Positions 1 to 64,000 of a stretch of 64,000 nt of DNA are shown piece by piece. Each line of letters starts with the position of its first letter. Position 1 is the stretch's first letter. The notes beneath the pieces were generated by a model. The model ran no database searches, was not told the DNA's origin, and worked only from the letters and a program-made list of their open reading frames with translations. Where the stretch lies: assembly GCA_022827885.1 (NCBI GenBank), contig JAJEIP010000019.1, positions 27,209-91,208 on the forward strand, given 5' to 3'. Position numbers and translations under genes: made by a program. The stretch comes from Candidatus Poribacteria bacterium. GTDB lineage: Bacteria > Poribacteria > WGA-4E > WGA-3G.

Positions 1-222
1 AATAATAGATAAAGAACTGTCATTAGTCAATCTAAGTCGCTTATGGTATAAACGATATTTTATCCCTAAAGATATGCGCCATAATTCTGTTTTATTATCT
101 GAAACTGAAATCAACTAATCCCAAAGTTATTTATTGCAAATTAAAACAGCGTGAAATTCAATTTAACCGATCCCAAAACAACTTATTGCGTAATTAATTA
201 AATGATCCACGGATAAATTCCA

Positions 223-1749
223 ATGAACAAACTCTATTTCGGCGATAATCTTGAAATCCTGCGAGAGATGCCCGACGAACGCGTTCATCTGATATGCACC
301 GACCCACCCTTCAACTCCGGGCGCGATTACAATACCTTCCTCGGTGACTCCCTTGCACAAAAGAAGGCGTTCACCGATACATGGACGTGGGATACCGCTG
401 CACAAAACGCTCGTGCCGACATCGAACAACATGCATTTTCCAGCGATACCTACAAGGCATTGGATACCTGTCTGAAGGGTTATGATTTAGTTCTACAAAA
501 CGCGGTCTCCGGCAACAAAGGCGCGATGCGCGCATACCTTGCTTTTATGGGGCCCCGCCTCGCCGAGATGCATCGTGTACTCACACCAAATGGTAGTATA
601 TACTTGCACTGCGATCCGACTGCCTCACACTACCTCAAAGGCATGATGGATGCTATCTGGGATCAGGAAAACCATAGTAAGAATGAATCTTTTCGGAATG
701 AAATCGTGTGGTCATATCGTCGTTGGCCTGCAAAACATCCGAATTTTCAGCGAATGCACGACGTTATCTTGCGTTATGCTAAAGGCACAAATGTAACTTG
801 GAATCAACTATACGAACCAAGACCGGCATCAACCCTCAAAAGATTTGGGAGTAAGAAAATCAAGAGTGCCTTCGCGCAAGATGGGAAACGCATACCTTCT
901 GAGATGATGGGTGAAGAATCCGAAGGGGTACCCCTCAGGGATGTGTGGGAAATAAGTGTAATTGCCCCATCTGCCAAGGAACGCCTCGGTTACCCCACAC
1001 AGAAACCGCTCGCCCTTTATGAACGCATGATAAAAGCTTCCAGCAATGAAGGCGATATTGTGTTGGATCCGTTCTGTGGTTGCGGGACAACTATTGATGC
1101 CGCACATACCCTTAATCGACAGTGGATGGGTATAGACATTACAATCCTCGCTTTGGATCCGATGCGGCAACGGTTGACAGACCGACATGGATTAGAGCCT
1201 TCCGTTGACTACCAAATCGAAGGCTATCCCACCAACATGCAGGAAGTCCGCAGACTTCTAAAAGATGGCGATAGACGGAAATATCACGACTTTTCCAATT
1301 GGGCAGTGACGAGGCTGGGACTCAGACCAACGAAAGACGTTGGGGATGGCGGTCTGGATGGTGTTGGTCAAGTTACTTTATGGAATCCGCAGGTCATGAA
1401 AGAAACGGAGGCACGTATTCTCGCTGAAGTCAAAACTGGTAAACCGACGATCACCCAAGTTCGTGCCTTCTGCCGTGTGATGGATAAAAACAACGCCGAA
1501 GTTGGTGTTTTTATTACTCTTGAACCCGTAACCGCGAGCATGCGGCAAGAGGCACAGGATATGGGCCGTTTTGAGCACAACCACCAGACCTACCCGCGCC
1601 TCCAATTCTGGCAGATAGATGATGAATACTTCAATAACCCAGATATTATCAACACCCTCGTCCGCTTACCGGACGCGTGGAGGCTCCGTCCAACCCAGAA
1701 GTCCGAACGCTACGTCGACGATCAACAGATGCAATTTCTGCGTGGATAG
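223..1749 (+). CDS. Beta-class N6-adenine/N4-cytosine DNA methyltransferase fused to a C-terminal Mrr-type restriction-endonuclease-like domain
   Basis: 508-aa ORF. The catalytic DPPF motif (ICTDPPFNSG) comes first and the SAM-binding motif (VLDPFCGCGTTIDAA) later, which is the beta-class order. The C-terminal ~130 aa show an Mrr_cat-like pattern: GDGGLDGVG, then AEVK, then GVFITL. Confidence 0.8.
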   Translation: MNKLYFGDNLEILREMPDERVHLICTDPPFNSGRDYNTFLGDSLAQKKAFTDTWTWDTAAQNARADIEQHAFSSDTYKALDTCLKGYDLVLQNAVSGNKGAMRAYLAFMGPRLAEMHRVLTPNGSIYLHCDPTASHYLKGMMDAIWDQENHSKNESFRNEIVWSYRRWPAKHPNFQRMHDVILRYAKGTNVTWNQLYEPRPASTLKRFGSKKIKSAFAQDGKRIPSEMMGEESEGVPLRDVWEISVIAPSAKERLGYPTQKPLALYERMIKASSNEGDIVLDPFCGCGTTIDAAHTLNRQWMGIDITILALDPMRQRLTDRHGLEPSVDYQIEGYPTNMQEVRRLLKDGDRRKYHDFSNWAVTRLGLRPTKDVGDGGLDGVGQVTLWNPQVMKETEARILAEVKTGKPTITQVRAFCRVMDKNNAEVGVFITLEPVTASMRQEAQDMGRFEHNHQTYPRLQFWQIDDEYFNNPDIINTLVRLPDAWRLRPTQKSERYVDDQQMQFLRG

Positions 1750-1827
1750 ACGAGCGTTTTGATGCTTATACACCTGTCCTCATGATTTGAAGCAAGCTGG
1801 TCTCAAGTAATAAGGTGGAAAAAATTC

Positions 1828-2070
1828 ATGGAATACGTCGTTATGTTCGAAGAAGGCGAAAACAGTTGCAGTGCCTATGTGCCCGATCTTCCCGTGTGCA
1901 TCGCTGCGGGTGAAACAATGGAGGAAGTCAGTAAATTGATTGCCGAAGCCATTGAGTTTCATATTGAAGGGCTCCGGGAAAATGGGGATGTTGTTCCGCC
2001 CCCGTCGTCAAGTCTCCCTGTTCAAAGCGATCCGGGGGTATCGTCCGCACTGATTACAGTCCATGTATAG
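1828..2070 (+). CDS. hicB: HicB-family antitoxin-like protein (no HicA partner seen)
   Basis: 80 aa. The N-terminus YVVMFEEGENSCSAYVPDLPVCIAAGETMEEVSKLIAEAIEFHIEGL is a typical HicB/UPF0150 fold signature. GGTGG lies upstream of the ATG. Confidence 0.7.
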   Translation: MEYVVMFEEGENSCSAYVPDLPVCIAAGETMEEVSKLIAEAIEFHIEGLRENGDVVPPPSSSLPVQSDPGVSSALITVHV

Positions 2071-2124
2071 AGTATTATGATTCGCCTGAGCGCGCCAACC
2101 TCAAGACAGTATTATAACATAAGA

Positions 2125-2160
2125 GAATCGTCAACTTCCTGAGTTGGCGACTCTTTTTTT
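2125..2160 (+). terminator. Intrinsic terminator after hicB
   Basis: Hairpin gaatcgtcaact / agttggcgactc (with G-U pairs) followed by a run of 7 T. Confidence 0.65.
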
Positions 2161-2564
2161 GTCCAACAAAAAATCAGATGAAAACAACGGTAGTATTTCG
2201 GTTATTTCCATTTTCGGAGAACGTTGATAGGACACCATAGAAATGTAGCACGGATGGTAATAGACACGACAACGCTTGCTCCGAATCACCACCGGTCTCA
2301 TAACCGGCATTGGGTCCAATCTACTACCCGACTGACACAACTGCCACAGATCTCTCCCTTCCATCTGAACCTGCCCTATTTCGTGCAATCTGAAATGAGA
2401 TTTGTCCCTTTCAGTGCAATTTTTGCTAAGAATACCCGCGGAATACCCATCCAGACTGGCATGAGACTTGCTCATAATCTCTATAGTGTGAACTGCACTA
2501 ACAAATGACAAGCGGTCGTTTAGAAACGCAATAGGTCGCTTTGGACTTGAAAAAATTCCTGTGT

Positions 2565-2598
2565 GTTACGGCACACGGCGTGTGCCTACTACTTTTAA
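2565..2598 (+). repeat. REP-like hairpin element (GGCACAC-ggc-GTGTGCC followed by TACTAC); 34 nt identical to 23711-23744
   Basis: Exact 34-nt match gttacggcacacggcgtgtgcctactacttttaa at two loci. 7-bp stem, 3-nt loop, CTAC at the 3' stem boundary. Confidence 0.85.
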
Positions 2599-2612
2599 CG
2601 GAGGTAAAACCA

Positions 2613-3203
2613 ATGTTACGTAGAACCGACTCTTTGCGCGTATGTGTGGCGATCAGCGTGTGGTTACTCACAGTAGGTTGCGCGTCCTTGTATCAGCCAC
2701 TTCCAAAACGAATAAAGGCGACACACCTATCCTGCAAGACGTATCCAAAACTTGTCGATGGTGATCTTGCCACAGCCAGCAGCCTGAAGGTAAAAAGCTT
2801 TATTGAAAAGGGTAACCCTGCTTATAGATACAGTATCAGACACGACGACTGGATAGAAGGAGAAAATAAGGCAGAGGCACTGATCCAACTTGACACACTT
2901 ACGCCTGTCGCTTACATTGAGGTGCATCCAATCTCAACCATTTATCGTCTCTCGGTAGAAACATCGACCGCAGAGGCAGCGGATGAAAAAGCATCTCTCT
3001 TTGAGCCAGTGAGAAGTCACAAAATTGCAAGATCCGAAAACGGTGCGGTGATCCGTATCAACATCGACAGACCCGTTCGGATGCTAAGCGTCATTATCTA
3101 TGTCAATCGTGACGCAGTACACGTCACACGAGAACCATTGACGCATAAAACGAAAGTATCCTTTGAGGATGTGATGATTCGGGAAATTCGGGTGTATCAG
3201 TAA
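2613..3203 (+). CDS. Hypothetical lipoprotein
   Basis: ATG at 2613 is preceded by GGAGG. Signal peptide with lipobox (LLTVGC). The ORF-track start at 2541 would translate through the REP-like element. No recognisable domain. Confidence 0.55.
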   Translation: MLRRTDSLRVCVAISVWLLTVGCASLYQPLPKRIKATHLSCKTYPKLVDGDLATASSLKVKSFIEKGNPAYRYSIRHDDWIEGENKAEALIQLDTLTPVAYIEVHPISTIYRLSVETSTAEAADEKASLFEPVRSHKIARSENGAVIRINIDRPVRMLSVIIYVNRDAVHVTREPLTHKTKVSFEDVMIREIRVYQ

Positions 3204-3217
3204 TTTGATAAAAAGAT

Positions 3218-3246
3218 TTGCAATAGCCCCATAACTATGATAATAT
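3218..3246 (+). promoter_or_regulatory. Sigma70-like promoter, TTGCAA-N17-TAATAT
   Basis: Hexamers with 17-nt spacing about 45 nt upstream of the 3291 ATG. The same TTGC(A/T)(A/T)-N17-TAnAAT pattern recurs at 29541, 39586 and 59849; the promoter at 33897 is similar but has TTGAAA at -35 and TATGAT at -10. Confidence 0.5.
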
Positions 3247-3290
3247 AAATTAAAACCCGGAAATCTACGGACATCCGTTAAAATCATCGT

Positions 3291-4850
3291 ATGAAATACT
3301 TCACTTACTTCGGAAATCATCTCATCAACGCGAAACTGCCGGACAACTCAGAGGTCTACTACGCCAAGCCTCCGTTGCCGGGAATCAAGCGCAATGCCCT
3401 AAGCGAACACACACAGCGTGCCTTTGAAAACCCACTTGCGATGCCGCCACTACGCGAACTCGTCAACGGCAATTCAAAGGTGCTTATCCTGTTTGATGAT
3501 AATTGCCAACCCTTTCCTGCCACCAAAAAGCCAGATATGCGGCAGATTATGATTGAGACGCTTCTGAAGATGCTCTATAACTACGGCGTGGAGAAACAGA
3601 ACATCCAACTGATGTGCGCCGTCGCGTTGCACCGCAAGATGAAGGAACACGAACTCGCCTATATGCTCGGAAAAGACATTATGGACGAGTTCTATCCGCA
3701 TCAACTCCGAAACTTCGATGCAGAGGATGCCGACCAGATTGCCTACGTAGGACACACAGAAAAAGATGAAATCGTTGAGACGGATAAGGCAGCTCTCGAA
3801 GCCGATCTGGTGATTTACGTTGATATGATACAGATTCCGCTCAACGGCGGACATAAATCCGTCGCGGTGGGTCTCGGCACCTATAACTCTATAGCACCCC
3901 ACCACTCGCCGCACATGACAGCGGAAAGTCCACACGTCATGCAACCCGACGGTTCGCACATGCACGCCTGTATCGAACGGATGAGTCGTCTGATTCAGAA
4001 AGAGACACCCATCTTGGTACTGGAAGCAGCAATGAACGGTGCGATCTACCCATTTCATCTGCGCTACGTCGGGAAACCGAACCGCGACTGCAACATCGCA
4101 GAGAAAGTGCTGAAAACCTTCACACCGGCGACCCTATCGCTACTGCCCGAATCACTTCGCTACACGATTCTCAAGAGCGTGCAGACGGACTACGAACCGA
4201 TACAAGTCAACGCAGGCGACATCGATGCCGTTCACGCGAAAACGTTAGCGTCAATGAAGGACCAGTTGGCAATAGATATTCCACGCCAGTTCAGCACATT
4301 GGTATTCGGACTTCCCGATATGAGTCCTTACGCTGTTGATGCGCGTATCAACCCTGTCTTAGTGGTGAGCGATATTTTAGGCTACGTCTTCAACTGGTTC
4401 TATAACAAACCCATCATCAAAAAGAACGGTGTTGTGATCATCATGAACCCCACATACGAGATCTTTCACGAAGAGTATCATGTCGCCTATAAACAGTTTT
4501 ACGATGAGGTGCTCGCTGAAACGACGGAACCGTTTGAGATGCAACAGAAGTTTCAGGAAAAATACGCAAAGGACGCGTATTTAATCGACTGCTATCGGAA
4601 CAGGTTCGCGCACCACGGTTTCCATCCGTTCACTGTTTGGTATTGGGCGACGTATCCGCTGAAATATCTCGCGAAGGTGATCCTCGTGGGTCCCAAGGAA
4701 CCGAGGGTGGCGCAACGGCTTGGTGTTGACTGGGCGCGCAACTTAGATGATGCTCTTGCGATGGCGCGCGAAATCTCTGGGGAAGACGATGTCGTTGCCC
4801 TGACGATGCCACCATTCTTCTACGCAAACGTTGGAGATTCCAATGATTAA
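3291..4850 (+). CDS. LarA-like (DUF2088) nickel-pincer-dependent racemase/epimerase family protein
   Basis: 519 aa. VLILFDDNCQPFP, AVALHRKM and GGHKSVAVGLG resemble the LarA N-terminal domain motifs (SDITRP, ATGxHR, GGxKS). Confidence 0.5.
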   Translation: MKYFTYFGNHLINAKLPDNSEVYYAKPPLPGIKRNALSEHTQRAFENPLAMPPLRELVNGNSKVLILFDDNCQPFPATKKPDMRQIMIETLLKMLYNYGVEKQNIQLMCAVALHRKMKEHELAYMLGKDIMDEFYPHQLRNFDAEDADQIAYVGHTEKDEIVETDKAALEADLVIYVDMIQIPLNGGHKSVAVGLGTYNSIAPHHSPHMTAESPHVMQPDGSHMHACIERMSRLIQKETPILVLEAAMNGAIYPFHLRYVGKPNRDCNIAEKVLKTFTPATLSLLPESLRYTILKSVQTDYEPIQVNAGDIDAVHAKTLASMKDQLAIDIPRQFSTLVFGLPDMSPYAVDARINPVLVVSDILGYVFNWFYNKPIIKKNGVVIIMNPTYEIFHEEYHVAYKQFYDEVLAETTEPFEMQQKFQEKYAKDAYLIDCYRNRFAHHGFHPFTVWYWATYPLKYLAKVILVGPKEPRVAQRLGVDWARNLDDALAMAREISGEDDVVALTMPPFFYANVGDSND

Positions 4851-5061
4851 AAATTCTCCCATCGTTGAAGATACCCGTCGTGTTCGCCGCATGATCTCTG
4901 AGAAATTCGATCATGATATAGGTCGCTATATTGCCTATTTGCAAAGTGAGGCAACCTCACGTCAAAGAAAGAAAACTGTTCAAGGGTCAAACAGCAGTGA
5001 AAATCGCGCCATCAATGTAGAAAACCCAGAGCAGACACACAAAGAAACCAGAGTTAATTGA
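4843..5061 (+). CDS. Small hypothetical protein, translationally coupled to the upstream gene
   Basis: ATG at 4843 overlaps the LarA-like stop (ATGATTAA), and GGAGA lies 5 nt upstream. 72 aa, no recognisable domain. Confidence 0.4.
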   Translation: MIKNSPIVEDTRRVRRMISEKFDHDIGRYIAYLQSEATSRQRKKTVQGSNSSENRAINVENPEQTHKETRVN

Positions 5062-5098
5062 ACTCGCAAACCTACGAGATGAAAAATAGAAGAGACTT

Positions 5099-6133
5099 AT
5101 GACAGACACGGACATTTTGATACCTACCAGCACTATCGGAAGTTACGCACCACCGAGTTGGCTGTGCGTTACGTTAGAGGCAATCGGACGCGGAGAACTC
5201 GGTGAAACCGACATTAACGAAACCTTCGACGACGCGGTCCGCGCCGCTATCGCCGACCAAGAACGCGCCGGCGTTGACATCATCACAGAGGGTGAGATGC
5301 GCCGACAAGATTTCGTTCTCGGTTTCTATGAACGGCTCACTGGTTTAGAAGAACTCCCAGCACCCAGAACACAGGGGCCCGACGGACACGACCAACGCGG
5401 CAAATGGCTGCCCTCCGTTCCGCTCGATGCTCCTGACGGACTCGGTATCCTCGCGGAGTTTGAATTCGCGAAGAACGAGACGACGAAGACACTCAAGGTG
5501 ACATGCCCCGGTCCGTTTACCCTTTCCGGACGGATCCAGACGGGTGGAATTTATAAAGAACGCCTTGAAGTCGCCTACGCCTGTGCGGAGATTATCAACA
5601 CAGAACTCCGTCAACTCGTCGCTGCTGGCGCAGAATTCATCCAGTTAGACGAACCCTCTTACGCTGTTTATCCGGATCGTCCTGAAGCGTTCGTCAAACT
5701 TTTCAATCACACCGTTGAGGGTGTCTCTGCAAAGATTGGACTGCACATCTGTTTCGGCAACTATCGCGGCAGAGCCGTCGGCAAACGTTCGTATCGTCCG
5801 CTCTTTCCGTATATTTTAGACGCAGCGTTCGATCAACTCGCCCTGGAATTCGCAAACCGGGAAATGGCAGAAATCGGATTGTGGAGCGAGTTTCCGAACG
5901 ATAAAGAACTCGCCGCAGGACTCATCGATGTCAAAAATTACTACGTAGAAACACCAGAGGATGTCGCAGCACTGCTCCGAGAAGCACTCAAGCACGTGCG
6001 TCCTGAAAAACTGTCCATCACACCGGATTGTGGATTCAGCCAAACAGCACGGTGGGCAGCCGCCGCAAAACTGAAAACGATGGTCGCTGGCACTGAAATT
6101 GTCCGCCGTGAACTTACAAATGGGACCCTTTAA
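5099..6133 (+). CDS. Cobalamin-independent methionine synthase (MetE C-terminal domain, Meth_synt_2) family protein
   Basis: 344 aa with TEGEMRRQDF, GLHICFGNY and ITPDCGF motifs typical of the MetE catalytic-domain family. Confidence 0.7.
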   Translation: MTDTDILIPTSTIGSYAPPSWLCVTLEAIGRGELGETDINETFDDAVRAAIADQERAGVDIITEGEMRRQDFVLGFYERLTGLEELPAPRTQGPDGHDQRGKWLPSVPLDAPDGLGILAEFEFAKNETTKTLKVTCPGPFTLSGRIQTGGIYKERLEVAYACAEIINTELRQLVAAGAEFIQLDEPSYAVYPDRPEAFVKLFNHTVEGVSAKIGLHICFGNYRGRAVGKRSYRPLFPYILDAAFDQLALEFANREMAEIGLWSEFPNDKELAAGLIDVKNYYVETPEDVAALLREALKHVRPEKLSITPDCGFSQTARWAAAAKLKTMVAGTEIVRRELTNGTL

Positions 6134-6178
6134 CTTTAGGTTCGGTTCCCCATTTTAGAAGAGAGGTAGCATAGCGTC

Positions 6179-7747
6179 GTGAGCATAAACAGGAAGATAC
6201 CCACACCCGAAGAAATAGAAAAAGAATTCCAAGAATTCGTCCAACAGAAATATGGCGGGAGCGTCCGTTTAATTAACGCATCCGCCAATGAACCCTCCCC
6301 TGAAGGAGAAACAGAAGCGCCTGAGCCGAAAAAAACCTTCGATCTGAAATTCGACCTCAAACCGAAGGATATCAAGCAATACCTCGACCGATACGTCATC
6401 AAACAGGACGAGGCAAAGAAGGCACTCGCTATCGCCGTCTGTGACCACTACAATCACGTTCGGGAATGCCACGAAGACCCAACCGCCGCGGATGCGGATT
6501 ACTCCAAACAGAACATCGTCATGCTCGGACCGACCGGTGTCGGCAAGACCTACCTCATCCGACACATCGCCAAACTCATCGGCGTGCCGTTCGTCAAAGC
6601 GGATGCGACTCGATTCAGCGAAACCGGTTACGTCGGTGCCAACGTTGACGACTTAATCCGTGAACTGGTAACCCAAGCGGAAGACAATCTCGAACTCGCA
6701 CAATACGGCATCATCTATCTCGACGAAGCGGACAAAATCGCGACACCGCCAAATATCATTGGACGCGATGTGAGCGGGCGCGGTGTGCAGATTGGACTTC
6801 TGAAATTGATGGAGGAAACCGAAGTGGATCTGCGTAGCGGGAACGATGTCGCCTCACAGATGCGTGCCGCTATGGAATTTCAGAAAAGCGGCAAGGTCGA
6901 GAAAGAGGTTATCAACACACGGCACATCCTTTTCATCATCAGCGGTGCGTTCACGGGTATGGCAGATATTATCAAGAAACGTATGCATCAAAGCAAAATC
7001 GGCTTCAATGCTGAGATTACCAGCCAAACCGATGACACGGAAACCCAGTATTTCGAGAACATCACACCGAAAGACTTCATAGACTTCGGCTTTGAACCCG
7101 AGTTTATCGGACGACTGCCAGTCCATGTCGTTTGCACGGAGCTCGGCGTAGATGACCTGTTCTATATCCTGAAACACTCCGAAGGTTCCATTATCCGTCA
7201 ATACGAAAACGCCTTTCGTGCGTATGGTATCACGGTCCTGTTTTCAGAGTGCGGTCTACAACGCATCGCCGAAAAAGCGATTGCGCAAAAAACAGGGGCG
7301 CGTGCCTTAATGACGGTTTGCGAAAAGGTCTTGCGCGACTATAAATTTGAACTCCCCTCCACCGGTGTTGAGGAATTCGTTGTCACTGCTGAAGTTGTCG
7401 ACGCACCTGATGTCGAATTAAAGCGAATCACCGCGGAACCGGACTACAACCGCAGGACCGTGATGTGTGAGCAGGTTCGCCGATATGAAGCACAATTTCA
7501 CACAGAACATCAATTGCAAATTCAGTTCGACGCTGAAGCGACTGCGCTTATTTGTGAACGGGCGATTTCAGAGGCACAAACCGTCCAGCAGGTCTGTGAT
7601 CAACTCCTGGGTAGTTATCAGCACGGGCTAAACTTAATTAAGCAGAACACGGGACAATCCACATTCACCTTTCCAAAGGCTGTTTTGGAAAACCCAGATG
7701 AAGTCCTCGAAGAGTGGATTCGTGAATCTTACACCACAAAACGTTGA
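6179..7747 (+). CDS. ClpX-like AAA+ ATPase lacking the N-terminal zinc-binding domain, with a ~130-aa C-terminal extension
   Basis: GTG start. Walker A GPTGVGKT, pore loop GYVG, Walker B IIYLDEADK, IGF-like loop (KIGFNAE). No C4 zinc cluster at the N-terminus. Confidence 0.75.
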   Translation: MSINRKIPTPEEIEKEFQEFVQQKYGGSVRLINASANEPSPEGETEAPEPKKTFDLKFDLKPKDIKQYLDRYVIKQDEAKKALAIAVCDHYNHVRECHEDPTAADADYSKQNIVMLGPTGVGKTYLIRHIAKLIGVPFVKADATRFSETGYVGANVDDLIRELVTQAEDNLELAQYGIIYLDEADKIATPPNIIGRDVSGRGVQIGLLKLMEETEVDLRSGNDVASQMRAAMEFQKSGKVEKEVINTRHILFIISGAFTGMADIIKKRMHQSKIGFNAEITSQTDDTETQYFENITPKDFIDFGFEPEFIGRLPVHVVCTELGVDDLFYILKHSEGSIIRQYENAFRAYGITVLFSECGLQRIAEKAIAQKTGARALMTVCEKVLRDYKFELPSTGVEEFVVTAEVVDAPDVELKRITAEPDYNRRTVMCEQVRRYEAQFHTEHQLQIQFDAEATALICERAISEAQTVQQVCDQLLGSYQHGLNLIKQNTGQSTFTFPKAVLENPDEVLEEWIRESYTTKR

Positions 7748-7856
7748 ATAGTTGCCAGTCACAAGAGACTTTTGTTAAACGAAAATCTCTTTACTGACCA
7801 ACCTCACCGTCATGCCGACTGCCGGCTGACAGCTCTCAAAACTAATTACGAAGATT

Positions 7857-8597
7857 ATGAACACCGAACAGAAGAGACCGCAACGTCCTGAACCCCCGAA
7901 TATTCAAGAAATCGGCGCGCCCCTCGACGGGAAACCACAAGTTAGCGACCGGCGTTTGTTCTTTCAACTGCATGTCTTTAAAGAGTGCTTCGACCACAGA
8001 CTTATCACTAAGATACTTGAGAACGGATGTCTAAACGCAGTGCTATACGACGATCTAAACCATCCGACAGGGATCGGTGTGCTGTTCATCTCAGAGGATC
8101 CAGCGGTGTTAATGGCGGAATCACGAAGTCTACTCGTAAAGGCACAGGACGCGCCTCAGCTGTCATATCGTCCAGAAATGACCATGACCGGTCGAACCTA
8201 TTCAAGTGGTAGAGAACCGAATCTGGAAGAGTGGCTCCTCAACAAACCGCTCCAAAACGTTCTCAACCCCGATTTTCGATGGGCGATTTGGTATCCCTTG
8301 CGCCGAAGCCCTGAATTCTATCGTCTTGAACACCGTGAACGGGGTCGCATCTTAGGCGAACACGCTTTGCTGGGGCGCGGTTATGCCGCAGGTGGATATG
8401 CCAGTGACATCCGACTCGCCTGCTTCGGATTGGATACAAACGACAATGAATTCGTTATCGGAGTGGTCGGGCCCGATTTACATCCGTTATCGCGTTTGAT
8501 TCAGGATATGCGTCAAACAGAACAGACCACCAAATACATCGAATCCCTTGGTCCCTTCTTTGTTGGAAAGGTTCGGAAGCAATTTTTTAACAATTGA
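7857..8597 (+). CDS. Chlorite dismutase / HemQ family protein
   Basis: 246 aa. WAIWYPLRRSPEFYRLEHRERGRILGEH matches the conserved C-terminal-domain pattern of the Cld/HemQ family. Confidence 0.65.
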   Translation: MNTEQKRPQRPEPPNIQEIGAPLDGKPQVSDRRLFFQLHVFKECFDHRLITKILENGCLNAVLYDDLNHPTGIGVLFISEDPAVLMAESRSLLVKAQDAPQLSYRPEMTMTGRTYSSGREPNLEEWLLNKPLQNVLNPDFRWAIWYPLRRSPEFYRLEHRERGRILGEHALLGRGYAAGGYASDIRLACFGLDTNDNEFVIGVVGPDLHPLSRLIQDMRQTEQTTKYIESLGPFFVGKVRKQFFNN

Positions 8598-8784
8598 ATC
8601 TGGGCACTGCTCCATTACATTACGCAGTGGTGTTTGGTTAATTCCGACTCTACTAAGGAGATGTAAGGTTATTTAAGAAGGCCGGCATAAGATCCAAGTC
8701 TACAACATTCAGAGGCAGTTAGACTTAACCGAAAACCACCGTGAAACGAAGTGGAACGGTGACCGGATGCCCATAGTTTAAAAT

Positions 8785-9510
8785 ATGAGAAATATTCTTG
8801 CAGTTTGCACAAAAGAACTCTATACCTATTTCGTTTCACCGATCGCCTATTTCGTCTGTTTCGTCTTTACAGCGATTTCGGGCTTCCTGTTCTCCATCCT
8901 GCTCATTAGTGCGAGCAACGTCGGCGGGACCGGCGGATACGTGATGGAAACCCTCTTTGGTAACATGGCGATTGTCTTACTCTTTTTCACGCCAGTGCTG
9001 ACAATGAAACTCTTTGCAGAAGAACGGAAATCGGGAACGATTGAACTACTCCTAACCTCCCCAATCACAGACGGGCAAGTGGTTCTCGGTAAATTCTTTG
9101 CGAGTTGCACACTGGTATTGATTATGCTTGGCTTAACGCTTCTGTTTCCACTCTTAACCCAACGTTTCGGTTATCTGGACAGTGGACTCCTTATGAGCGG
9201 TTATTTGGGTATCATCCTCATCAGTTCCTCCTTTCTATCATTAGGTTTGCTGATGTCATCAATGTGTAAAAACCAACTCGTCGCTGCGTTGACAAGTTTC
9301 GGGATCCTCATAACGTTATGGGTGATCGGCTCGCTCTCAGCGCGTGGTGGCCCCATAGCAAAATTTCTGAGTTACCTGTCGCTCCCTGAACACTACCGAG
9401 ATTTCTCACGCGGTATCATCCTTTTGAAAGATGTTATTTACTACGTCAGTTTCACATGTGTCTGCTTATTTGCGACGTTCAAGTCGATTGAGTCATCGAA
9501 ATGGAGATAG
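8785..9510 (+). CDS. ABC-2 type transporter permease (GldF-like)
   Basis: 241 aa with six predicted TM segments. N-terminal KELYTYFVSPIAY motif is typical of ABC-2 permeases. Followed by a GldG-like gene. Confidence 0.7.
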   Translation: MRNILAVCTKELYTYFVSPIAYFVCFVFTAISGFLFSILLISASNVGGTGGYVMETLFGNMAIVLLFFTPVLTMKLFAEERKSGTIELLLTSPITDGQVVLGKFFASCTLVLIMLGLTLLFPLLTQRFGYLDSGLLMSGYLGIILISSSFLSLGLLMSSMCKNQLVAALTSFGILITLWVIGSLSARGGPIAKFLSYLSLPEHYRDFSRGIILLKDVIYYVSFTCVCLFATFKSIESSKWR

Positions 9511-9513
9511 AAC

Positions 9514-11109
9514 ATGGAAGCGAATAAAAGGGTTATAGATCCACTTCTCGGTTTTCTAACGCTCATCTTCAGTTTTATAGCGATCGCCAGTTGGGTCTTT
9601 CAAGCGCGGCTCGTTTTTTGGATCTGTCTCTTGCTCGCGCTTGTCTCACTCGCCATTTTCGCACGCCTGCGATTTGCGGACTTCATGAATTTTTTCATCA
9701 GTCGTCAAGCGCGTTACGGAGCGAACGTGGCTTTGAGTATCGTTGGCGTTATCGGCATTTTGGTTTTTGTCAATGCCATTGTTATCCGGCAGTTCGATAA
9801 ACAGATAGATTTAACGAAGCTGCAGCTTTACACGCTTTCGGAACAAACGAAAACCGTTCTCAAAGACCTTAAAAAGGAAATCCAAGTCATCGCGTTCTTC
9901 AGCGACGACACCTCACAGTCAGCGGCACGTGCGAAAGATATGTTAGAATTGTACCAGCGTGAGACTGATTTTATAACCTTTTCATTTAAAAATCCTTACA
10001 TAGATCTCCAACTGAGCAACAAGTATCAACTGAGATACGATGGAACGATCATTTTCGACAGCGAAGACCGACACGAAAAAGTGACCACCGTTGAGGAACA
10101 GAAATTCACGAGTGCGATTCTCAAACTCATCCGAGATGAAACGAAAAAGGTCTATTTTCTCGTGGGGCACCAAGAACATGGAATCAATGACTTCAATAAC
10201 GACGGATATAGTGAAGTGCGGACAGAGTTAGAGAACCAGAACTATGCCGCGTTTCCTCTCTCGCTCTTGATAGAACCTGACATCCCAGCAGATTGTGAAC
10301 TGCTCGTCATTGCGGGTCCAAGAACCGCCTTGACGGCTAATGAAATTGGCATAGTGGGGAAATACTTAAGGCGTAGCGGAAAATTGCTCTTGATGCTCGA
10401 TCCATCGGACACCGCCGCAGAAGACGTGAACAGAGGGCTCGTTAGACTTATGCGGAGATGGGGGATTGCGATCGGAAACGACCTTGTCATCGACGAGACG
10501 CAGTTCGTCCCGTTGTTCGGACCCAAAGCACCGGTCCCAGGATTTGAACTGCACGAGATTACCCGCGCTATGCGAGATCCCGTAGCATTCCCCGTGACCC
10601 GTTCCGTTACACCTATAGCAGACAGAGTCTCGAACCTAAGCGTCAAATCGCTTGCCAAAACCGTTGGTGGGACAGACGACAGCTGGGGCGAAAAGCAACG
10701 CGACACGGACGGCACCTTCAGCGGTTCATTTACCTATACGCCCGGGGTAGACACACCACCCCCAGTCTCTGTTGCTATTGCCGCTGAGCAAAAAGTCGAT
10801 CAAAATAGCGATAGGGATGCCTCACGCGGTCCAACCCGAATCGTCGTTTTCGGGGACTCAGATTTCGCAGCGAATGCCGCTTTCAGAGAGGCGAACCGCG
10901 ACCTCTTTCTCTCTACGATCAACTGGCTGACATTAGAGGAGGATCTCATCGCGATCCGTCCTATCGACTTACAGGGACAAACGCTGCGCCAAATGCGCGT
11001 TCACGACACACGTTTAGTGCAAATCACCTCTGTTTTCCTGATACCTTCAATCGTCTTTATTGCTGGACTCATGGTTTGGTGGCAACGCCGTAAAGGAGAG
11101 GACGCGTGA
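9514..11109 (+). CDS. GldG-like ABC transporter auxiliary component
   Basis: 531 aa. N- and C-terminal TM anchors flank a large extracytoplasmic domain. Positioned directly after the ABC-2 permease. Confidence 0.6.
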   Translation: MEANKRVIDPLLGFLTLIFSFIAIASWVFQARLVFWICLLLALVSLAIFARLRFADFMNFFISRQARYGANVALSIVGVIGILVFVNAIVIRQFDKQIDLTKLQLYTLSEQTKTVLKDLKKEIQVIAFFSDDTSQSAARAKDMLELYQRETDFITFSFKNPYIDLQLSNKYQLRYDGTIIFDSEDRHEKVTTVEEQKFTSAILKLIRDETKKVYFLVGHQEHGINDFNNDGYSEVRTELENQNYAAFPLSLLIEPDIPADCELLVIAGPRTALTANEIGIVGKYLRRSGKLLLMLDPSDTAAEDVNRGLVRLMRRWGIAIGNDLVIDETQFVPLFGPKAPVPGFELHEITRAMRDPVAFPVTRSVTPIADRVSNLSVKSLAKTVGGTDDSWGEKQRDTDGTFSGSFTYTPGVDTPPPVSVAIAAEQKVDQNSDRDASRGPTRIVVFGDSDFAANAAFREANRDLFLSTINWLTLEEDLIAIRPIDLQGQTLRQMRVHDTRLVQITSVFLIPSIVFIAGLMVWWQRRKGEDA

Positions 11110-12914
11110 ATTTCAGGACGACCCTTATTATCATTGTTATCCTCGTAGGTATTGCAGGCGCGTATTTTCTATTTTTTCAGCAATCGCCAGAGAACGCATC
11201 AACACGCGAAAGACCACCGATCCACCAGGTTTACGATATAACGCGAGAACAGGTCCAACAGATGGAAGTCACGTTCACGGATACGGCATATCAAGACCTG
11301 AAATTGGTAAAAGACGCAACGGGAAACTGGCACCTAAAAAGCCCATTTCAGGCAGATGCAGACAGTGAAAAAGTGAACCAAATGTTAGATGACATACTCA
11401 ATAAACGCGTCAAGCAGACGCTTGAGGTAACAGCGTTGGCACAGTACGGATTGGATACCCCCAGCATCACACTTTCACTGTGGACAGAACAGGCATCACC
11501 CGCAGCAGTCTTCTCTATCGGTAAGAAAGCGATTAATTTCTCCGTCTATGTCAAAGAGAAATCCGAAGCACATATCTTTCTGATCGAATCCAGTGCGCTT
11601 GACGATCTGACGAAATCCCCGACAGACCTCCGGGACCGGTCGGTTATTAAGTTCAATACAGAAACGGTGTCCAACATTCAGTTGACGTATTTTAAGAGTC
11701 ATCAGTCATCTAAAACCCTTAATTGCGAAAAGCGAGACGGGACCTGGTTCGTCACGCACCCCATCGAAGCAAAAGCAGACACCCAAGAAATTGAGGATAT
11801 TCTTTCGGAGTTGCGTTCATTGCAAGTGTCAACATTTGAAGCCGACCAAGCAGACGCTGATACCCCAGCGCAATTAGAAAAGACCGGGTTAGACACGCCA
11901 CGCATCCAGATAGAATTGACAGATGGAAATAACACCCACGCGCTTGAGATCGGTGCAGAAGTCCGGCCAGAAAATGGGACTCCCAGACACGTCTACGTTA
12001 AATCCGTTTACCAACACGCTATCTACACCGTTAGTGACGACATTTATCAACTTCTCAGCACATCTGTTTTCGATCTGCGGGATAAAAGGATTATAGACTT
12101 TCAACGCACGGATACGATTCGCTTTGAAATTAAACAGGATCAAGAGACAACTGTCTGCTCCAAGAACCGTGATAACGCATGGGAATTACAAACGGCGACA
12201 GGAACAATGAAGGCAGATGCGCAAGCGGTGGACGATCTGTTGTTTGGCGTAGATTCCCTCAAAGCCGCTGCTTTCGTCGACAACCCTGCGAAAAACCTTG
12301 CGTCCTACGGCTTAGCGTCCCCGTCAATTGCGGTTGCCTTTACACAACGGGGTCAAGAAAAACCAGCGGTGTTGCATATTGGAGACGTTACTAAAGACGG
12401 AACCGTTTACGTTAAAGCCGAGCAGTCCGATCAAGTTGCCCGTGTCGAACGCGGCTTAATCGACAAGATTGCGCTCGGTGCGGCATGGTTAAGAGATAAA
12501 CAGGTTCTCAACTTCCACATTGATGACGCGATTCGGTTCACCTTGCACGGAGAAGAATCGCTGACATGCCAACGCCTCGGGACGAACTGGCGACTTACCT
12601 CACCGGTGAAAGAAGAGGCAAACAACACAGAAGTTAACGCTATCATCTACGAACTCGACGATCTGCGGGCAGACACTTATGTCCCGAGCGAACCTGTACT
12701 CACTGATGCGGTTACAGGCTTCAGCACCCCGCAGCTCCAGATTACCGTAGAATTGCGAAATCGGAAGGTATATACCTTGCAAGTTGGAAATCAGACGGAG
12801 GCATCTGGACGTTTTTACGCACGACTTCAACACGAACCGAATTTGATCTTTCTGCTCAACGCAGAACTCGTTCCGAAACTGAAAACGACACTTACACGGC
12901 TTCGGATGCCGTAG
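11106..12914 (+). CDS. DUF4340-like protein (third gene of the ABC-2/GldG cluster)
   Basis: 602 aa. 4-bp overlap with the upstream gene, N-terminal TM anchor, internally repeated beta-rich modules, and the canonical position after GldG-like genes. Confidence 0.55.
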   Translation: MNFRTTLIIIVILVGIAGAYFLFFQQSPENASTRERPPIHQVYDITREQVQQMEVTFTDTAYQDLKLVKDATGNWHLKSPFQADADSEKVNQMLDDILNKRVKQTLEVTALAQYGLDTPSITLSLWTEQASPAAVFSIGKKAINFSVYVKEKSEAHIFLIESSALDDLTKSPTDLRDRSVIKFNTETVSNIQLTYFKSHQSSKTLNCEKRDGTWFVTHPIEAKADTQEIEDILSELRSLQVSTFEADQADADTPAQLEKTGLDTPRIQIELTDGNNTHALEIGAEVRPENGTPRHVYVKSVYQHAIYTVSDDIYQLLSTSVFDLRDKRIIDFQRTDTIRFEIKQDQETTVCSKNRDNAWELQTATGTMKADAQAVDDLLFGVDSLKAAAFVDNPAKNLASYGLASPSIAVAFTQRGQEKPAVLHIGDVTKDGTVYVKAEQSDQVARVERGLIDKIALGAAWLRDKQVLNFHIDDAIRFTLHGEESLTCQRLGTNWRLTSPVKEEANNTEVNAIIYELDDLRADTYVPSEPVLTDAVTGFSTPQLQITVELRNRKVYTLQVGNQTEASGRFYARLQHEPNLIFLLNAELVPKLKTTLTRLRMP

Positions 12915-12936
12915 CCATTTTCTGTTAATTAGAAAT

Positions 12937-14145
12937 ATGCAGACCTATCTTATCGCAATCGCTTACTTTTTCGTTATCATTGAATTGCTGATTATTAGTA
13001 GGTCCTTTCGGTACGCTCGGCGCGAACGTAAGGCGGATCGACCGCCCTATACCCCCAAGGTGGCAATCATCGCGCCGCACTATGGATGGGATGCCGACAC
13101 AGCAGAACACGCCAAAGGACTTTTGCATCAAAATTACGCGGGCGAGTATGAAGTCTTCTTCGTTACACATGAAAAAGCAGATGTAGGACACGATATCTCT
13201 TACCCACACCTGTGTGACATTGCTGAGGCGCATTCGCACGTCCATGTGCTGCTCGCACCAAACATCGTTGAAAACAACCTGCCACGCTCACAAAAGGTGC
13301 AGAACCTCATGACAGCGATAGAAAAACTCCCAGACGATATCGAAGTCATCGCGTTTGTAGATGCTGATGTTGATATCCGAGAGGATTGGTTAACGCTGCT
13401 TGTGAATCCGCTCCAAGAACCAGACATAGGGACAACCGTGGGGGGCCGGTTCTATTTCCCGCAAACATGGAACATCGCCTCTCTGGTGGAAGCCATCTGG
13501 GTAAACTTCCAGATGAGTTTCCAAGGCGATCATCCATTTTCAATGGTCTGGGGTGGCTCTAACGCCTTCCGACGCGAGATGCTTGAGAAGGCACACATCC
13601 TTCAACGCTGGGAAGAAGCAACCATCGAAGACCTGAATACGACCCTTGCCATGCGAGATGTGAAGCACAAGGTGCATTTTGTCCCAGACTGCGTAGCGAT
13701 TACACGCACGTCTAATCGAACATGGCACCAAATTGTGGAATTTACGAACCGCCAGCTGATTATGACGCTGCACATGGGACTTTGGCGGCAGTGGCTCGCG
13801 AGCCTCATTGTGCTTCTACCGAAAGGTCTCTGTATATTCGGAGCGATTCCACTTCTATTCTATCGTGAAGGGGTGCTACCGATTGTTTTTATCCCGTTTC
13901 TGGAAGCATTTGGTTACAGGCTTTACGCCAAAAATCTACCCAAGTGGCTTCGCGAAATGCCGAAGATGCGGGAGACAATTGGCATAACCTCTTATGTGAC
14001 TTCAGTTTCGCTACTTCTCGGAGGCCTCAACGCCCTCTATGCAGTATTCCAACGCAAAATCACATGGGGCGGGGTGCGCTATGAAATTTTGTCTGCGACG
14101 AAATGTCGGGTTTTAGGAGCCGTAAAACCCAAAGACTTCGGTTAA
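12937..14145 (+). CDS. Family 2/21 glycosyltransferase (ceramide glucosyltransferase / HpnI-like), membrane-bound
   Basis: 402 aa. N-terminal TM, DxD motif (FVDADVDI), LQRW motif, C-terminal TM segments. Confidence 0.65.
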   Translation: MQTYLIAIAYFFVIIELLIISRSFRYARRERKADRPPYTPKVAIIAPHYGWDADTAEHAKGLLHQNYAGEYEVFFVTHEKADVGHDISYPHLCDIAEAHSHVHVLLAPNIVENNLPRSQKVQNLMTAIEKLPDDIEVIAFVDADVDIREDWLTLLVNPLQEPDIGTTVGGRFYFPQTWNIASLVEAIWVNFQMSFQGDHPFSMVWGGSNAFRREMLEKAHILQRWEEATIEDLNTTLAMRDVKHKVHFVPDCVAITRTSNRTWHQIVEFTNRQLIMTLHMGLWRQWLASLIVLLPKGLCIFGAIPLLFYREGVLPIVFIPFLEAFGYRLYAKNLPKWLREMPKMRETIGITSYVTSVSLLLGGLNALYAVFQRKITWGGVRYEILSATKCRVLGAVKPKDFG

Positions 14146-14150
14146 GGTTC

Positions 14151-14172
14151 AAAACGCGTTTGCGTTTTTTTT
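14151..14172 (+). terminator. Intrinsic terminator after the glycosyltransferase
   Basis: aaaacgc-gttt-gcgtttt hairpin followed by a T run. Confidence 0.6.
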
Positions 14173-14233
14173 CGTAATGTAGTATAGTATTGATGCAGGA
14201 AACCCACTACATTCATAAGAGGAGTAAAAAATA

Positions 14234-14647
14234 GTGGAAACCGAAAAAGTTATTAAATCGGAAAAAGAGTGGCAGGCACAACTCTCACCGGAAGAATATA
14301 AGGTAACTCGGAAGAAAGGGACAGAACGCGCCTTTACAGGAAAATACCACGATTGCAAAGAGAAAGGCATCTATCACTGTATCTGTTGCGGCAGCCCCCT
14401 TTTTAGTTCCGAAACCAAGTACGATTCTGGAACAGGATGGCCCAGTTTTTGGGAGGCTGTCTCCCCAGAATCCATTGAAACGAAATCGGATTTCAGTATC
14501 TTTTTCATGCCGCGCACTGAAGTCATTTGTAGCCGGTGTGACGCACACCTCGGACACGTTTTTAACGATGGACCGTCGCCGACAGGTAAACGTTACTGCA
14601 TGAATTCCGCGGCACTTACACTGGTAAAACCAGAAAATGAATCCTAA
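14234..14647 (+). CDS. msrB: Peptide-methionine (R)-S-oxide reductase
   Basis: GTG start with AAGAGGAG upstream. Two CxxC pairs ([21 protein letters not shown]) and the catalytic RYCMNS motif. Confidence 0.9.
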
Positions 14648-14756
14648 ACCCTGTCGTTTAAGAATTATCGGTATCAGTCAAAAGTCTCGTTCAGCACAAT
14701 TTACCCTCTCTTGTTGGACACCCCGGAGCGGTAAATTATCACAGAGAACCCTCTTT

Positions 14757-14791
14757 ACTGAAAACTGACAACCGATAACTGATAACTCATA
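14757..14791 (+). repeat. Heptamer tandem array (ACTGAAA ACTGACA ACCGATA ACTGATA ACTCATA) in the 5' leader
   Basis: Five consecutive 7-nt units ending 1 nt before the AAGGAG RBS of the radical SAM gene. Confidence 0.85.
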
Positions 14792-14802
14792 AAGGAGCAT
14801 TG

Positions 14803-16023
14803 ATGGCACTACGTAGTCGAATTTCACCACGGTTTTTTGTCAATGAACTCGCCAGTGCTATGTCGGAAGATTGGGATACCTCCAGCAAGTTCGTTCGCTA
14901 TCAACTCGCCAAAGAAAGTTTCAATTGGCGACACCCCCTCGGTGCCAAACACGGCAAAGGCGACGCTATTCAACTGGTAAGCCTCCGTATTACCGATATG
15001 TGCAACCTCCGTTGCCATTCCTGTGGACAATGGGGCGATAATGGATACCTGCTCGGAAAGTCCATGAAAGAGCTGAAGCAGCGCGAGGTTCCGGTTGAAG
15101 TGTATAAAAACCTTGTGGATCAGATTGTGGATGCAGGCTGGTCCCCGGTGTGGTACATCTGGGGCGGTGAACCCATGCTTTATCCGGGCATCATCGAATT
15201 GATGCACTATATCAAAGAGCGAGGCATGCCTATATCACTGGTGAGTAACGCAACGAACATCGCCAGACGCGCCGACGATATTCTGGAAACCTGTAAAATT
15301 ATCTACCTCAGTGTTGATGGACCGAACGAGGAAATCCACAATACACAACGTCCCGGTCTAACGCCAAACTACGATAACTTCAAAGATGTCAAGGCTGCAT
15401 TAGAAACGCTCAGTGAAGCAAAAGCGAAACGGAATATAAAGTTTCCTTATATTATTCCGCTCAGCTGCGTCACAATGTATAACATTGACGTTGTCGTAGA
15501 TCTCTATAAATTCACGCATCAATACGCAGACGCGCAAATCTTTTACTTGACCTGGTGGATAGATTCCGAAGCGGCACAGGAACACACAGAAGATTTCGAG
15601 AAACGCTTCGGGTTCAAACCGCAAACCCATTATGGTTGGATAGGCACGTGGAAAGACTTCGATCACGGGGTCATCTTGGATCGTTTTGAAGAGATGGAAA
15701 ACATCTCCAACGAAAAGAGACGCTGTCCTCCGATCATGATGCCCCGACTCAACACACGGGGTGAAATCCAACGGTATTACACAGATCACGATCAAACCTT
15801 CGGATATAATCAGTGCGTCAGTATCTACATGACAATGGAGATCGATAGCAACGGTGATGTTAGCCTCTGTCGTGATTACCACGACTATATCATCGGCAAT
15901 ATCAAAACGGATAAGGTCGTTGATATGTGGAACAACCAGAAGGCGATGAAATTTCGACAGTCGGTGAGTAACGATGGACCGATGCCCGTCTGCCGCCGCT
16001 GCTGCGGATTGATGGGATTTTAA
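14803..16023 (+). CDS. Radical SAM protein with C-terminal SPASM-like Cys cluster
   Basis: CNLRCHSCGQWG (CxxxCxxC) about 70 aa from the N-terminus. C-terminal CRDYHDY ... CRRCCG cluster. ATG lies 5 nt after AAGGAG. Confidence 0.75.
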   Translation: MALRSRISPRFFVNELASAMSEDWDTSSKFVRYQLAKESFNWRHPLGAKHGKGDAIQLVSLRITDMCNLRCHSCGQWGDNGYLLGKSMKELKQREVPVEVYKNLVDQIVDAGWSPVWYIWGGEPMLYPGIIELMHYIKERGMPISLVSNATNIARRADDILETCKIIYLSVDGPNEEIHNTQRPGLTPNYDNFKDVKAALETLSEAKAKRNIKFPYIIPLSCVTMYNIDVVVDLYKFTHQYADAQIFYLTWWIDSEAAQEHTEDFEKRFGFKPQTHYGWIGTWKDFDHGVILDRFEEMENISNEKRRCPPIMMPRLNTRGEIQRYYTDHDQTFGYNQCVSIYMTMEIDSNGDVSLCRDYHDYIIGNIKTDKVVDMWNNQKAMKFRQSVSNDGPMPVCRRCCGLMGF

Positions 16024-16050
16024 TTTTACCTTGCGGTTCGGTTAGGATAA

Positions 16051-16071
16051 ACTCAAAACTGACAACTGCTA
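16051..16071 (+). repeat. Heptamer array (ACTCAAA ACTGACA ACTGCTA) in the 5' leader
   Basis: Three 7-nt units 20 nt upstream of the 16091 ATG. Confidence 0.7.
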
Positions 16072-16090
16072 ACACATTTGAGGAAACTTT

Positions 16091-16954
16091 ATGAAGATTG
16101 GTTTACGTATTCCCGGAACCGCTCGACAATTGCCCTTCGCAGATTTTTGTAAGTGGTGTGCGGATAACGGGTTTGAAGCCGTTGACATAGGAGAAACGAC
16201 CCCCGAAATTGTTCAAACCGCGAGAGATGCCGGGCTCGTGATCGGGTCTGCGGATCTCCCTGGTGTCAGCGACTTACTCAGTGCAAAAAAATCTAAACAG
16301 AAAGCCGGGGCATCGGCAGCAAAAGCCGCCATCGAAGCCGCTGCTGACAACGATGTCCATATTATGTTCTGCGTCTTTGTGCCAGAAGATGCGAGTCTCG
16401 GCAGAACCAAAAACTTTGATATTTGGAAGCGAACCATCCCACCTATCGCCGAATTCGCAGCCTCTAAAGGTGTAACCATTGCGGTAGAGGGATGGCCCGG
16501 TCCCGGTCCCGCCTATCCTGCTCTCGGTTGCACACCGGAGATGTGGCGTGCGATGTTCGCTGAGTGTTCATCTCCGGGATTAGGACTTAACTATGATCCA
16601 TCACACCTCGTCAGAATCGGGATCGACTATTTACGCGCCCTGAACGAATTCGCACCCTACGTCAAACACGTCCATGGAAAGGACACCGCCTTCGACGAAG
16701 AAGCCCTCTATCTACACGGCAATTTGGGACCGAGCCTGCAATCTGCAAAAGGTTTCGGTGAAGATTGGTGGCGTTATACGATTCCTGGCGATGGGATAGT
16801 GGATTGGCTGAGAGTGGTGCAACGCTTGGAAGACGAAGGTTTTGATGGTATCGTGAGTGTAGAACTTGAAGATTACCGGTATTGGCGAACGTGGGAATCA
16901 GAATCGGACGGTCTGCGCCGCTCACGCGAATTCCTCGCGGAGTTTGTTCGGTAA
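16091..16954 (+). CDS. Sugar phosphate isomerase/epimerase (xylose isomerase-like TIM barrel)
   Basis: 287 aa. AP_endonuc_2-like pattern with conserved metal ligands (YDPSH, VHGKD, VELED). Confidence 0.7.
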   Translation: MKIGLRIPGTARQLPFADFCKWCADNGFEAVDIGETTPEIVQTARDAGLVIGSADLPGVSDLLSAKKSKQKAGASAAKAAIEAAADNDVHIMFCVFVPEDASLGRTKNFDIWKRTIPPIAEFAASKGVTIAVEGWPGPGPAYPALGCTPEMWRAMFAECSSPGLGLNYDPSHLVRIGIDYLRALNEFAPYVKHVHGKDTAFDEEALYLHGNLGPSLQSAKGFGEDWWRYTIPGDGIVDWLRVVQRLEDEGFDGIVSVELEDYRYWRTWESESDGLRRSREFLAEFVR

Positions 16955-17024
16955 TCGCTCCCATGTTTGCAAAGTCGCACCGAGTTCGTTAGAAATGTAA
17001 CGGCGCAGCCAAGGAGAATTTACG

Positions 17025-17954
17025 ATGAAAGAAATTCTTAAGAAGGGCATGGAAGCTTCGCCTGAGAAGTACCTTCCACACCTAATTACAGAAGAGGAGC
17101 GCACGCACTTTGAAGAAAATGGGTATCTCTATGTGCCAAACGCGCTCTCTACTGAAATGCGGGAACAACTCGTTCACGCCGTTGACACCTTACACAATAA
17201 AGCACTCGCTTCGGGTAGAGCACAGCCCGGTTCGCACTGGGGGTGGTCGGACTTCTTAGGTGCCGATGAGGCGCTCTTGAACCTCATTGATTTGCCCACG
17301 ACGTTACCGAAAGTCTGGGGAATTTTGGGGTGGAATATCTACCTATACCACGCCCACATGCACGTTAAACCGCCAGCAGCATCGGATGCCGAAGAGGGCG
17401 CAGGATGGTTGGAATGGCACCAAGACAGCGGACGCGTTAACATCGAATTGGAAACCCAGCCACGTCCGCGTTTATCCCTGAAAGTGGCGTATTTCCTCAC
17501 AGATGTCTCTGAACCGGGCCGCGGTAACTTCTACATCCGTCCGGGCAGCCACCTGAAATCGGATATGAACGTTCCAACGGCGGAAATCAGCCGTGATCCG
17601 CGCGAAGCCACCGCAGACGATGTCCCTGACGATGCAATGCCGGTCTGCGTGGAACCCGGAACCGCCGTTCTGTTCGACAGACGGCTCTGGCACTCGCGGA
17701 GTCCAAACCACTCAGAAATGACTCGGAAGGCACTTTTCTACGGTTACGGCTACCGTTGGATCCGTCCGAAAGACGAGATGACAGTTGAACCGCTCTATGA
17801 ACGGTGCGATGCGATCCGGCGGCAACTGCTCGGTGCCGCGACCCGAAACAATGGGCGCTACGTTCCTTCGGAAGACGATGTGCCGCTGCGCGGATGGCTC
17901 CTTGAAAATCTTGGGGACGATCCTACCTTTGCGATGGGACCCCGGCATGCTTAA
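17025..17954 (+). CDS. Phytanoyl-CoA dioxygenase (PhyH) family Fe(II)/2-oxoglutarate oxygenase
   Basis: 309 aa. WHQDSG (HxD), IRPGSH and LWHSRSPN motifs. Confidence 0.75.
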   Translation: MKEILKKGMEASPEKYLPHLITEEERTHFEENGYLYVPNALSTEMREQLVHAVDTLHNKALASGRAQPGSHWGWSDFLGADEALLNLIDLPTTLPKVWGILGWNIYLYHAHMHVKPPAASDAEEGAGWLEWHQDSGRVNIELETQPRPRLSLKVAYFLTDVSEPGRGNFYIRPGSHLKSDMNVPTAEISRDPREATADDVPDDAMPVCVEPGTAVLFDRRLWHSRSPNHSEMTRKALFYGYGYRWIRPKDEMTVEPLYERCDAIRRQLLGAATRNNGRYVPSEDDVPLRGWLLENLGDDPTFAMGPRHA

Positions 17955-17968
17955 TCCGCAATTTTTTA

Positions 17969-17991
17969 GGGCGAGGTCATGCACCTCGCCC
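17969..17991 (+). terminator. Hairpin terminator (GGGCGAGGT-catgc-ACCTCGCCC)
   Basis: 9-bp GC-rich stem 15 nt after the PhyH stop codon. T-rich sequence on both flanks. Confidence 0.55.
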
Positions 17992-18122
17992 CCTATTTCT
18001 AAGGACAAAAACGTACATCTGCATTTACAGACATGTACCACTCTCACTGAGGATCGACTTTACCTGAACAGAAACGATCACAGTCTTAGTTAATAATTAA
18101 ATAGATCAAAATGGAGGCAGAA

Positions 18123-19049
18123 GTGGCAAGAAAAAAAATCAGTGTTATCGGTGCGGGGAATGTCGGCGCAACAGCGGCGTTTCTGATCGCACAAAAACAA
18201 CTCGGGGATGTCGTCATGATAGATATCGTAGACGGGGTCCCGCAAGGTAAGGCATTGGACATGGCACAAATGGGTCCGGTAGAGATGTTTGATGCCGCAG
18301 TTGACGGAGACTTGGACTACACAGCAACCGCAGGCTCCGATCTCGTAATTATCACATCAGGTTCCCCACGGAAACCGGGGATGACGCGTGAAGATCTGTT
18401 GCAAACAAACGCCAATATCGTCGGCAGCGTCACAGAAAACGTCGTGAAACAGTCGCCAGACTGCATCATCATGATGCTCACGAATCCGCTCGACATCATG
18501 ACCTACCATGCGTGGAAAGTCTCAGGCTTTCCCTCCCATCGCGTCGTTGGACAGGCAGGGGTGCTGGATTCCGCACGGTTCCGCTATTTTATCTCGCTTG
18601 AACTCGGTGTATCCATGGAAGACATCCATGCGCTCGTCCTCGGCGGACACGGCGATACGATGGTTCCGCTTCCACGCTATACGACCGTCAACGGTATTCC
18701 GATTCCACAACTGATACCGGAAGATCGCATCGAATCAATGGCACAACGGACGCGTGACGGGGGTGCTGAAATTGTTAACCTCCTTAAAACGAGCGGCTAT
18801 TATGCTGCGGGTGCCTCACTCGCACAGATGGCGGAAGCGATCATCCTGGATAAGAAACGGCTGCTCCCCTGCTCTGCCTATCTCACCGGACAATACGGTA
18901 TCGACGACCTCTATATCGGGGTTCCGATTAAACTCGGCGGAAACGGGGTGGAGGAAATTATCGAAATCGAACTGACGGAGGACGAACTCGGTTCCTTACA
19001 ACATTCCGCGGCGACCTATAAAGAAGGTATCGAATTGCTTGGGTACTAA
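18123..19049 (+). CDS. mdh: Malate dehydrogenase (LDH-like MDH family)
   Basis: KISVIGAGNVG Rossmann motif, GSPRKPGMTREDLL (Arg at the substrate-specificity position), and HGD catalytic His. GTG at 18123 lies 5 nt after GGAGG; the longest ORF starts at ATG 18111. Confidence 0.9.
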   Translation: MARKKISVIGAGNVGATAAFLIAQKQLGDVVMIDIVDGVPQGKALDMAQMGPVEMFDAAVDGDLDYTATAGSDLVIITSGSPRKPGMTREDLLQTNANIVGSVTENVVKQSPDCIIMMLTNPLDIMTYHAWKVSGFPSHRVVGQAGVLDSARFRYFISLELGVSMEDIHALVLGGHGDTMVPLPRYTTVNGIPIPQLIPEDRIESMAQRTRDGGAEIVNLLKTSGYYAAGASLAQMAEAIILDKKRLLPCSAYLTGQYGIDDLYIGVPIKLGGNGVEEIIEIELTEDELGSLQHSAATYKEGIELLGY

Positions 19050-19085
19050 GTAATCTTTTCATTCTATCCCTGAATATAACCAAAA

Positions 19086-19104
19086 GGCGGGCTGAATGCC
19101 CGCC
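19086..19104 (+). terminator. Hairpin after mdh (GGCGGGC-tgaat-GCCCGCC)
   Basis: 7-bp GC stem with no clear T tract. It overlaps the longest-ORF start of the next gene, which argues for the downstream ATG at 19132. Confidence 0.4.
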
Positions 19105-19131
19105 CAACCTTCATCACTTCAAAACCTATCA

Positions 19132-20598
19132 ATGCTAAGCTACCTCACAACGGCAAAGTATTTGAACGGCATCCACTGCCTCAAACGGCTCTGGTATGAA
19201 GAAAAACATCCCGAAAAAGCCCCGCCTCTCCCCTTGTCCCAACAGCGACTTTCCGATCAACGCAAAATATTAAAAACGCTCGCCTACTCCCGATTTCCAG
19301 AAGGTGTGCACATTGCGGCAGAAGACCCCGATGTTGCCGTCCGACACACCGAAACCGCAATCAACCGTGGCGAATCCTGTCTTTTCAACGCTGCCTTCCT
19401 TTTAAACGGTGTTTTTATCCGATGCGATATCCTCCAAAAAGACGGAAGAGGGTGGCGAATTATTGAAATTAGAGCCTCGAAAAAAATTAAAAAAGAATAT
19501 CTTCTTAACTTGGCTTTACAAAAGTACATATTGGATACCTGCGATATACCGATCTGTGCTACGCAATTGATGCTCTTAGACGAAGCGTGCGTTTATCCAG
19601 ATTTGTCCAATCTGTTTGTTTGTGCAGGTGTGACGGATAAGGTTAATGTGTTAAAACGGGAAGTTCCGCGCTATCTACGGACACTCAAAACGACACTTTA
19701 CAGAGACATTGAACCAAACGTCCTGATTGGGAAAAACCTATGCAACCGACCGCATAGGTGTCCCTTCAAGACATCCTGTTGGACATCAGTGCCTAAAAAT
19801 TCAGTTTTCACCATTCCGAAGATCAAAGATCCTGAAGCGACTGCCTTGGCAGAAAAGGGTATTTTTCGCCTCTCCGATCTCCCAGCCGATTTCCCACTGA
19901 CCCCATCGCAACGCATCTATGTTAACAGCGTTCTCGAAAATAAACCCGCAATCGACAGCGCAGCACTCCGACAAGAATTAGCAAACTTGCAATATCCGAT
20001 CCACTTTCTCGATTTTGAAACCGATAGACCTGCGATCCCACGGTTCGAGGGTTTCAAGGTATACGAAGAATTTCCGTTTCAATACAGTTGTCACGTCCTT
20101 CAACCCGATGGTGGGGTTACACATCACGAATACCTGCACACCGATATATCCGATCCATGTTTACCGTTTTTACAATCTCTACTGGCGCACATTTCTGACC
20201 GCGGTTCCATAGTCGTTTACAATCTATCTTTTGAACGTCGGATCCTCAGAAATCTGGCTGAATCTTTTCCCGAATATGCTTCGGTACTTCAATCAATTAT
20301 TGAAAGACTCTGGGATCAATTGACGGTTCTCAGAAAACACTACGAACATCCGGATTTCTGTGGGTCTAAATCCCTCAAATCGGTGCTTCCTGTATTAGTG
20401 CCTTCGCTTTCCTATGAGAACTTAGACATTCAAGAGGGCGCGGACGCCCCAGCGGTTTGGAATATGATGCTCAGTGCCAGCAATGAAACCGAAAGGCAAG
20501 AATGGCATCGACGTTTGAGCGCCTATTGCAAACTCGATACGCTTGCGATGGTCGAAATCCATAAGGTATTGCAAGAAAAAAGCACCTGTCACGCATAA
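19132..20598 (+). CDS. DUF2779-like protein (RecB/Cas4-like nuclease N-terminus plus exonuclease-like C-terminus)
   Basis: The N-terminal YLNGIHCLKRLWYE and central IHFLDFETDRPAIP motifs are characteristic of DUF2779 proteins. Confidence 0.65.
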   Translation: MLSYLTTAKYLNGIHCLKRLWYEEKHPEKAPPLPLSQQRLSDQRKILKTLAYSRFPEGVHIAAEDPDVAVRHTETAINRGESCLFNAAFLLNGVFIRCDILQKDGRGWRIIEIRASKKIKKEYLLNLALQKYILDTCDIPICATQLMLLDEACVYPDLSNLFVCAGVTDKVNVLKREVPRYLRTLKTTLYRDIEPNVLIGKNLCNRPHRCPFKTSCWTSVPKNSVFTIPKIKDPEATALAEKGIFRLSDLPADFPLTPSQRIYVNSVLENKPAIDSAALRQELANLQYPIHFLDFETDRPAIPRFEGFKVYEEFPFQYSCHVLQPDGGVTHHEYLHTDISDPCLPFLQSLLAHISDRGSIVVYNLSFERRILRNLAESFPEYASVLQSIIERLWDQLTVLRKHYEHPDFCGSKSLKSVLPVLVPSLSYENLDIQEGADAPAVWNMMLSASNETERQEWHRRLSAYCKLDTLAMVEIHKVLQEKSTCHA

Positions 20599-20611
20599 CG
20601 TGATAGGTGCT
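20576..20611 (-). terminator. dnaK terminator, shared with the convergent gene
   Basis: 13-bp stem agcacctgtcacg / cgtgataggtgct. On the minus strand it is followed by TTTTTT. It overlaps the last codons of the DUF2779-like gene. Confidence 0.6.
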
Positions 20612-20655
20612 ATGGATCAGAATCCGCAATAAGCCAGACGAAACGACATAACCTA

Positions 20656-22590
20656 CTATTTCTGATCTTTTTTCTCATCCTCGTCAACGACTTCGTATTC
20701 AGCATCAACGACATCGCTATCCGCAGGGTCAGCCGTTGCTTCAGTCGCAGAAGGACCGCCTGCTGCAGCTCCTGGATCCGCATCGGCTGCCTGCTGATAC
20801 ATCTGTGCAGACACCTCATGCCAGACCTGTGTTAACGCCTCCGTTGCGGATTGGATTTCAGCATGGTTGTCCGCTTCCAATGCCTGCTTGACCCGGGCAA
20901 CGGCATCGTTCACCTTCTCCTTGGAAGCATCGTCTACCTTGTCCCCGAACTCGTTGAGGTTCTTCTCAGTCTCGTAGACCATAGAATCCGCCTGGTTACG
21001 CGTCTCAACCTCCTCACGTTTCTGCTTATCCTCTTCGGCGTGTGTCTCTGCATCCTTCACCATCTGATCAATCTCGGCATCGGTAAGCCCAGAGGAGGCG
21101 GTAATGGTAATCTTTTGCTCCTTACTGGTTGCGGTATCCTTCGCAGATACGTTGAGGATGCCGTTCGCGTCAATATCAAACGTCACTTCAATCTGTGGGA
21201 TACCTCTGGGAGCTGGCGGTAATTCGCTCAGTTGAAAGCGTCCGATGGTTTTGTTGTAAACCGCCTGTTCCCGTTCACCTTGGAGGACATGCACATCGAC
21301 CGAGGTCTGATTGTTCGCAGACGTCGTGAAGATATTCGATTTCTTCGTAGGAATGGTTGTATTCCTGTCAATCAACCGCGTGAACATTCCACCGAGGGTC
21401 TCAATCCCAAGTGAGAGCGGCGTGACATCCAACAAAAGAATATCTTTGACTTCTTCATCCCCAGCGAGCACACCGCCCTGGATTGCGGCACCGATTGCGA
21501 CGACTTCATCTGGATTGACCCCTTTGTGGGGTTCTTTGCCGAAGAGTTGCTGGACGGCTTCTTGAACCTTAGGCATGCGTGTTTGTCCACCGACGAGGAT
21601 AACCTCATCGATATCGGAGGGTTGCATTTCAGCATCCGCCAGCGCCTGTCGGCAAGGATTGAGTGACCGTTGGACGAGGCTATCCGTAATCTGCTCCAGT
21701 TTTGGACGAGTGAGCGTCAAGTTCAGGTGCTTCGGTCCGCTGGCATCACTGGTAATAAAAGGCAGATTAATCTCAGTCTGTTGTGTACTGGAAAGTTCAC
21801 ACTTTGCCGTTTCTGCGGCTTCTTTCAGGCGTTGCAGTGCCATCGGATCGTTGCGGAGATCAATGCCTTGGCTACTGAGGAATTCTTGCGCCATCCAGTC
21901 AATAACCGCCTGATCAAAGTCATCCCCCCCGAGGTGTGTATCACCGTTGGTACTTTTCACCTCGAAAACGCCATCCCCGATTTCCAGGATAGAGATGTCA
22001 AACGTGCCGCCCCCGAGGTCATAGACTGCGATCTTTTTATCGCCTTCATTTTGCAACCCGTAAGCGAGAGATGCGGCAGTCGGTTCGTTGATAATCCGCT
22101 CGACCTCTAACCCCGCGATTTTACCTGCATCGGCTGTCGCCTGACGTTGGGAGTCGTTGAAGTAGGCAGGAACGGTAATAACCGCTTTCGTGACCTCCTC
22201 TCCGAGATATGCCTCGGCGGTTTCTTTCATTTTCCGCAAAACCATAGCCGAGATTTCAGGCGGCGAGTAATCCTTACCCTCAATATTTACAGCGACATCG
22301 CCATCTTTATCTGCTTTTAATTCATAGGACACACGGTTGGCATCGTCTCCAATCTCGTTATACTTCCGTCCCATGAACCTTTTAATCGAAAAGATTGTAT
22401 TTTGTGGGTTCGTGATCGCTTGTCTTTTTGCGACCTGTCCGACGGGACGTTCACCGTCACTGGTGAAACCAACAATCGAGGGAGTCGTTCGGTTTCCTTC
22501 GGTGTTTTCAATCACCTTGGCATCGCCGCTCTCTAAAACAGCCACACACGAATTTGTTGTTCCTAAGTCGATTCCAATGACTTTGCTCAT
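20656..22590 (-). CDS. dnaK: Molecular chaperone DnaK (Hsp70)
   Basis: [18 protein letters not shown] start with AAGGAG upstream. Full-length Hsp70 signatures ([19 protein letters not shown]). No adjacent grpE or dnaJ. Confidence 0.97.
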
Positions 22591-22630
22591 TTTCGATTTC
22601 TCCTTGGCATAAATATGATAGATTTCAGAA

Positions 22631-22657
22631 TTAAGCACAAACTAAAGCTTATGCTAC
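22631..22657. promoter_or_regulatory. CIRCE-like inverted repeat, dnaK-proximal copy (TTAAGCACAA-N8-TTATGCTAC)
   Basis: Lies 41 nt upstream of the dnaK ATG. Shares the GCAC..TGCTA half-site layout with CIRCE (TTAGCACTC-N9-GAGTGCTAA). Confidence 0.4.
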
Positions 22658-22726
22658 AAATACGTTTATTTATTTTTCGGCTTTACCATAATAGGACGTG
22701 CTCAAATGTCGGTTCGCGTCTTGGGA

Positions 22727-22753
22727 CTGGCACGAACTAACAGTTTATGCTAC
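22727..22753. promoter_or_regulatory. CIRCE-like inverted repeat, dnaK-distal copy (CTGGCACGA-N9-TTATGCTAC)
   Basis: The 20-nt core aactaacagtttatgctaca is identical to 47140-47159. Also readable as a plus-strand extended -10 (TGCTACAAT). Confidence 0.4.
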
Positions 22754-22861
22754 AATATAGTGTGCAATATTTATGCCAACAGAAATCGTTTGAAATAGTG
22801 AAAATTCCCGCAGGTTGTCTGCCAAATTGGCACAGTTCTAAAAGGGGCATGATTCTATATG

Positions 22862-23671
22862 TCAATTTGACTTACTACCGCCCGTATATCTTCCTTTAAG
22901 AAATCCCCATGTCGTCGACAATTTTTCATCGGGTTCAACAGCCAAAATCTCTTGGATACTACTCCCCTGAATCTCTTTAACCTCATCCTGTGAAAGCCCA
23001 CGGTCAAAGAGTACAAACTCATCAATAACGCCGTTATAGTAGCGATTGAGCGCGGGCGGATCCTCCCTACCGAGCAAGAGCGGGGCATCAATCGGCACCA
23101 GTTCATTGCCATTCTTCGGATAATCTATCAGGACCTCGCCATCAAGATAGACAGTCCACCACTCACCACTCTGAAATGAAACAGCGACGTGCTGCCATTT
23201 GTCTTTAACGACATCGCGGGGACTTTGTGCCGGCACAACGCGTCCACCTGTCAACTTCCATCCCATCCATATAAAACCGTCGGGATGGAGCAGCACCTCG
23301 AAAAATTCCTGCACATCAGGTCCCTTCGCTGCTATGAGTTGCCATGTGCCGGGTCCCACCTTCAAAGTGGGCAGAATCCAAGCGGCAATTGTAATTCCAT
23401 CGGTAAATTCAAAGGCATCGGAATGTTCTACGCTAACGATCCCATCTTTTCCGCCGAAATTCACCGCTTTCCCGAATTTCCCATCCGTCCACGACGTATC
23501 TCCCTCTAATTTTCCATCCTGTCCGTTACCTGAGAGATCCGCTACGGCTTTACCAGCCCCCTCTTCAAAAGCGAAATAGACGACCAACCCCTCAAGTTCC
23601 GCGGCCGTGCTGATGTTTTGTCCACTTACTATTAGAAACACAGCACACAGACACATCACAAATTTACGCAT
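22862..23671 (-). CDS. Secreted LamG (concanavalin A-like lectin/glucanase) domain protein
   Basis: ATG at 23671 with GGAGG upstream and a signal peptide (MRKFVMCLCAVFLIVSG). Laminin_G_3-like pattern: LVVYFAFEEG ... GNGQDG ... WQHVAVSF ... IDEFVLFDRGLS. Confidence 0.75.
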   Translation of the reverse strand: MRKFVMCLCAVFLIVSGQNISTAAELEGLVVYFAFEEGAGKAVADLSGNGQDGKLEGDTSWTDGKFGKAVNFGGKDGIVSVEHSDAFEFTDGITIAAWILPTLKVGPGTWQLIAAKGPDVQEFFEVLLHPDGFIWMGWKLTGGRVVPAQSPRDVVKDKWQHVAVSFQSGEWWTVYLDGEVLIDYPKNGNELVPIDAPLLLGREDPPALNRYYNGVIDEFVLFDRGLSQDEVKEIQGSSIQEILAVEPDEKLSTTWGFLKGRYTGGSKSN

Positions 23672-23710
23672 GAGTAGCCTCCAATCCCATCGGGTCAGTT
23701 TGCTAAGTCC

Positions 23711-23744
23711 GTTACGGCACACGGCGTGTGCCTACTACTTTTAA
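23711..23744 (+). repeat. REP-like hairpin element, second identical copy
   Basis: 34 nt identical to 2565-2598, in the same plus-strand orientation. Here it lies upstream of a minus-strand gene. Confidence 0.85.
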
Positions 23745-23764
23745 TCGAACTCACGTTAAGTAAT

Positions 23765-23798
23765 ACGGGCGGATGTCAAGAAAAGAACACCCGCCCGT
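23765..23798 (-). terminator. Hairpin downstream of the minus-strand PhyH gene (ACGGGCGG ... CCGCCCGT)
   Basis: 8-bp GC stem with an 18-nt loop and only a weak T tract. Confidence 0.35.
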
Positions 23799-23857
23799 CA
23801 AACAGGATTATTTAGTTTTAAGCAGTTGTCTAATTGTGGGCGGTTTTTTCGGGGACC

Positions 23858-23884
23858 GGAGCGGTTACAAACCGCTCCTACCGA
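23858..23884 (+). repeat. REP-like hairpin (GGAGCGGTT-aca-AACCGCTCC followed by TACCGA)
   Basis: 9-bp stem, 3-nt loop, CTAC at the 3' boundary. Variant of the 44164 and 46771 elements. Confidence 0.8.
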
Positions 23885-23952
23885 GCCTGGGGAAACCAAG
23901 CAGAAGCATGGAAAACTGAATAGCCCAATCCGTTAAACACTCGCATATATCT

Positions 23953-24675
23953 CTACGCAAACGGGAATGTCCCTTGATACCCGCGCGGACGAGAGACATG
24001 CCACACGCCTTCATACATCGGGGTCACCTGATAATGACACACGACATTGCTCCGCTCCATGTCGTCCCGTTCTTTGGCACCTTGATGCGGGATGTGATTG
24101 ATAAACACGACACAATCCCCCGCTTTGGGATGCAGGATAACATGTTCCTGTGCGTCACACCACGCCTCGAATTTAGGACGATCCAACGGATAGAGATGCG
24201 GTGGTTCTGACAGATGACCGCCTTTGATAAATTTGAGGTGTCCCTCACCGGGATCGTTGTCCTGGAAATAGAAGGTGGTGTTAATCCCGACAGGTGCCAT
24301 TGCGAACGGATGCTCCTGAACATATCGCTGCTCCTGCCAATAGCCGTAAAAATCCATGTGCCATTCCTGGAGATAGGGACCCGGATTGATATGTGCCCGC
24401 AGGCTCCGCAGTTGGCACTGTTTGCCCATCAAGCCCTCAAGGTAAGGACGGACACTCGAATGCCCGACAAGCGACTGGTATGTATCGGGTTCACGATCAA
24501 GGAGCGTATCGAACCACATATTGCCGACGGCGTTCAAGCCTTCCTCCCAGCCCTGTTCCCGCGCATAATTGATGCGCTGACGGATACGCTCTGTCTCATC
24601 TGGCGACAACGCCCCCTCTATCAAAACGAAGCCATTCTGTTGCAGTTTCTTGAGTTCATCTTTGATGTCTGCCAT
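23953..24675 (-). CDS. PhyH-family dioxygenase
   Basis: 240 aa with EWHMDFY (HxD) and NHIPHQGA motifs. N-terminal LQQNGFVLIEGALSPDE is typical of the family. Confidence 0.7.
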   Translation of the reverse strand: MADIKDELKKLQQNGFVLIEGALSPDETERIRQRINYAREQGWEEGLNAVGNMWFDTLLDREPDTYQSLVGHSSVRPYLEGLMGKQCQLRSLRAHINPGPYLQEWHMDFYGYWQEQRYVQEHPFAMAPVGINTTFYFQDNDPGEGHLKFIKGGHLSEPPHLYPLDRPKFEAWCDAQEHVILHPKAGDCVVFINHIPHQGAKERDDMERSNVVCHYQVTPMYEGVWHVSRPRGYQGTFPFA

Positions 24676-24745
24676 CTTCTCATCTCCTTCTGAAGATTCA
24701 GAGTTGTTGACGGTATTCTATATGCTTCTATAAAAGAGGTCAACC

Positions 24746-26230
24746 TTAATTGCCAACGAACAGTTTGACGACCAAACCCCAACCGCTTATCCCGGCAAAT
24801 ATCATAAGGACAGCAGCAGAAATCAGCGCGCCGACGAACATAAAGGGACGCGTCCGATACGCAGCAGGCAGCTTCGCGTTCAGATAGAGTGCTGCGAGCA
24901 TCATCAAAGCGATCGAAAAATTCGCCAAAATAAAGCCAGCGACTTGTGTCAAGATGTCAAACGGGATGTTCAACCAGATCAGCACCATCGTCGTGAGAAA
25001 AATATAGACACATATCCATCTACGAAGTGTATCGTAGTTCCATTCGCGGTGGGGCCAGATGGCTTGAAAGAACTCTTGCATGACCCGTGCGTAGATTTCT
25101 GGGAGTGCCTGTAGCGTTCCCCACAGCGCGACGATGATACAGATATAGTACACCCATACAAGTGAGCCATGAATATTTTTCCAGACACTCGCCTGATCGG
25201 TCAGTAGGCTCCACCCTTCAAAAGTGCTTTGCATCCCATACAGGACAGCAGCACCTGAGATCATGAACGCCCCTGTCACGATGAAGAGGACGATCGCGCC
25301 CATACCGATATCCCACTGGAGTGGGGCCAGGATTTTTCGGAGTTGACTGACCTGCTCAGGGTGTTCAGGGAGATAATCGATTCTATCACGAGTGGAGGCA
25401 CGCTGACGGATCGCGTCAATGTTCCGATGTGATGTCATCCCCCATCGGTGCATGCTTACCCAATTTGCGTAAACAACGTATCCCATTACAGAACCCCCGA
25501 CGTAACCAAACGCAGTCGCCATTGTCAATAAAGGGTTTTCAACCGCATCTTTGGGCGCCCATTCAGGGAATTCAGGCAAATGTCCAAAACGGAGACTTCC
25601 AACGAGCGCCTTACCAAAGTCCGGACGCACCATGAGTGTACCAATAATTGTCCCAACAACAAGAATGAGGCAGATAATGAGTTGCTGTTTTTCAAGCCTG
25701 TCAAAGGAGATACGTAAACCGAAAAGGAGTGCAAGGGTGATAAAGCAGGACGTGATTAGATTTTCCCAAACGAGTTGGGGGACGCCTGAAGACAGTGTAT
25801 CTCTGAACAGGAAATGGAGCAGTGCTCCACACGGTTTGGCGATCGGCACCCATGCCAAAGGCGCACCTACCATCTCAAAGATAACAATTGCAATGAGGAG
25901 CCAACCGCGCGGTCCGGGTAGTTTCGCGAGCCGATTTCCGATGTATTCACCGCTCACCGCTGTGTAGCGACCGAGTAGATAGGTGACAAAGATACCTTTG
26001 ACGACGCAGCTGAGTAGGACAAGCCAGAGCAGGTTATATCCTGCCCACGCTCCTGCCCGGACGACAACAATCGTTTCGCCCGCCCCGATACTCACCGAGG
26101 CAACAATCGCCGCGGGTCCAAACACCGATGCAAGCGCGATAATCTTTTTCAGCGACCACGGTTCAGCATACGGACCGGAGACGGGTGGAATCTCAACAGG
26201 TTCAGTCGTTTGTGTCTGTTCTGTTTGCAT
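24746..26230 (-). CDS. Nramp-related polytopic membrane transporter
   Basis: ATG at 26230. About 11-12 TM segments. FGPAAIVASVSIGAGE ... YNLLWLVLLS ... GRYTAVSGEYI resembles Nramp TM1-TM3, but the canonical DPGN motif is absent. Confidence 0.5.
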   Translation of the reverse strand: MQTEQTQTTEPVEIPPVSGPYAEPWSLKKIIALASVFGPAAIVASVSIGAGETIVVVRAGAWAGYNLLWLVLLSCVVKGIFVTYLLGRYTAVSGEYIGNRLAKLPGPRGWLLIAIVIFEMVGAPLAWVPIAKPCGALLHFLFRDTLSSGVPQLVWENLITSCFITLALLFGLRISFDRLEKQQLIICLILVVGTIIGTLMVRPDFGKALVGSLRFGHLPEFPEWAPKDAVENPLLTMATAFGYVGGSVMGYVVYANWVSMHRWGMTSHRNIDAIRQRASTRDRIDYLPEHPEQVSQLRKILAPLQWDIGMGAIVLFIVTGAFMISGAAVLYGMQSTFEGWSLLTDQASVWKNIHGSLVWVYYICIIVALWGTLQALPEIYARVMQEFFQAIWPHREWNYDTLRRWICVYIFLTTMVLIWLNIPFDILTQVAGFILANFSIALMMLAALYLNAKLPAAYRTRPFMFVGALISAAVLMIFAGISGWGLVVKLFVGN

Positions 26231-26293
26231 AAACAGTTCCCAATAACAACAAGCGGACTTCGAGAGAAGCCCGCTCACCGTTAACTTATACGC

Positions 26294-27028
26294 TTATTCT
26301 TCTTCTAAGGGTTCTAAGGGTTGTGCGTTGCCAAAGACAGGGGTCGGTGCGTTGCCGGGTGCTGCCCATCGAGAGGCATTCGCAATAACGTGGCGAACGT
26401 TCTCATCGTAATAGATGGGATACGTCTCATGACCGGGACGGAAATAGAAGATTTTCCCTCTGCCCCGATAATAACAACATCCACTTCGGAAAACCTCGCC
26501 GCCGGGGAACCAACTGACGAAAATAAGGGTATCGGGTTCAGGAATATCAAACGGCTCGCCATACATCTCGGCGTGCTCAATTTCAAAGTATTCGCCTAAA
26601 CCTTCAACGATTGGGTGTCCGTGCTCAATGACCCAGAGACGTTCCTTCTCGCCTGCTTCACGCCATTTGAGACTACACGACGTGCCCATCAACCCCGTAA
26701 AAGGTTTAGAATAGTGGGCGGAGTGCAGGACAATCAGTCCCATACCGTCTAACACACGGGCGCGAACTTTAGCGGCAATTTCGTCCTCAACAGCATTATG
26801 TGCTGCATGTCCCCACCAGATAAGGACATCGGTGTTTGAAAGCACATCGTCCGTCAAGCCGTGTTCGGGTTCATCCAGCGTTGCACCCCGAACCTTAAAA
26901 CCGCCGGCTTTATCGAGGCCATCGGCAATTGCGGCATGGATGCCATTCGGATAGATACCGCGAATAAACTCGTTCGTTTTTTCGTGTCTAAATTCATTCC
27001 AGACTGTAACCTGAATCGGTTGCGTCAT
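26294..27028 (-). CDS. ThuA (trehalose utilisation) domain protein
   Basis: 244 aa. [10 protein letters not shown] ... DVLIWWGH ... HSAHYSK pattern typical of the ThuA family. Confidence 0.7.
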
Positions 27029-27047
27029 AAGTTTCTCCTTTATAATA

Positions 27048-27075
27048 GTTATTAGTCTTCAGTCATCGGTTATCG
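27048..27075 (-). repeat. Degenerate heptamer array in the leader of the ThuA gene
   Basis: Plus strand reads GTTATTA GTCTTCA GTCATCG GTTATCG. In the gene sense this is CGATAAC CGATGAC TGAAGAC TAATAAC, ending 19 nt upstream of the ATG. Confidence 0.6.
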
Positions 27076-27108
27076 GGTAAAAGGTCTCTACATAATAATT
27101 CATACAAT

Positions 27109-27549
27109 TCATCTTTTTTCTACTGAAACTTCAGGGTTAGGGCTTGATAGCTCTGATGACACAATTGAAGTCTCTCGTGCTACGGACCCGGCACTACATT
27201 CTGTTGCTTCTAACGGTTGAATCGAGAACCGGCATCCGAGGACAGCCAAAATCGCACTGAACGTGTCAATGCGTGGTGCCTCTTCGCTTGAGAGCATATC
27301 CGAGAGGACTTGCGGCGCAATGCCAATTTTCTTAGCAACCTCTGAAACTCCACCTCGTGCCTCTACAACATTCTGGAGACCCATTAGAAAGAAGGGCGTG
27401 TCACCATCCTCTTGGTATTCCTCAAGTGCTACATCCAGATAACCGATTGCCTCCTCCCAGTCGGAAGTAAACCGTTCCATTAGAATTTCTTCCCATGTTC
27501 GATATTCTCTCATGTAGGCTTTCAGTTTTCTGGGCCGTATGTTCCGCAT
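27109..27549 (-). CDS. HigA-family addiction-module antidote protein (HTH) with C-terminal extension; no cognate toxin gene
   Basis: WEEAIGYLDVALEEYQEDGDTPFFLMGLQNVVEARGGVSEVAKKIGIAPQVLSDMLS matches the putative addiction-module antidote pattern. The start could be an internal Met. Confidence 0.6.
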   Translation of the reverse strand: MRNIRPRKLKAYMREYRTWEEILMERFTSDWEEAIGYLDVALEEYQEDGDTPFFLMGLQNVVEARGGVSEVAKKIGIAPQVLSDMLSSEEAPRIDTFSAILAVLGCRFSIQPLEATECSAGSVARETSIVSSELSSPNPEVSVEKR

Positions 27550-27583
27550 TCAGGTTTTGCTTGACCTCTATTGCCTTCTATTC

Positions 27584-28777
27584 CTAAAACACCAACTCCG
27601 TCTCCACCGCCTCATCGTAGTCTACGCCTTCAACCTCAAACCCGAACAGGTTTCGGAAGCGTCGCCTGAAGTCTGCGTAATCGGAGAGTTCATGGAAATT
27701 GTCGGTATCAATTTGACCCCAACGCTCCGTCACTGCGTTTGTCACCTCAGGTTGTAACTCACGGTCATCGAGACGAATATAGCGTTCGTTGTCGAGGTGT
27801 GGTTGTAGTCCAGGTCCGAGATGCTCCGAGAAGAGCCGTCGCATCTGCCCAATCGGTGCCTCATTGATGCCCTTGGCATTCATAATGTCATAGAGGATAC
27901 TGACATAGAGCGGCACGACCGGAATTGCTGCGGACGCTTGTGTAACGACGGCTTTGTTCACCGAGATATAGGCATTGCCACCGAGTTGATTTGCGAGTCG
28001 CTCGTCAAGTGCGTCAACACGCGTCTTGAGATCGTCCTTCGCTCTACCGATAGTCCCGTCCCAGTAAATGGGCCACGTTAAGGTGCTCCCGATATAGGTA
28101 TAGGCAACAACTGTAACTTCCGGCGCGAGCAACTCCGCTTCTGACAATGCGTCAATCCACATCTCTAAATCTTCACCGCCCATCACGGCAACTGTATCCG
28201 TAATCTCCTGTTCAGTTGCGGGATCAATGGTAACAGGAGCGATGGTTTCTCGATTCAGATCAATCGTTTTCCCTGTATACGGCTCACCGATCGGTTTTAG
28301 GACGGATTGATGTGAGGCACCGGTTTTCGGGTGTATGCGGCGGGGTGCGGCGATACTGTAGACGAGTATATCTATTTTGCCGAAATTCGCCTTGAGTCGG
28401 TTAATTGCCTCCGCCTTCATCTCATCGGAAAACGCATCTCCGTTGAGGCTATCAGCGAAAAACCCATCCGCCGTCGCCTGTCGATGGAAAGCAGCAGTGT
28501 TATAGTAACCCGCCGTTGCAGTGCGTCTGGCATCGGCGGGTCGCTCATAAAGAAGTCCAAGCGTCTTCGCACCGTAAGCCCACGTGAGAGCGATCCGAGA
28601 AGCAAGCCCGTAACCTGTTGATGCTCCGATGACGAGTGCGTTCATATCTGTCGCTTTGTAGGGAATGCCCTGTTTAATCTCATCTATCTGATTAAGGACA
28701 TTCGCATGACAACCCGCCGGATGGGCATTGGTGCAAATAAACCCGCGTATCCGAGGCTTAATAATTTGAATCGCCAT
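27584..28777 (-). CDS. fabV: Trans-2-enoyl-ACP/CoA reductase
   Basis: 397 aa. N-terminal IKPRIRGFICTNAHPAGC and VIGASTGYGLASRI are diagnostic of FabV/TER. Confidence 0.9.
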   Translation of the reverse strand: MAIQIIKPRIRGFICTNAHPAGCHANVLNQIDEIKQGIPYKATDMNALVIGASTGYGLASRIALTWAYGAKTLGLLYERPADARRTATAGYYNTAAFHRQATADGFFADSLNGDAFSDEMKAEAINRLKANFGKIDILVYSIAAPRRIHPKTGASHQSVLKPIGEPYTGKTIDLNRETIAPVTIDPATEQEITDTVAVMGGEDLEMWIDALSEAELLAPEVTVVAYTYIGSTLTWPIYWDGTIGRAKDDLKTRVDALDERLANQLGGNAYISVNKAVVTQASAAIPVVPLYVSILYDIMNAKGINEAPIGQMRRLFSEHLGPGLQPHLDNERYIRLDDRELQPEVTNAVTERWGQIDTDNFHELSDYADFRRRFRNLFGFEVEGVDYDEAVETELVF

Positions 28778-28800
28778 TGTATCCTTCTTTTCTCAAGCCA

Positions 28801-29262
28801 TTAGTTTTCAATTTCAACAACCATCTCAACTTCAACGGGAATCCCGCCGGGCAATTGCACCATGCCGACTGCGGAGCGGGCATGTCTGCCTTTGTCCCCG
28901 AACACTTCCACCAAAAAGTCCGATGCCCCGTTGACAACCGCGGGTTGGTCGGTGAAGTCGGGTGCCGAATTGACGAATCCAACCACTTTGACGACGCGTT
29001 TGATTCTGTCAAGATCACCGAGTGCGTGTTTGAGGGTGCTTAACAAGCCAAGTGCCACTTGGCGTGCTGATGCATAACCTTCCTCGATCGTCGCATCAGT
29101 GCCGAGTTGGCTCTTATAGATTGGACCTTCGCCAGTTCCGGGTCCGTGCCCAGAGGTGAAGATAAGATTGCCGGTCTGTACCGTCGTGACGTAATTCGCT
29201 ACCGGAATCGCGGGTTCTGGTAATTCTACACCTAATTCCTCAAGTCGTTGTTCTATTTTCAT
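28801..29262 (-). CDS. RidA/YjgF family protein
   Basis: 153 aa. GNLIFTSGH ... VKVVGFV ... ARSAVGMVQLP ... VEVEMVVEI pattern. Confidence 0.8.
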   Translation of the reverse strand: MKIEQRLEELGVELPEPAIPVANYVTTVQTGNLIFTSGHGPGTGEGPIYKSQLGTDATIEEGYASARQVALGLLSTLKHALGDLDRIKRVVKVVGFVNSAPDFTDQPAVVNGASDFLVEVFGDKGRHARSAVGMVQLPGGIPVEVEMVVEIEN

Positions 29263-29540
29263 CCGATTTTCCTTTTATTGAAGATTAAATCCTAACATGC
29301 CGCACACACGGCACTTTTGGCATTACTTGCAAGCCGATGCTCGCTGTAAATATTCGTATTTGCCTCTATTATTAAACAGGTTTTCGCTAATTTTGTCAAG
29401 CAAGTTTTGATCGGTTGTCAGTTAAGAGCGCACTTCATAACAACTCCGAATACGCAGACCTTTGTAGGAGAGGTTCGTCCGCTGGACCGATAGGATTTCA
29501 ATCCAAATTTCTGCCAAGAGAGTTACACCGTCGCAATAAT

Positions 29541-29569
29541 TTGCTTTGTAGACCGACCTATGCTAAAAT
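29541..29569 (+). promoter_or_regulatory. Sigma70-like promoter, TTGCTT-N17-TAAAAT with TG extension
   Basis: TGCTAAAAT extended -10 about 60 nt upstream of the dehydrogenase ATG. Confidence 0.55.
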
Positions 29570-29627
29570 GGACGAAGGTTTAATCGAAATATCCTTATAT
29601 CCTTGGTGAAAAACAGAAGGAGTGACT

Positions 29628-30650
29628 ATGAAAGTAGCAGCAGTCTTAGGTGAACATCAAGCAGGACTCGTCGAAGTACCAGATCCGACACCGAAAGAGG
29701 ATTGGGTCGTTGTAAAAATCCATGCCTCGCCGATGTGTACTGAATACCACGCTTTCGAGTATGGACACAAAACTGACGGGCTTGGACACGAAGCCGCAGG
29801 CGAGGTCGTTGACATCGCTCAACCCGGAAAAGTGGAAATCGGCGACCGCGTTGTGGTGATGCCCCAATACCCCTGTGGGAAGTGCGTACTCTGCACCGAC
29901 GGGGACTATATCCACTGCGAAAACAACTACAATTTCGAGGAATTCGTCGGGTCGCGTTACGGTAGTGCGACGATGGCACAGTATATCCTCAAACCCTCTT
30001 GGTTGCTCCCGAAGATTCCGGACAACGTCTCTTATGAACATGCGTCCCTTGCGTGTTGCGCCTTGGGTCCGTCTTACCGAGCGTTTGATGAGATGGGCGT
30101 TAACGCGACCCATACCGTGTTAATCACCGGTATCGGTCCTGTCGGATTCGGTGCGATTACCAACGCCCGATTTCGCGGTGCGAAAGTCATTGCAGCGGAA
30201 CTGATCCCGTGGCGCGTCGAACGCGCAAAACAGATGGGTGTCGAAGCGGTTATCAACCCAACCGATGAAGATGCCGTAGACCAGATCCGTGACCTCACTA
30301 CGGACAGACGCGGTGTAGACTTCGCACTCGACTGCTCAGGAAATGTTCAAGCACATAGACTTTGTATCGATGCGACGCGGCGGCGTGGCACGATTGCATT
30401 CGTCGGACAGAGCGGCAGAAACGACACTGTCCTCCACGTGAGCCCAGATCTCATCGGTAAAGGGTTGCGTCTCGCTGGGGCATGGCACTATAACCTGAAC
30501 CAGTTCCCCGGATTGATGAAGGTTATCGAAGGCTCACCCCTCCTCGACCTGCTTATCAGCAATATCTTCCCGATGAGCGAGATCCAGCAGGCGTTTGAAA
30601 CCTCCGCATCTCAAGAAAGTTCAAAGATTATTCTGAAACCCTGGGAATAA
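29628..30650 (+). CDS. Zinc-dependent medium-chain alcohol dehydrogenase
   Basis: ATG lies 5 nt after GAAGGAG. Catalytic and structural Zn ligands (CTEYH, GHEAAGEV, CGKCVLCTDGDYIHC) and GxGxxG (GIGPVG). Confidence 0.85.
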   Translation: MKVAAVLGEHQAGLVEVPDPTPKEDWVVVKIHASPMCTEYHAFEYGHKTDGLGHEAAGEVVDIAQPGKVEIGDRVVVMPQYPCGKCVLCTDGDYIHCENNYNFEEFVGSRYGSATMAQYILKPSWLLPKIPDNVSYEHASLACCALGPSYRAFDEMGVNATHTVLITGIGPVGFGAITNARFRGAKVIAAELIPWRVERAKQMGVEAVINPTDEDAVDQIRDLTTDRRGVDFALDCSGNVQAHRLCIDATRRRGTIAFVGQSGRNDTVLHVSPDLIGKGLRLAGAWHYNLNQFPGLMKVIEGSPLLDLLISNIFPMSEIQQAFETSASQESSKIILKPWE

Positions 30651-30653
30651 GCC

Positions 30654-32048
30654 ATGCCGACTACACATAAACCGAATATACTCCTCATCGTGTCCGATGA
30701 CCATGCGGCACCGGCGATCGGTTGTTACGGCAGTGAGATGAATCAGACCCTGAATATCGACCGAATCGGTAACGGCGGCATGCGATTCAACAACTGTTTC
30801 TGCACGAACGCAATCTGCACACCGGCACGTGGCTCCATCCTTACGGGAAAATACAGCCATCAGACCGGCATCAAAACCCTCGCGGATACCATCGATCACA
30901 CACAGGAACGGACGGTTGCACAGATGCTGCATGAAGACGGGTATCAGACGGCGATTGTCGGGAAGTGGCATCTCGGACACGGGGGTGTCAGTGATCCGCA
31001 CGGATTCGATTACTGGAATGTGTTTCCTGTCCAAGGTGCACACATCAATCCTGAAATGATTGAGATGGGGGAACGGAAGCAATTCAACGGATACTCCGCT
31101 GATATCGTGACCGATAACTCGCTGAATTGGCTACAGAACAGAGAGACAGATCAGCCGTTTTTTCTCATGACAACCTACAAGGCGACGCACGATCCGTTCT
31201 TTCCGAATCCCAAGCATCAACATCTCTACACAGAGGAGATCCCTGAGCCACCGACTTTCAACGATGGCTACGAAAATCGGGCAGCGGCTGCCGCAATGAA
31301 CACAGCACAGGTGGGTATCATGCACCACAAAAATCATCTGCCGGAACCGATCCCTGAAAATTTGGAAGGCGATGCTTTGAAACGATGGAACTATCAGTGC
31401 TACATGCAGAACTATCTGCGGTGTGCCCACGCCATCGACGAGAATGTCGGACGATTGCTCGATCATCTGGAGGTGGAAGGTCTTGCGGACGATACGATTG
31501 TCATCTATTCTGCAGATCACGGATTCTTTTTAGGCGACCACGGTTGGTATGACAAACGGTTCATGTATGAAGAATCCATACGGATTCCGTTGCTCGTCCG
31601 GTATCCACGCGAGATCCAAGCGTCGGGTGTAAGCGAACAAATTACACTGAACGTTGACTTCGCGCCGACGCTATTGGACTACGCAGGCATAGGGATTCCC
31701 GAGGATATGCAGGGACGGAGTCTCCGAACGTCGTTGGAAGGTGAAACGCCAGTGGATTGGCGCGCGTCTATGTATTACCGGTATTGGATGCACCTGGCGC
31801 ACTTCAACATCCCCGCGCACTACGGCGTGCGGACGGAACGGTATAAACTCATCTACTATTACGGTGAGGCGTTAGGGTCTGGCGGTGCAATCGACCACTC
31901 TACACCACCAGAGTGGGAATTGTTTGATCTGGAGAGGGATCCGCATGAAATGCACAATGTTTACGCAGATCCGGCATATAACGGGGTTGTGGTGGAATTG
32001 AAAGCGGAATTGGAACGCTTGCGGGATGCGTTGGGGGATTATGAGTAG
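30654..32048 (+). CDS. Cys-type sulfatase (formylglycine-dependent)
   Basis: NILLIVSDDH and CTPARGSILTG (CxPxR), then GKWHLG and SADHGFFLGDHGW. Lies 3 nt after the dehydrogenase stop, so probably one operon. Confidence 0.9.
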   Translation: MPTTHKPNILLIVSDDHAAPAIGCYGSEMNQTLNIDRIGNGGMRFNNCFCTNAICTPARGSILTGKYSHQTGIKTLADTIDHTQERTVAQMLHEDGYQTAIVGKWHLGHGGVSDPHGFDYWNVFPVQGAHINPEMIEMGERKQFNGYSADIVTDNSLNWLQNRETDQPFFLMTTYKATHDPFFPNPKHQHLYTEEIPEPPTFNDGYENRAAAAAMNTAQVGIMHHKNHLPEPIPENLEGDALKRWNYQCYMQNYLRCAHAIDENVGRLLDHLEVEGLADDTIVIYSADHGFFLGDHGWYDKRFMYEESIRIPLLVRYPREIQASGVSEQITLNVDFAPTLLDYAGIGIPEDMQGRSLRTSLEGETPVDWRASMYYRYWMHLAHFNIPAHYGVRTERYKLIYYYGEALGSGGAIDHSTPPEWELFDLERDPHEMHNVYADPAYNGVVVELKAELERLRDALGDYE

Positions 32049-32089
32049 GATGGATTGGAAACTTTCGAGAGTTTACCCTTTGAGACGTT

Positions 32090-32497
32090 TTATTGCAAGA
32101 TGTCAATAGGTTCTTTGCGTTCCCTATCTGTTTTATCAAAATCTCGATCAAAACTGATGAGTTGGAGGTTATATCTCACTGCAGCAGTATACTGATAGGC
32201 ATCATCAAAATCGAGGTTGAATTTTTGAATGGGCTGGTTTAAAGTCTTAAGATCTTCCAAGGTTAGCGAAAGTATACGAATACCATCAACAATCATGTCC
32301 TCCACAAACCGAGTGAAAAGTGTAAGATTCTTCAACCGAAACAAAGCAATACCGATAGAATAAACAGAAAAATCTGTGATGAAGATTGTGTCTAAATCAA
32401 CAGACTGGAGAAATGATTGAACTTCGGTTGTCCTTTCTTGACGCAATAACGCTTCAAGAAAGATATTGGTATCGACAAGATACACTAATCTCTCCAT
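32090..32497 (-). CDS. vapC: PIN-domain toxin (VapC-like)
   Basis: 135 aa with YLVDTNIFLEAL, DFDDAYQ and SFDRDFD acidic residues. Overlaps the upstream antitoxin gene by 13 nt. AT-rich. Confidence 0.8.
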   Translation of the reverse strand: MERLVYLVDTNIFLEALLRQERTTEVQSFLQSVDLDTIFITDFSVYSIGIALFRLKNLTLFTRFVEDMIVDGIRILSLTLEDLKTLNQPIQKFNLDFDDAYQYTAAVRYNLQLISFDRDFDKTDRERKEPIDILQ

Positions 32498-32691
32498 TCC
32501 ATTGTTTTCTTCTGAAGTTCAAGTGCTGTATACTGGTCTCGATATTCCTCCAAGCCGCCGATCCAATCTAATTTAGGTTTCTTTTTTCGCTTTGGAACCT
32601 TTTCAGTTAGAAGTGCCTCAATGAAATGGATTACTTCTTTATGATATTCAGGTGGAAGCTGCTTGAGTTTCTCAACAATGATAGATTCCAT
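32485..32691 (-). CDS. DUF2281-like antitoxin partner of VapC
   Basis: 68 aa. LKQLPPEYHKEVIHFIEALL motif. Sits directly upstream of, and overlaps, the PIN gene. Confidence 0.65.
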   Translation of the reverse strand: MESIIVEKLKQLPPEYHKEVIHFIEALLTEKVPKRKKKPKLDWIGGLEEYRDQYTALELQKKTMEWRD

Positions 32692-32771
32692 TTTTATACC
32701 TGCTCTTTAATTTTTTCTCTTATTCGCTTACATAACACCTTTAGGACCACTTCAACTCGATTGTGTTAAAT

Positions 32772-32809
32772 ATTGTAAACTATCTTGAGATTTAAAGCAA
32801 TTTCTTTAT
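32772..32809 (+). repeat. Direct repeat A (att-g-taaactatcttgagatttaaagcaatttctttat), paired with 33884-33920
   Basis: About 38 nt, near-identical to the copy on the other side of the LamG gene. Confidence 0.75.
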
Positions 32810-32966
32810 CAAATCTTATAGGACTATTTAACTTCCAGTTCTCCGAAATATTATTAGGGGCGTTTCAGCCATCTTCAAAAGTTTAGACTTTGAAGAGAAA
32901 ACGCCCATACACTATTACGATACATCATCCATCGCGTTTTTATGATGAATTGTCTAACAATTGTTA

Positions 32967-33788
32967 TTACTCGCTCTTTATCCGTCCCCAGGTGACAGCG
33001 ATTTTGCCTTCGGGTTTCACATCAGAAACGAGCATCTCCATTTCCCTCTGGATGTCCTTTTGCGACAAGACTTCGCTGTAAATGGCGAATTCGTCAATAA
33101 TACCGTGAGCCCCTGCCGTGGTGGCTCTGTATTTAAACTTGTTATTTCCTCCGATTCTCGGGGATTCATGAAATGCAGGAAATCCTGCGAACCCTTTCGC
33201 TGTAGCGACTTCCTCGCCATCAAGGTAGAAGTAAGCACTGCCTCCGAAATCCCAAGTTGCCGCGACGTGCATCCATGTATCTTTCTTAACAACATCAGCG
33301 GCTTGAGCGGCAAGATAATAATCTGTATCGGGTGCGTCCTCTACCGCGAAGTGGAACTCATTTTCCCGTTCTCCAATGACGGCACCTTTTCCAATCGAGA
33401 AGAAGACGACTGCATTGTTGGCATCGAATATCCTAAAGGTCCCAGCGTCTCCACCATTCCAGTGCGGCTTAAACCAGAATAACACGGTGCCGGGGTCGGT
33501 CATTTCGTAATCGAATTCAATGAACTGGTCCAAGGCTTTGCTGAGTTCGATGCCCATCCCGTAGGGACCGTCTTTACTTTTCACACGCTTTGCATTGCCT
33601 TCAATCCTACCGTCATTTCCGTTTCCACTGGCATCTTCAACGACCCCTGCCTTTCTTCCTTTGAAAGAAAACCAAACTTCAGGTTCGGGGGCGGCATCTC
33701 CGATATGAGGTAGCAGCATCAAGCCAACTGTGCATATAACAACAAATGTTAAAGGTTTATAGATAGACTGAATTGTCCAGTTAAACAT
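32967..33788 (-). CDS. Secreted LamG domain protein (paralog of 22862-23671)
   Basis: 273 aa. N-terminal signal/TM, then GNGNDG ... WMHVAATWD ... IDEFAIYSEVLS Laminin_G_3 pattern. Confidence 0.75.
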   Translation of the reverse strand: MFNWTIQSIYKPLTFVVICTVGLMLLPHIGDAAPEPEVWFSFKGRKAGVVEDASGNGNDGRIEGNAKRVKSKDGPYGMGIELSKALDQFIEFDYEMTDPGTVLFWFKPHWNGGDAGTFRIFDANNAVVFFSIGKGAVIGERENEFHFAVEDAPDTDYYLAAQAADVVKKDTWMHVAATWDFGGSAYFYLDGEEVATAKGFAGFPAFHESPRIGGNNKFKYRATTAGAHGIIDEFAIYSEVLSQKDIQREMEMLVSDVKPEGKIAVTWGRIKSE

Positions 33789-33883
33789 AACATCCTCCCT
33801 TTTGATGTGTTTATTATCAAACTCGATTGAGCCTTGAATCCCTCCACTAAAGCGTTGGAGTAACGCATCTAACCCATGCCATT

Positions 33884-33920
33884 ATTATAAATTATCTTGA
33901 AATTTAAAGCAATTCTTTAT
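33884..33920 (+). repeat. Direct repeat B, overlapping the promoter of the PhyH gene
   Basis: attataaattatcttgaaatttaaagcaattctttat, near-identical to 32772-32809. Confidence 0.75.
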
Positions 33921-33925
33921 ATGAT
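33897..33925 (+). promoter_or_regulatory. Sigma70-like promoter, TTGAAA-N17-TATGAT
   Basis: Well-spaced hexamers 45 nt upstream of the 33970 ATG. Confidence 0.55.
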
Positions 33926-33969
33926 ATTTCCCAAGAAAAGGACACCCCTATCCCGCTTGAGGAAAAGAT

Positions 33970-34779
33970 ATGACACCGAAACAGAAGTACCTCTTTGACC
34001 TACGTGGCTACTTGCATTTAGAGAACGTCCTGTCCCCAGAAGAACTTGGCAACACACAGGCAGCGATCGAACGGCTTGTGCAGGCAACATCAGATGAATT
34101 GCCACCCGGAATTAGCAGAGGTGGTGAAGGCTTCTCCAATGGGTTCTCTGCCGATAAATCGCTTGAGGCACTCACACTACATCCCGCTACCTGGCCCATC
34201 ATCAAAGAATTGACGTGGAACAAACCTCGTTTCAATCGTGGATCGCTTGTCGTCAACACGCACGAGCGGCAGGAGATGACACCATTGCATTGTGCCGGTG
34301 AAGGTTTTCGTTGGACCCGACGGTATGGTGTTAGAGACGATCAGATTTTCACAAACGATGTCGTTGCTTTCTTCTATTTCACGGATGTCTATCCGGGGGA
34401 TGGCGGTTTGGTAGTTTTGCCGGGGTCTCATAAGCGCGAATTTGCGCGTCCTGAAAACCTATTCTTCCCCGAACCCGACAATCCAGATGCCCCGCTCCAT
34501 CCAGCACTTGTCAATGTGACACCGAAGGCGGGGGATGTCGTGATTATCACTGAACTGTTGACCCACGGTGTGCTGGTGTGGAAGCCGACGGATCGCGATC
34601 GGCGATTCCTGATTCTGCGATACAAGACGCAGTTCTTTCAAGATGAGCGTGGGATCCGGGAAGTCTTCCCACCTGAAGTGATGGAAAGGCTCTCCCCTGA
34701 GACGAAAGCGTTGGCGGCTTACGGACCCGAGTGGGAAGAAAAGGATCTTGTTAAACAGGATACCGTGACGTTGACGTAA
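33970..34779 (+). CDS. PhyH-family dioxygenase
   Basis: 269 aa. YLFDLRGYLHLENVLS N-terminus, VVLPGSHKREF and ELLTHGVLVW motifs. Closest paralog in the window is 57717-58517. Confidence 0.65.
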   Translation: MTPKQKYLFDLRGYLHLENVLSPEELGNTQAAIERLVQATSDELPPGISRGGEGFSNGFSADKSLEALTLHPATWPIIKELTWNKPRFNRGSLVVNTHERQEMTPLHCAGEGFRWTRRYGVRDDQIFTNDVVAFFYFTDVYPGDGGLVVLPGSHKREFARPENLFFPEPDNPDAPLHPALVNVTPKAGDVVIITELLTHGVLVWKPTDRDRRFLILRYKTQFFQDERGIREVFPPEVMERLSPETKALAAYGPEWEEKDLVKQDTVTLT

Positions 34780-34792
34780 TCGGATCAATCCA

Positions 34793-35200
34793 ATGGAAAT
34801 CGTTAGAGCTGAACTCACGGATGTCGAAATACTCGCTGAACTGAACAAGCACCTCATCGAGGATGAGCGACACCCGAATTCGATGAACATTGCTCAACTC
34901 ACGCAACGGATGAAAGCGTGGTTGGCAACCGATTACATTTGTTATGTGGCGAAGCAGAACGCGGGTATTGTCGCTTACTGTTTATACAGAGATGAGGGTG
35001 GACATTACTATATGCGGCAATTGTACGTGGACAGAGCACACCGACGCAAAGGCATCGCTACACAGCTGCTGGATTGGTTATACGAGAACGTATGGACGAA
35101 TAAAAAGGTCAGATTGGATGTACTTGCCCATAACGAAGATGCCGTCGCTTTTTACAAGAACTACGGATTCAGAATTGGTGTCTTCAGGATGGAAAAATAA
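34793..35200 (+). CDS. GNAT family N-acetyltransferase
   Basis: 135 aa. The acetyl-CoA binding motif is RQLYVDRAHRRKGIATQLL, followed by NEDAVAFYKNYGF. Confidence 0.8.
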   Translation: MEIVRAELTDVEILAELNKHLIEDERHPNSMNIAQLTQRMKAWLATDYICYVAKQNAGIVAYCLYRDEGGHYYMRQLYVDRAHRRKGIATQLLDWLYENVWTNKKVRLDVLAHNEDAVAFYKNYGFRIGVFRMEK

Positions 35201-35220
35201 GAAGTGTGAGGAAATCAACG

Positions 35221-36141
35221 ATGAAATACGACACAGTAAACCGCACCTTTGATTGTGAACCGACGCTTACCGATACAGAGGTGCTACAATACTGTCGGGA
35301 TGGCTACCTGCAACTCCAAGGTGTTGTCCCTGATGAGATTAACCAGCGCACGTGTGATTATCTCAACGGCGATTTGCCGATAAATCCGTGTTTCATGCCC
35401 GATGGGATGACACACGCAGATTTAGAACGGATGCGGGATACACATGAACCCAGCTCGATTCTGCTTGAGGATTGGTATATTGAACATGTTCTTCTCAACC
35501 CAGCACTCGCCGGCGCATTGCGCTCACTGCTCGGTAAGGACGTTGGGTTACCTGTGTTAGTCAGCAACCACCGTGTTAAGTGTCCGATGCCCGCACAGGG
35601 ATGGCACCACGATGCCGATCACGTCTTTGGTCCTGAAACCAACTTTGTGGAGGTCTTTTACTTCCCACAGGATACACCGTCGGAATTGGGTCCAACAGAG
35701 ATTCTGCCGGGTTCACATATCCGTTCCACAAGTCGAGATATAGCCGAGAAAGGGGTTTCAAGCGAAGGGCCCGCGGGTTCGTTTGTTATCCATTCGCAAA
35801 GTATTCTTCATCGGCGCGGTGAATCCACGGCGGAAGGGCTGCGCCATATGTTGAAATACAGTTATTGGCGGACGGTCCCACCAACGCGGGATTGGAAGGA
35901 AGAATCAGAATTTGATCCTCAGACTGCCGAATACGGTGGACACGGCGTGGCGAGATACGTGGCACACATGTTCTACTGGCTCTGCGGCAAAAGCGATGAA
36001 TTTCGGCTCATCGGTGGGCAAGCGTGGCCCTGGTCGAGTGTGAACCAAATCGGTCCTTCCTATGGGTTTGGGCATAAAGAAGGTTACCTCCCGAACTGGC
36101 GAAAGAACAATCCCGATGACTACGCTATTCCATCTTCCTAA
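35221..36141 (+). CDS. PhyH-family dioxygenase
   Basis: ATG at 35221 after GAGGAA. GWHHDADH (HxD), ILPGSHIRS and ILHRRGES motifs. Confidence 0.7.
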   Translation: MKYDTVNRTFDCEPTLTDTEVLQYCRDGYLQLQGVVPDEINQRTCDYLNGDLPINPCFMPDGMTHADLERMRDTHEPSSILLEDWYIEHVLLNPALAGALRSLLGKDVGLPVLVSNHRVKCPMPAQGWHHDADHVFGPETNFVEVFYFPQDTPSELGPTEILPGSHIRSTSRDIAEKGVSSEGPAGSFVIHSQSILHRRGESTAEGLRHMLKYSYWRTVPPTRDWKEESEFDPQTAEYGGHGVARYVAHMFYWLCGKSDEFRLIGGQAWPWSSVNQIGPSYGFGHKEGYLPNWRKNNPDDYAIPSS

Positions 36142-36142
36142 T

Positions 36143-36406
36143 TTACCTTAAGGCATCGAGTTCAACACGATACCGTTTTTCAGTGGCGACGAGCAACGCT
36201 TCGATGACCTTCTCCGTGCCCCCCGACTCCGCAACAAGGGTTTCCATTTGCTCCACTGCGAAAGATGGCACATGGCTAAAACAGTTCTGAGAAGACTTGT
36301 CGAGGTGATTCCCAACGTTTAAACTCAGCACTAACAAAAGTGCGCGTTCCAATCGTTCAATACGCTCGTCACGCGCTTTAAGTTCTTCCAATACATCCAT
36401 TTGCAT
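36143..36406 (-). CDS. Hypothetical protein
   Basis: 87-aa ORF 35 nt downstream of the FG-GAP gene on the same strand. Predicted helical, no recognisable domain. Confidence 0.35.
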   Translation of the reverse strand: MQMDVLEELKARDERIERLERALLLVLSLNVGNHLDKSSQNCFSHVPSFAVEQMETLVAESGGTEKVIEALLVATEKRYRVELDALR

Positions 36407-36440
36407 TTATTAGTCTCCAGTTAATTTAGAAAAGATAGCC

Positions 36441-38135
36441 CTAATTTTCTGAAATAACAAGCATCTGATTTGTTTCTACGTTCTGTAAGGTTTGGGTTTT
36501 GCCACAAAGCCACCGCACTGTCAGTGTATCAACCGACATCGCATCACCAAATCCGAAATGTAAACGGAGGTCGTTCTGACTGAGGTAACCTGAACCGCTT
36601 TTGACCTCACGCATCTGCGTCAATCCCCCGGAAACAACGGTCACACGTGCTCCAATCGCATCTCGATTGCAATGGGTTCCGATGAGTTTGATACCCAGCC
36701 ACTGCGACGCGTTGTCGCTGTCGTTCCGTAAAACGGTCGGTGCGTCTTTGAGGTTGGAGACAACAATATCAATATCGCCGTCGTTATCTATATCACCGAA
36801 GGCAGTCCCTCGACTCACTTTTTGCTGTGCTATCGCTGGGTCGGGATTTTCGGAAAAACGGATACCCTGATCGTTCAGGAAAAGTTGATTCGGCTGTGCG
36901 TAGATGCCAATCGGATCGATCTCTGCGATATTGTCATCCAGGTGACCATTGGCAATAAACAGGTCCAACCAGCCGTCATTGTTAACATCAATAAAATCGA
37001 CCCCCCACGCCAAATACGGAAGACTCCTCTCACCGATCCCTTTGACGAAACTCATCTCGGTAAAGAATCCGCTCTGGGCATTGTGATAGAGACTATTCGT
37101 CTGATCCTGAAAATTCGTAATCACGATATCGAGATAGCCGTCGTTATCGAAATCACCGAGATTCGCGCCCATCCCGCTATAGGCACGTCCCTCCTCGCTG
37201 AGCGCAACGCCTGCGAAAAGCGCATCTTCCGTCATCTCAACACCCTTCCGTTCATTGCGATAGAGGAAATTCGGGGTGGTATCGTTCGCAACGAAAATAT
37301 CAACATCCCCATCGTTATCCACATCACCGCAGACAACACCCAATCCCTTTCCGTTTACTGTGCCGATCCCTATGCGCTCCGAGACATCCGTGAAGGTGCC
37401 ATCACTGTTGTTCCGATAGAATACATCGGCGACACCGGGTAACGCCTCTGGCGTGCAATACGTTGGAATCCCCAATCGAGCACATTCTGGGTTCGTCTCT
37501 GGGTCGAATTGAATATAGTTGACGACATAAAGATCCAGATACCCATCGGCATTAACGTCTACAAACGCACATCCACTACTGAACTGATCGCCGGCAACAC
37601 CCGCAGTGGCAGTAACATCCGTAAAAGTGCCGTCCCCATTGTTGTGATACAGCACATTCGGACCGTAGTTCGTCACATAGAGATCCGTGAAACCGTCGTT
37701 GTTGTAATCACCGACGCAGCACCCCAACCCGTAGCCCGTATCACCGACAGAAGCCTCGTCCGTTATATCGATAAAAGTGCCACCCTCGTTGCGGTAGAAA
37801 CGGTTTGTTGGAGGAATAGACGAGGTCATCCCTGGTAAATCGCTACCGTTGACGAAATAGAGATCCACATCCCCGTCATTGTCGTAATCGAAGAGAGCAA
37901 CGCCGCTGCCGATCGGCTCAATAAAGTACTTCTTGCCACTCTCACCATTTACATGCCGAAATTCAATACCGAGTTCGGCAGTTACATCGGTAAAACGGAC
38001 ACCTTGATTTTGTGAGGAATTGGGTTGTGCAAGTAAAGATTTTAGCACGAGATGTAAGAGAAAGAGGATAAGTAAGGGCTGGGTTGCCCAGCCCTTACAA
38101 CGGAGTGTGGGTCCCGTCAATTTTTTGTAACGCAT
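36441..38135 (-). CDS. FG-GAP/VCBS repeat protein with C-terminal ASPIC/UnbV domain (CRTAC1-like)
   Basis: 564 aa with a signal peptide. Repeated DxDxDGxxD calcium-binding FG-GAP units (DYDNDGDVDLY, DYNNDGFTDLY, DVDNDGDVDIF, DFDNDGYLDIV, DIDNDGDIDIV). C-terminal GSGYLSQND motif. Confidence 0.85.
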   Translation of the reverse strand: MRYKKLTGPTLRCKGWATQPLLILFLLHLVLKSLLAQPNSSQNQGVRFTDVTAELGIEFRHVNGESGKKYFIEPIGSGVALFDYDNDGDVDLYFVNGSDLPGMTSSIPPTNRFYRNEGGTFIDITDEASVGDTGYGLGCCVGDYNNDGFTDLYVTNYGPNVLYHNNGDGTFTDVTATAGVAGDQFSSGCAFVDVNADGYLDLYVVNYIQFDPETNPECARLGIPTYCTPEALPGVADVFYRNNSDGTFTDVSERIGIGTVNGKGLGVVCGDVDNDGDVDIFVANDTTPNFLYRNERKGVEMTEDALFAGVALSEEGRAYSGMGANLGDFDNDGYLDIVITNFQDQTNSLYHNAQSGFFTEMSFVKGIGERSLPYLAWGVDFIDVNNDGWLDLFIANGHLDDNIAEIDPIGIYAQPNQLFLNDQGIRFSENPDPAIAQQKVSRGTAFGDIDNDGDIDIVVSNLKDAPTVLRNDSDNASQWLGIKLIGTHCNRDAIGARVTVVSGGLTQMREVKSGSGYLSQNDLRLHFGFGDAMSVDTLTVRWLCGKTQTLQNVETNQMLVISEN

Positions 38136-38157
38136 AGTTCGTGTATATGGTATAATG

Positions 38158-38192
38158 GTTATCAGTTTTCAGTTATCAGTTTTCAGTTAAGA
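38158..38192. repeat. Heptamer tandem array (GTTATCA GTTTTCA GTTATCA GTTTTCA GTTAAGA)
   Basis: Five 7-nt units in the divergent intergenic region. In the sense of the minus-strand FG-GAP gene they read ACTGATA/ACTGAAA and lie 23-57 nt upstream of its ATG. They also sit directly downstream of a plus-strand TGGTATAAT -10 element (38148-38156). Confidence 0.85.
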
Positions 38193-38303
38193 GGTATTCT
38201 TGTAACAACTTACCTATCTTTGGAGTCCTCCAAGTGCAGGGGTATTGTCATAAAAACGGGAATCTTCTAACCGTTACTGACGACTATAAAAGGAGAATTT
38301 CTA

Positions 38304-39275
38304 ATGGCTAATACTCTACGTTTCGGTGTTGTCGGTTTAGGTATGGGCATGAACCGCTCCCGTATGATTCACGAGACAGACGGTGCGGAACTCGTTGCCG
38401 TGGCGGATCTCGTTGAAGAACGGCGCACGTCGGCTGAAGAAAACTTCGGCTGCGAAAGCCACGACGATGCGCTTGAGATGTTCGATCGCGACGATATTGA
38501 CGTGGCAATGATTATGACACCGAGCGGTCTCCACGGTAAATTTGGAGAAGAAGCCGCACGCCGCGGTAAACACGTCATCACCACAAAACCGATGGATGTC
38601 AGCGTCGAAAATTGCAACTCTCTCATTAAAACATGTGAAGACAACGATGTCAAACTGCTTGTCGACTTCGGTGAACGATACGGCACACATAACCGTCAGA
38701 TTCAGCAGGTTCTCGCAACGGGTGCTCTCGGTAGACCGCTCCTCTGCGAACTCCGCATGAAGTGGAAACGCCCGGATAGCTACTACATCGGTTGGCACGG
38801 CACATGGGAACTCGACGGTGGCGGTTCTATCATGAACCAAGGCGTGCATTACATCGATTTGATGCTCTGGTTCATGGGTCCCGTCAAACGTATTATCGGT
38901 GCGCACTTCGATGTCTACGATCACGAAAATTGTGAAACCGAGGACATGACCTCGGCGATTCTTGAATTTGAAAATGGCGCGCTCGGACACGTGCTGACGA
39001 CGACGACCTTCCCGGGAAGCAGCGTCTCAATGATCCACGTCCACGGCGAAAAAGGCATCGTCGGTCTCGGACCGGAGATTTGGGAGTTTGTCGATGATGA
39101 CGAACCCGAAATCGAACTGCCGCCGTATCCGGCCAACGTCATCGAGGATGCGATCCAAGTGATCAACGATGGTGGGGCACCCGCAGTCGACGGCTATGAA
39201 GGCAGACGTTCTGTCGCTCTTAACATGGCTATCTACGAATGTGCCCGGACCGGCAAAACGGTTGAACTATCATAG
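38304..39275 (+). CDS. Gfo/Idh/MocA family oxidoreductase
   Basis: 323 aa. N-terminal Rossmann motif (LRFGVVGLGMG) and the EKP-like motif TTKPM. Confidence 0.8.
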   Translation: MANTLRFGVVGLGMGMNRSRMIHETDGAELVAVADLVEERRTSAEENFGCESHDDALEMFDRDDIDVAMIMTPSGLHGKFGEEAARRGKHVITTKPMDVSVENCNSLIKTCEDNDVKLLVDFGERYGTHNRQIQQVLATGALGRPLLCELRMKWKRPDSYYIGWHGTWELDGGGSIMNQGVHYIDLMLWFMGPVKRIIGAHFDVYDHENCETEDMTSAILEFENGALGHVLTTTTFPGSSVSMIHVHGEKGIVGLGPEIWEFVDDDEPEIELPPYPANVIEDAIQVINDGGAPAVDGYEGRRSVALNMAIYECARTGKTVELS

Positions 39276-39287
39276 ACACCCTTCCGA

Positions 39288-39314
39288 GGCGGGTCTCGAT
39301 GCCCGCCTATTTTC
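39288..39314 (+). terminator. Terminator hairpin (GGCGGGT-ctcgat-GCCCGCC followed by TATTTTCC)
   Basis: 7-bp GC stem (one G-U pair) 13 nt after the stop codon, with a T-rich tail. Confidence 0.55.
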
Positions 39315-39585
39315 CAGTTATCCCTTTTCATAAAAGTATAAAGTTGGGTTTCGCTATGCTCCTGATGTCGTCAGATGGTGTCTGGCATTGAGAAGTGTTT
39401 ACGGTGTTACCACTACCTTTCTCTATTTCGCTCTACCCAACCTACGGCACTACATACGAAATTGACGCTTATAGTGCGGTTAGAATGCAGATCGCATGAA
39501 TCAACGGTATGAATGTCTCCGTGTGGCATTCACCGGGGCGATTACGCCGCAAAACCGCACCTACCTTTTTGTAAAACTATCTCAT

Positions 39586-39614
39586 TTGCAATTCGGGCAA
39601 AAATTCGGTATAAT
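39586..39614 (+). promoter_or_regulatory. Sigma70-like promoter, TTGCAA-N17-TATAAT
   Basis: Near-consensus hexamers 86 nt upstream of the mtaB ATG. Confidence 0.65.
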
Positions 39615-39699
39615 ATTTACTTGGAAAACGGAAACCTCGCCAGCGAGCGTGTGCGAAACGAAATTGGACTCTCCCCAACAAACTGGATAAAAAAGACGC

Positions 39700-41073
39700 A
39701 TGAGAACCGCAAAACTGATGACGATGGGCTGTAAGGTTAATCAATACGATACGCAATCCATGCGCGAGACCCTTCGACGCAATGGATATACGATTATTGA
39801 TAATGAGACCTCCCAACAACAGACCGACCTCTACCTCATCAACACATGCACCGTAACAAACACCGCCGATCAAAAAGCACGGCAAGTCATTCGGAGAGCG
39901 ATTCGCAAGCACCCGAACGCAAAAGTGCTCGTTACAGGTTGCTACGCGGAAAGCGACCGTGAGGCGATTGAAGAGATACCGGGTGTAACGTTCGTTTTCG
40001 GCAACAGAGAAAAAGCGGATTTTCAGCAATACCTTGACGTCCTACATACCGAAACATCATCTGAGGCGCAGTTAGAAGCCTCGCCAGCAGCGGCACTCCA
40101 CACGTCCAATCCGCTCCTTGCGATAGAACCCGTCCAGCACGATGCGATTCGCGAACACGCACGCTTTAGCAAAGGTGTGAGCGACGCTGGCAAACGCACG
40201 CGTGCGCTTATCAAGGTGCAAGACGGCTGCAGTGCTTTCTGTACCTACTGCATTATCCCATACGTGCGCGGTAGAATGACGAGCCGTCCCCTCAATGACA
40301 TCGCCAATGAAGCCCGTCGCATCGCTGACAGCGGTATTAAAGAGATCGTCATTACCGGCGTGCATCTCGGTGCTTACGGCGTGGACACCGGTAGAGAAAA
40401 AGACATCGCCGACATTTTAGAATATATCCACGACATCGAAGGCATTGAACGTATCCGTTTCAGCTCGATTGAACCGATGTATTTCCCAGATTCCCTCGGC
40501 GAGCGGATGGCAGCACTCCCAAAATGCATGCCGCACTTCCATCTCCCACTCCAAGCAGGCTCAGATGAGGTATTGCGACAGATGCGTCGGCGTTACACCA
40601 CAGTAGAATTCGCACATCTCGTTGAGAACTTACGCCGCGTCTTTGGCGATGATATCGGGATTACCACCGATATTATGGTCGGGTTTCCCGGCGAAACGGA
40701 TGCTCACTTTGAGGCATCCTGCCAATTCGTTGAGGACATCGGATTCAGTCAATTGCATGTATTCCGTTATTCCCCCCGAAAAGGTACGCCTGCGGCGACC
40801 TATCCAGATCAGGTGTCCCCACACGTCTCAGCAGCACGCAGCCAAGCGATGATCGGGCTTGGTGAACGCTTGAACACGGCATTTCGACAACGGATGCTCG
40901 GTAAGCAGAAAGAGGTGCTCATCGAAGCGAGCAGAGAAGGGAAAAACAATCGTCTTGCTGGCTTTACTGACAACTATCTCCGTGTTCTTGTGGATGCCCC
41001 CGAGAGTGCAATCAATCAGATTCAGCGTGTTACGCTGGGTGCGTTAGAAGGGGACTGCATCGCTGCCGCTTGA
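39700..41073 (+). CDS. mtaB: tRNA t6A37 methylthiotransferase (MiaB-like, MtaB)
   Basis: N-terminal UPF0004 Cys triad (GCKVNQYD ... NTCTVT ... TGCYA), radical SAM CSAFCTYC, and a C-terminal TRAM-like region. Confidence 0.85.
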   Translation: MRTAKLMTMGCKVNQYDTQSMRETLRRNGYTIIDNETSQQQTDLYLINTCTVTNTADQKARQVIRRAIRKHPNAKVLVTGCYAESDREAIEEIPGVTFVFGNREKADFQQYLDVLHTETSSEAQLEASPAAALHTSNPLLAIEPVQHDAIREHARFSKGVSDAGKRTRALIKVQDGCSAFCTYCIIPYVRGRMTSRPLNDIANEARRIADSGIKEIVITGVHLGAYGVDTGREKDIADILEYIHDIEGIERIRFSSIEPMYFPDSLGERMAALPKCMPHFHLPLQAGSDEVLRQMRRRYTTVEFAHLVENLRRVFGDDIGITTDIMVGFPGETDAHFEASCQFVEDIGFSQLHVFRYSPRKGTPAATYPDQVSPHVSAARSQAMIGLGERLNTAFRQRMLGKQKEVLIEASREGKNNRLAGFTDNYLRVLVDAPESAINQIQRVTLGALEGDCIAAA

Positions 41074-41075
41074 CC

Positions 41076-43763
41076 CTAAGACTCCTCCGCCTTCGCCTTT
41101 AAATCGTAGAGAATATTCACTGCATCCAAGGGGGTTACCTGCGTGAGCTCCAACCGTCGGATCTCTTCGACGAGGGGATGCGTTTTCGGTGTAAAGAGTG
41201 CCATCTGTAGGGAATCGCTTTGTATTGTCTTTCGGGAGACACGGCGACGCGGTTTCGGCAGTGTCGGGTGTGATTTCGGGGGTTGACCCGTCGCACCATC
41301 CGCTTCAACACTGAGATTGTGCTGTTCAAGCACTTCAAGTATCTGTTGTGCACGGGTAATCACGACCTGGGGGAGTCCTGCGAGCCGTGCGACGTGGATA
41401 CCGTAACTTTGGTCTGCACCCCCTGGGACAACTTTTCGGAGGAAGGTCACCTTCTGTCCATCTTCATGAACGGCGACATTGTAGTTCTTGGCACGCTTAT
41501 ATTTGCTGGCGAGTTCCACCAACTCGTGATAGTGCGTTGCGAAGAGCGTTTTCGCCCCCATCCGCTTCTCATCTAAGAGATACTCCGAAACTGCCCACGC
41601 GATGCTGAGTCCATCAAACGTACTGGTGCCGCGTCCGACTTCATCAAAGATGACGAGGCTGTTGCGGGTGGCATTGTTGAGAATATTCGCTGTTTCGTTC
41701 ATCTCAACGAGGAAGGTGCTCTGTCCCATGACAAGGTTGTCCGAGGCACCAACCCGTGTGAAAATCCGGTCTACCAAACCGATCTTCGCAGCGGCGGCAG
41801 GCACGAAACACCCGATCTGTGCCATCAGAACGATGAGTGCCGTCTGACGCAGATACGTGCTTTTGCCGCTCATGTTCGGTCCTGTGATGATATGTAATTG
41901 CTCATCATCGCAGTTGAGGACCGTATCGTTGGGCACGAACCCTTCTTGGGTGAACAGCTGCTCGACAACCGGGTGTCTCCCATCACGGATAACGATTTCG
42001 TCCACCGCCGCGACGGTAGGCTTCACATAGTTGTATTTCGATGCGATATACGCGAAGTTGGCAAGCACATCCGTCATGGCGAGTGCCGCCCCTATTTTCT
42101 GTATGACTTCCGTCCATTTCGACACATCCTCGCGAATCTGACAGAAGAGCTCATATTCCAGGGTCTGTATCCGATCCTCGGCGTTGAGGACCTTTGCCTC
42201 TTGTTCCTTGAGTTCAGGGGTAATGAACCGTTCGGAGTTCCGAAGCGTCTGTTTACGGATATAATGCTCAGGCACCATGTGCAGATTCGGTTTCGTCACG
42301 TCGATGTAGTAGCCGAAGACCTGATTAAATCCGATCTTCAAGGATTGGATACCGCTGCGTTTACGCTCCTCCTCCTGCATAGCGGCTATCCAGTCCTTTC
42401 CCTGTCCTACAATCTGCCGCAGTTCATCGAGTTCCTCACTATAACCGTCGTTTATGATGCCGCCTTCACGGATTGTCGCGGGTGGGTTTGGATGGATGCC
42501 GTGTTCAATCAACGCAACTAACTCTGGCAGCGGGTCCAAAGTATCATTGAGGGATACCAACAAGGCACTACTGCAGTTTTGGAGCTGCACCTTAACATCG
42601 GGAATCAGCCGAAGGGAATCCTTGAGTGAATGTAGGTCGCGCCCGTTCACAGAGCCGAGACTGATACGTGAAATGAGGCGTTCAATATCATACATCTGTC
42701 CAAGGGCATCCCGCAATTCCTCCTGCAAGTTAATCTGGGTTTTGAGTTCATCGACTGCACTGAGGCGTTCCGTAATCCTTTTTTCATCGAGCAGGGGTTG
42801 TAAGAGGCACTGACGCATCCGCCTACCCCCCATCGCTGTCACCGTCTCATCAAGGACTTCAAGGAGCGTGCCTTTCGTGGAACCGTCGCGAATGGAGGCT
42901 GTCAGTTCGAGGTTGCGTTGTGTATCGGCATCCAGCACCATGAAATCCGAGAGTGTATAGGTATGAAGCGAAACGATGTGTTCAACTTCCTGTTTCTGTG
43001 TTTCGTTCAGGTAATAGATGAGCGCACCGGCGGCAGAGATAGCGGTGGGAAGGTGTTCACATCCGAATCCGTCGAGCGAAATCGTTTGGAAATGTTCCAA
43101 GAGTTCCGTCCGCGCCGTATCCAAGTCAAACCGCCAATCGGGGAGTTCATTGAGTGTCACCTTGAGTTCGGTTTTGAGACGATCAAACATCTCGGCGTCC
43201 TCAAAGGTATCGGCAAAGAGGCACTCTTTCGGGGAAAAACGGTGGATCTCCGCCCAGAGGCGTGAAGGGTCTGTCAACTCGGTTACCCTAAATTCGCCGG
43301 TAGAGAGATCTGCGACAGCGACCCCGTAAGTGCCTTTATTGAGATACATCGAAAGGATGTAATTGTTCTCTTTATGCTCCAGCACCTTTGGGTCGGTTAC
43401 AGTGCCAGGTGTAACGATCCGGACGACATCGCGTTTGACGAGCCGATTTTCGTCTCGTGCGAGTTTTGCGTCCTCGGTCTGCTCCAAGATGGCAACTTTA
43501 TGTCCGGCTTTGACGAGTTTGTAGAGATAGGAGTCGAGTGCGTGATGTGGGATACCTGCCATCGGTGGCGGTGGGGACTTCTGGTTTTTATGACTTCTCG
43601 CTGTCAAGGCGATCTCAAGCAGGCGGGCAATGAGTTCAGCGTCTTCAAAGAAGGCTTCATAGAAATCACCGACTCGACACAGGAGTATGGCATCTCCGTG
43701 CTGTTTTTTTACGTGTTTATAGAGTTCCATTAATGACAGATCGGAGGGTTTTGAACGTGGCAT
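41076..43763 (-). CDS. mutS: DNA mismatch repair protein MutS
   Basis: 895 aa. N-terminal LLCRVGDFYEAFFEDA mismatch-binding motif, Walker A GPNMSGKST, DEVGRGTST and TLFATHYHEL. Confidence 0.97.
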   Translation of the reverse strand: MPRSKPSDLSLMELYKHVKKQHGDAILLCRVGDFYEAFFEDAELIARLLEIALTARSHKNQKSPPPPMAGIPHHALDSYLYKLVKAGHKVAILEQTEDAKLARDENRLVKRDVVRIVTPGTVTDPKVLEHKENNYILSMYLNKGTYGVAVADLSTGEFRVTELTDPSRLWAEIHRFSPKECLFADTFEDAEMFDRLKTELKVTLNELPDWRFDLDTARTELLEHFQTISLDGFGCEHLPTAISAAGALIYYLNETQKQEVEHIVSLHTYTLSDFMVLDADTQRNLELTASIRDGSTKGTLLEVLDETVTAMGGRRMRQCLLQPLLDEKRITERLSAVDELKTQINLQEELRDALGQMYDIERLISRISLGSVNGRDLHSLKDSLRLIPDVKVQLQNCSSALLVSLNDTLDPLPELVALIEHGIHPNPPATIREGGIINDGYSEELDELRQIVGQGKDWIAAMQEEERKRSGIQSLKIGFNQVFGYYIDVTKPNLHMVPEHYIRKQTLRNSERFITPELKEQEAKVLNAEDRIQTLEYELFCQIREDVSKWTEVIQKIGAALAMTDVLANFAYIASKYNYVKPTVAAVDEIVIRDGRHPVVEQLFTQEGFVPNDTVLNCDDEQLHIITGPNMSGKSTYLRQTALIVLMAQIGCFVPAAAAKIGLVDRIFTRVGASDNLVMGQSTFLVEMNETANILNNATRNSLVIFDEVGRGTSTFDGLSIAWAVSEYLLDEKRMGAKTLFATHYHELVELASKYKRAKNYNVAVHEDGQKVTFLRKVVPGGADQSYGIHVARLAGLPQVVITRAQQILEVLEQHNLSVEADGATGQPPKSHPTLPKPRRRVSRKTIQSDSLQMALFTPKTHPLVEEIRRLELTQVTPLDAVNILYDLKAKAEES

Positions 43764-43853
43764 ATCGTTTCCTTGTTTATAGGCTGTTTTTTGGGCGAAG
43801 GGTCAATTTTTAATACCGTAGCACATTTTGGGTTTTATGTCAAATCATTTATA

Positions 43854-43867
43854 GTTATCAGTTGTCA
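43854..43867 (-). repeat. Two heptamer units (GTTATCA GTTGTCA) upstream of mutS
   Basis: In the mutS sense these read TGACAAC TGATAAC, about 90 nt upstream of the start. Confidence 0.5.
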
Positions 43868-44163
43868 GAAGAGGCTGGAAGATCGCGTCCATAATTGATA
43901 GGAAGATATATTTACAGTATCCTCAAGGGAAATGCGGCGCGTTTCACAGTTTTCATAGCAAACGGGAAAATTGGTGAATTTTAGGAAGGGGCGTAAATCT
44001 ATGCTATGGCTGGGTTTTATGCGGTTTTCGCAGTGAGTTACTATGAAGCTGCTATGAAGTTTGCTATGAAAATTAGTCAACAGTCGGGATTCAGAGATCC
44101 CTCCACAAGGATTATTGACAGTCGGTAGTTTTTAGGGGACGGGATGATCGGTTAGGAAAGACG

Positions 44164-44190
44164 GGTGCGGTTACAAACCGCACCTACCGG
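44164..44190 (+). repeat. REP-like hairpin (GGTGCGGTT-aca-AACCGCACC followed by TACCGG)
   Basis: 9-bp stem, 3-nt loop, CTAC at the 3' boundary. Near-identical to 46771-46797. Confidence 0.85.
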
Positions 44191-44237
44191 TTTTGCTAAA
44201 ATTTCAGATACATTCATCAGATACATTCAGAGGAAGA

Positions 44238-44858
44238 CTATTGCATGGATGAGAAAGGAGCAGGTAGCAGCAGTTTGCTCTCCTGCGTGATGGGTCTGAC
44301 GGAGCCTTTGGGGGGCCAGACACCTGTCTCTCGCGTCTCTGCTCGGATGCGTTGGCGTTCCTCGAAACTCCTATATGCCCAGAGATGGATGAAATTGTTG
44401 ATCCCACCGTATTCTGAGTACCAACAGCCTGCCAACGATGAATACTTCACACGCTCAGGGATCGCTGCACCCCACGCTTCTAAGACTTGTGGCATGCCCT
44501 CGGCGGGATAGGTGTACAAACGCATTTCATATATCGGTCCGAGATCTTTGTCGCCTAAAGGTTCCATAAAAGGGGCCGGCAAGAAAATCTCGGATACCAT
44601 GGATACGATGAGATCGCTTGTATCGGGGGGCCATATCGGGTTGGGTCCGGCTTCTGCGGCGCGTCGAATCTCTGCCCGTTGTTCAAGGCTCTCGTAGGGC
44701 CATACAGCGACCATCTGGTTTAACGGTCCGACTTCGGTGTACCAGTGTCCACCGAGTTTTGAGAGTTCTTGACGTGCGGGTAACTTTTCGCCGAAGCGTT
44801 CCCAGTATTCGTTCAGTTGTCCGAGTTTTAGGTTGTAGGTTCTTATTTCATAGATCAT
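44238..44858 (-). CDS. NIPSNAP family protein (two NIPSNAP domains)
   Basis: 206 aa. MIYEIRTYNLKLG and YEMRLYTY repeat starts are typical of NIPSNAP. Confidence 0.75.
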   Translation of the reverse strand: MIYEIRTYNLKLGQLNEYWERFGEKLPARQELSKLGGHWYTEVGPLNQMVAVWPYESLEQRAEIRRAAEAGPNPIWPPDTSDLIVSMVSEIFLPAPFMEPLGDKDLGPIYEMRLYTYPAEGMPQVLEAWGAAIPERVKYSSLAGCWYSEYGGINNFIHLWAYRSFEERQRIRAETRETGVWPPKGSVRPITQESKLLLPAPFSSMQ

Positions 44859-44882
44859 GCTGTTCCTCCCGCGTTTTAAGAA

Positions 44883-45377
44883 TTACGAGTCTATAATCGA
44901 ACGAATGTCGTCTTCACAGATAAAATCAATTGTGACACCGTTTTGACGGAGTGCGTCTCGGGCGTTCCACCATTCACTATCTACGGCCTGCAGAATAGGA
45001 GGCTTTTCGGAATGTGTAAGTGCGACGGCGATAAATTTGCGATCTGCTGGATCGAAACCCTTTAGTGCCGGGTCGGTTGGAAACTCGCGGAAGTCATTTT
45101 CCGAACCATCAGTAGGTATAATGGAAACGAAGTCACACTGCGTATCTTTGTTTGTCAGGAGCCATGCGAGAAATCTATCGCCAACATCCGAACCGCGAGA
45201 ATGAAGATTCCGCATATATTCACCAAGAATTCTCCATTCATCGTCAAGAACTAACTTCATTTCGCCAGACATGATTTGTTGAAGTTTTTCAGCACAAGTG
45301 AGAACACAACCTGCGGAGGCTTGTTGAGATCTGCCGTTGGCGACTACAGCGACATTCGTATCTACGACAACAGTCAC
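44883..45377 (-). CDS. PIN-like nuclease domain protein (candidate effector)
   Basis: 164 aa. VVVDTNVAVVANG N-terminus, then the DDEW, DPADRKFIAVAL and AVDSEW acidic positions in PIN order. 4-bp overlap with the upstream ATPase gene. Confidence 0.6.
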   Translation of the reverse strand: MTVVVDTNVAVVANGRSQQASAGCVLTCAEKLQQIMSGEMKLVLDDEWRILGEYMRNLHSRGSDVGDRFLAWLLTNKDTQCDFVSIIPTDGSENDFREFPTDPALKGFDPADRKFIAVALTHSEKPPILQAVDSEWWNARDALRQNGVTIDFICEDDIRSIIDS

Positions 45378-46630
45378 AAACCTTGCTCCTTCTTGCGCTT
45401 CATCTCGGCTTTTGTCTTCCCAACCAAATCACCCGTTGCATCCCCGAAGAAGTTTTGTGGCCAATTCGTGATGTTTCCGTAATCGTCTACGTCGAGCCTC
45501 TCGATTTCGGATACCCCTTCGTTCATTTCGCAAAAATAGAAGGCGGTGTCGTCTGCGGAAATTTTTTCCTCAGCGATCCGCCGCATTAACCGTATGAGTA
45601 GATGCTCGCTATGGCTCTCAAGAATAATTTGGAGTCGCCGATTTTTTACGACCTCAATGAGAAGATCTGCCAATTCTGATTGGACTTTCGGATGGAGGTG
45701 TGCTTCAGGTTGTTCAAGGATGAGGATACTGCCCTCAGAGACGTAATAACAGAGCACTAATACCGGTAGGACCTGCGAAACCCCGAAGCCGACATCGGTG
45801 AGTCGGACTTCGGGACCGCCCTTGTACTTTCGGACGAGAAACTCATAATCTTTTTCTCTGTCGGAGATAGGGTTGAGGCGATAAGAATCGATTAAATCTA
45901 ACCGCTGCAGCCATTCCATTACCTGTTTATCAATATCTTGAAGTTTTACTCTCTTTGAAAGGATGGCAGAAATCATCTCTTCTCCGCGCTGTCCGGTATC
46001 TTTCGGATGGTTGCCCTGCCATGCGTAACGCGAATAGGGGGATTCACGAAATGAACCGAGGTAGCAAATTCGGTGGAATAGATTCTCAAAGGCATCTTTA
46101 AGAGACTTGAAAGATTCCAAAGGGCCAAAGGGATTAGCAACACCATAGCATCGAAACAATTCTGCCCTTTCCCAATAAGATCTTAATTTGTATTTATATC
46201 CTGACAATTCCCACTCTATCTTAAATTCATGCTCACCACTTGCATAACAAAAATTATCCAAGTTCACCGAATGCTCATATTTTTTAACAACGGACATTGA
46301 GAAGGAAAGGGAATCGGTTTCAATCGGACCTAAATTTTGTCTTTCAGGCAGCTTCCATGATACAGCAACACCAAGACTCAAATCCAAGTTGTGTTGGTGA
46401 ACGGTCTCATCAAAGCCTCCCAAGTTAACAAGTGAATTATCATCACCGAAATCAATCACACCGTTCCAATTGGATGGACGCTCCACGGTCTGCTTCAGCA
46501 TGAGCAACGTTTGCAGAACGCTGGTTTTGCCGGAACTGTTCGCGCCGAAGAAACCAGTTAACGGGGCTATCTGCAATTTAGGCATATCTTTCCACGATTT
46601 GAAATTTTGCGCACTGAGTTCGGTGATCAT
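45374..46630 (-). CDS. OLD/ABC-type (AAA_15/AAA_21-like) ATPase with DUF3696-like C-terminal tail
   Basis: ATG at 46630 after GAGGT. Walker A GANSSGKTS, Walker B-like ILILEQPEAHLHP, H-loop ESHSEHL and a C-terminal NWPQNFFGD. The DNA is visibly AT-rich relative to its neighbours. Confidence 0.75.
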   Translation of the reverse strand: MITELSAQNFKSWKDMPKLQIAPLTGFFGANSSGKTSVLQTLLMLKQTVERPSNWNGVIDFGDDNSLVNLGGFDETVHQHNLDLSLGVAVSWKLPERQNLGPIETDSLSFSMSVVKKYEHSVNLDNFCYASGEHEFKIEWELSGYKYKLRSYWERAELFRCYGVANPFGPLESFKSLKDAFENLFHRICYLGSFRESPYSRYAWQGNHPKDTGQRGEEMISAILSKRVKLQDIDKQVMEWLQRLDLIDSYRLNPISDREKDYEFLVRKYKGGPEVRLTDVGFGVSQVLPVLVLCYYVSEGSILILEQPEAHLHPKVQSELADLLIEVVKNRRLQIILESHSEHLLIRLMRRIAEEKISADDTAFYFCEMNEGVSEIERLDVDDYGNITNWPQNFFGDATGDLVGKTKAEMKRKKEQGL

Positions 46631-46770
46631 GACGTATACCTCGTTTCCTGGCACAGAAAGAGGAATATTTCTGTTCTTAGACCTATCCAAATGCTGAAGA
46701 AACACCCAAGCAAATACACTCTACGGGACTCAAGAGGTTTTGAAGTATGCAAGGTTTCTATGTAAAATCC

Positions 46771-46797
46771 GGTGCGGTTGGAAACCGCACCTACCGG
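46771..46797 (+). repeat. REP-like hairpin (GGTGCGGTT-gga-AACCGCACC followed by TACCGG)
   Basis: 9-bp stem with CTAC at the 3' boundary. Degenerate relatives follow at about 46846-46866 and 46876-46912. Confidence 0.85.
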
Positions 46798-46908
46798 ACT
46801 TGGGTGCGAGGCGGTTATTTTTTTAATGAATTGATGCCTATGATACGGTAAAAAATCGCACTTACCAATTCAGGGAGGAAAACCCGGGGCAGTTGGAAAC
46901 AGACTCGG

Positions 46909-47046
46909 CTACCGCTCGCCTTGCTGGCGGATTGCGACTAACTCTTGTAGAATGCGCCTGTGGAGACGGTGTAGTTCAAGGACCATTCCGATGCCGATCG
47001 CAAGCGACACACCCGCTGCGAGAATAAGTTTCTTTTTTAAGGACAT
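46909..47046 (-). CDS. Possible small membrane protein (45 aa)
   Basis: Not in the ORF track (under 60 aa). ATG at 47046 lies 6 nt after AGGAG. Translation MSLKKKLILAAGVSLAIGIGMVLELHRLHRRILQELVAIRQQGER has one TM helix. Its 3' end overlaps a decayed REP. Confidence 0.3.
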   Translation of the reverse strand: MSLKKKLILAAGVSLAIGIGMVLELHRLHRRILQELVAIRQQGER

Positions 47047-47130
47047 GTCCCGCTCCTGTACTAACCTGAGCTCGGTAAAGCAGTTTTTGTACCATCCACT
47101 GGTTTCCTCACAGTGAGACGGACGTTAGCA

Positions 47131-47158
47131 ATCCGCACAAACTAACAGTTTATGCTAC
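47131..47158. promoter_or_regulatory. Third copy of the CIRCE-like motif (CCGCACAA-N9-TTATGCTAC)
   Basis: The 20-nt core is identical to the dnaK-distal copy. Located between the icd stop and the small ORF. Confidence 0.35.
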
Positions 47159-47193
47159 ATACAGAGGACAGTATCTCCATTGCACATTTGGAA

Positions 47194-47217
47194 CGTGCGA
47201 TGAATCGCACGACTACG
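47194..47217 (+). repeat. REP-like hairpin (GTGCGA-tgaa-TCGCAC followed by GACTACG)
   Basis: 6-bp stem with a CTAC motif 2 nt after it. Confidence 0.6.
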
Positions 47218-47258
47218 AACCCCCTTCAAAGTCAACAAAACACTGGTGGAAAGGGTTT

Positions 47259-48506
47259 CTATTGGAAGTTTTCGACAATCGATGCGCCGAACTCGGAGGT
47301 GCGGACCTTCGTCGCGCCTTCCATGAGACGCTCCAGATCGTAGGTCACTTTTTTCTGGAGGATGGTCTTCTCAAGTCCCGAAATAATCAGGTCGGCGGCT
47401 TCCTGCCAACCGAGGTGCTCCAGCATCATGACAGCGGAGAGGATCAGTGAACCCGGATTGACAACATCCTGATCGGTATATTTCGGGGCAGTGCCGTGCG
47501 TCGCCTCAAACAGGGCGACTTCATCGCTGAGGTTACCACCGGGTGCCATACCGATACCACCGACCTGTGCCGCCGCGGCATCTGAGAGATAATCTCCGTT
47601 CAAATTCGGGGTGACAATCACGTCGTATTCATCGGTTCGCGTCAAAATCTGCTGCAACATGCTGTCAGCAATTCGGTCATTGACGATAATTTTGCCTTCT
47701 GGACACTCACCATCGTAATCGCTATAGAGTTCATCCTCTGTAATGGTTTGCTCGGGGAATTCCTCTTTGGCGAGTTCGTATCCCCACGCACAGAACGCAC
47801 CTTCGGTAAACTTCATAATGTTGCCTTTGTGAACAAAGGTAACGCTACGTCTACCGTGGTCAATTGCGTATTGGATCGCCATCCGTGCCAAGCGTTTCGT
47901 GCCGAAGATGCTGATCGGTTTCACACCGATACCCGAATCCTCGCGAATGTCTACTCCCATTTCAGTGCGGAGGAGTTCGATAACCTTTTTGACCTCCGGT
48001 GTGCCTTGTTCCCACTCAATACCGGCATAAACATCCTCGGTGTTTTCACGGAAGATAACGACATTCATCTTTTCGGGATGGGTTACAGGGGCAGGGACAC
48101 CTTGGAAGTAGCGGACGGGACGGACACATGCGTAGAGTTCAAGGACCTGACGGAGCGTCACATTTAGACTGCGGAATCCACCCCCGACAGGTGTTGTGAG
48201 CGGTCCCTTCAGGGCAACACGGAAGTACTCAATTGCGTCGAAAGTATCCTGCGGGAGCCATTCGTTGTATTTCGCCATGGCGTTTTCGCCAGCGTAGACA
48301 TCAAACCAAACGATCTCGTTTTCACCGTTATAGGCTGTCTGGACGGCTGCATTAACAACCCGGCGTGTAACCTTCATGATGTCTCGCCCGATGCCATCGC
48401 CTTCAATGACAGGGATAATCGGCTTATTCGGCACGACGAGCTGTCCATTATCGATCCCGATTCTTTCACCTTCTGTCGGGACTGTTAACTGCTCAAATTC
48501 AATCAC
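47259..48506 (-). CDS. icd: NADP-dependent isocitrate dehydrogenase
   Basis: 415 aa, GTG start after GGAGAGG. Collinear with E. coli-type Icd ([60 protein letters not shown]). Confidence 0.95.
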
Positions 48507-48525
48507 GGGTGTTCCTCTCCAAATA

Positions 48526-48553
48526 GTTTTCAGTCGTCAGTTGTCAGTTTTCG
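48526..48553 (-). repeat. Heptamer array in the icd leader (GTTTTCA GTCGTCA GTTGTCA GTTTTCG on the plus strand)
   Basis: In the icd sense these read CGAAAAC TGACAAC TGACGAC TGAAAAC, 20-47 nt upstream of the GTG start. Confidence 0.8.
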
Positions 48554-48625
48554 GTGCTTGGAAAAACGTGCCTTTCGCGTTTGTTCGTAAACGTGTTCGC
48601 TTAAGGAACTGAAAACCGTTAGTGC

Positions 48626-50176
48626 CTAAAAGGAAATCTCACTTGCCATCCGGTTGTGTAATGCGACGACTTCGTTTGCGATGGTCATATCGTCAGTCGG
48701 TCCCGGAATAACATCAGGGTGCGGTGGGATAACGGGACGGATAATCCGCAACTGGAGCTGCTCGCGGGCATCCATTATCCATCCAAAACCCCGGAAGATG
48801 TAGGTCAATAGGGTTCTGTCACTCTCATAGATGTCCAATCCTTCTTGGACTGCCCATCCCCCGAAATCGGTATTCGGCGTTAAACGGAGGGGCGGTTCGT
48901 TCTCACGTCCGGGACGGACAAAGCCTTCGACGAAAGCGAGTTGATAGATGCGCTGCGTAATTCCCAACCGTTTTTTCTGCTGATCGTTGAGTTGAATGTC
49001 GCCATTGTCAACGGCTTCTAAGAAAGGATTGAAATAGATAGCGGGTCTGGGGTCTTGCTGGATTTCATCGGAGCGTCCAGCTGCAGCGATTTCGGGGTGT
49101 CCAAAGGTCGGCAATGCGGACAGCATCCGTTGCTGGATTGCGTCCTCTCGCGTCTCAGTATCCAGCGGTTCAATTTGATTAATGAACGCTGTCATGTCGT
49201 GAATCGCCCCGAAGTGCCGGTCACCATCTAACGTCATCTGCGATGCGACAAAAAAGTCGGAGACTGCGCCGGTGTGCAGGGTTGCAAGATACCGTGCGAC
49301 GACGTTGGAACCTGCGGAACCGTGGTGTGCCTGTATGATCCCCATCCGTTCCAGGATATTGGCTTCGACGGCACTGGCTTCTCGCCCTAAAAGGAGACTG
49401 TAGCAGGTTTGGAAAGCAGTTTTTTCACGTTTCTGGTGATCGGTGATGAGATCAGTGGCACGCATTGCGAGGACTTGCGGATGTAATGCGTTGTTCTCGC
49501 GGAGTTGATGGCGCATATACACAGAAATCGTTCCGACTGCGACATTCTCCATGTGTGTCCCGATCAATTCAAGCAGGAGTGCGCCGGGATGCCGTGTGCT
49601 GTTAATCCCTTTCTGATTCGGATGACTGAGTTTACGGAGTGTTGAGAAATGTTGAATGGCAGCTTCGGGACCTGCCTCTGGGAAGGCTTTAACAAATTCT
49701 GCGACCTGATTGATGAGGCGTTGTTTACCGGTTAGGCTCTCTCTGCGAGTCGTGGTAAAGTTATAAAATTTCTTATCTATTAATTCTGACAGCAGTGCCT
49801 CTTCATCAAGCCCTGTGGCATCCGTTTCAGGTCTTCTACCGAAGAGTCCGGCGAAGATAACCCCTGCGGGACTGATCTGACCCGCGACGATCTCACTTTC
49901 AGAGACAATCCCCCGAATAGCAAAACTGCGAATGTTCAATGTTATCTGGGTGCCAGCACAGTCAACCGCAACTTTATGCAGCGCCGGATTCGCGAAAACG
50001 GTTGTCGATTGTGGCATGGAGCTAAAACTGGTAAGCACGGCTGTAATCTGATCTTCACCCAACTCTGCCGCTCTGTTTAAGGAATCCGTTACTGGGGCAT
50101 ACGTTGAGGCTTCTGGCACACCAGAGAGGATTTTTCGGACCGCGGCTGCCTGCTTCGCCCCCAAAATCTTGTTCAA
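48626..50176 (-). CDS. Divergent citrate synthase family protein with a long N-terminal extension
   Basis: 516 aa, TTG start 8 nt after AGGAG. ILERMGIIQAHHGSAGSN ... LDGDRHFGA ... FGHPE ... PNTDFGG aligns with citrate synthase ILER..LHADHE..N, GPxHGGA, GFGHRVY and PNVDFYSG, so the His/His/Asp positions are retained. Confidence 0.55.
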   Translation of the reverse strand: MNKILGAKQAAAVRKILSGVPEASTYAPVTDSLNRAAELGEDQITAVLTSFSSMPQSTTVFANPALHKVAVDCAGTQITLNIRSFAIRGIVSESEIVAGQISPAGVIFAGLFGRRPETDATGLDEEALLSELIDKKFYNFTTTRRESLTGKQRLINQVAEFVKAFPEAGPEAAIQHFSTLRKLSHPNQKGINSTRHPGALLLELIGTHMENVAVGTISVYMRHQLRENNALHPQVLAMRATDLITDHQKREKTAFQTCYSLLLGREASAVEANILERMGIIQAHHGSAGSNVVARYLATLHTGAVSDFFVASQMTLDGDRHFGAIHDMTAFINQIEPLDTETREDAIQQRMLSALPTFGHPEIAAAGRSDEIQQDPRPAIYFNPFLEAVDNGDIQLNDQQKKRLGITQRIYQLAFVEGFVRPGRENEPPLRLTPNTDFGGWAVQEGLDIYESDRTLLTYIFRGFGWIMDAREQLQLRIIRPVIPPHPDVIPGPTDDMTIANEVVALHNRMASEISF

Positions 50177-50593
50177 AATGATTTCTCCTTCGTTGACTAT
50201 TTAGTAGAATTTTTCGTCTCAAGTTTCTCCGAAATTTAATGTGTCCACATCCGCGTAACCACCCTTCACGGGACAGGACAATGAAGTGCTTCAGATTCTG
50301 TTTAGAAAAGTTCTGATCGACTCTCGTCAATACTTTAATATATTTTAGCAGATTTCCGATTAAAAGTCAAGAGAAAATCGAAAAACACACAGGATTAAAC
50401 CGACCCATGTATTCTGATTCTATCAAAAATTTGACTTGCAGAAATGCGGATTTTGTAGTATCATTATTAAGGAACGTATTTGATTAAGGGGACGCTGCAC
50501 GTACCGAGATTATATCCCTCTTGCAAACAGAGATCGGTGTGCGCTGCACGGTGCCTCACATTCTACTTTTTCATAGATAAGGAGCTTAATTAG

Positions 50594-50890
50594 ATGAGCA
50601 ATGAAGCATTAGGAATGGTTGAAACACGTGGACTCGTCGGTGCGGTCGAAGCTGCCGACACCATGGTGAAAGCCGCAAATGTCAAACTGGTTGGAAAAGA
50701 ACAAGTAGGGGGCGGTTTCGTCACTGTTTTGGTCCGCGGAGATGTCGGTGCGGTGCAAGCCGCGACGGATGCTGGCGCAGAAGCGGCGAAAGCAGTCGGC
50801 GAATTAGTGTCGGTGCACGTCATCCCTCGCCCACATTCAGATGTGGAAGGCATTCTCGGCGGGAATTCTTCTGCCAAGAGTAGCAAATAG
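50594..50890 (+). CDS. Bacterial microcompartment shell protein, BMC-H (PduA/EutM/CcmK family)
   Basis: [27 protein letters not shown] ... [19 protein letters not shown] ... VHVIPRPH is nearly collinear with PduA. AAGGAG lies upstream. Confidence 0.95.
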
Positions 50891-50902
50891 ATCGCAAACC
50901 TC

Positions 50903-50938
50903 GTAGGGTGAGGGATGGCTTTCGGACCTCAGCCCTAC
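50903..50938 (+). promoter_or_regulatory. Intercistronic hairpin between the shell gene and the aldehyde dehydrogenase (GTAGGGTGAGG ... CCTCAGCCCTAC)
   Basis: 11-bp stem with one bulge, starting 13 nt after the BMC-H stop. Bounded by GTAG and CTAC like the REP family. Confidence 0.5.
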
Positions 50939-51058
50939 ACCGCTTTAGCAGAGAGCACGTCGCACTGCTATAGGTTCTATATCTATCGTCTGGATCCGTT
51001 AGCGGTTTCAGTACGTGTTCCGGTTGGTGCCGTGCGCAACGAGGTATTGGAGGGCTGA

Positions 51059-52489
51059 ATGGCACAAATTGACGAAAAACAGATTGAAGAGATTGTCTCC
51101 CAAGTATTAAGGACACTTCAACAAGACAAAACAGTAGTAAGACCACCCGTTACGCCCGTAGGGGTCAGTGCCTCCGCGCGGGCAGGCGTTTTTGGGACAG
51201 TAGCAGAGGCTATCGCAGCCGCAAAAACAGCACAAGCGGCACTGGTCAAACTTGGGTTCGCAAAAAGACGCGAAATCATTGAAGCGATTAAAGAAGTATC
51301 ACTTGCCAACGCGAAACGGCTCGCAGATTTGGCGGTCCAAGACACAAATATGGGGAATGCGGCACATAAAGTGATGAAGAATGAAGGTGCCGTAACACTC
51401 TCACCGGGAGTGGAGGATCTGATCTCCGAGGCGGTATCGGGTGATTCTGGAACACTTCTCATCGAATATGTCCCTTTCGGGGTCATTAACTCGATTACCC
51501 CTACCACAAATCCAACATCAACGGTGATTAACCACGCGATTATAATGCTGTCAGCGGGGAACGCTGTTGTGTTCAGTCCGCATCCAAACGCACGCGACTG
51601 TACCGAAGAAACGATGCACGTCATCAACGAAGCAATCGTCAAGGCAGGGGGACCCGCCAACTTATTGACATCGGTTGCGAACGCCAGTCTGCGAACGGCG
51701 AAAGAGATCATGGAGCATCCTGAGATCGCGATGCTCGTTGCGACCGGGGGTGCGTCCGTCGTCCGGACTGCGCTCTCAAGCGGTAAAAAGACGATCGCTG
51801 CTGGACCTGGCAATCCGCCTGCGATTGTTGATGAAACAGCGGATATTCAGCAGGCAGCGAAACATGTCATCGCCGGCACGAGTTTTGACAACAACCTGCT
51901 CTGTATCGGCGAAAAAGCACTGTTTGTTATCGATTCCGTCGCAAACGAAACGGTTCGGGAGTTAACGCGGAACGGTGGGCATCTCCTCGGTGCGAGCCAA
52001 CTTCAGGCATTAGAGGCGGTTGTCACAGAAAAAGAGGAATCCAACAAGGAATACATCGGTAAAGATGCGCTGACGATCTTAAACGCAGCGGGTATCACAG
52101 CCCCTGCGGAGACAGTCGCGATTGTTGTGGAAGTTTCAGCGGATCATGGGTTCGTTATGAACGAATACCTGATGCCGATTCTTCCCGTCGTCCGTTGTCG
52201 CGATTTCGATGAGGCGTTGGCAGGCGCAGTCAGAGCAGAAGGCGGACGTGGACACACTGGCGTGCTCCACACAAACAACACCAAACGCATCACGCAGTTC
52301 ACAAAGGCAATAGACTGCAGTGTTACGGTCATAAACGCCCCCTCTTACGCGTCCTGTGGATTAGAAGGCGAAGGCTACCTCGCGATGACCATCGCGGGAC
52401 CGACAGGCGAAGGGTTCACACGCCCACGCACCTTTACACGTCAGAGACGCTTAACGATCGCAGGTGATTTATCAGCACATACGCAGTGA
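51059..52489 (+). CDS. CoA-acylating aldehyde dehydrogenase (PduP/EutE family) with an N-terminal encapsulation-peptide-like helix
   Basis: 476 aa. Catalytic FDNNLLCIGEK motif. N-terminal IDEKQIEEIVSQVLRTLQQ amphipathic segment followed by a linker, as in BMC-targeted PduP/EutE. Confidence 0.85.
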   Translation: MAQIDEKQIEEIVSQVLRTLQQDKTVVRPPVTPVGVSASARAGVFGTVAEAIAAAKTAQAALVKLGFAKRREIIEAIKEVSLANAKRLADLAVQDTNMGNAAHKVMKNEGAVTLSPGVEDLISEAVSGDSGTLLIEYVPFGVINSITPTTNPTSTVINHAIIMLSAGNAVVFSPHPNARDCTEETMHVINEAIVKAGGPANLLTSVANASLRTAKEIMEHPEIAMLVATGGASVVRTALSSGKKTIAAGPGNPPAIVDETADIQQAAKHVIAGTSFDNNLLCIGEKALFVIDSVANETVRELTRNGGHLLGASQLQALEAVVTEKEESNKEYIGKDALTILNAAGITAPAETVAIVVEVSADHGFVMNEYLMPILPVVRCRDFDEALAGAVRAEGGRGHTGVLHTNNTKRITQFTKAIDCSVTVINAPSYASCGLEGEGYLAMTIAGPTGEGFTRPRTFTRQRRLTIAGDLSAHTQ

Positions 52490-52546
52490 CGCAAATAGTT
52501 GTATTTGCGACCGGTCTTGGTTGCTTAATATTTTTCAGAAGCCCTT

Positions 52547-54615
<2,069 letters not shown>

Positions 54616-54616
54616 A

Positions 54617-54650
54617 GTTGGGTTTCAACTTCGTTTCAACCCAACCTACG
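54617..54650 (+). repeat. REP-like hairpin after ligA (GTTGGGTT ... AACCCAAC followed by CTACG)
   Basis: 8-bp stem with a 13-nt loop and CTAC immediately 3'. Probably also the ligA terminator. Confidence 0.7.
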
Positions 54651-54734
54651 TTCCCATTTTCAAACTTCCGTGAATCCACTTTATTGGACTCCCAAACTGC
54701 TCCGGTGTTTTGCTCGATGATCGCCTCATAATTC

Positions 54735-55412
54735 TTAGTCAGACGCCTGATAATAGGCACACGAGGTCTGTAAGCGACACTCCTGACAATTCGGTGTCTT
54801 CTTGTGGCAGACTCTGGCACCGTGACTCACAATCAGCGCATGGTATTCGTTGAATAGGTCGACATCGTGCGGAAGGTTCTCCATAAACAGCGCACGGAGT
54901 TTGTCATAGTCGTATCTCCCTGTAACCCATCCCAACCGCGAAAAAAGTCTATAGGTATAGGAATCAACCACAAAACTCGGTTTACTCGCAGCGTAGAGAA
55001 TTATTGTATCCGCCGTTTCGGGACCGACACCGTAGATGGAGAGGAGTTCTTCACGCAACTCAGGGACATCCTGCGTAAACATCACGTGCATAGGACGATC
55101 TGCGATATGGTCAACAAATGCCCGCACTTTTTGCGCCTTCATCCGAAAGTAGCGTGAGGGTCGGATGAGTCGCTCCAACGCGGATTGGCTGATAGATGCT
55201 ATCTCCTCAGGGGTAAAAGCCCCGGCATCTTTGAGATTGTCCATCGCTTTTTCGACGTTACGCCATGAAGTCGCCTGTGTTAGAATCGCACCGAGTGCGA
55301 CTTCAAACGGAGTGTCTGCGGGCCACCATTTACGGTTCCCGTGTTGTGCGAGCAATTGATTATAGAGTGTAAACAATTTTTCAGTAATATTGCCTTCACA
55401 TAGAATTTGCAT
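54735..55412 (-). CDS. Endonuclease III-related HhH-GPD protein with a 4Fe-4S cluster loop
   Basis: 225 aa. HhH motif (LLSIYGVGPETADTIILY) and C-terminal CHKKTPNCQECRLQTSC. Confidence 0.75.
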   Translation of the reverse strand: MQILCEGNITEKLFTLYNQLLAQHGNRKWWPADTPFEVALGAILTQATSWRNVEKAMDNLKDAGAFTPEEIASISQSALERLIRPSRYFRMKAQKVRAFVDHIADRPMHVMFTQDVPELREELLSIYGVGPETADTIILYAASKPSFVVDSYTYRLFSRLGWVTGRYDYDKLRALFMENLPHDVDLFNEYHALIVSHGARVCHKKTPNCQECRLQTSCAYYQASD

Positions 55413-55448
55413 TATGTAGAAAGACCCCTCATAAAAAAGGAAAAGACT

Positions 55449-56327
55449 ATGGATTTAAGTTTCAGCACGAGCGCAGGCAACGGCGGTTGGAGCCTTGCCG
55501 AATGCGCAGCATGGGCAAAAGCCAACGGATTTGACGCCATCCGCCCGAACGCTACCGGCGTTGTCGAACCGAGTGACATTATACAATCGGGTGGCGAAGC
55601 GGTCAAGGAAATTTTGGATACCCACGGCATCTACCTCGCAGCCCTCACGGCGCATTGTAACCTGCTTGACGACGATCGAGAAACACGGGAGAATGCGCGC
55701 GATGCCCTGATGCAGGCAATCGAAGCGACCCACATCCTCGGGGCACCGGTGGTGGTGACCTACGCTGGCAGTCCGGTGAGTTGGCATTTCTATGGACAGT
55801 TCTCTTCAGAACCGGGCAATCCAGGCGACAGGTCGGTTGAACTCGTCGGACGATTCAAAGAGATGTGGATACCGGTCGTCCGCTTCGCCGAAGAGAAAGG
55901 TGTGCAGCTCGCGTTGGACTGCGCCGTCCGTATGGGTAACATCGCCTGTAATCCTGAAATGTGGGAACGGATCCTTGACGCGATTCCTTCAGATTCGCTC
56001 GGACTCTCCTGTGACCCGTCGCATTGGCTCTGGATGGGTATCCTACCCGCTGAGGACGCGATTCGCATGTTCAACGGCAAATGGTATTACGCCGACGTGA
56101 AGGACTGTGAAATCAGTCCGCGGATGAAGTTCCGACAAGGTATCATCGGTAACTGGTGGTGGCAGTATCGTGTGCCCGGACGCGGGCAATTGAATTGGGG
56201 AACGATTACCGGTGCGCTGCAGGAATCGGGTTACGACTATGTGCTCTGTGTCGAGAACGAGGATCGCGGTGCCCCGGGGTTAGACGGCTTCGCGCTCGGT
56301 GGTCGGTATCTCCGTCAATTTCTTTAG
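55449..56327 (+). CDS. Sugar phosphate isomerase/epimerase (xylose isomerase-like TIM barrel)
   Basis: The ATG at 55449 avoids overlap with the divergent gene. CDPSH and VENED metal-ligand motifs. Confidence 0.7.
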   Translation: MDLSFSTSAGNGGWSLAECAAWAKANGFDAIRPNATGVVEPSDIIQSGGEAVKEILDTHGIYLAALTAHCNLLDDDRETRENARDALMQAIEATHILGAPVVVTYAGSPVSWHFYGQFSSEPGNPGDRSVELVGRFKEMWIPVVRFAEEKGVQLALDCAVRMGNIACNPEMWERILDAIPSDSLGLSCDPSHWLWMGILPAEDAIRMFNGKWYYADVKDCEISPRMKFRQGIIGNWWWQYRVPGRGQLNWGTITGALQESGYDYVLCVENEDRGAPGLDGFALGGRYLRQFL

Positions 56328-56329
56328 GG

Positions 56330-56364
56330 GTTGTCAGTCGTCAGTTATCAGTTGTCAGTTGGAA
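56330..56364 (+). repeat. Heptamer array (GTTGTCA GTCGTCA GTTATCA GTTGTCA GTTGGAA) directly after a stop codon
   Basis: Five 7-nt units starting 3 nt after the 56327 stop. Their orientation is opposite to the leader-associated arrays relative to the flanking plus-strand genes. Confidence 0.85.
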
Positions 56365-56616
56365 AACTGAATGGCTCTGGCATCAATTCCGCTATCTCTT
56401 GCAATTGATTGTGATTTGTGCTAATTTTTAACTATTCTTTACGGTTAAATCAAGTGAGTTTGGAACCTTAAGGTCCCTTTGTGTAATCCGCCCTCCATTT
56501 CATTACGGGCTCTGTGCTTTGACAATCAAGAAGAAAGACAACTTATCACCAAGGGCAATCGCAACGCATCAAGTCTACACGTATATCCTATCCTGCACGA
56601 AACGACGGATAAAAAA

Positions 56617-57720
56617 ATGCTAAAGCAATTACAACCGAAATCACAGAGAATCGCGATTCTTGCTGAAGGTTCGTTCGGTATCCTCGAATCGAAAACCGCT
56701 ACGGTCTTGGTCCGCTATCTCCCTGAGAACGTCGTCGCAGTTATCGACAGTGAAAACGCAGGACGAGACACCAGCGAAATTATCGAGATCGGGGAAGGTA
56801 TACCAATTGTCCGGGATCTCGCCGAGGCGATGCAATTCGATCCGACCCTGCTCGCAATCGGTATCGCGCCACCCGGCGGTGAGCTCCCCCATGCGTGGCG
56901 CGCAATCCTCCACGAAGCGATACACAATCGACTCCACGTCATGAGTGGCTTGCACCAATTCCTCAGTGAGGACCCAGAACTTGCAGAACTCGCCGCAGCA
57001 CACGATGTGCTGTTATGGGATGCTCGAAAACCGCCTGCCAACTTACCCGTCGCGACGTGTAAAGCCGACGCTGTGGATGCTACAGTCATTCTCACTGTGG
57101 GTTCAGATTGCCGCGTCGGTAAAATGCTATCCGGCATAGAGGTCACACGTACGGCACGTGGGCGCGGTTTAGATGCTGAATTCTGTCCAACCGGTCAAAA
57201 CGGGATCATGGTATGGGGCTGGGGTATTGCGATCGATGCCGTTGTCTCTGATTTCACTGCTGGTGCCGCGGAGCAGATTGTGCTTGAGGGTGCGCAAAAT
57301 CACTCACTGCTTATCGTTGAAGGACAGGGTTCACTCGTTCATCCGGGGTATTCCGGTGTAACGTTAAGCCTGCTCCACGGGAGTCTACCCGATGCGATGA
57401 TATTCTGTCATCAACCCTCGCGGGATACGGTTGCTCGGTATACAGTGCCGTTGCCCTCGGTTCCTGAGATGATAGCACAGTATGAAGCGATGGCGGCACC
57501 GATAAAACCTGCCAAAGTGATCGGATTGGCACTGAATTGTTTTGATTTATCTGACGCTGAAGCACATGCAGCGGTTCATCAAGCGGAGGCAGAAACAGGA
57601 TTACCTGCAACGGATGTCGTGAGGTTCGGTGCGGATAAACTCGTTGACGCTGTTCAGGCATTTCAGAAAAAAAATAGAAACGCTAACGCCGTAAAACTAA
57701 AGGAGATACAAAATCTATGA
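56617..57720 (+). CDS. DUF1611 family protein (DgcN-like)
   Basis: ATG at 56617. RIAILAEGSFG ... ILTVGSDCRVGKM ... LIVEGQGSLVHPGYSG are characteristic DUF1611 motifs. Confidence 0.65.
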   Translation: MLKQLQPKSQRIAILAEGSFGILESKTATVLVRYLPENVVAVIDSENAGRDTSEIIEIGEGIPIVRDLAEAMQFDPTLLAIGIAPPGGELPHAWRAILHEAIHNRLHVMSGLHQFLSEDPELAELAAAHDVLLWDARKPPANLPVATCKADAVDATVILTVGSDCRVGKMLSGIEVTRTARGRGLDAEFCPTGQNGIMVWGWGIAIDAVVSDFTAGAAEQIVLEGAQNHSLLIVEGQGSLVHPGYSGVTLSLLHGSLPDAMIFCHQPSRDTVARYTVPLPSVPEMIAQYEAMAAPIKPAKVIGLALNCFDLSDAEAHAAVHQAEAETGLPATDVVRFGADKLVDAVQAFQKKNRNANAVKLKEIQNL

Positions 57721-58517
57721 CCGACGAAGAAAAATTTCGATTCGATCTGAGCGGATTTCTCGTCCGTCCCGCGATCCTTGAACGCGACGAAGTAAAGGCA
57801 ATCGTTGAGCAGATTGAACGGATACATCACAATCCAGAGTCTTTACCACCAGAACAGCGCGCCGTGCCGGGCGGTCCGGCGAGTGTCCTGATTGACCATC
57901 CTAAAGTGCTCGATGTCTTGCACGAAATCATCGGACCCGATGTTCGCTTAGAAAACTGTTCCTCCATCTGGCGTGAAAAGGGACAGGAACACGGCGGGCT
58001 CCACGGTGGTGGACCGCAACAAGGCGATCCTATTTTCGGGTACCGCTGCAATAACGGACGGATTCACGCAGGCATGGTGCGCGTCGTCTTTGAACTCACA
58101 GATGTCACCAAAAAGGACGGTGCGACACACTTCATCGCGGGGAGTCATAAGTCTAACTTCCCGATGCATGCAGATCACATGTCATTAGAGGAAGGGAAAC
58201 GGAGTCCGTTCCTGATGTCCTATGACTGTCCAGCAGGCAGTGCGATCTTCTTTACCGAGAACCTATGTCATGCGGGTCCCGTGTGGCAACGGGACACGCC
58301 GCGCGTCGCAGTGCTAAACGCCTATGCCCATCTCGCGACCCACTGGCATCGGTTGAAGACGCCCCCCGAAGTAATCTCCGCGCTACCGCGTGACAAGCAG
58401 GCCTATTTCCGTGAACCGTGGGTCGCTGATTTCCGCACAAGTCCGGCAACGATTAATACGATCGAACGGTTCTTGAACAACGACGAACCGCCCGTCAATA
58501 CCGACACCAAGCCGTGA
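57717..58517 (+). CDS. PhyH-family dioxygenase, translationally coupled to the DUF1611 gene
   Basis: ATGA overlap at 57717-57720. FRFDLSGFLVRPAIL N-terminus, FIAGSHKSNF and ENLCHAGPVW motifs. Confidence 0.65.
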   Translation: MTDEEKFRFDLSGFLVRPAILERDEVKAIVEQIERIHHNPESLPPEQRAVPGGPASVLIDHPKVLDVLHEIIGPDVRLENCSSIWREKGQEHGGLHGGGPQQGDPIFGYRCNNGRIHAGMVRVVFELTDVTKKDGATHFIAGSHKSNFPMHADHMSLEEGKRSPFLMSYDCPAGSAIFFTENLCHAGPVWQRDTPRVAVLNAYAHLATHWHRLKTPPEVISALPRDKQAYFREPWVADFRTSPATINTIERFLNNDEPPVNTDTKP

Positions 58518-58522
58518 ATTAA

Positions 58523-58559
58523 CCCCCTAAATCCCCCTTATCAGGGGGACTTTAAGGGG
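58523..58559. terminator. Long hairpin between convergent genes (CCCCTAAATCCCCC-ttatca-GGGGGACTTTAAGGGG)
   Basis: About 14-bp imperfect stem, located between the stop codons at 58517 (+) and 58588 (-). Confidence 0.5.
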
Positions 58560-58587
58560 AAATCCATAAGTCCTATGTATCTTAAGG

Positions 58588-59622
58588 TTACGGCATCGTC
58601 GGCACTGTAATCTCACCAGCAATGATGCCTGCTTTCAGTGCCTCGACCTTTTCGAGAAGTTCGGCAGAAAGCAGATCCTTGTTGCCTTCGCCGAGCATAT
58701 AACCGACAGTGCCCTCAGCGAGACCGAGGGAGCGAACGCCTGCCATTAAGTCGCCAGCGGCGAACGCTTGGATAACGTTATATACAGAGTCGTCAATCCC
58801 GACGCGGAGTCCTGATAGGACGACTCCGGGCGCGAGATCCGTAATATCAATGTAGTTCCATAACACATATCTGCCTTCTGCGAGTTTCGCGGCTTCAATC
58901 GCGCCGAACCCCGACTGATCTGCCATCGTGTAGATGACATCAACTCCGATCCCATATTGCGTTAAGGCGATTGTTTCGCCGACGGCTGGTTGATAGAACC
59001 CCTGTTCGTTATCAGCAACGTAACCCTTGACGATCTCTGCGTCTGGATTCACGGCTTTGACCCCAGCGACGTAGCCGGCTTCAAATTCGTGTATTAACGG
59101 GACATCCGCCCCACCGAGGTAGCCAACCTTCCCAGTTTCCGTTTTTAGCCCGGCGATCGCTCCAAGCAGAAACGTGCCTTCGTTCACTCTGTGTGTGAAA
59201 GAGACGACATTGGGGAGCTCCACTGCGGCATCAAAAATGACGAATATAACCTCTGGGAATCCCGGTGCCACGCGTGAGATGGGAGCCGCCATCTGGTAGC
59301 CCGAAGTGATAACTAAGTCTGAGGTTTGAGCGGCTTCCTGTAAACGCATGTCCCACGTCTCGGGACTGCTTTCCATTTCGGTTATATCAATACCGAGTTC
59401 CGTTTTTGCTTTCTGGGCACCGTTAAAAAGCACATCACAGTAAGAAGAATCGCCGAGACATTCTCCCGGATATACAACGCTCACCCGAATCGAGGCAGAA
59501 TCCATCATCTCCGGTTGATCGGGAGGTCGCATATCCTGAATCTTCTCACAGCCACACGTATAAATTAAAAAGACTGCGATCCCTAAAAAGGTTGCATTCT
59601 TCAACACGTTCATATATTTCAT
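58588..59622 (-). CDS. BMP family (PnrA/Med-like) ABC transporter substrate-binding lipoprotein
   Basis: ATG at 59622 after AAGGA. Lipobox LIYTCGC. VGYLGGADVPLIHEFEAGY and YTMADQSGFGAIEAA motifs. Confidence 0.7.
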   Translation of the reverse strand: MKYMNVLKNATFLGIAVFLIYTCGCEKIQDMRPPDQPEMMDSASIRVSVVYPGECLGDSSYCDVLFNGAQKAKTELGIDITEMESSPETWDMRLQEAAQTSDLVITSGYQMAAPISRVAPGFPEVIFVIFDAAVELPNVVSFTHRVNEGTFLLGAIAGLKTETGKVGYLGGADVPLIHEFEAGYVAGVKAVNPDAEIVKGYVADNEQGFYQPAVGETIALTQYGIGVDVIYTMADQSGFGAIEAAKLAEGRYVLWNYIDITDLAPGVVLSGLRVGIDDSVYNVIQAFAAGDLMAGVRSLGLAEGTVGYMLGEGNKDLLSAELLEKVEALKAGIIAGEITVPTMP

Positions 59623-59848
59623 TCTTTTCCTTTCAAAGCAGTAGACACACTGTGTGTCATTATATTTTAAAGTTAGGACCCGCACAATTCGTCAGGGAAC
59701 GTTTTCCTAGCAGGCGTGATTACTGCGTAAGTCCTGTCAAATATTGGCACGCCTTCAAACATCACTTAAAATATTAACGGCACGTGCTGTGTGCCGTTAC
59801 ATCGGTTCTTTGACCCCTAAAATAGCCCTAATCCATGCTGAAAATACT

Positions 59849-59877
59849 TTGCTTTTTCGCTTCAAATCAGGTATAAT
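59849..59877 (+). promoter_or_regulatory. Sigma70-like promoter, TTGCTT-N17-TATAAT
   Basis: Consensus -10 element with 17-nt spacing, about 110 nt upstream of the helicase ATG. Confidence 0.6.
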
Positions 59878-59989
59878 AATCATGGGTTTACTCACAAGCG
59901 GGAACCCTATATTTCCACATAAATATTATACGACACCAACTCTAAAAAAACACAAAAATTTCCGGATAGAATGGACGGAGGGAAATCCG

Positions 59990-62900
59990 ATGAACATTCT
60001 TCATGAATTAAATGAAAGACAGAGAGAAGCTGTAACACACAAAAAGGGTCCACTCCTTGTTATTGCAGGTCCCGGCACAGGGAAAACAAGAGTTATCACA
60101 CACCGCATCGCGTATCTGATTCGCGAACACGGCATCAAAGCGGAGAATATCCTTGCAATCACTTTCACGAACAAAGCTGCGCAAGAGATGCAGGAACGCG
60201 TCAACACCGAGATCGGCGAGCCGCACGGTTCCAACATTAAAGTTAGCACCTTCCATGCATTTTGCGTTAATGTGCTCCGAAAACACGCCCTGCGGATCGG
60301 ATTAAGCGAAAACTTCACTATCTTCGATCAGGAGCTTCAAGATGAGATATTAACAGAAAGCGTCCGTGCGTTGAATCTCAACGCTGACGACTATCCGCCG
60401 TGGTTGCTGCGTAATATCCTGAGCGATGCAAAATGTAAATCACAGAATCCGGTTGACGCAGTAGAGACCATGGACATTCATGACGCAGAAACCGTCGAAA
60501 ACCTCCGAAGCGTCCTGCGCGGCTATCAAGACAAACTCACGGAATACGATGCCCTCGATTTCGACGATCTCCTTGTGAAAACCGTCGAATTGTTTGAACA
60601 AGTACCGGATGTCCAGCAAGACTATCACAAAGCAATCGCCCATATTCTCGTTGACGAATTCCACGATGTGAACAGCGTGCAGTATCGCCTCCTCCAGCTG
60701 CTCTGTGCGCCGCCCGAACACAACCTCATGGTCGTCGCTGACGAAGATCAGGCGATCTATAGTTGGCGCGGCTCGAATCCAGCGTATATTGACGACTTCA
60801 AAGCCGATTATAATCCAACAGAACTTGCTTTGGACGACCATTATCGGTGTAGCGAGAAGATTTTGCGCGCCGCAGAGGAGGTCATCTCCAGAAACACGGA
60901 ACGGCAGAAACAGCACACCCTCAGAACCCACAAAGACGCAGGACGCGACATCTTTCACTATACCTTTGACACACCTATGGGGGAAGCATGCGCTCTCATT
61001 AAGGTCATTCAGAACTTGGTAACGCAACGCAACTATTCCTATCGCGATATTGCTATTTTCTACCGCACACACAGACTCGCGAACGTTTTGGAAGAACAGT
61101 TGCTACGGGAACATATCCCATTTCAGCGAATTCAACCGACGCATTCCCTTGCGGAAGGGAATAGTAAAGGTATCCTGGCGTATCTCCGTTTCATCCAATG
61201 GCAACTCCCGCAAGATTTGGAAGCCGCAATCAATTTCCCTGAAACCTGTATCGATGACTTAACATGGGTGCGCTTGAAGTGGCTCGCGCAATGTGAAGAT
61301 GTCGCGTTTGTCGAGCTTTTGAAAAACATCGAAGCATATCCAGAGGATGTCGGTCCCTTAACCCGCCGGAACGTCCGTGAATTCTGGACACACCTTGAGA
61401 GGTTATCAACCGAAATTGAAGGCGAGCGGGTCGATCAAATTATCCTGAAACTTTTTGATACTTTGGAACGCTCTCGGACGCCGTATCGCGCTGAAGAGCT
61501 GGAGATCATCGAAAAACAACTGGAGCCGCCGAATCTGGTAACCGCCCAAGATGTGCTCTACAGCGCGCTGACGCTCGGCGAGCCGGTCCAAATTACCGCC
61601 AGCCATGGGATTGACGAGTATTGTGCGGCACACATTATCTACCAGACGCTTGAAACCTACCTCAATCACACCCCAGAACTCCATTTGTTGCCGCCTGAGG
61701 GGAACAGACCGAAATCGAACGAAAACGGGGTTCATCTGCTTATCGGGGATTTCGAGGACATCGGGGAAAGGGCAAGGGATGCCCGGACAATTCTCATCGG
61801 CACAGCGGACGTAGTAAATACGGATGTGCTTCGTTTGGAAGCAGAAGCGGTTCATAGCATTACAGCACTTAAGCTCTGCCAACGGCTTGTCAATCGCTTT
61901 GAAACCCCAAATATGACAGATATGGTCGTTTACGACTTGGAAACGACGGGGCTCAATCCGAAAACGGCAGAAATCGTTGAGATCGCTGCACACCGTCTCA
62001 GCGCAATCGGCGATGAAGTTGAGCGGTATTATCGCTTGGTCAGACCGCCGGGCGGACACATTCCGCAGTCTGCGACGCGCATCCATGGGGTTGATACAGA
62101 GACCGTCAAGACCTCACCGGCGATTGAAATGGTGTTACCTGAATTCCTTGGGTTTATCCAGAATAGGATTCTCATTGGACACAATGTAGCGGAATATGAC
62201 AATCCGATCCTTGCGCGAGACCTGAGAAGGTATTTGAAAAGGGATTTATCCGCTCCGCATTACGATACGCTCACTACAGCGCGCAGGCTTTTCCCGCGCC
62301 AACGCTGTAGTATGAGTGCGCTTGCAGAAAAATTTGAGATTGAACACGGACGTTTACATAGTGCCTTGGAGGATGTCAGAGTCAATCGAGAGATATTCAA
62401 AGAACTCATCAGAATCGACGCTCATAAACGCGAGGCGAAATCCCTTCCTGAATTGCTACCCTTTGTTGGGATCGGTATTCTTGCGAAAACGGAAGAGGTC
62501 GCTCGCTCAGAGGAAACCTTAACGGAGACCGATACGTTTTTAAATGTCGCGAAACGCTTCGTCCAGACACACAATATCGGACCCCTGGAGAATCTACCAC
62601 TTGACCCCACAGAAGCGGCACACGCGAGAGAATTTATGGAAACGTTACAGGGTGCCACCGTCCGTGAGTTCCCGGAAGATGCTGACTGGCGACACCGTCG
62701 AATTCAGTTTATGAACGCAGTCCTTCACTTCGAGTTGATTAGTGATGAACACGGACTTATCAACTTTCTGGATTATCAGAAACTCCTCACCAATATTGAT
62801 GAACTCGACGATAAAACGGAGCAGTTGACGTTAATGACCTTGCATGCCGCGAAAGGGACAGAATTTCCGGTCGTTATCATCATCGGGATGGAGGAGGGAA

Positions 62901-63109
62901 GTTTTCCGATGTGGCGGCAGAATATCACGGAGGCAGAATTGGAAGAGGAGCGTCGGCTTTTCTATGTCGGTATGACTCGTGCGCAAGCGCAGCTGTATCT
63001 AAGTTCTGTGGTGTATCGTTTCGGGGATCGGGACCGTGCCTCGTCGATGTTCGTTCGAGAGATTCCGTCGAACTCCGTGATGAAATGGAGTCCACGGGAT
63101 AGGAGGTAG
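59990..63109 (+). CDS. UvrD/PcrA-type superfamily 1 helicase with an embedded DnaQ-like DEDDh 3'-5' exonuclease domain
   Basis: ATG at 59990 after GGAGG. Helicase motifs AGPGTGKT, LVDEFHDVN, VADEDQAIYSWRGS, DDHYRCS, LMTLHAAKGTEFPVVII and LFYVGMTRAQ. Exonuclease motifs VVYDLETTG, IGHNVAEYDNPIL and HSALEDV lie between motif IV and motif V. Confidence 0.85.
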   Translation: MNILHELNERQREAVTHKKGPLLVIAGPGTGKTRVITHRIAYLIREHGIKAENILAITFTNKAAQEMQERVNTEIGEPHGSNIKVSTFHAFCVNVLRKHALRIGLSENFTIFDQELQDEILTESVRALNLNADDYPPWLLRNILSDAKCKSQNPVDAVETMDIHDAETVENLRSVLRGYQDKLTEYDALDFDDLLVKTVELFEQVPDVQQDYHKAIAHILVDEFHDVNSVQYRLLQLLCAPPEHNLMVVADEDQAIYSWRGSNPAYIDDFKADYNPTELALDDHYRCSEKILRAAEEVISRNTERQKQHTLRTHKDAGRDIFHYTFDTPMGEACALIKVIQNLVTQRNYSYRDIAIFYRTHRLANVLEEQLLREHIPFQRIQPTHSLAEGNSKGILAYLRFIQWQLPQDLEAAINFPETCIDDLTWVRLKWLAQCEDVAFVELLKNIEAYPEDVGPLTRRNVREFWTHLERLSTEIEGERVDQIILKLFDTLERSRTPYRAEELEIIEKQLEPPNLVTAQDVLYSALTLGEPVQITASHGIDEYCAAHIIYQTLETYLNHTPELHLLPPEGNRPKSNENGVHLLIGDFEDIGERARDARTILIGTADVVNTDVLRLEAEAVHSITALKLCQRLVNRFETPNMTDMVVYDLETTGLNPKTAEIVEIAAHRLSAIGDEVERYYRLVRPPGGHIPQSATRIHGVDTETVKTSPAIEMVLPEFLGFIQNRILIGHNVAEYDNPILARDLRRYLKRDLSAPHYDTLTTARRLFPRQRCSMSALAEKFEIEHGRLHSALEDVRVNREIFKELIRIDAHKREAKSLPELLPFVGIGILAKTEEVARSEETLTETDTFLNVAKRFVQTHNIGPLENLPLDPTEAAHAREFMETLQGATVREFPEDADWRHRRIQFMNAVLHFELISDEHGLINFLDYQKLLTNIDELDDKTEQLTLMTLHAAKGTEFPVVIIIGMEEGSFPMWRQNITEAELEEERRLFYVGMTRAQAQLYLSSVVYRFGDRDRASSMFVREIPSNSVMKWSPRDRR

Positions 63110-63135
63110 CGGGGTGACAAATGGTTAACTTCATG

Positions 63136-64000
63136 CTACTTACGAATCAGCATCTTACGCGTTGCCGTGAAATCGCCTGCGGTGAGTGTGTAGAAATAGA
63201 CCGCACTCGCCACAGGTTCACCGACTTCATTTCTGCCATCCCAATACGCCGCACGGCCGCGGCTTTGATAGATACCGGCGGGTGTATGTCCCAACGCTAA
63301 CATCCGAACCAACTCACCATTTACAGCATAGATACGCAAGGTAACTTTCGCAGGTTCAGAGAGTTGATACGGTATCCATGTCTCTGGGTTGAACGGATTC
63401 GGATAGTTCGGCAGCAGTGCTGTTTCTTCTGGAATCAGCAACGCTAAGAGACTTTGAAGGTAAGCAATACCCCGTTGGAAGGCGAGAGAGCCGTCGTCTT
63501 CAACCTGTGCCTGTTCTATCCACGCTTGAACCCTCACTGAATCCAACCCGTCTATGCTGTCCATCTCAAGAATGGAAGGTGGAGCTGCGGCAGTTGACTC
63601 ACCCATGTGTTGCGCCACAAGGATGAGATCAAGGATGCTGATAATTCCATCACCGTTCACATCTGTTCGCGAATTAACGAATGCTGTTTTTCCGAAATCT
63701 CGTGCAATGAGAATCAGATCCAAAACGTTTATTATTCCATCTACATTCACATCCGAGATTAAGCCGTCCTTCACTACAACAGTAACCTTATAGGGGCCTG
63801 CGGGGATTGTTTGACCTCCGACAACATGGAACAGAAAGTTATTGAGTGTCAATTGTGTCTCACCACCAGCCTTCGCTGAAAGGGTTACTGACAGCAGCAT
63901 ACCTGTGCCATTGACAGCATTTCCACTATGTTTCGCTTCACTGAGACCTATAATTTTACCGGATTGATTATCAATTGCTCCTCTCCTAAAGAGGGTTGTT
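63136..64000 (-). CDS. Secreted protein with two dockerin-like repeats and a T9SS-type (Por_Secre_tail/FlgD-Ig-like) C-terminal domain; 5' end lies outside the window
   Basis: The frame stays open to position 64000. DVNVDGIINVLDLILIARDFG and DVNGDGIISILDLILVAQHMG are dockerin type I repeats. The C-terminal LLPNYPNPFNPETWIPYQL ... VYFYTLTAGDFTATRKMLIRK is a sorting-domain pattern. Confidence 0.75.
   Translation of the reverse strand, partial: TTLFRRGAIDNQSGKIIGLSEAKHSGNAVNGTGMLLSVTLSAKAGGETQLTLNNFLFHVVGGQTIPAGPYKVTVVVKDGLISDVNVDGIINVLDLILIARDFGKTAFVNSRTDVNGDGIISILDLILVAQHMGESTAAAPPSILEMDSIDGLDSVRVQAWIEQAQVEDDGSLAFQRGIAYLQSLLALLIPEETALLPNYPNPFNPETWIPYQLSEPAKVTLRIYAVNGELVRMLALGHTPAGIYQSRGRAAYWDGRNEVGEPVASAVYFYTLTAGDFTATRKMLIRK

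Follow-up and report, generated by a model that had tools for sequence, protein, structure and literature searches.

PARIS (AriA-AriB) and Septu (PtuA-PtuB) share a common logic, in which an oligomer of an ABC ATPase is bound to a small nuclease, whose release or activation follows the sensing of phage, this effector being a Toprim protein in the case of AriB and an HNH protein in the case of PtuB. The Menshen system (NsnA-NsnB-NsnC; Millman 2022) also comprises an ABC ATPase. Therein, NsnB (AAA_15 and DUF3696) is predicted to use its DUF3696 tails as a clamp on the PIN-like domain of NsnC, which is composed of an inactive N-terminal PIN domain (inPIN), which has lost its acidic residues, and of a C-terminal toxin domain (PMC12065111). 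In the VapBC modules, the toxin is a Mg-dependent RNase of the PIN fold. HEC-03, i.e., the Hma-embedded candidate 03 (Payne et al., bioRxiv 10.1101/2024.01.29.577857), consists of an ABC ATPase and a PIN protein; a representative of this system protects E. coli from phage, provided both genes are present, and is toxic when over-induced (bioRxiv 10.1101/2024.01.29.577857). In a 2026 preprint, the mechanism of HEC-03 was still called undescribed.

A pair of genes related to these systems is found in a 64-kb window, i.e., the whole stretch of DNA analysed, from an uncultured member of the Candidatus Poribacteria. Quite probably, this pair is a stand-alone chromosomal copy of the HEC-03 anti-phage system with a role in defence following the mechanism proposed below.

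Gene organisation and relation to HEC-03

Both genes lie on the minus strand, namely (i) the gene of the ABC-type ATPase (45374..46630), delineated from PADLOC, Pfam and homolog alignments, and (ii) the gene of a PIN-like nuclease of 164 aa (44883..45377), recognised by PADLOC, AlphaFold (AF2) modelling, Foldseek and invariant Asp residues. The ORF of the ATPase is open up to a GTG at 46705 (45374..46705, minus strand, 443 aa), and since homologs align from its residue 22-26 onwards and a GAGG is present 8 nt 5' of the ATG at 46630, the real product is the protein of 418 aa. As described in an earlier sequence-only reading of this DNA, which also gave 418 aa for the ATPase, the two genes overlap by 4 nt (45374..45377, minus strand), where the GTG start of the PIN gene overlaps the TGA stop of the ATPase gene within a GTGA on the coding strand. 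The translational coupling proposed on this ground is supported by homologous pairs, the junction being tight in 96 out of 96, with a 1-nt overlap in 43, a 4-nt overlap in 34 and anything from a 15-nt gap to a 20-nt overlap in the remainder.

Respective to PADLOC-DB v2, the ATPase matches the HEC-03 model PDLC04148 (E 1.3e-112, 375 bits), the best of 135 PADLOC matches, and the small protein the HEC-03 model PDLC04147 (E 3.8e-30), its residues 1-156 aligning with positions 1-153 of the 159 of the model. Both matches are full-length and the genes are adjacent and co-oriented, so that PADLOC would call the pair HEC-03. While the pair had been presented as a candidate undescribed defence module, "undescribed" fails, because the HMM search assigns both proteins to a named system already catalogued and tested; membership of HEC-03, on the other hand, lends support to the reading as a defence module. 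The families of proteins, the order and coupling of the genes and the combination of an ABC ATPase with a VapC-like PIN protein are common to HEC-03 and the pair. Differences are nonetheless apparent, since the copy of the window is flanked by housekeeping genes as a stand-alone pair, not embedded in a Hma system, and originates from Poribacteria, a sponge symbiont, with 36-41% identity to the proteobacterial plasmid copies examined. The lettering of the components is also swapped, the "A" of the paper referring to the ATPase and the PADLOC model named "A" to the small protein.

Features of the ATPase and of the PIN-like protein

The motifs announced for the ATPase were all recovered by motif reading and Pfam. 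On the minus strand, these are the Walker A or P-loop GANSSGKTS (46520..46546), whose G..GKT is conserved in an alignment of 83 family sequences, the Walker B ILILEQPEAHLHP (45689..45727) and the H-loop ESHSEHL (45599..45619), both read from the sequence and the family alignment, as well as a DUF3696 C-terminal tail containing NWPQNFFGD (45425..45562; PF12476, 2.5e-13, residues 382-427 of the 443-aa ORF). Besides DUF3696, Pfam returns AAA_15 (7.6e-28) and AAA_21 (1.4e-23), weak matches to SMC_N and RecF also occur, and the OLD-family structure 6p74 is matched in the PDB at sequence level (2.9e-6). Considering AAA_15, AAA_21, SMC_N, the Walker A and B, the H-loop and 6p74, the protein is predicted to exhibit an ABC/OLD-type fold. 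Relationship to the other systems is more distant: the matches to AriA are weak (1.5e-29) and, like those to GajA, cover the ATPase motifs only, the Toprim domain of OLD, Gabija and PARIS is found in neither protein, and for Septu the NCBIfam PtuA model reaches 24 bits where its cut-off is 500, with HNH absent from the pair, whose effector is of PIN type.

In the Walker B, the string E-Q-P-E..HLHP is essentially invariant throughout the family, with E-Q in place of the canonical D-E. As a lead, this family-wide substitution suggests a switch operated by the binding of ATP, not a motor driven by its hydrolysis. A variable segment extends over aa ~50-250 (45881-46480, minus strand) and matches the ABC "Insert 1" by its position; conserved columns are nearly absent from aa 81-240 in the family alignment. 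This segment encloses the most AT-rich and hypervariable part of the ATPase (~aa 50-165; 46141..46480, minus strand; GC 0.41), where other Poribacteria alleles are 41-72% identical to it at the nucleotide level, compared with 75-93% in the ATPase core.

As regards the small protein, the order of acidic residues typical of PIN domains, pointed out as four motifs by the sequence-only reading, is borne out by the alignment of a 53-member family (33-67% identity to the protein of the window), in which D6 (45360-45362), D45 (45243-45245), D112 (45042-45044) and D133 (44979-44981; all codons on the minus strand) are invariant and stand at the positions of a predicted PIN active site. An earlier AlphaFold model built from 42 close homologs was of low confidence (pLDDT 73.7) and gave uninformative fold matches; a more diverse alignment yielded the high-confidence model used in its place (pLDDT 97.7). 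With the latter, the top PDB matches of Foldseek comprise 5yww (prob 0.98), a PIN module from an archaeal helicase, 3ix7 (0.95), HARP/PRORP RNase P, SMG6, the VapC Rv0301 (3h87_B) and Nob1. PIN modules of ExoIX and a RuvB-like helicase and PIN proteins of viral origin are matched as well, and further VapC structures among the fold matches are 7vwo and 5wz4. Scores of this fold search are modest, with a best E of 0.017 (PDB), TM of 0.41-0.45 and no match at E <= 0.001. The only recurrent Pfam family, PIN_3, appears in 11 of the 53 members and below the Pfam threshold (15 bits versus 27), searches of the PDB with the sequence and profile return spurious matches only (SecA, a de novo TIM barrel), and ~25 residues are inserted between strand 3 and the next helix. 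Altogether, the small protein is predicted from its model to adopt a divergent PIN-like fold. In the phage genome collection, no homolog of it was found.

Linkage, insertion site and competing explanations

Among 76 loci, which span more than seven phyla, the ATPase gene is directly upstream of the PIN gene and on the same strand in 74; of the two exceptions, one is at a contig edge (L089) and the other carries an IS insertion with an rve transposase (L143), and in one further case (P0267) the ATPase and PIN are fused. The two genes form a translationally coupled operon, obligately linked across phyla. The survey of homologs further revealed defence genes among the immediate neighbours in 27 non-Poribacteria loci, namely HmaA/B/C, mad2 (5 members), type I and type IIG RM, and HEC-01. 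In the window itself, no defence island was found, the neighbours of the pair being housekeeping genes; apart from the pair, only a DNA methylase gene (223-1746), 43 kb away, resembles a defence gene, and the other PADLOC matches listed (GajB and the like) were rejected as generic UvrD-helicase matches.

HEC-03 copies also occur on conjugative or mobilizable plasmids, where they adjoin Hok/Gef and AbiEii genes. Together with the PIN/VapC-like fold of the small protein, the toxicity of HEC-03 on induction, the annotation of AAA_21 as "putative AbiEii toxin, type IV TA" and the tight coupling of the two genes, this vicinity would suit what is mainly a toxin-antitoxin module, in which the ATPase serves to neutralise a VapC-like PIN toxin and the pair is kept by post-segregational killing and not for phage defence. 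Such an addiction module is rather unlikely, though, as the pair lacks a small DNA-binding antitoxin resembling VapB, the divergent PIN being preceded by the gene of a 418-aa ABC ATPase, as the homolog tested needs both genes for phage protection, and as the ATPase-first order and the presence of a hypervariable insert both agree with a sensor. Roles in toxin-antitoxin and in abortive infection are not mutually exclusive.

Kinship to Menshen raises a second alternative, i.e., a reduced NsnB-NsnC pair after loss of the DUF262 sensor NsnA. The ATPase matches the NsnB model of PADLOC at 7.7e-65 (218 bits) and, like this NsnB-type ABC ATPase, combines AAA_15 with a DUF3696 tail, a non-canonical Walker B and a PIN-like partner, NsnC itself beginning with a PIN-like domain. 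On the contrary, the HEC-03 models score far above NsnB, the Walker B is E-Q where Menshen has E-N, and the small protein is a bare PIN with its acidic residues kept, neither followed by a C-terminal effector domain nor matched by NsnC in PADLOC. No NsnA gene (DUF262/ParB) was found by the pair, which has a 44-aa ORF and then icd on its upstream side and NIPSNAP on its downstream side, DUF262 is not among the 25 families listed of the 58 Pfam families matched by ORFs of the window, and the 74 linked loci can be accounted for without such a sensor. While derivation by loss is thus very improbable, NsnB-NsnC is probably the closest evolutionary relative of the HEC-03 pair and the best template for the way the ATPase holds its partner.

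The neighbours given as NIPSNAP and icd were confirmed by Pfam (NIPSNAP, 1e-41; Iso_dh, 3e-90), and a conserved 44-aa ORF between the pair and icd, missed by the sequence-only reading, adds to them. In related Poribacteria, the icd-NIPSNAP interval is a 2-kb variable site, which is empty or contains other cargo. By blastn against empty-site genomes (L008, L020, L024, L031, L038), the sequence runs from icd through the small ORF to ~46909 and resumes at ~44875-44887 (NIPSNAP), which delimits an inserted segment of 44881..46908 comprising the pair and a leader of ~200 bp upstream. The pair occupies this site in only ~20 of ~55 closely related genomes. While the flanks reach 90-100% identity, the alleles of the pair enclosed by them share only 60-88%. 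Two polymorphic modules appear to undergo recombination independently of each other. Among the 44 ORFs of the window that were compared, each of 150 aa or more, none has a lower GC than the ATPase gene (0.450, z = -2.5), and the PIN gene has a GC of 0.463 and a GC3 of 0.40 (z = -3.5); with ~5-6 points below its neighbours, the pair is indeed more AT-rich, although this contrast, once described as clear, is only modest. The pair is horizontally acquired, and the earlier proposal of an acquired island is upheld by presence/absence at the site as well as by the low GC. No direct repeats were seen by eye at the edges of the insertion, and no Rfam family was found in the window. Integration linked to a tRNA was rejected, the window containing none. 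A housekeeping pair for RNA processing or DNA repair (RecF/SMC-like ATPase with a PIN/FEN-like nuclease), by chance near the mutS found ~1 kb beyond NIPSNAP, could be read from the weak SMC_N and RecF matches and from the ExoIX and RuvB-like helicase PIN modules but is hardly credible for genes of such patchy presence and divergent alleles, with more than one copy in several MAGs and others on plasmids or among RM, Hma and MADS genes.

The near-identical REP-like hairpins reported to bracket the pair do exist at 44164 and 46771, with a 25-nt core in common (0 expected by chance), but do not bracket the island. They belong to a REP-like family dispersed in Poribacteria, of which a third copy is present at 23858, share only ~30 nt, and the one at 44164 lies beyond NIPSNAP with an equivalent in genomes devoid of the pair (L006, L014); a role for them as borders of the island or as target-site repeats was therefore rejected. 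The stem-loop at 46771..46795 (minus strand; -19.4 kcal/mol, z = -3.3) is located 3' of the small ORF, in the leader 5' of the ATPase, and probably shields the pair from transcription of icd and the small ORF. A scan for promoters and terminators gave nothing above shuffled expectation except a terminator-like hairpin 3' of NIPSNAP.

Proposed mechanism and polymorphism in Poribacteria

In the mechanism proposed for the HEC-03 pair, which would follow the logic of PARIS and Septu, the NsnB-like ABC ATPase would bind the PIN protein and keep it inactive, the ATPase probably being dimeric or tetrameric. Contact would likely involve the DUF3696 tails, as in the predicted NsnB-NsnC complex, a kinship that suggests, as a lead, a possible way for the ATPase to hold its partner; since these tails show no co-variation with the PIN alleles, with 77-93% nucleotide identity whichever allele is present, this contact is proposed by analogy only. 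A phage cue would be sensed by the hypervariable Insert-1 region, and binding of ATP would then switch the complex, possibly with slow or no hydrolysis because of the invariant E-Q of the Walker B. Once released or activated, the PIN nuclease would cut RNA, i.e., tRNA, rRNA or mRNA, and the infected cell would be arrested. As a lead, RNA as the target is pointed to by an RNA_ligase gene (PF09414) occurring directly 3' of the PIN gene as an occasional third gene, in 4 loci, plasmid loci of Aeromonas and Azotobacter being among those with the ligase.

More tentatively, HEC-03 of Poribacteria may possibly be a polymorphic immune locus of two recombining modules at a fixed chromosomal hotspot, where the hypervariable insert of the ATPase would act as sensor and the likewise hypervariable N-terminal half of the PIN as effector or target-recognition surface, both assorting independently between near-identical genomes, with the PIN attacking RNA and the RNA ligase re-sealing it in some lineages. 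If true, HEC-03 would be a reversible RNA-damage switch and not a suicide system.

As a PADLOC run already suffices to name the system, the pair is not the discovery of a new one and its remaining value is as comparative material for HEC-03. In this respect, the Poribacteria population, where the same site is empty, filled or occupied by mosaic alleles in dozens of near-syntenic genomes, makes a clean natural data set from which the parts of both proteins under arms-race pressure could be mapped.

Gene organisation and assignment to HEC-03

The gene pair consists of two minus-strand ORFs found where the sequence-only reading had placed them, namely a large one at 45374..46705 (443 aa counted from GTG) and a small one at 44883..45377 (164 aa, GTG start). 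The product of the large ORF had been given as 418 aa, and this length is retained because homologs align only from residue 22-26 of the 443-aa ORF and because a GAGG stands 8 nt ahead of the ATG at 46630. The announced 4-bp overlap reads GTGA (45374-45377) and contains the PIN start codon as well as the ATPase stop codon. Every ATPase motif previously listed is present, i.e., the Walker A GANSSGKTS, the Walker B ILILEQPEAHLHP (45689-45727, minus strand), the H-loop ESHSEHL and, in the C-terminal tail, NWPQNFFGD. In Pfam, the large protein matches AAA_15 (7.6e-28), AAA_21 (1.4e-23) and DUF3696 (2.5e-13), the last as proposed earlier for the tail, and the adjoining genes are likewise NIPSNAP and isocitrate dehydrogenase (icd), with mutS farther along. 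The small protein matches PIN_3 below threshold (E 0.041, 15 bits for a cut-off of 27), and no NCBIfam model attains its cut-off with either protein.

A PADLOC-DB v2 search pairs the large protein with PDLC04148 (1.3e-112, 375 bits) and the small protein, over almost its full length, with PDLC04147 (3.8e-30), both being models of the system HEC-03 (Hma-embedded candidate 03). The runners-up for the ATPase are Menshen NsnB (7.7e-65) and PDC-M55A (1.5e-54), and the models of AriA, GajA, AbiLi, MADS and HEC-01/02 match shared ATPase motifs only. HEC-03 comprises an ABC ATPase and a PIN-domain protein, embedded in Hma systems; cloned in E. coli, it lowered phage plaquing, with both genes needed, and was toxic when IPTG-induced, while its PIN was considered VapC-like and the sensing of infection by the ATPase was left open (Payne et al., bioRxiv 10.1101/2024.01.29.577857). 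A pure toxin-antitoxin role, which would not be exclusive with defence, is possible, against which stands the missing VapB-type antitoxin. According to a September 2026 preprint, HEC-03 activity is demonstrated and its mechanism undescribed. Since both proteins match HEC-03 models and HEC-03 has been assayed in E. coli, the ATPase-PIN pairing is already named and tested, and the earlier claim of an undescribed pairing has to be withdrawn. Payne et al. and PADLOC-DB use opposite subunit letters, which is an annotation trap: in the paper HEC-03A is the ATPase and HEC-03B the PIN, and in the database the HEC-03A model is the small protein.

The PIN-like protein and its linkage to the ATPase

An exhaustive phmmer search with the small protein returned 1,200 cluster representatives, 765 of them at E <= 1e-10, with a length of 155-185 aa for nearly all of the 150 matches listed. 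In an alignment of 53 family members, 33-67% identical to the window protein, the residues D6, D45, Y54, D112, D133 and C154 are invariant, and T7, N8, V9, E53, D109, R113, K114 and F115, among others, are at least 90% conserved; PIN_3 is the sole recurring Pfam family (11/53 members, best E 0.002). AlphaFold, given close homologs, first produced a low-confidence model (pLDDT 73.7), and a model from a diverse alignment reached a pLDDT of 97.7 and a pTM of 0.92, with five strands and helices between them. In terms of predicted secondary structure, D6 comes after strand 1, D45 is at the end of strand 2, D112 sits near the beginning of the helix that succeeds strand 3 and D133 comes after strand 4, which is the expected pattern of the PIN acidic quartet; the four residues would cluster in space. 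Foldseek gave no match to this model at E <= 0.001, though the best PDB matches are all PIN-like at a modest TM of 0.41-0.45, i.e., an archaeal RuvB-like helicase, through its PIN module (prob 0.98), TTHA0540 (3ix7, prob 0.95), HARP and PRORP RNase P, SMG6, VapC Rv0301, Nob1 and EST1A, and viral PIN-domain proteins also appear among the structural matches. As first read from the order of its acidic residues, the small protein is predicted to be a PIN-like protein, in conclusion a divergent member of the superfamily with its acidic site intact.

With one genome scanned for each species, the small protein has at least 550 relatives, and the best 79 of these loci are from Poribacteria, Chloroflexota, Cyanobacteria, Planctomycetota, Acidobacteriota, Myxococcota, Gemmatimonadota, Aminicenantes and Thiotrichaceae. 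In 74 of the 76 newly fetched loci, the PIN gene begins right where an ATPase homolog on its strand ends, the exceptions being a contig edge (L089) and an Acidobacteria MAG (L143) where an rve-family transposase (IS) at 6991-7884 sits between the two genes. All 96 junctions compared are close, with a 1-nt overlap in 43, a 4-nt overlap in 34 and the rest ranging from a 15-nt gap to a 20-nt overlap, and in the metagenomic protein P0267 (479 aa) the C-terminal part of the ATPase is fused to the PIN domain. The ATPase and PIN genes are one unit, obligately linked and coupled, as the overlap had suggested.

Putative mechanism and RNA-ligase association

Besides family membership, linkage and coupling, the pair exhibits conservation of its nucleotide-binding site and of its acidic PIN site; the ATPase would act as sensor and regulator, and the PIN protein as effector. 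Among characterised relatives, NsnB of Menshen is the closest to the ATPase, both having an AAA_15 plus DUF3696 build. In a 2025 analysis, paired DUF3696 tails of predicted NsnB tetramers clamp the PIN-like N-terminal domain of NsnC, resembling the ATPase-effector complexes of Septu and PARIS (PMC12065111). By analogy, HEC-03 looks like the Menshen-type ATPase-PIN pairing minus the NsnA DNA sensor and with a PIN whose catalytic residues are kept, which could therefore itself be the toxin. A degenerate Menshen system fails on two defining features, i.e., NsnA is lacking and the partner is without the composite NsnC architecture.

In the HEC-03 ATPases, the Walker B hhhhE-Q-P-E..HLHP is invariant across 83 family members, with glutamine at the usual position of the catalytic glutamate, where E-N is reported for NsnB. 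Because such a Gln for Glu replacement generally traps the ATP-bound dimer in other ABC ATPases, the HEC-03 ATPase may act as a binding-driven switch and not as a motor.

An RNA_ligase gene (PF09414, E 1e-31 to 1e-34), absent from the window, comes directly 3' of the PIN gene in four HEC-03 loci (L146 8927-9619; L147 8928-9629; L143 8414-9226; L121 ~8510-9160), which are from an Azotobacter plasmid, an Aeromonas plasmid, an Acidobacteria MAG and an Archangium MAG. The ligase may belong to HEC-03 as a third component or serve it as an RNA-repair partner, and its position after the PIN gene points to RNA as the PIN substrate.

Chromosomal site, allelic diversity and defence context

The window derives from Candidatus Poribacteria, and its NIPSNAP, icd and mutS are 90-100% identical to those of dozens of Poribacteria genomes. 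The icd-NIPSNAP site carries the pair in about 20 species; in six loci (L008, L020, L021, L024, L031 and L038), icd lies ~210 bp from NIPSNAP without it. Elsewhere the site holds (i) a TnpB/IS605 OrfB (L011 6106-7215, minus), (ii) a DUF6602, NucC-like PD-DExK protein (L014 6804-7742, plus), (iii) a recurrent 121-aa protein matching no family (L006, L007, L010, L011, L014), or (iv) a truncated HEC-03 ATPase without PIN (L018 6829-7908, plus); it is a general insertion hotspot. In some Poribacteria genomes icd is outside the 8-kb flank, and the ORFs next upstream of NIPSNAP are sulfatase-, dioxygenase- and amidase-like, as judged by eye.

Alignment with empty sites delimits a variable segment at ~44881-46908, bounded by the NIPSNAP ribosome-binding region and a conserved 44-aa ORF (MSLKKKLILAAGVSLAIGIGMVLELHRLHRRILQELVAIRQQGER; 46912..47046, minus) between icd and the pair. 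This ORF, hydrophobic in its N-terminal half and without Pfam match, is 78-91% identical in DNA beside icd in Poribacteria, with or without the pair. The AT-richness noticed by eye holds, the GC of the ATPase gene (0.450 vs a mean of 0.509, z = -2.5) being the lowest among the 44 window ORFs of at least 150 aa compared and the GC3 of the PIN gene being 0.40 (z = -3.5). The proposed acquired island is supported because the pair is present, absent or replaced at this site, the variable segment is mapped and GC and GC3 are low. Searches of the window for tRNA and Rfam families found none.

The near-identical hairpins said to bracket the island do exist at 44164-44188 and 46771-46795 but are not its borders: the REP-like palindrome (GGTGCGGTTnnAAACCGCACCTACC, stable 9-bp stem) shares a core of only ~30 nt, has a third copy at 23858-23882, all in one orientation, and is dispersed as exact copies in 16/145 fetched loci; the 44164 copy is a terminator-like stem-loop 3' of NIPSNAP, with an equivalent also in genomes lacking the pair.

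A sliding-window comparison covered alleles that share one chromosomal site (L001-L003, L030, L070-L072). Two blocks are polymorphic, i.e., ATPase nt 151-750 (aa ~50-250, the Insert-1 region, window 45881-46480), also the AT-rich stretch pointed out earlier, and the N-terminal half of PIN (nt 1-250, window 45128-45377). Nucleotide identity between non-matching alleles is 41-72% in the insert and 52-65% in the PIN half, vs 75-93% in the Walker A block, catalytic core and DUF3696 tail, and flanking housekeeping proteins are 90-100% identical. The blocks assort independently, giving mosaic alleles: L002 and L003 have the window's insert allele with a different PIN allele, and L030, L070 and L071 the converse. 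Such a pattern agrees with sensor and effector surfaces that are both variable and are shuffled by recombination. Co-variation of the DUF3696 tail with PIN is unsupported by this comparison.

Two or more HEC-03 copies, diverged and at separate sites, are found in several Poribacteria genomes or MAGs, e.g., L074 and L081 (OZ242036.1), L083 and L131 (CBDBMC010000001.1), L077 and L086, L040 and L098, or L044 and L076.

A defence association was upheld elsewhere but not locally, the pair being solitary among window ORFs that are housekeeping save an N6_N4 DNA methyltransferase (508 aa, 223-1746, plus; Pfam 3e-47; PADLOC type II MTase 4e-61). Immediate neighbours in 27 non-Poribacteria loci (99 in all) include HmaA/B/C, five mad2 matches, type I and type IIG RM and HEC-01; outside the window, the context of HEC-03 is defence-like. 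HEC-03 also occurs on conjugative or mobilizable plasmids of Aeromonas and Azotobacter, and no genome of the phage collection searched encodes the small protein. A housekeeping role in repair or processing is contradicted by patchy presence, paralogs within single genomes (e.g., L074 and L081), carriage on plasmids and divergent alleles.

The sequence-only reading was right as to the kind of system and wrong as to its novelty: the pair adds to the known HEC-03 a new member that is divergent, stands alone and comes from a sponge-symbiont phylum. Useful by-products of the analysis are the link to Menshen, the E-Q Walker B, the modular polymorphism found at a conserved hotspot and the association with an RNA ligase.
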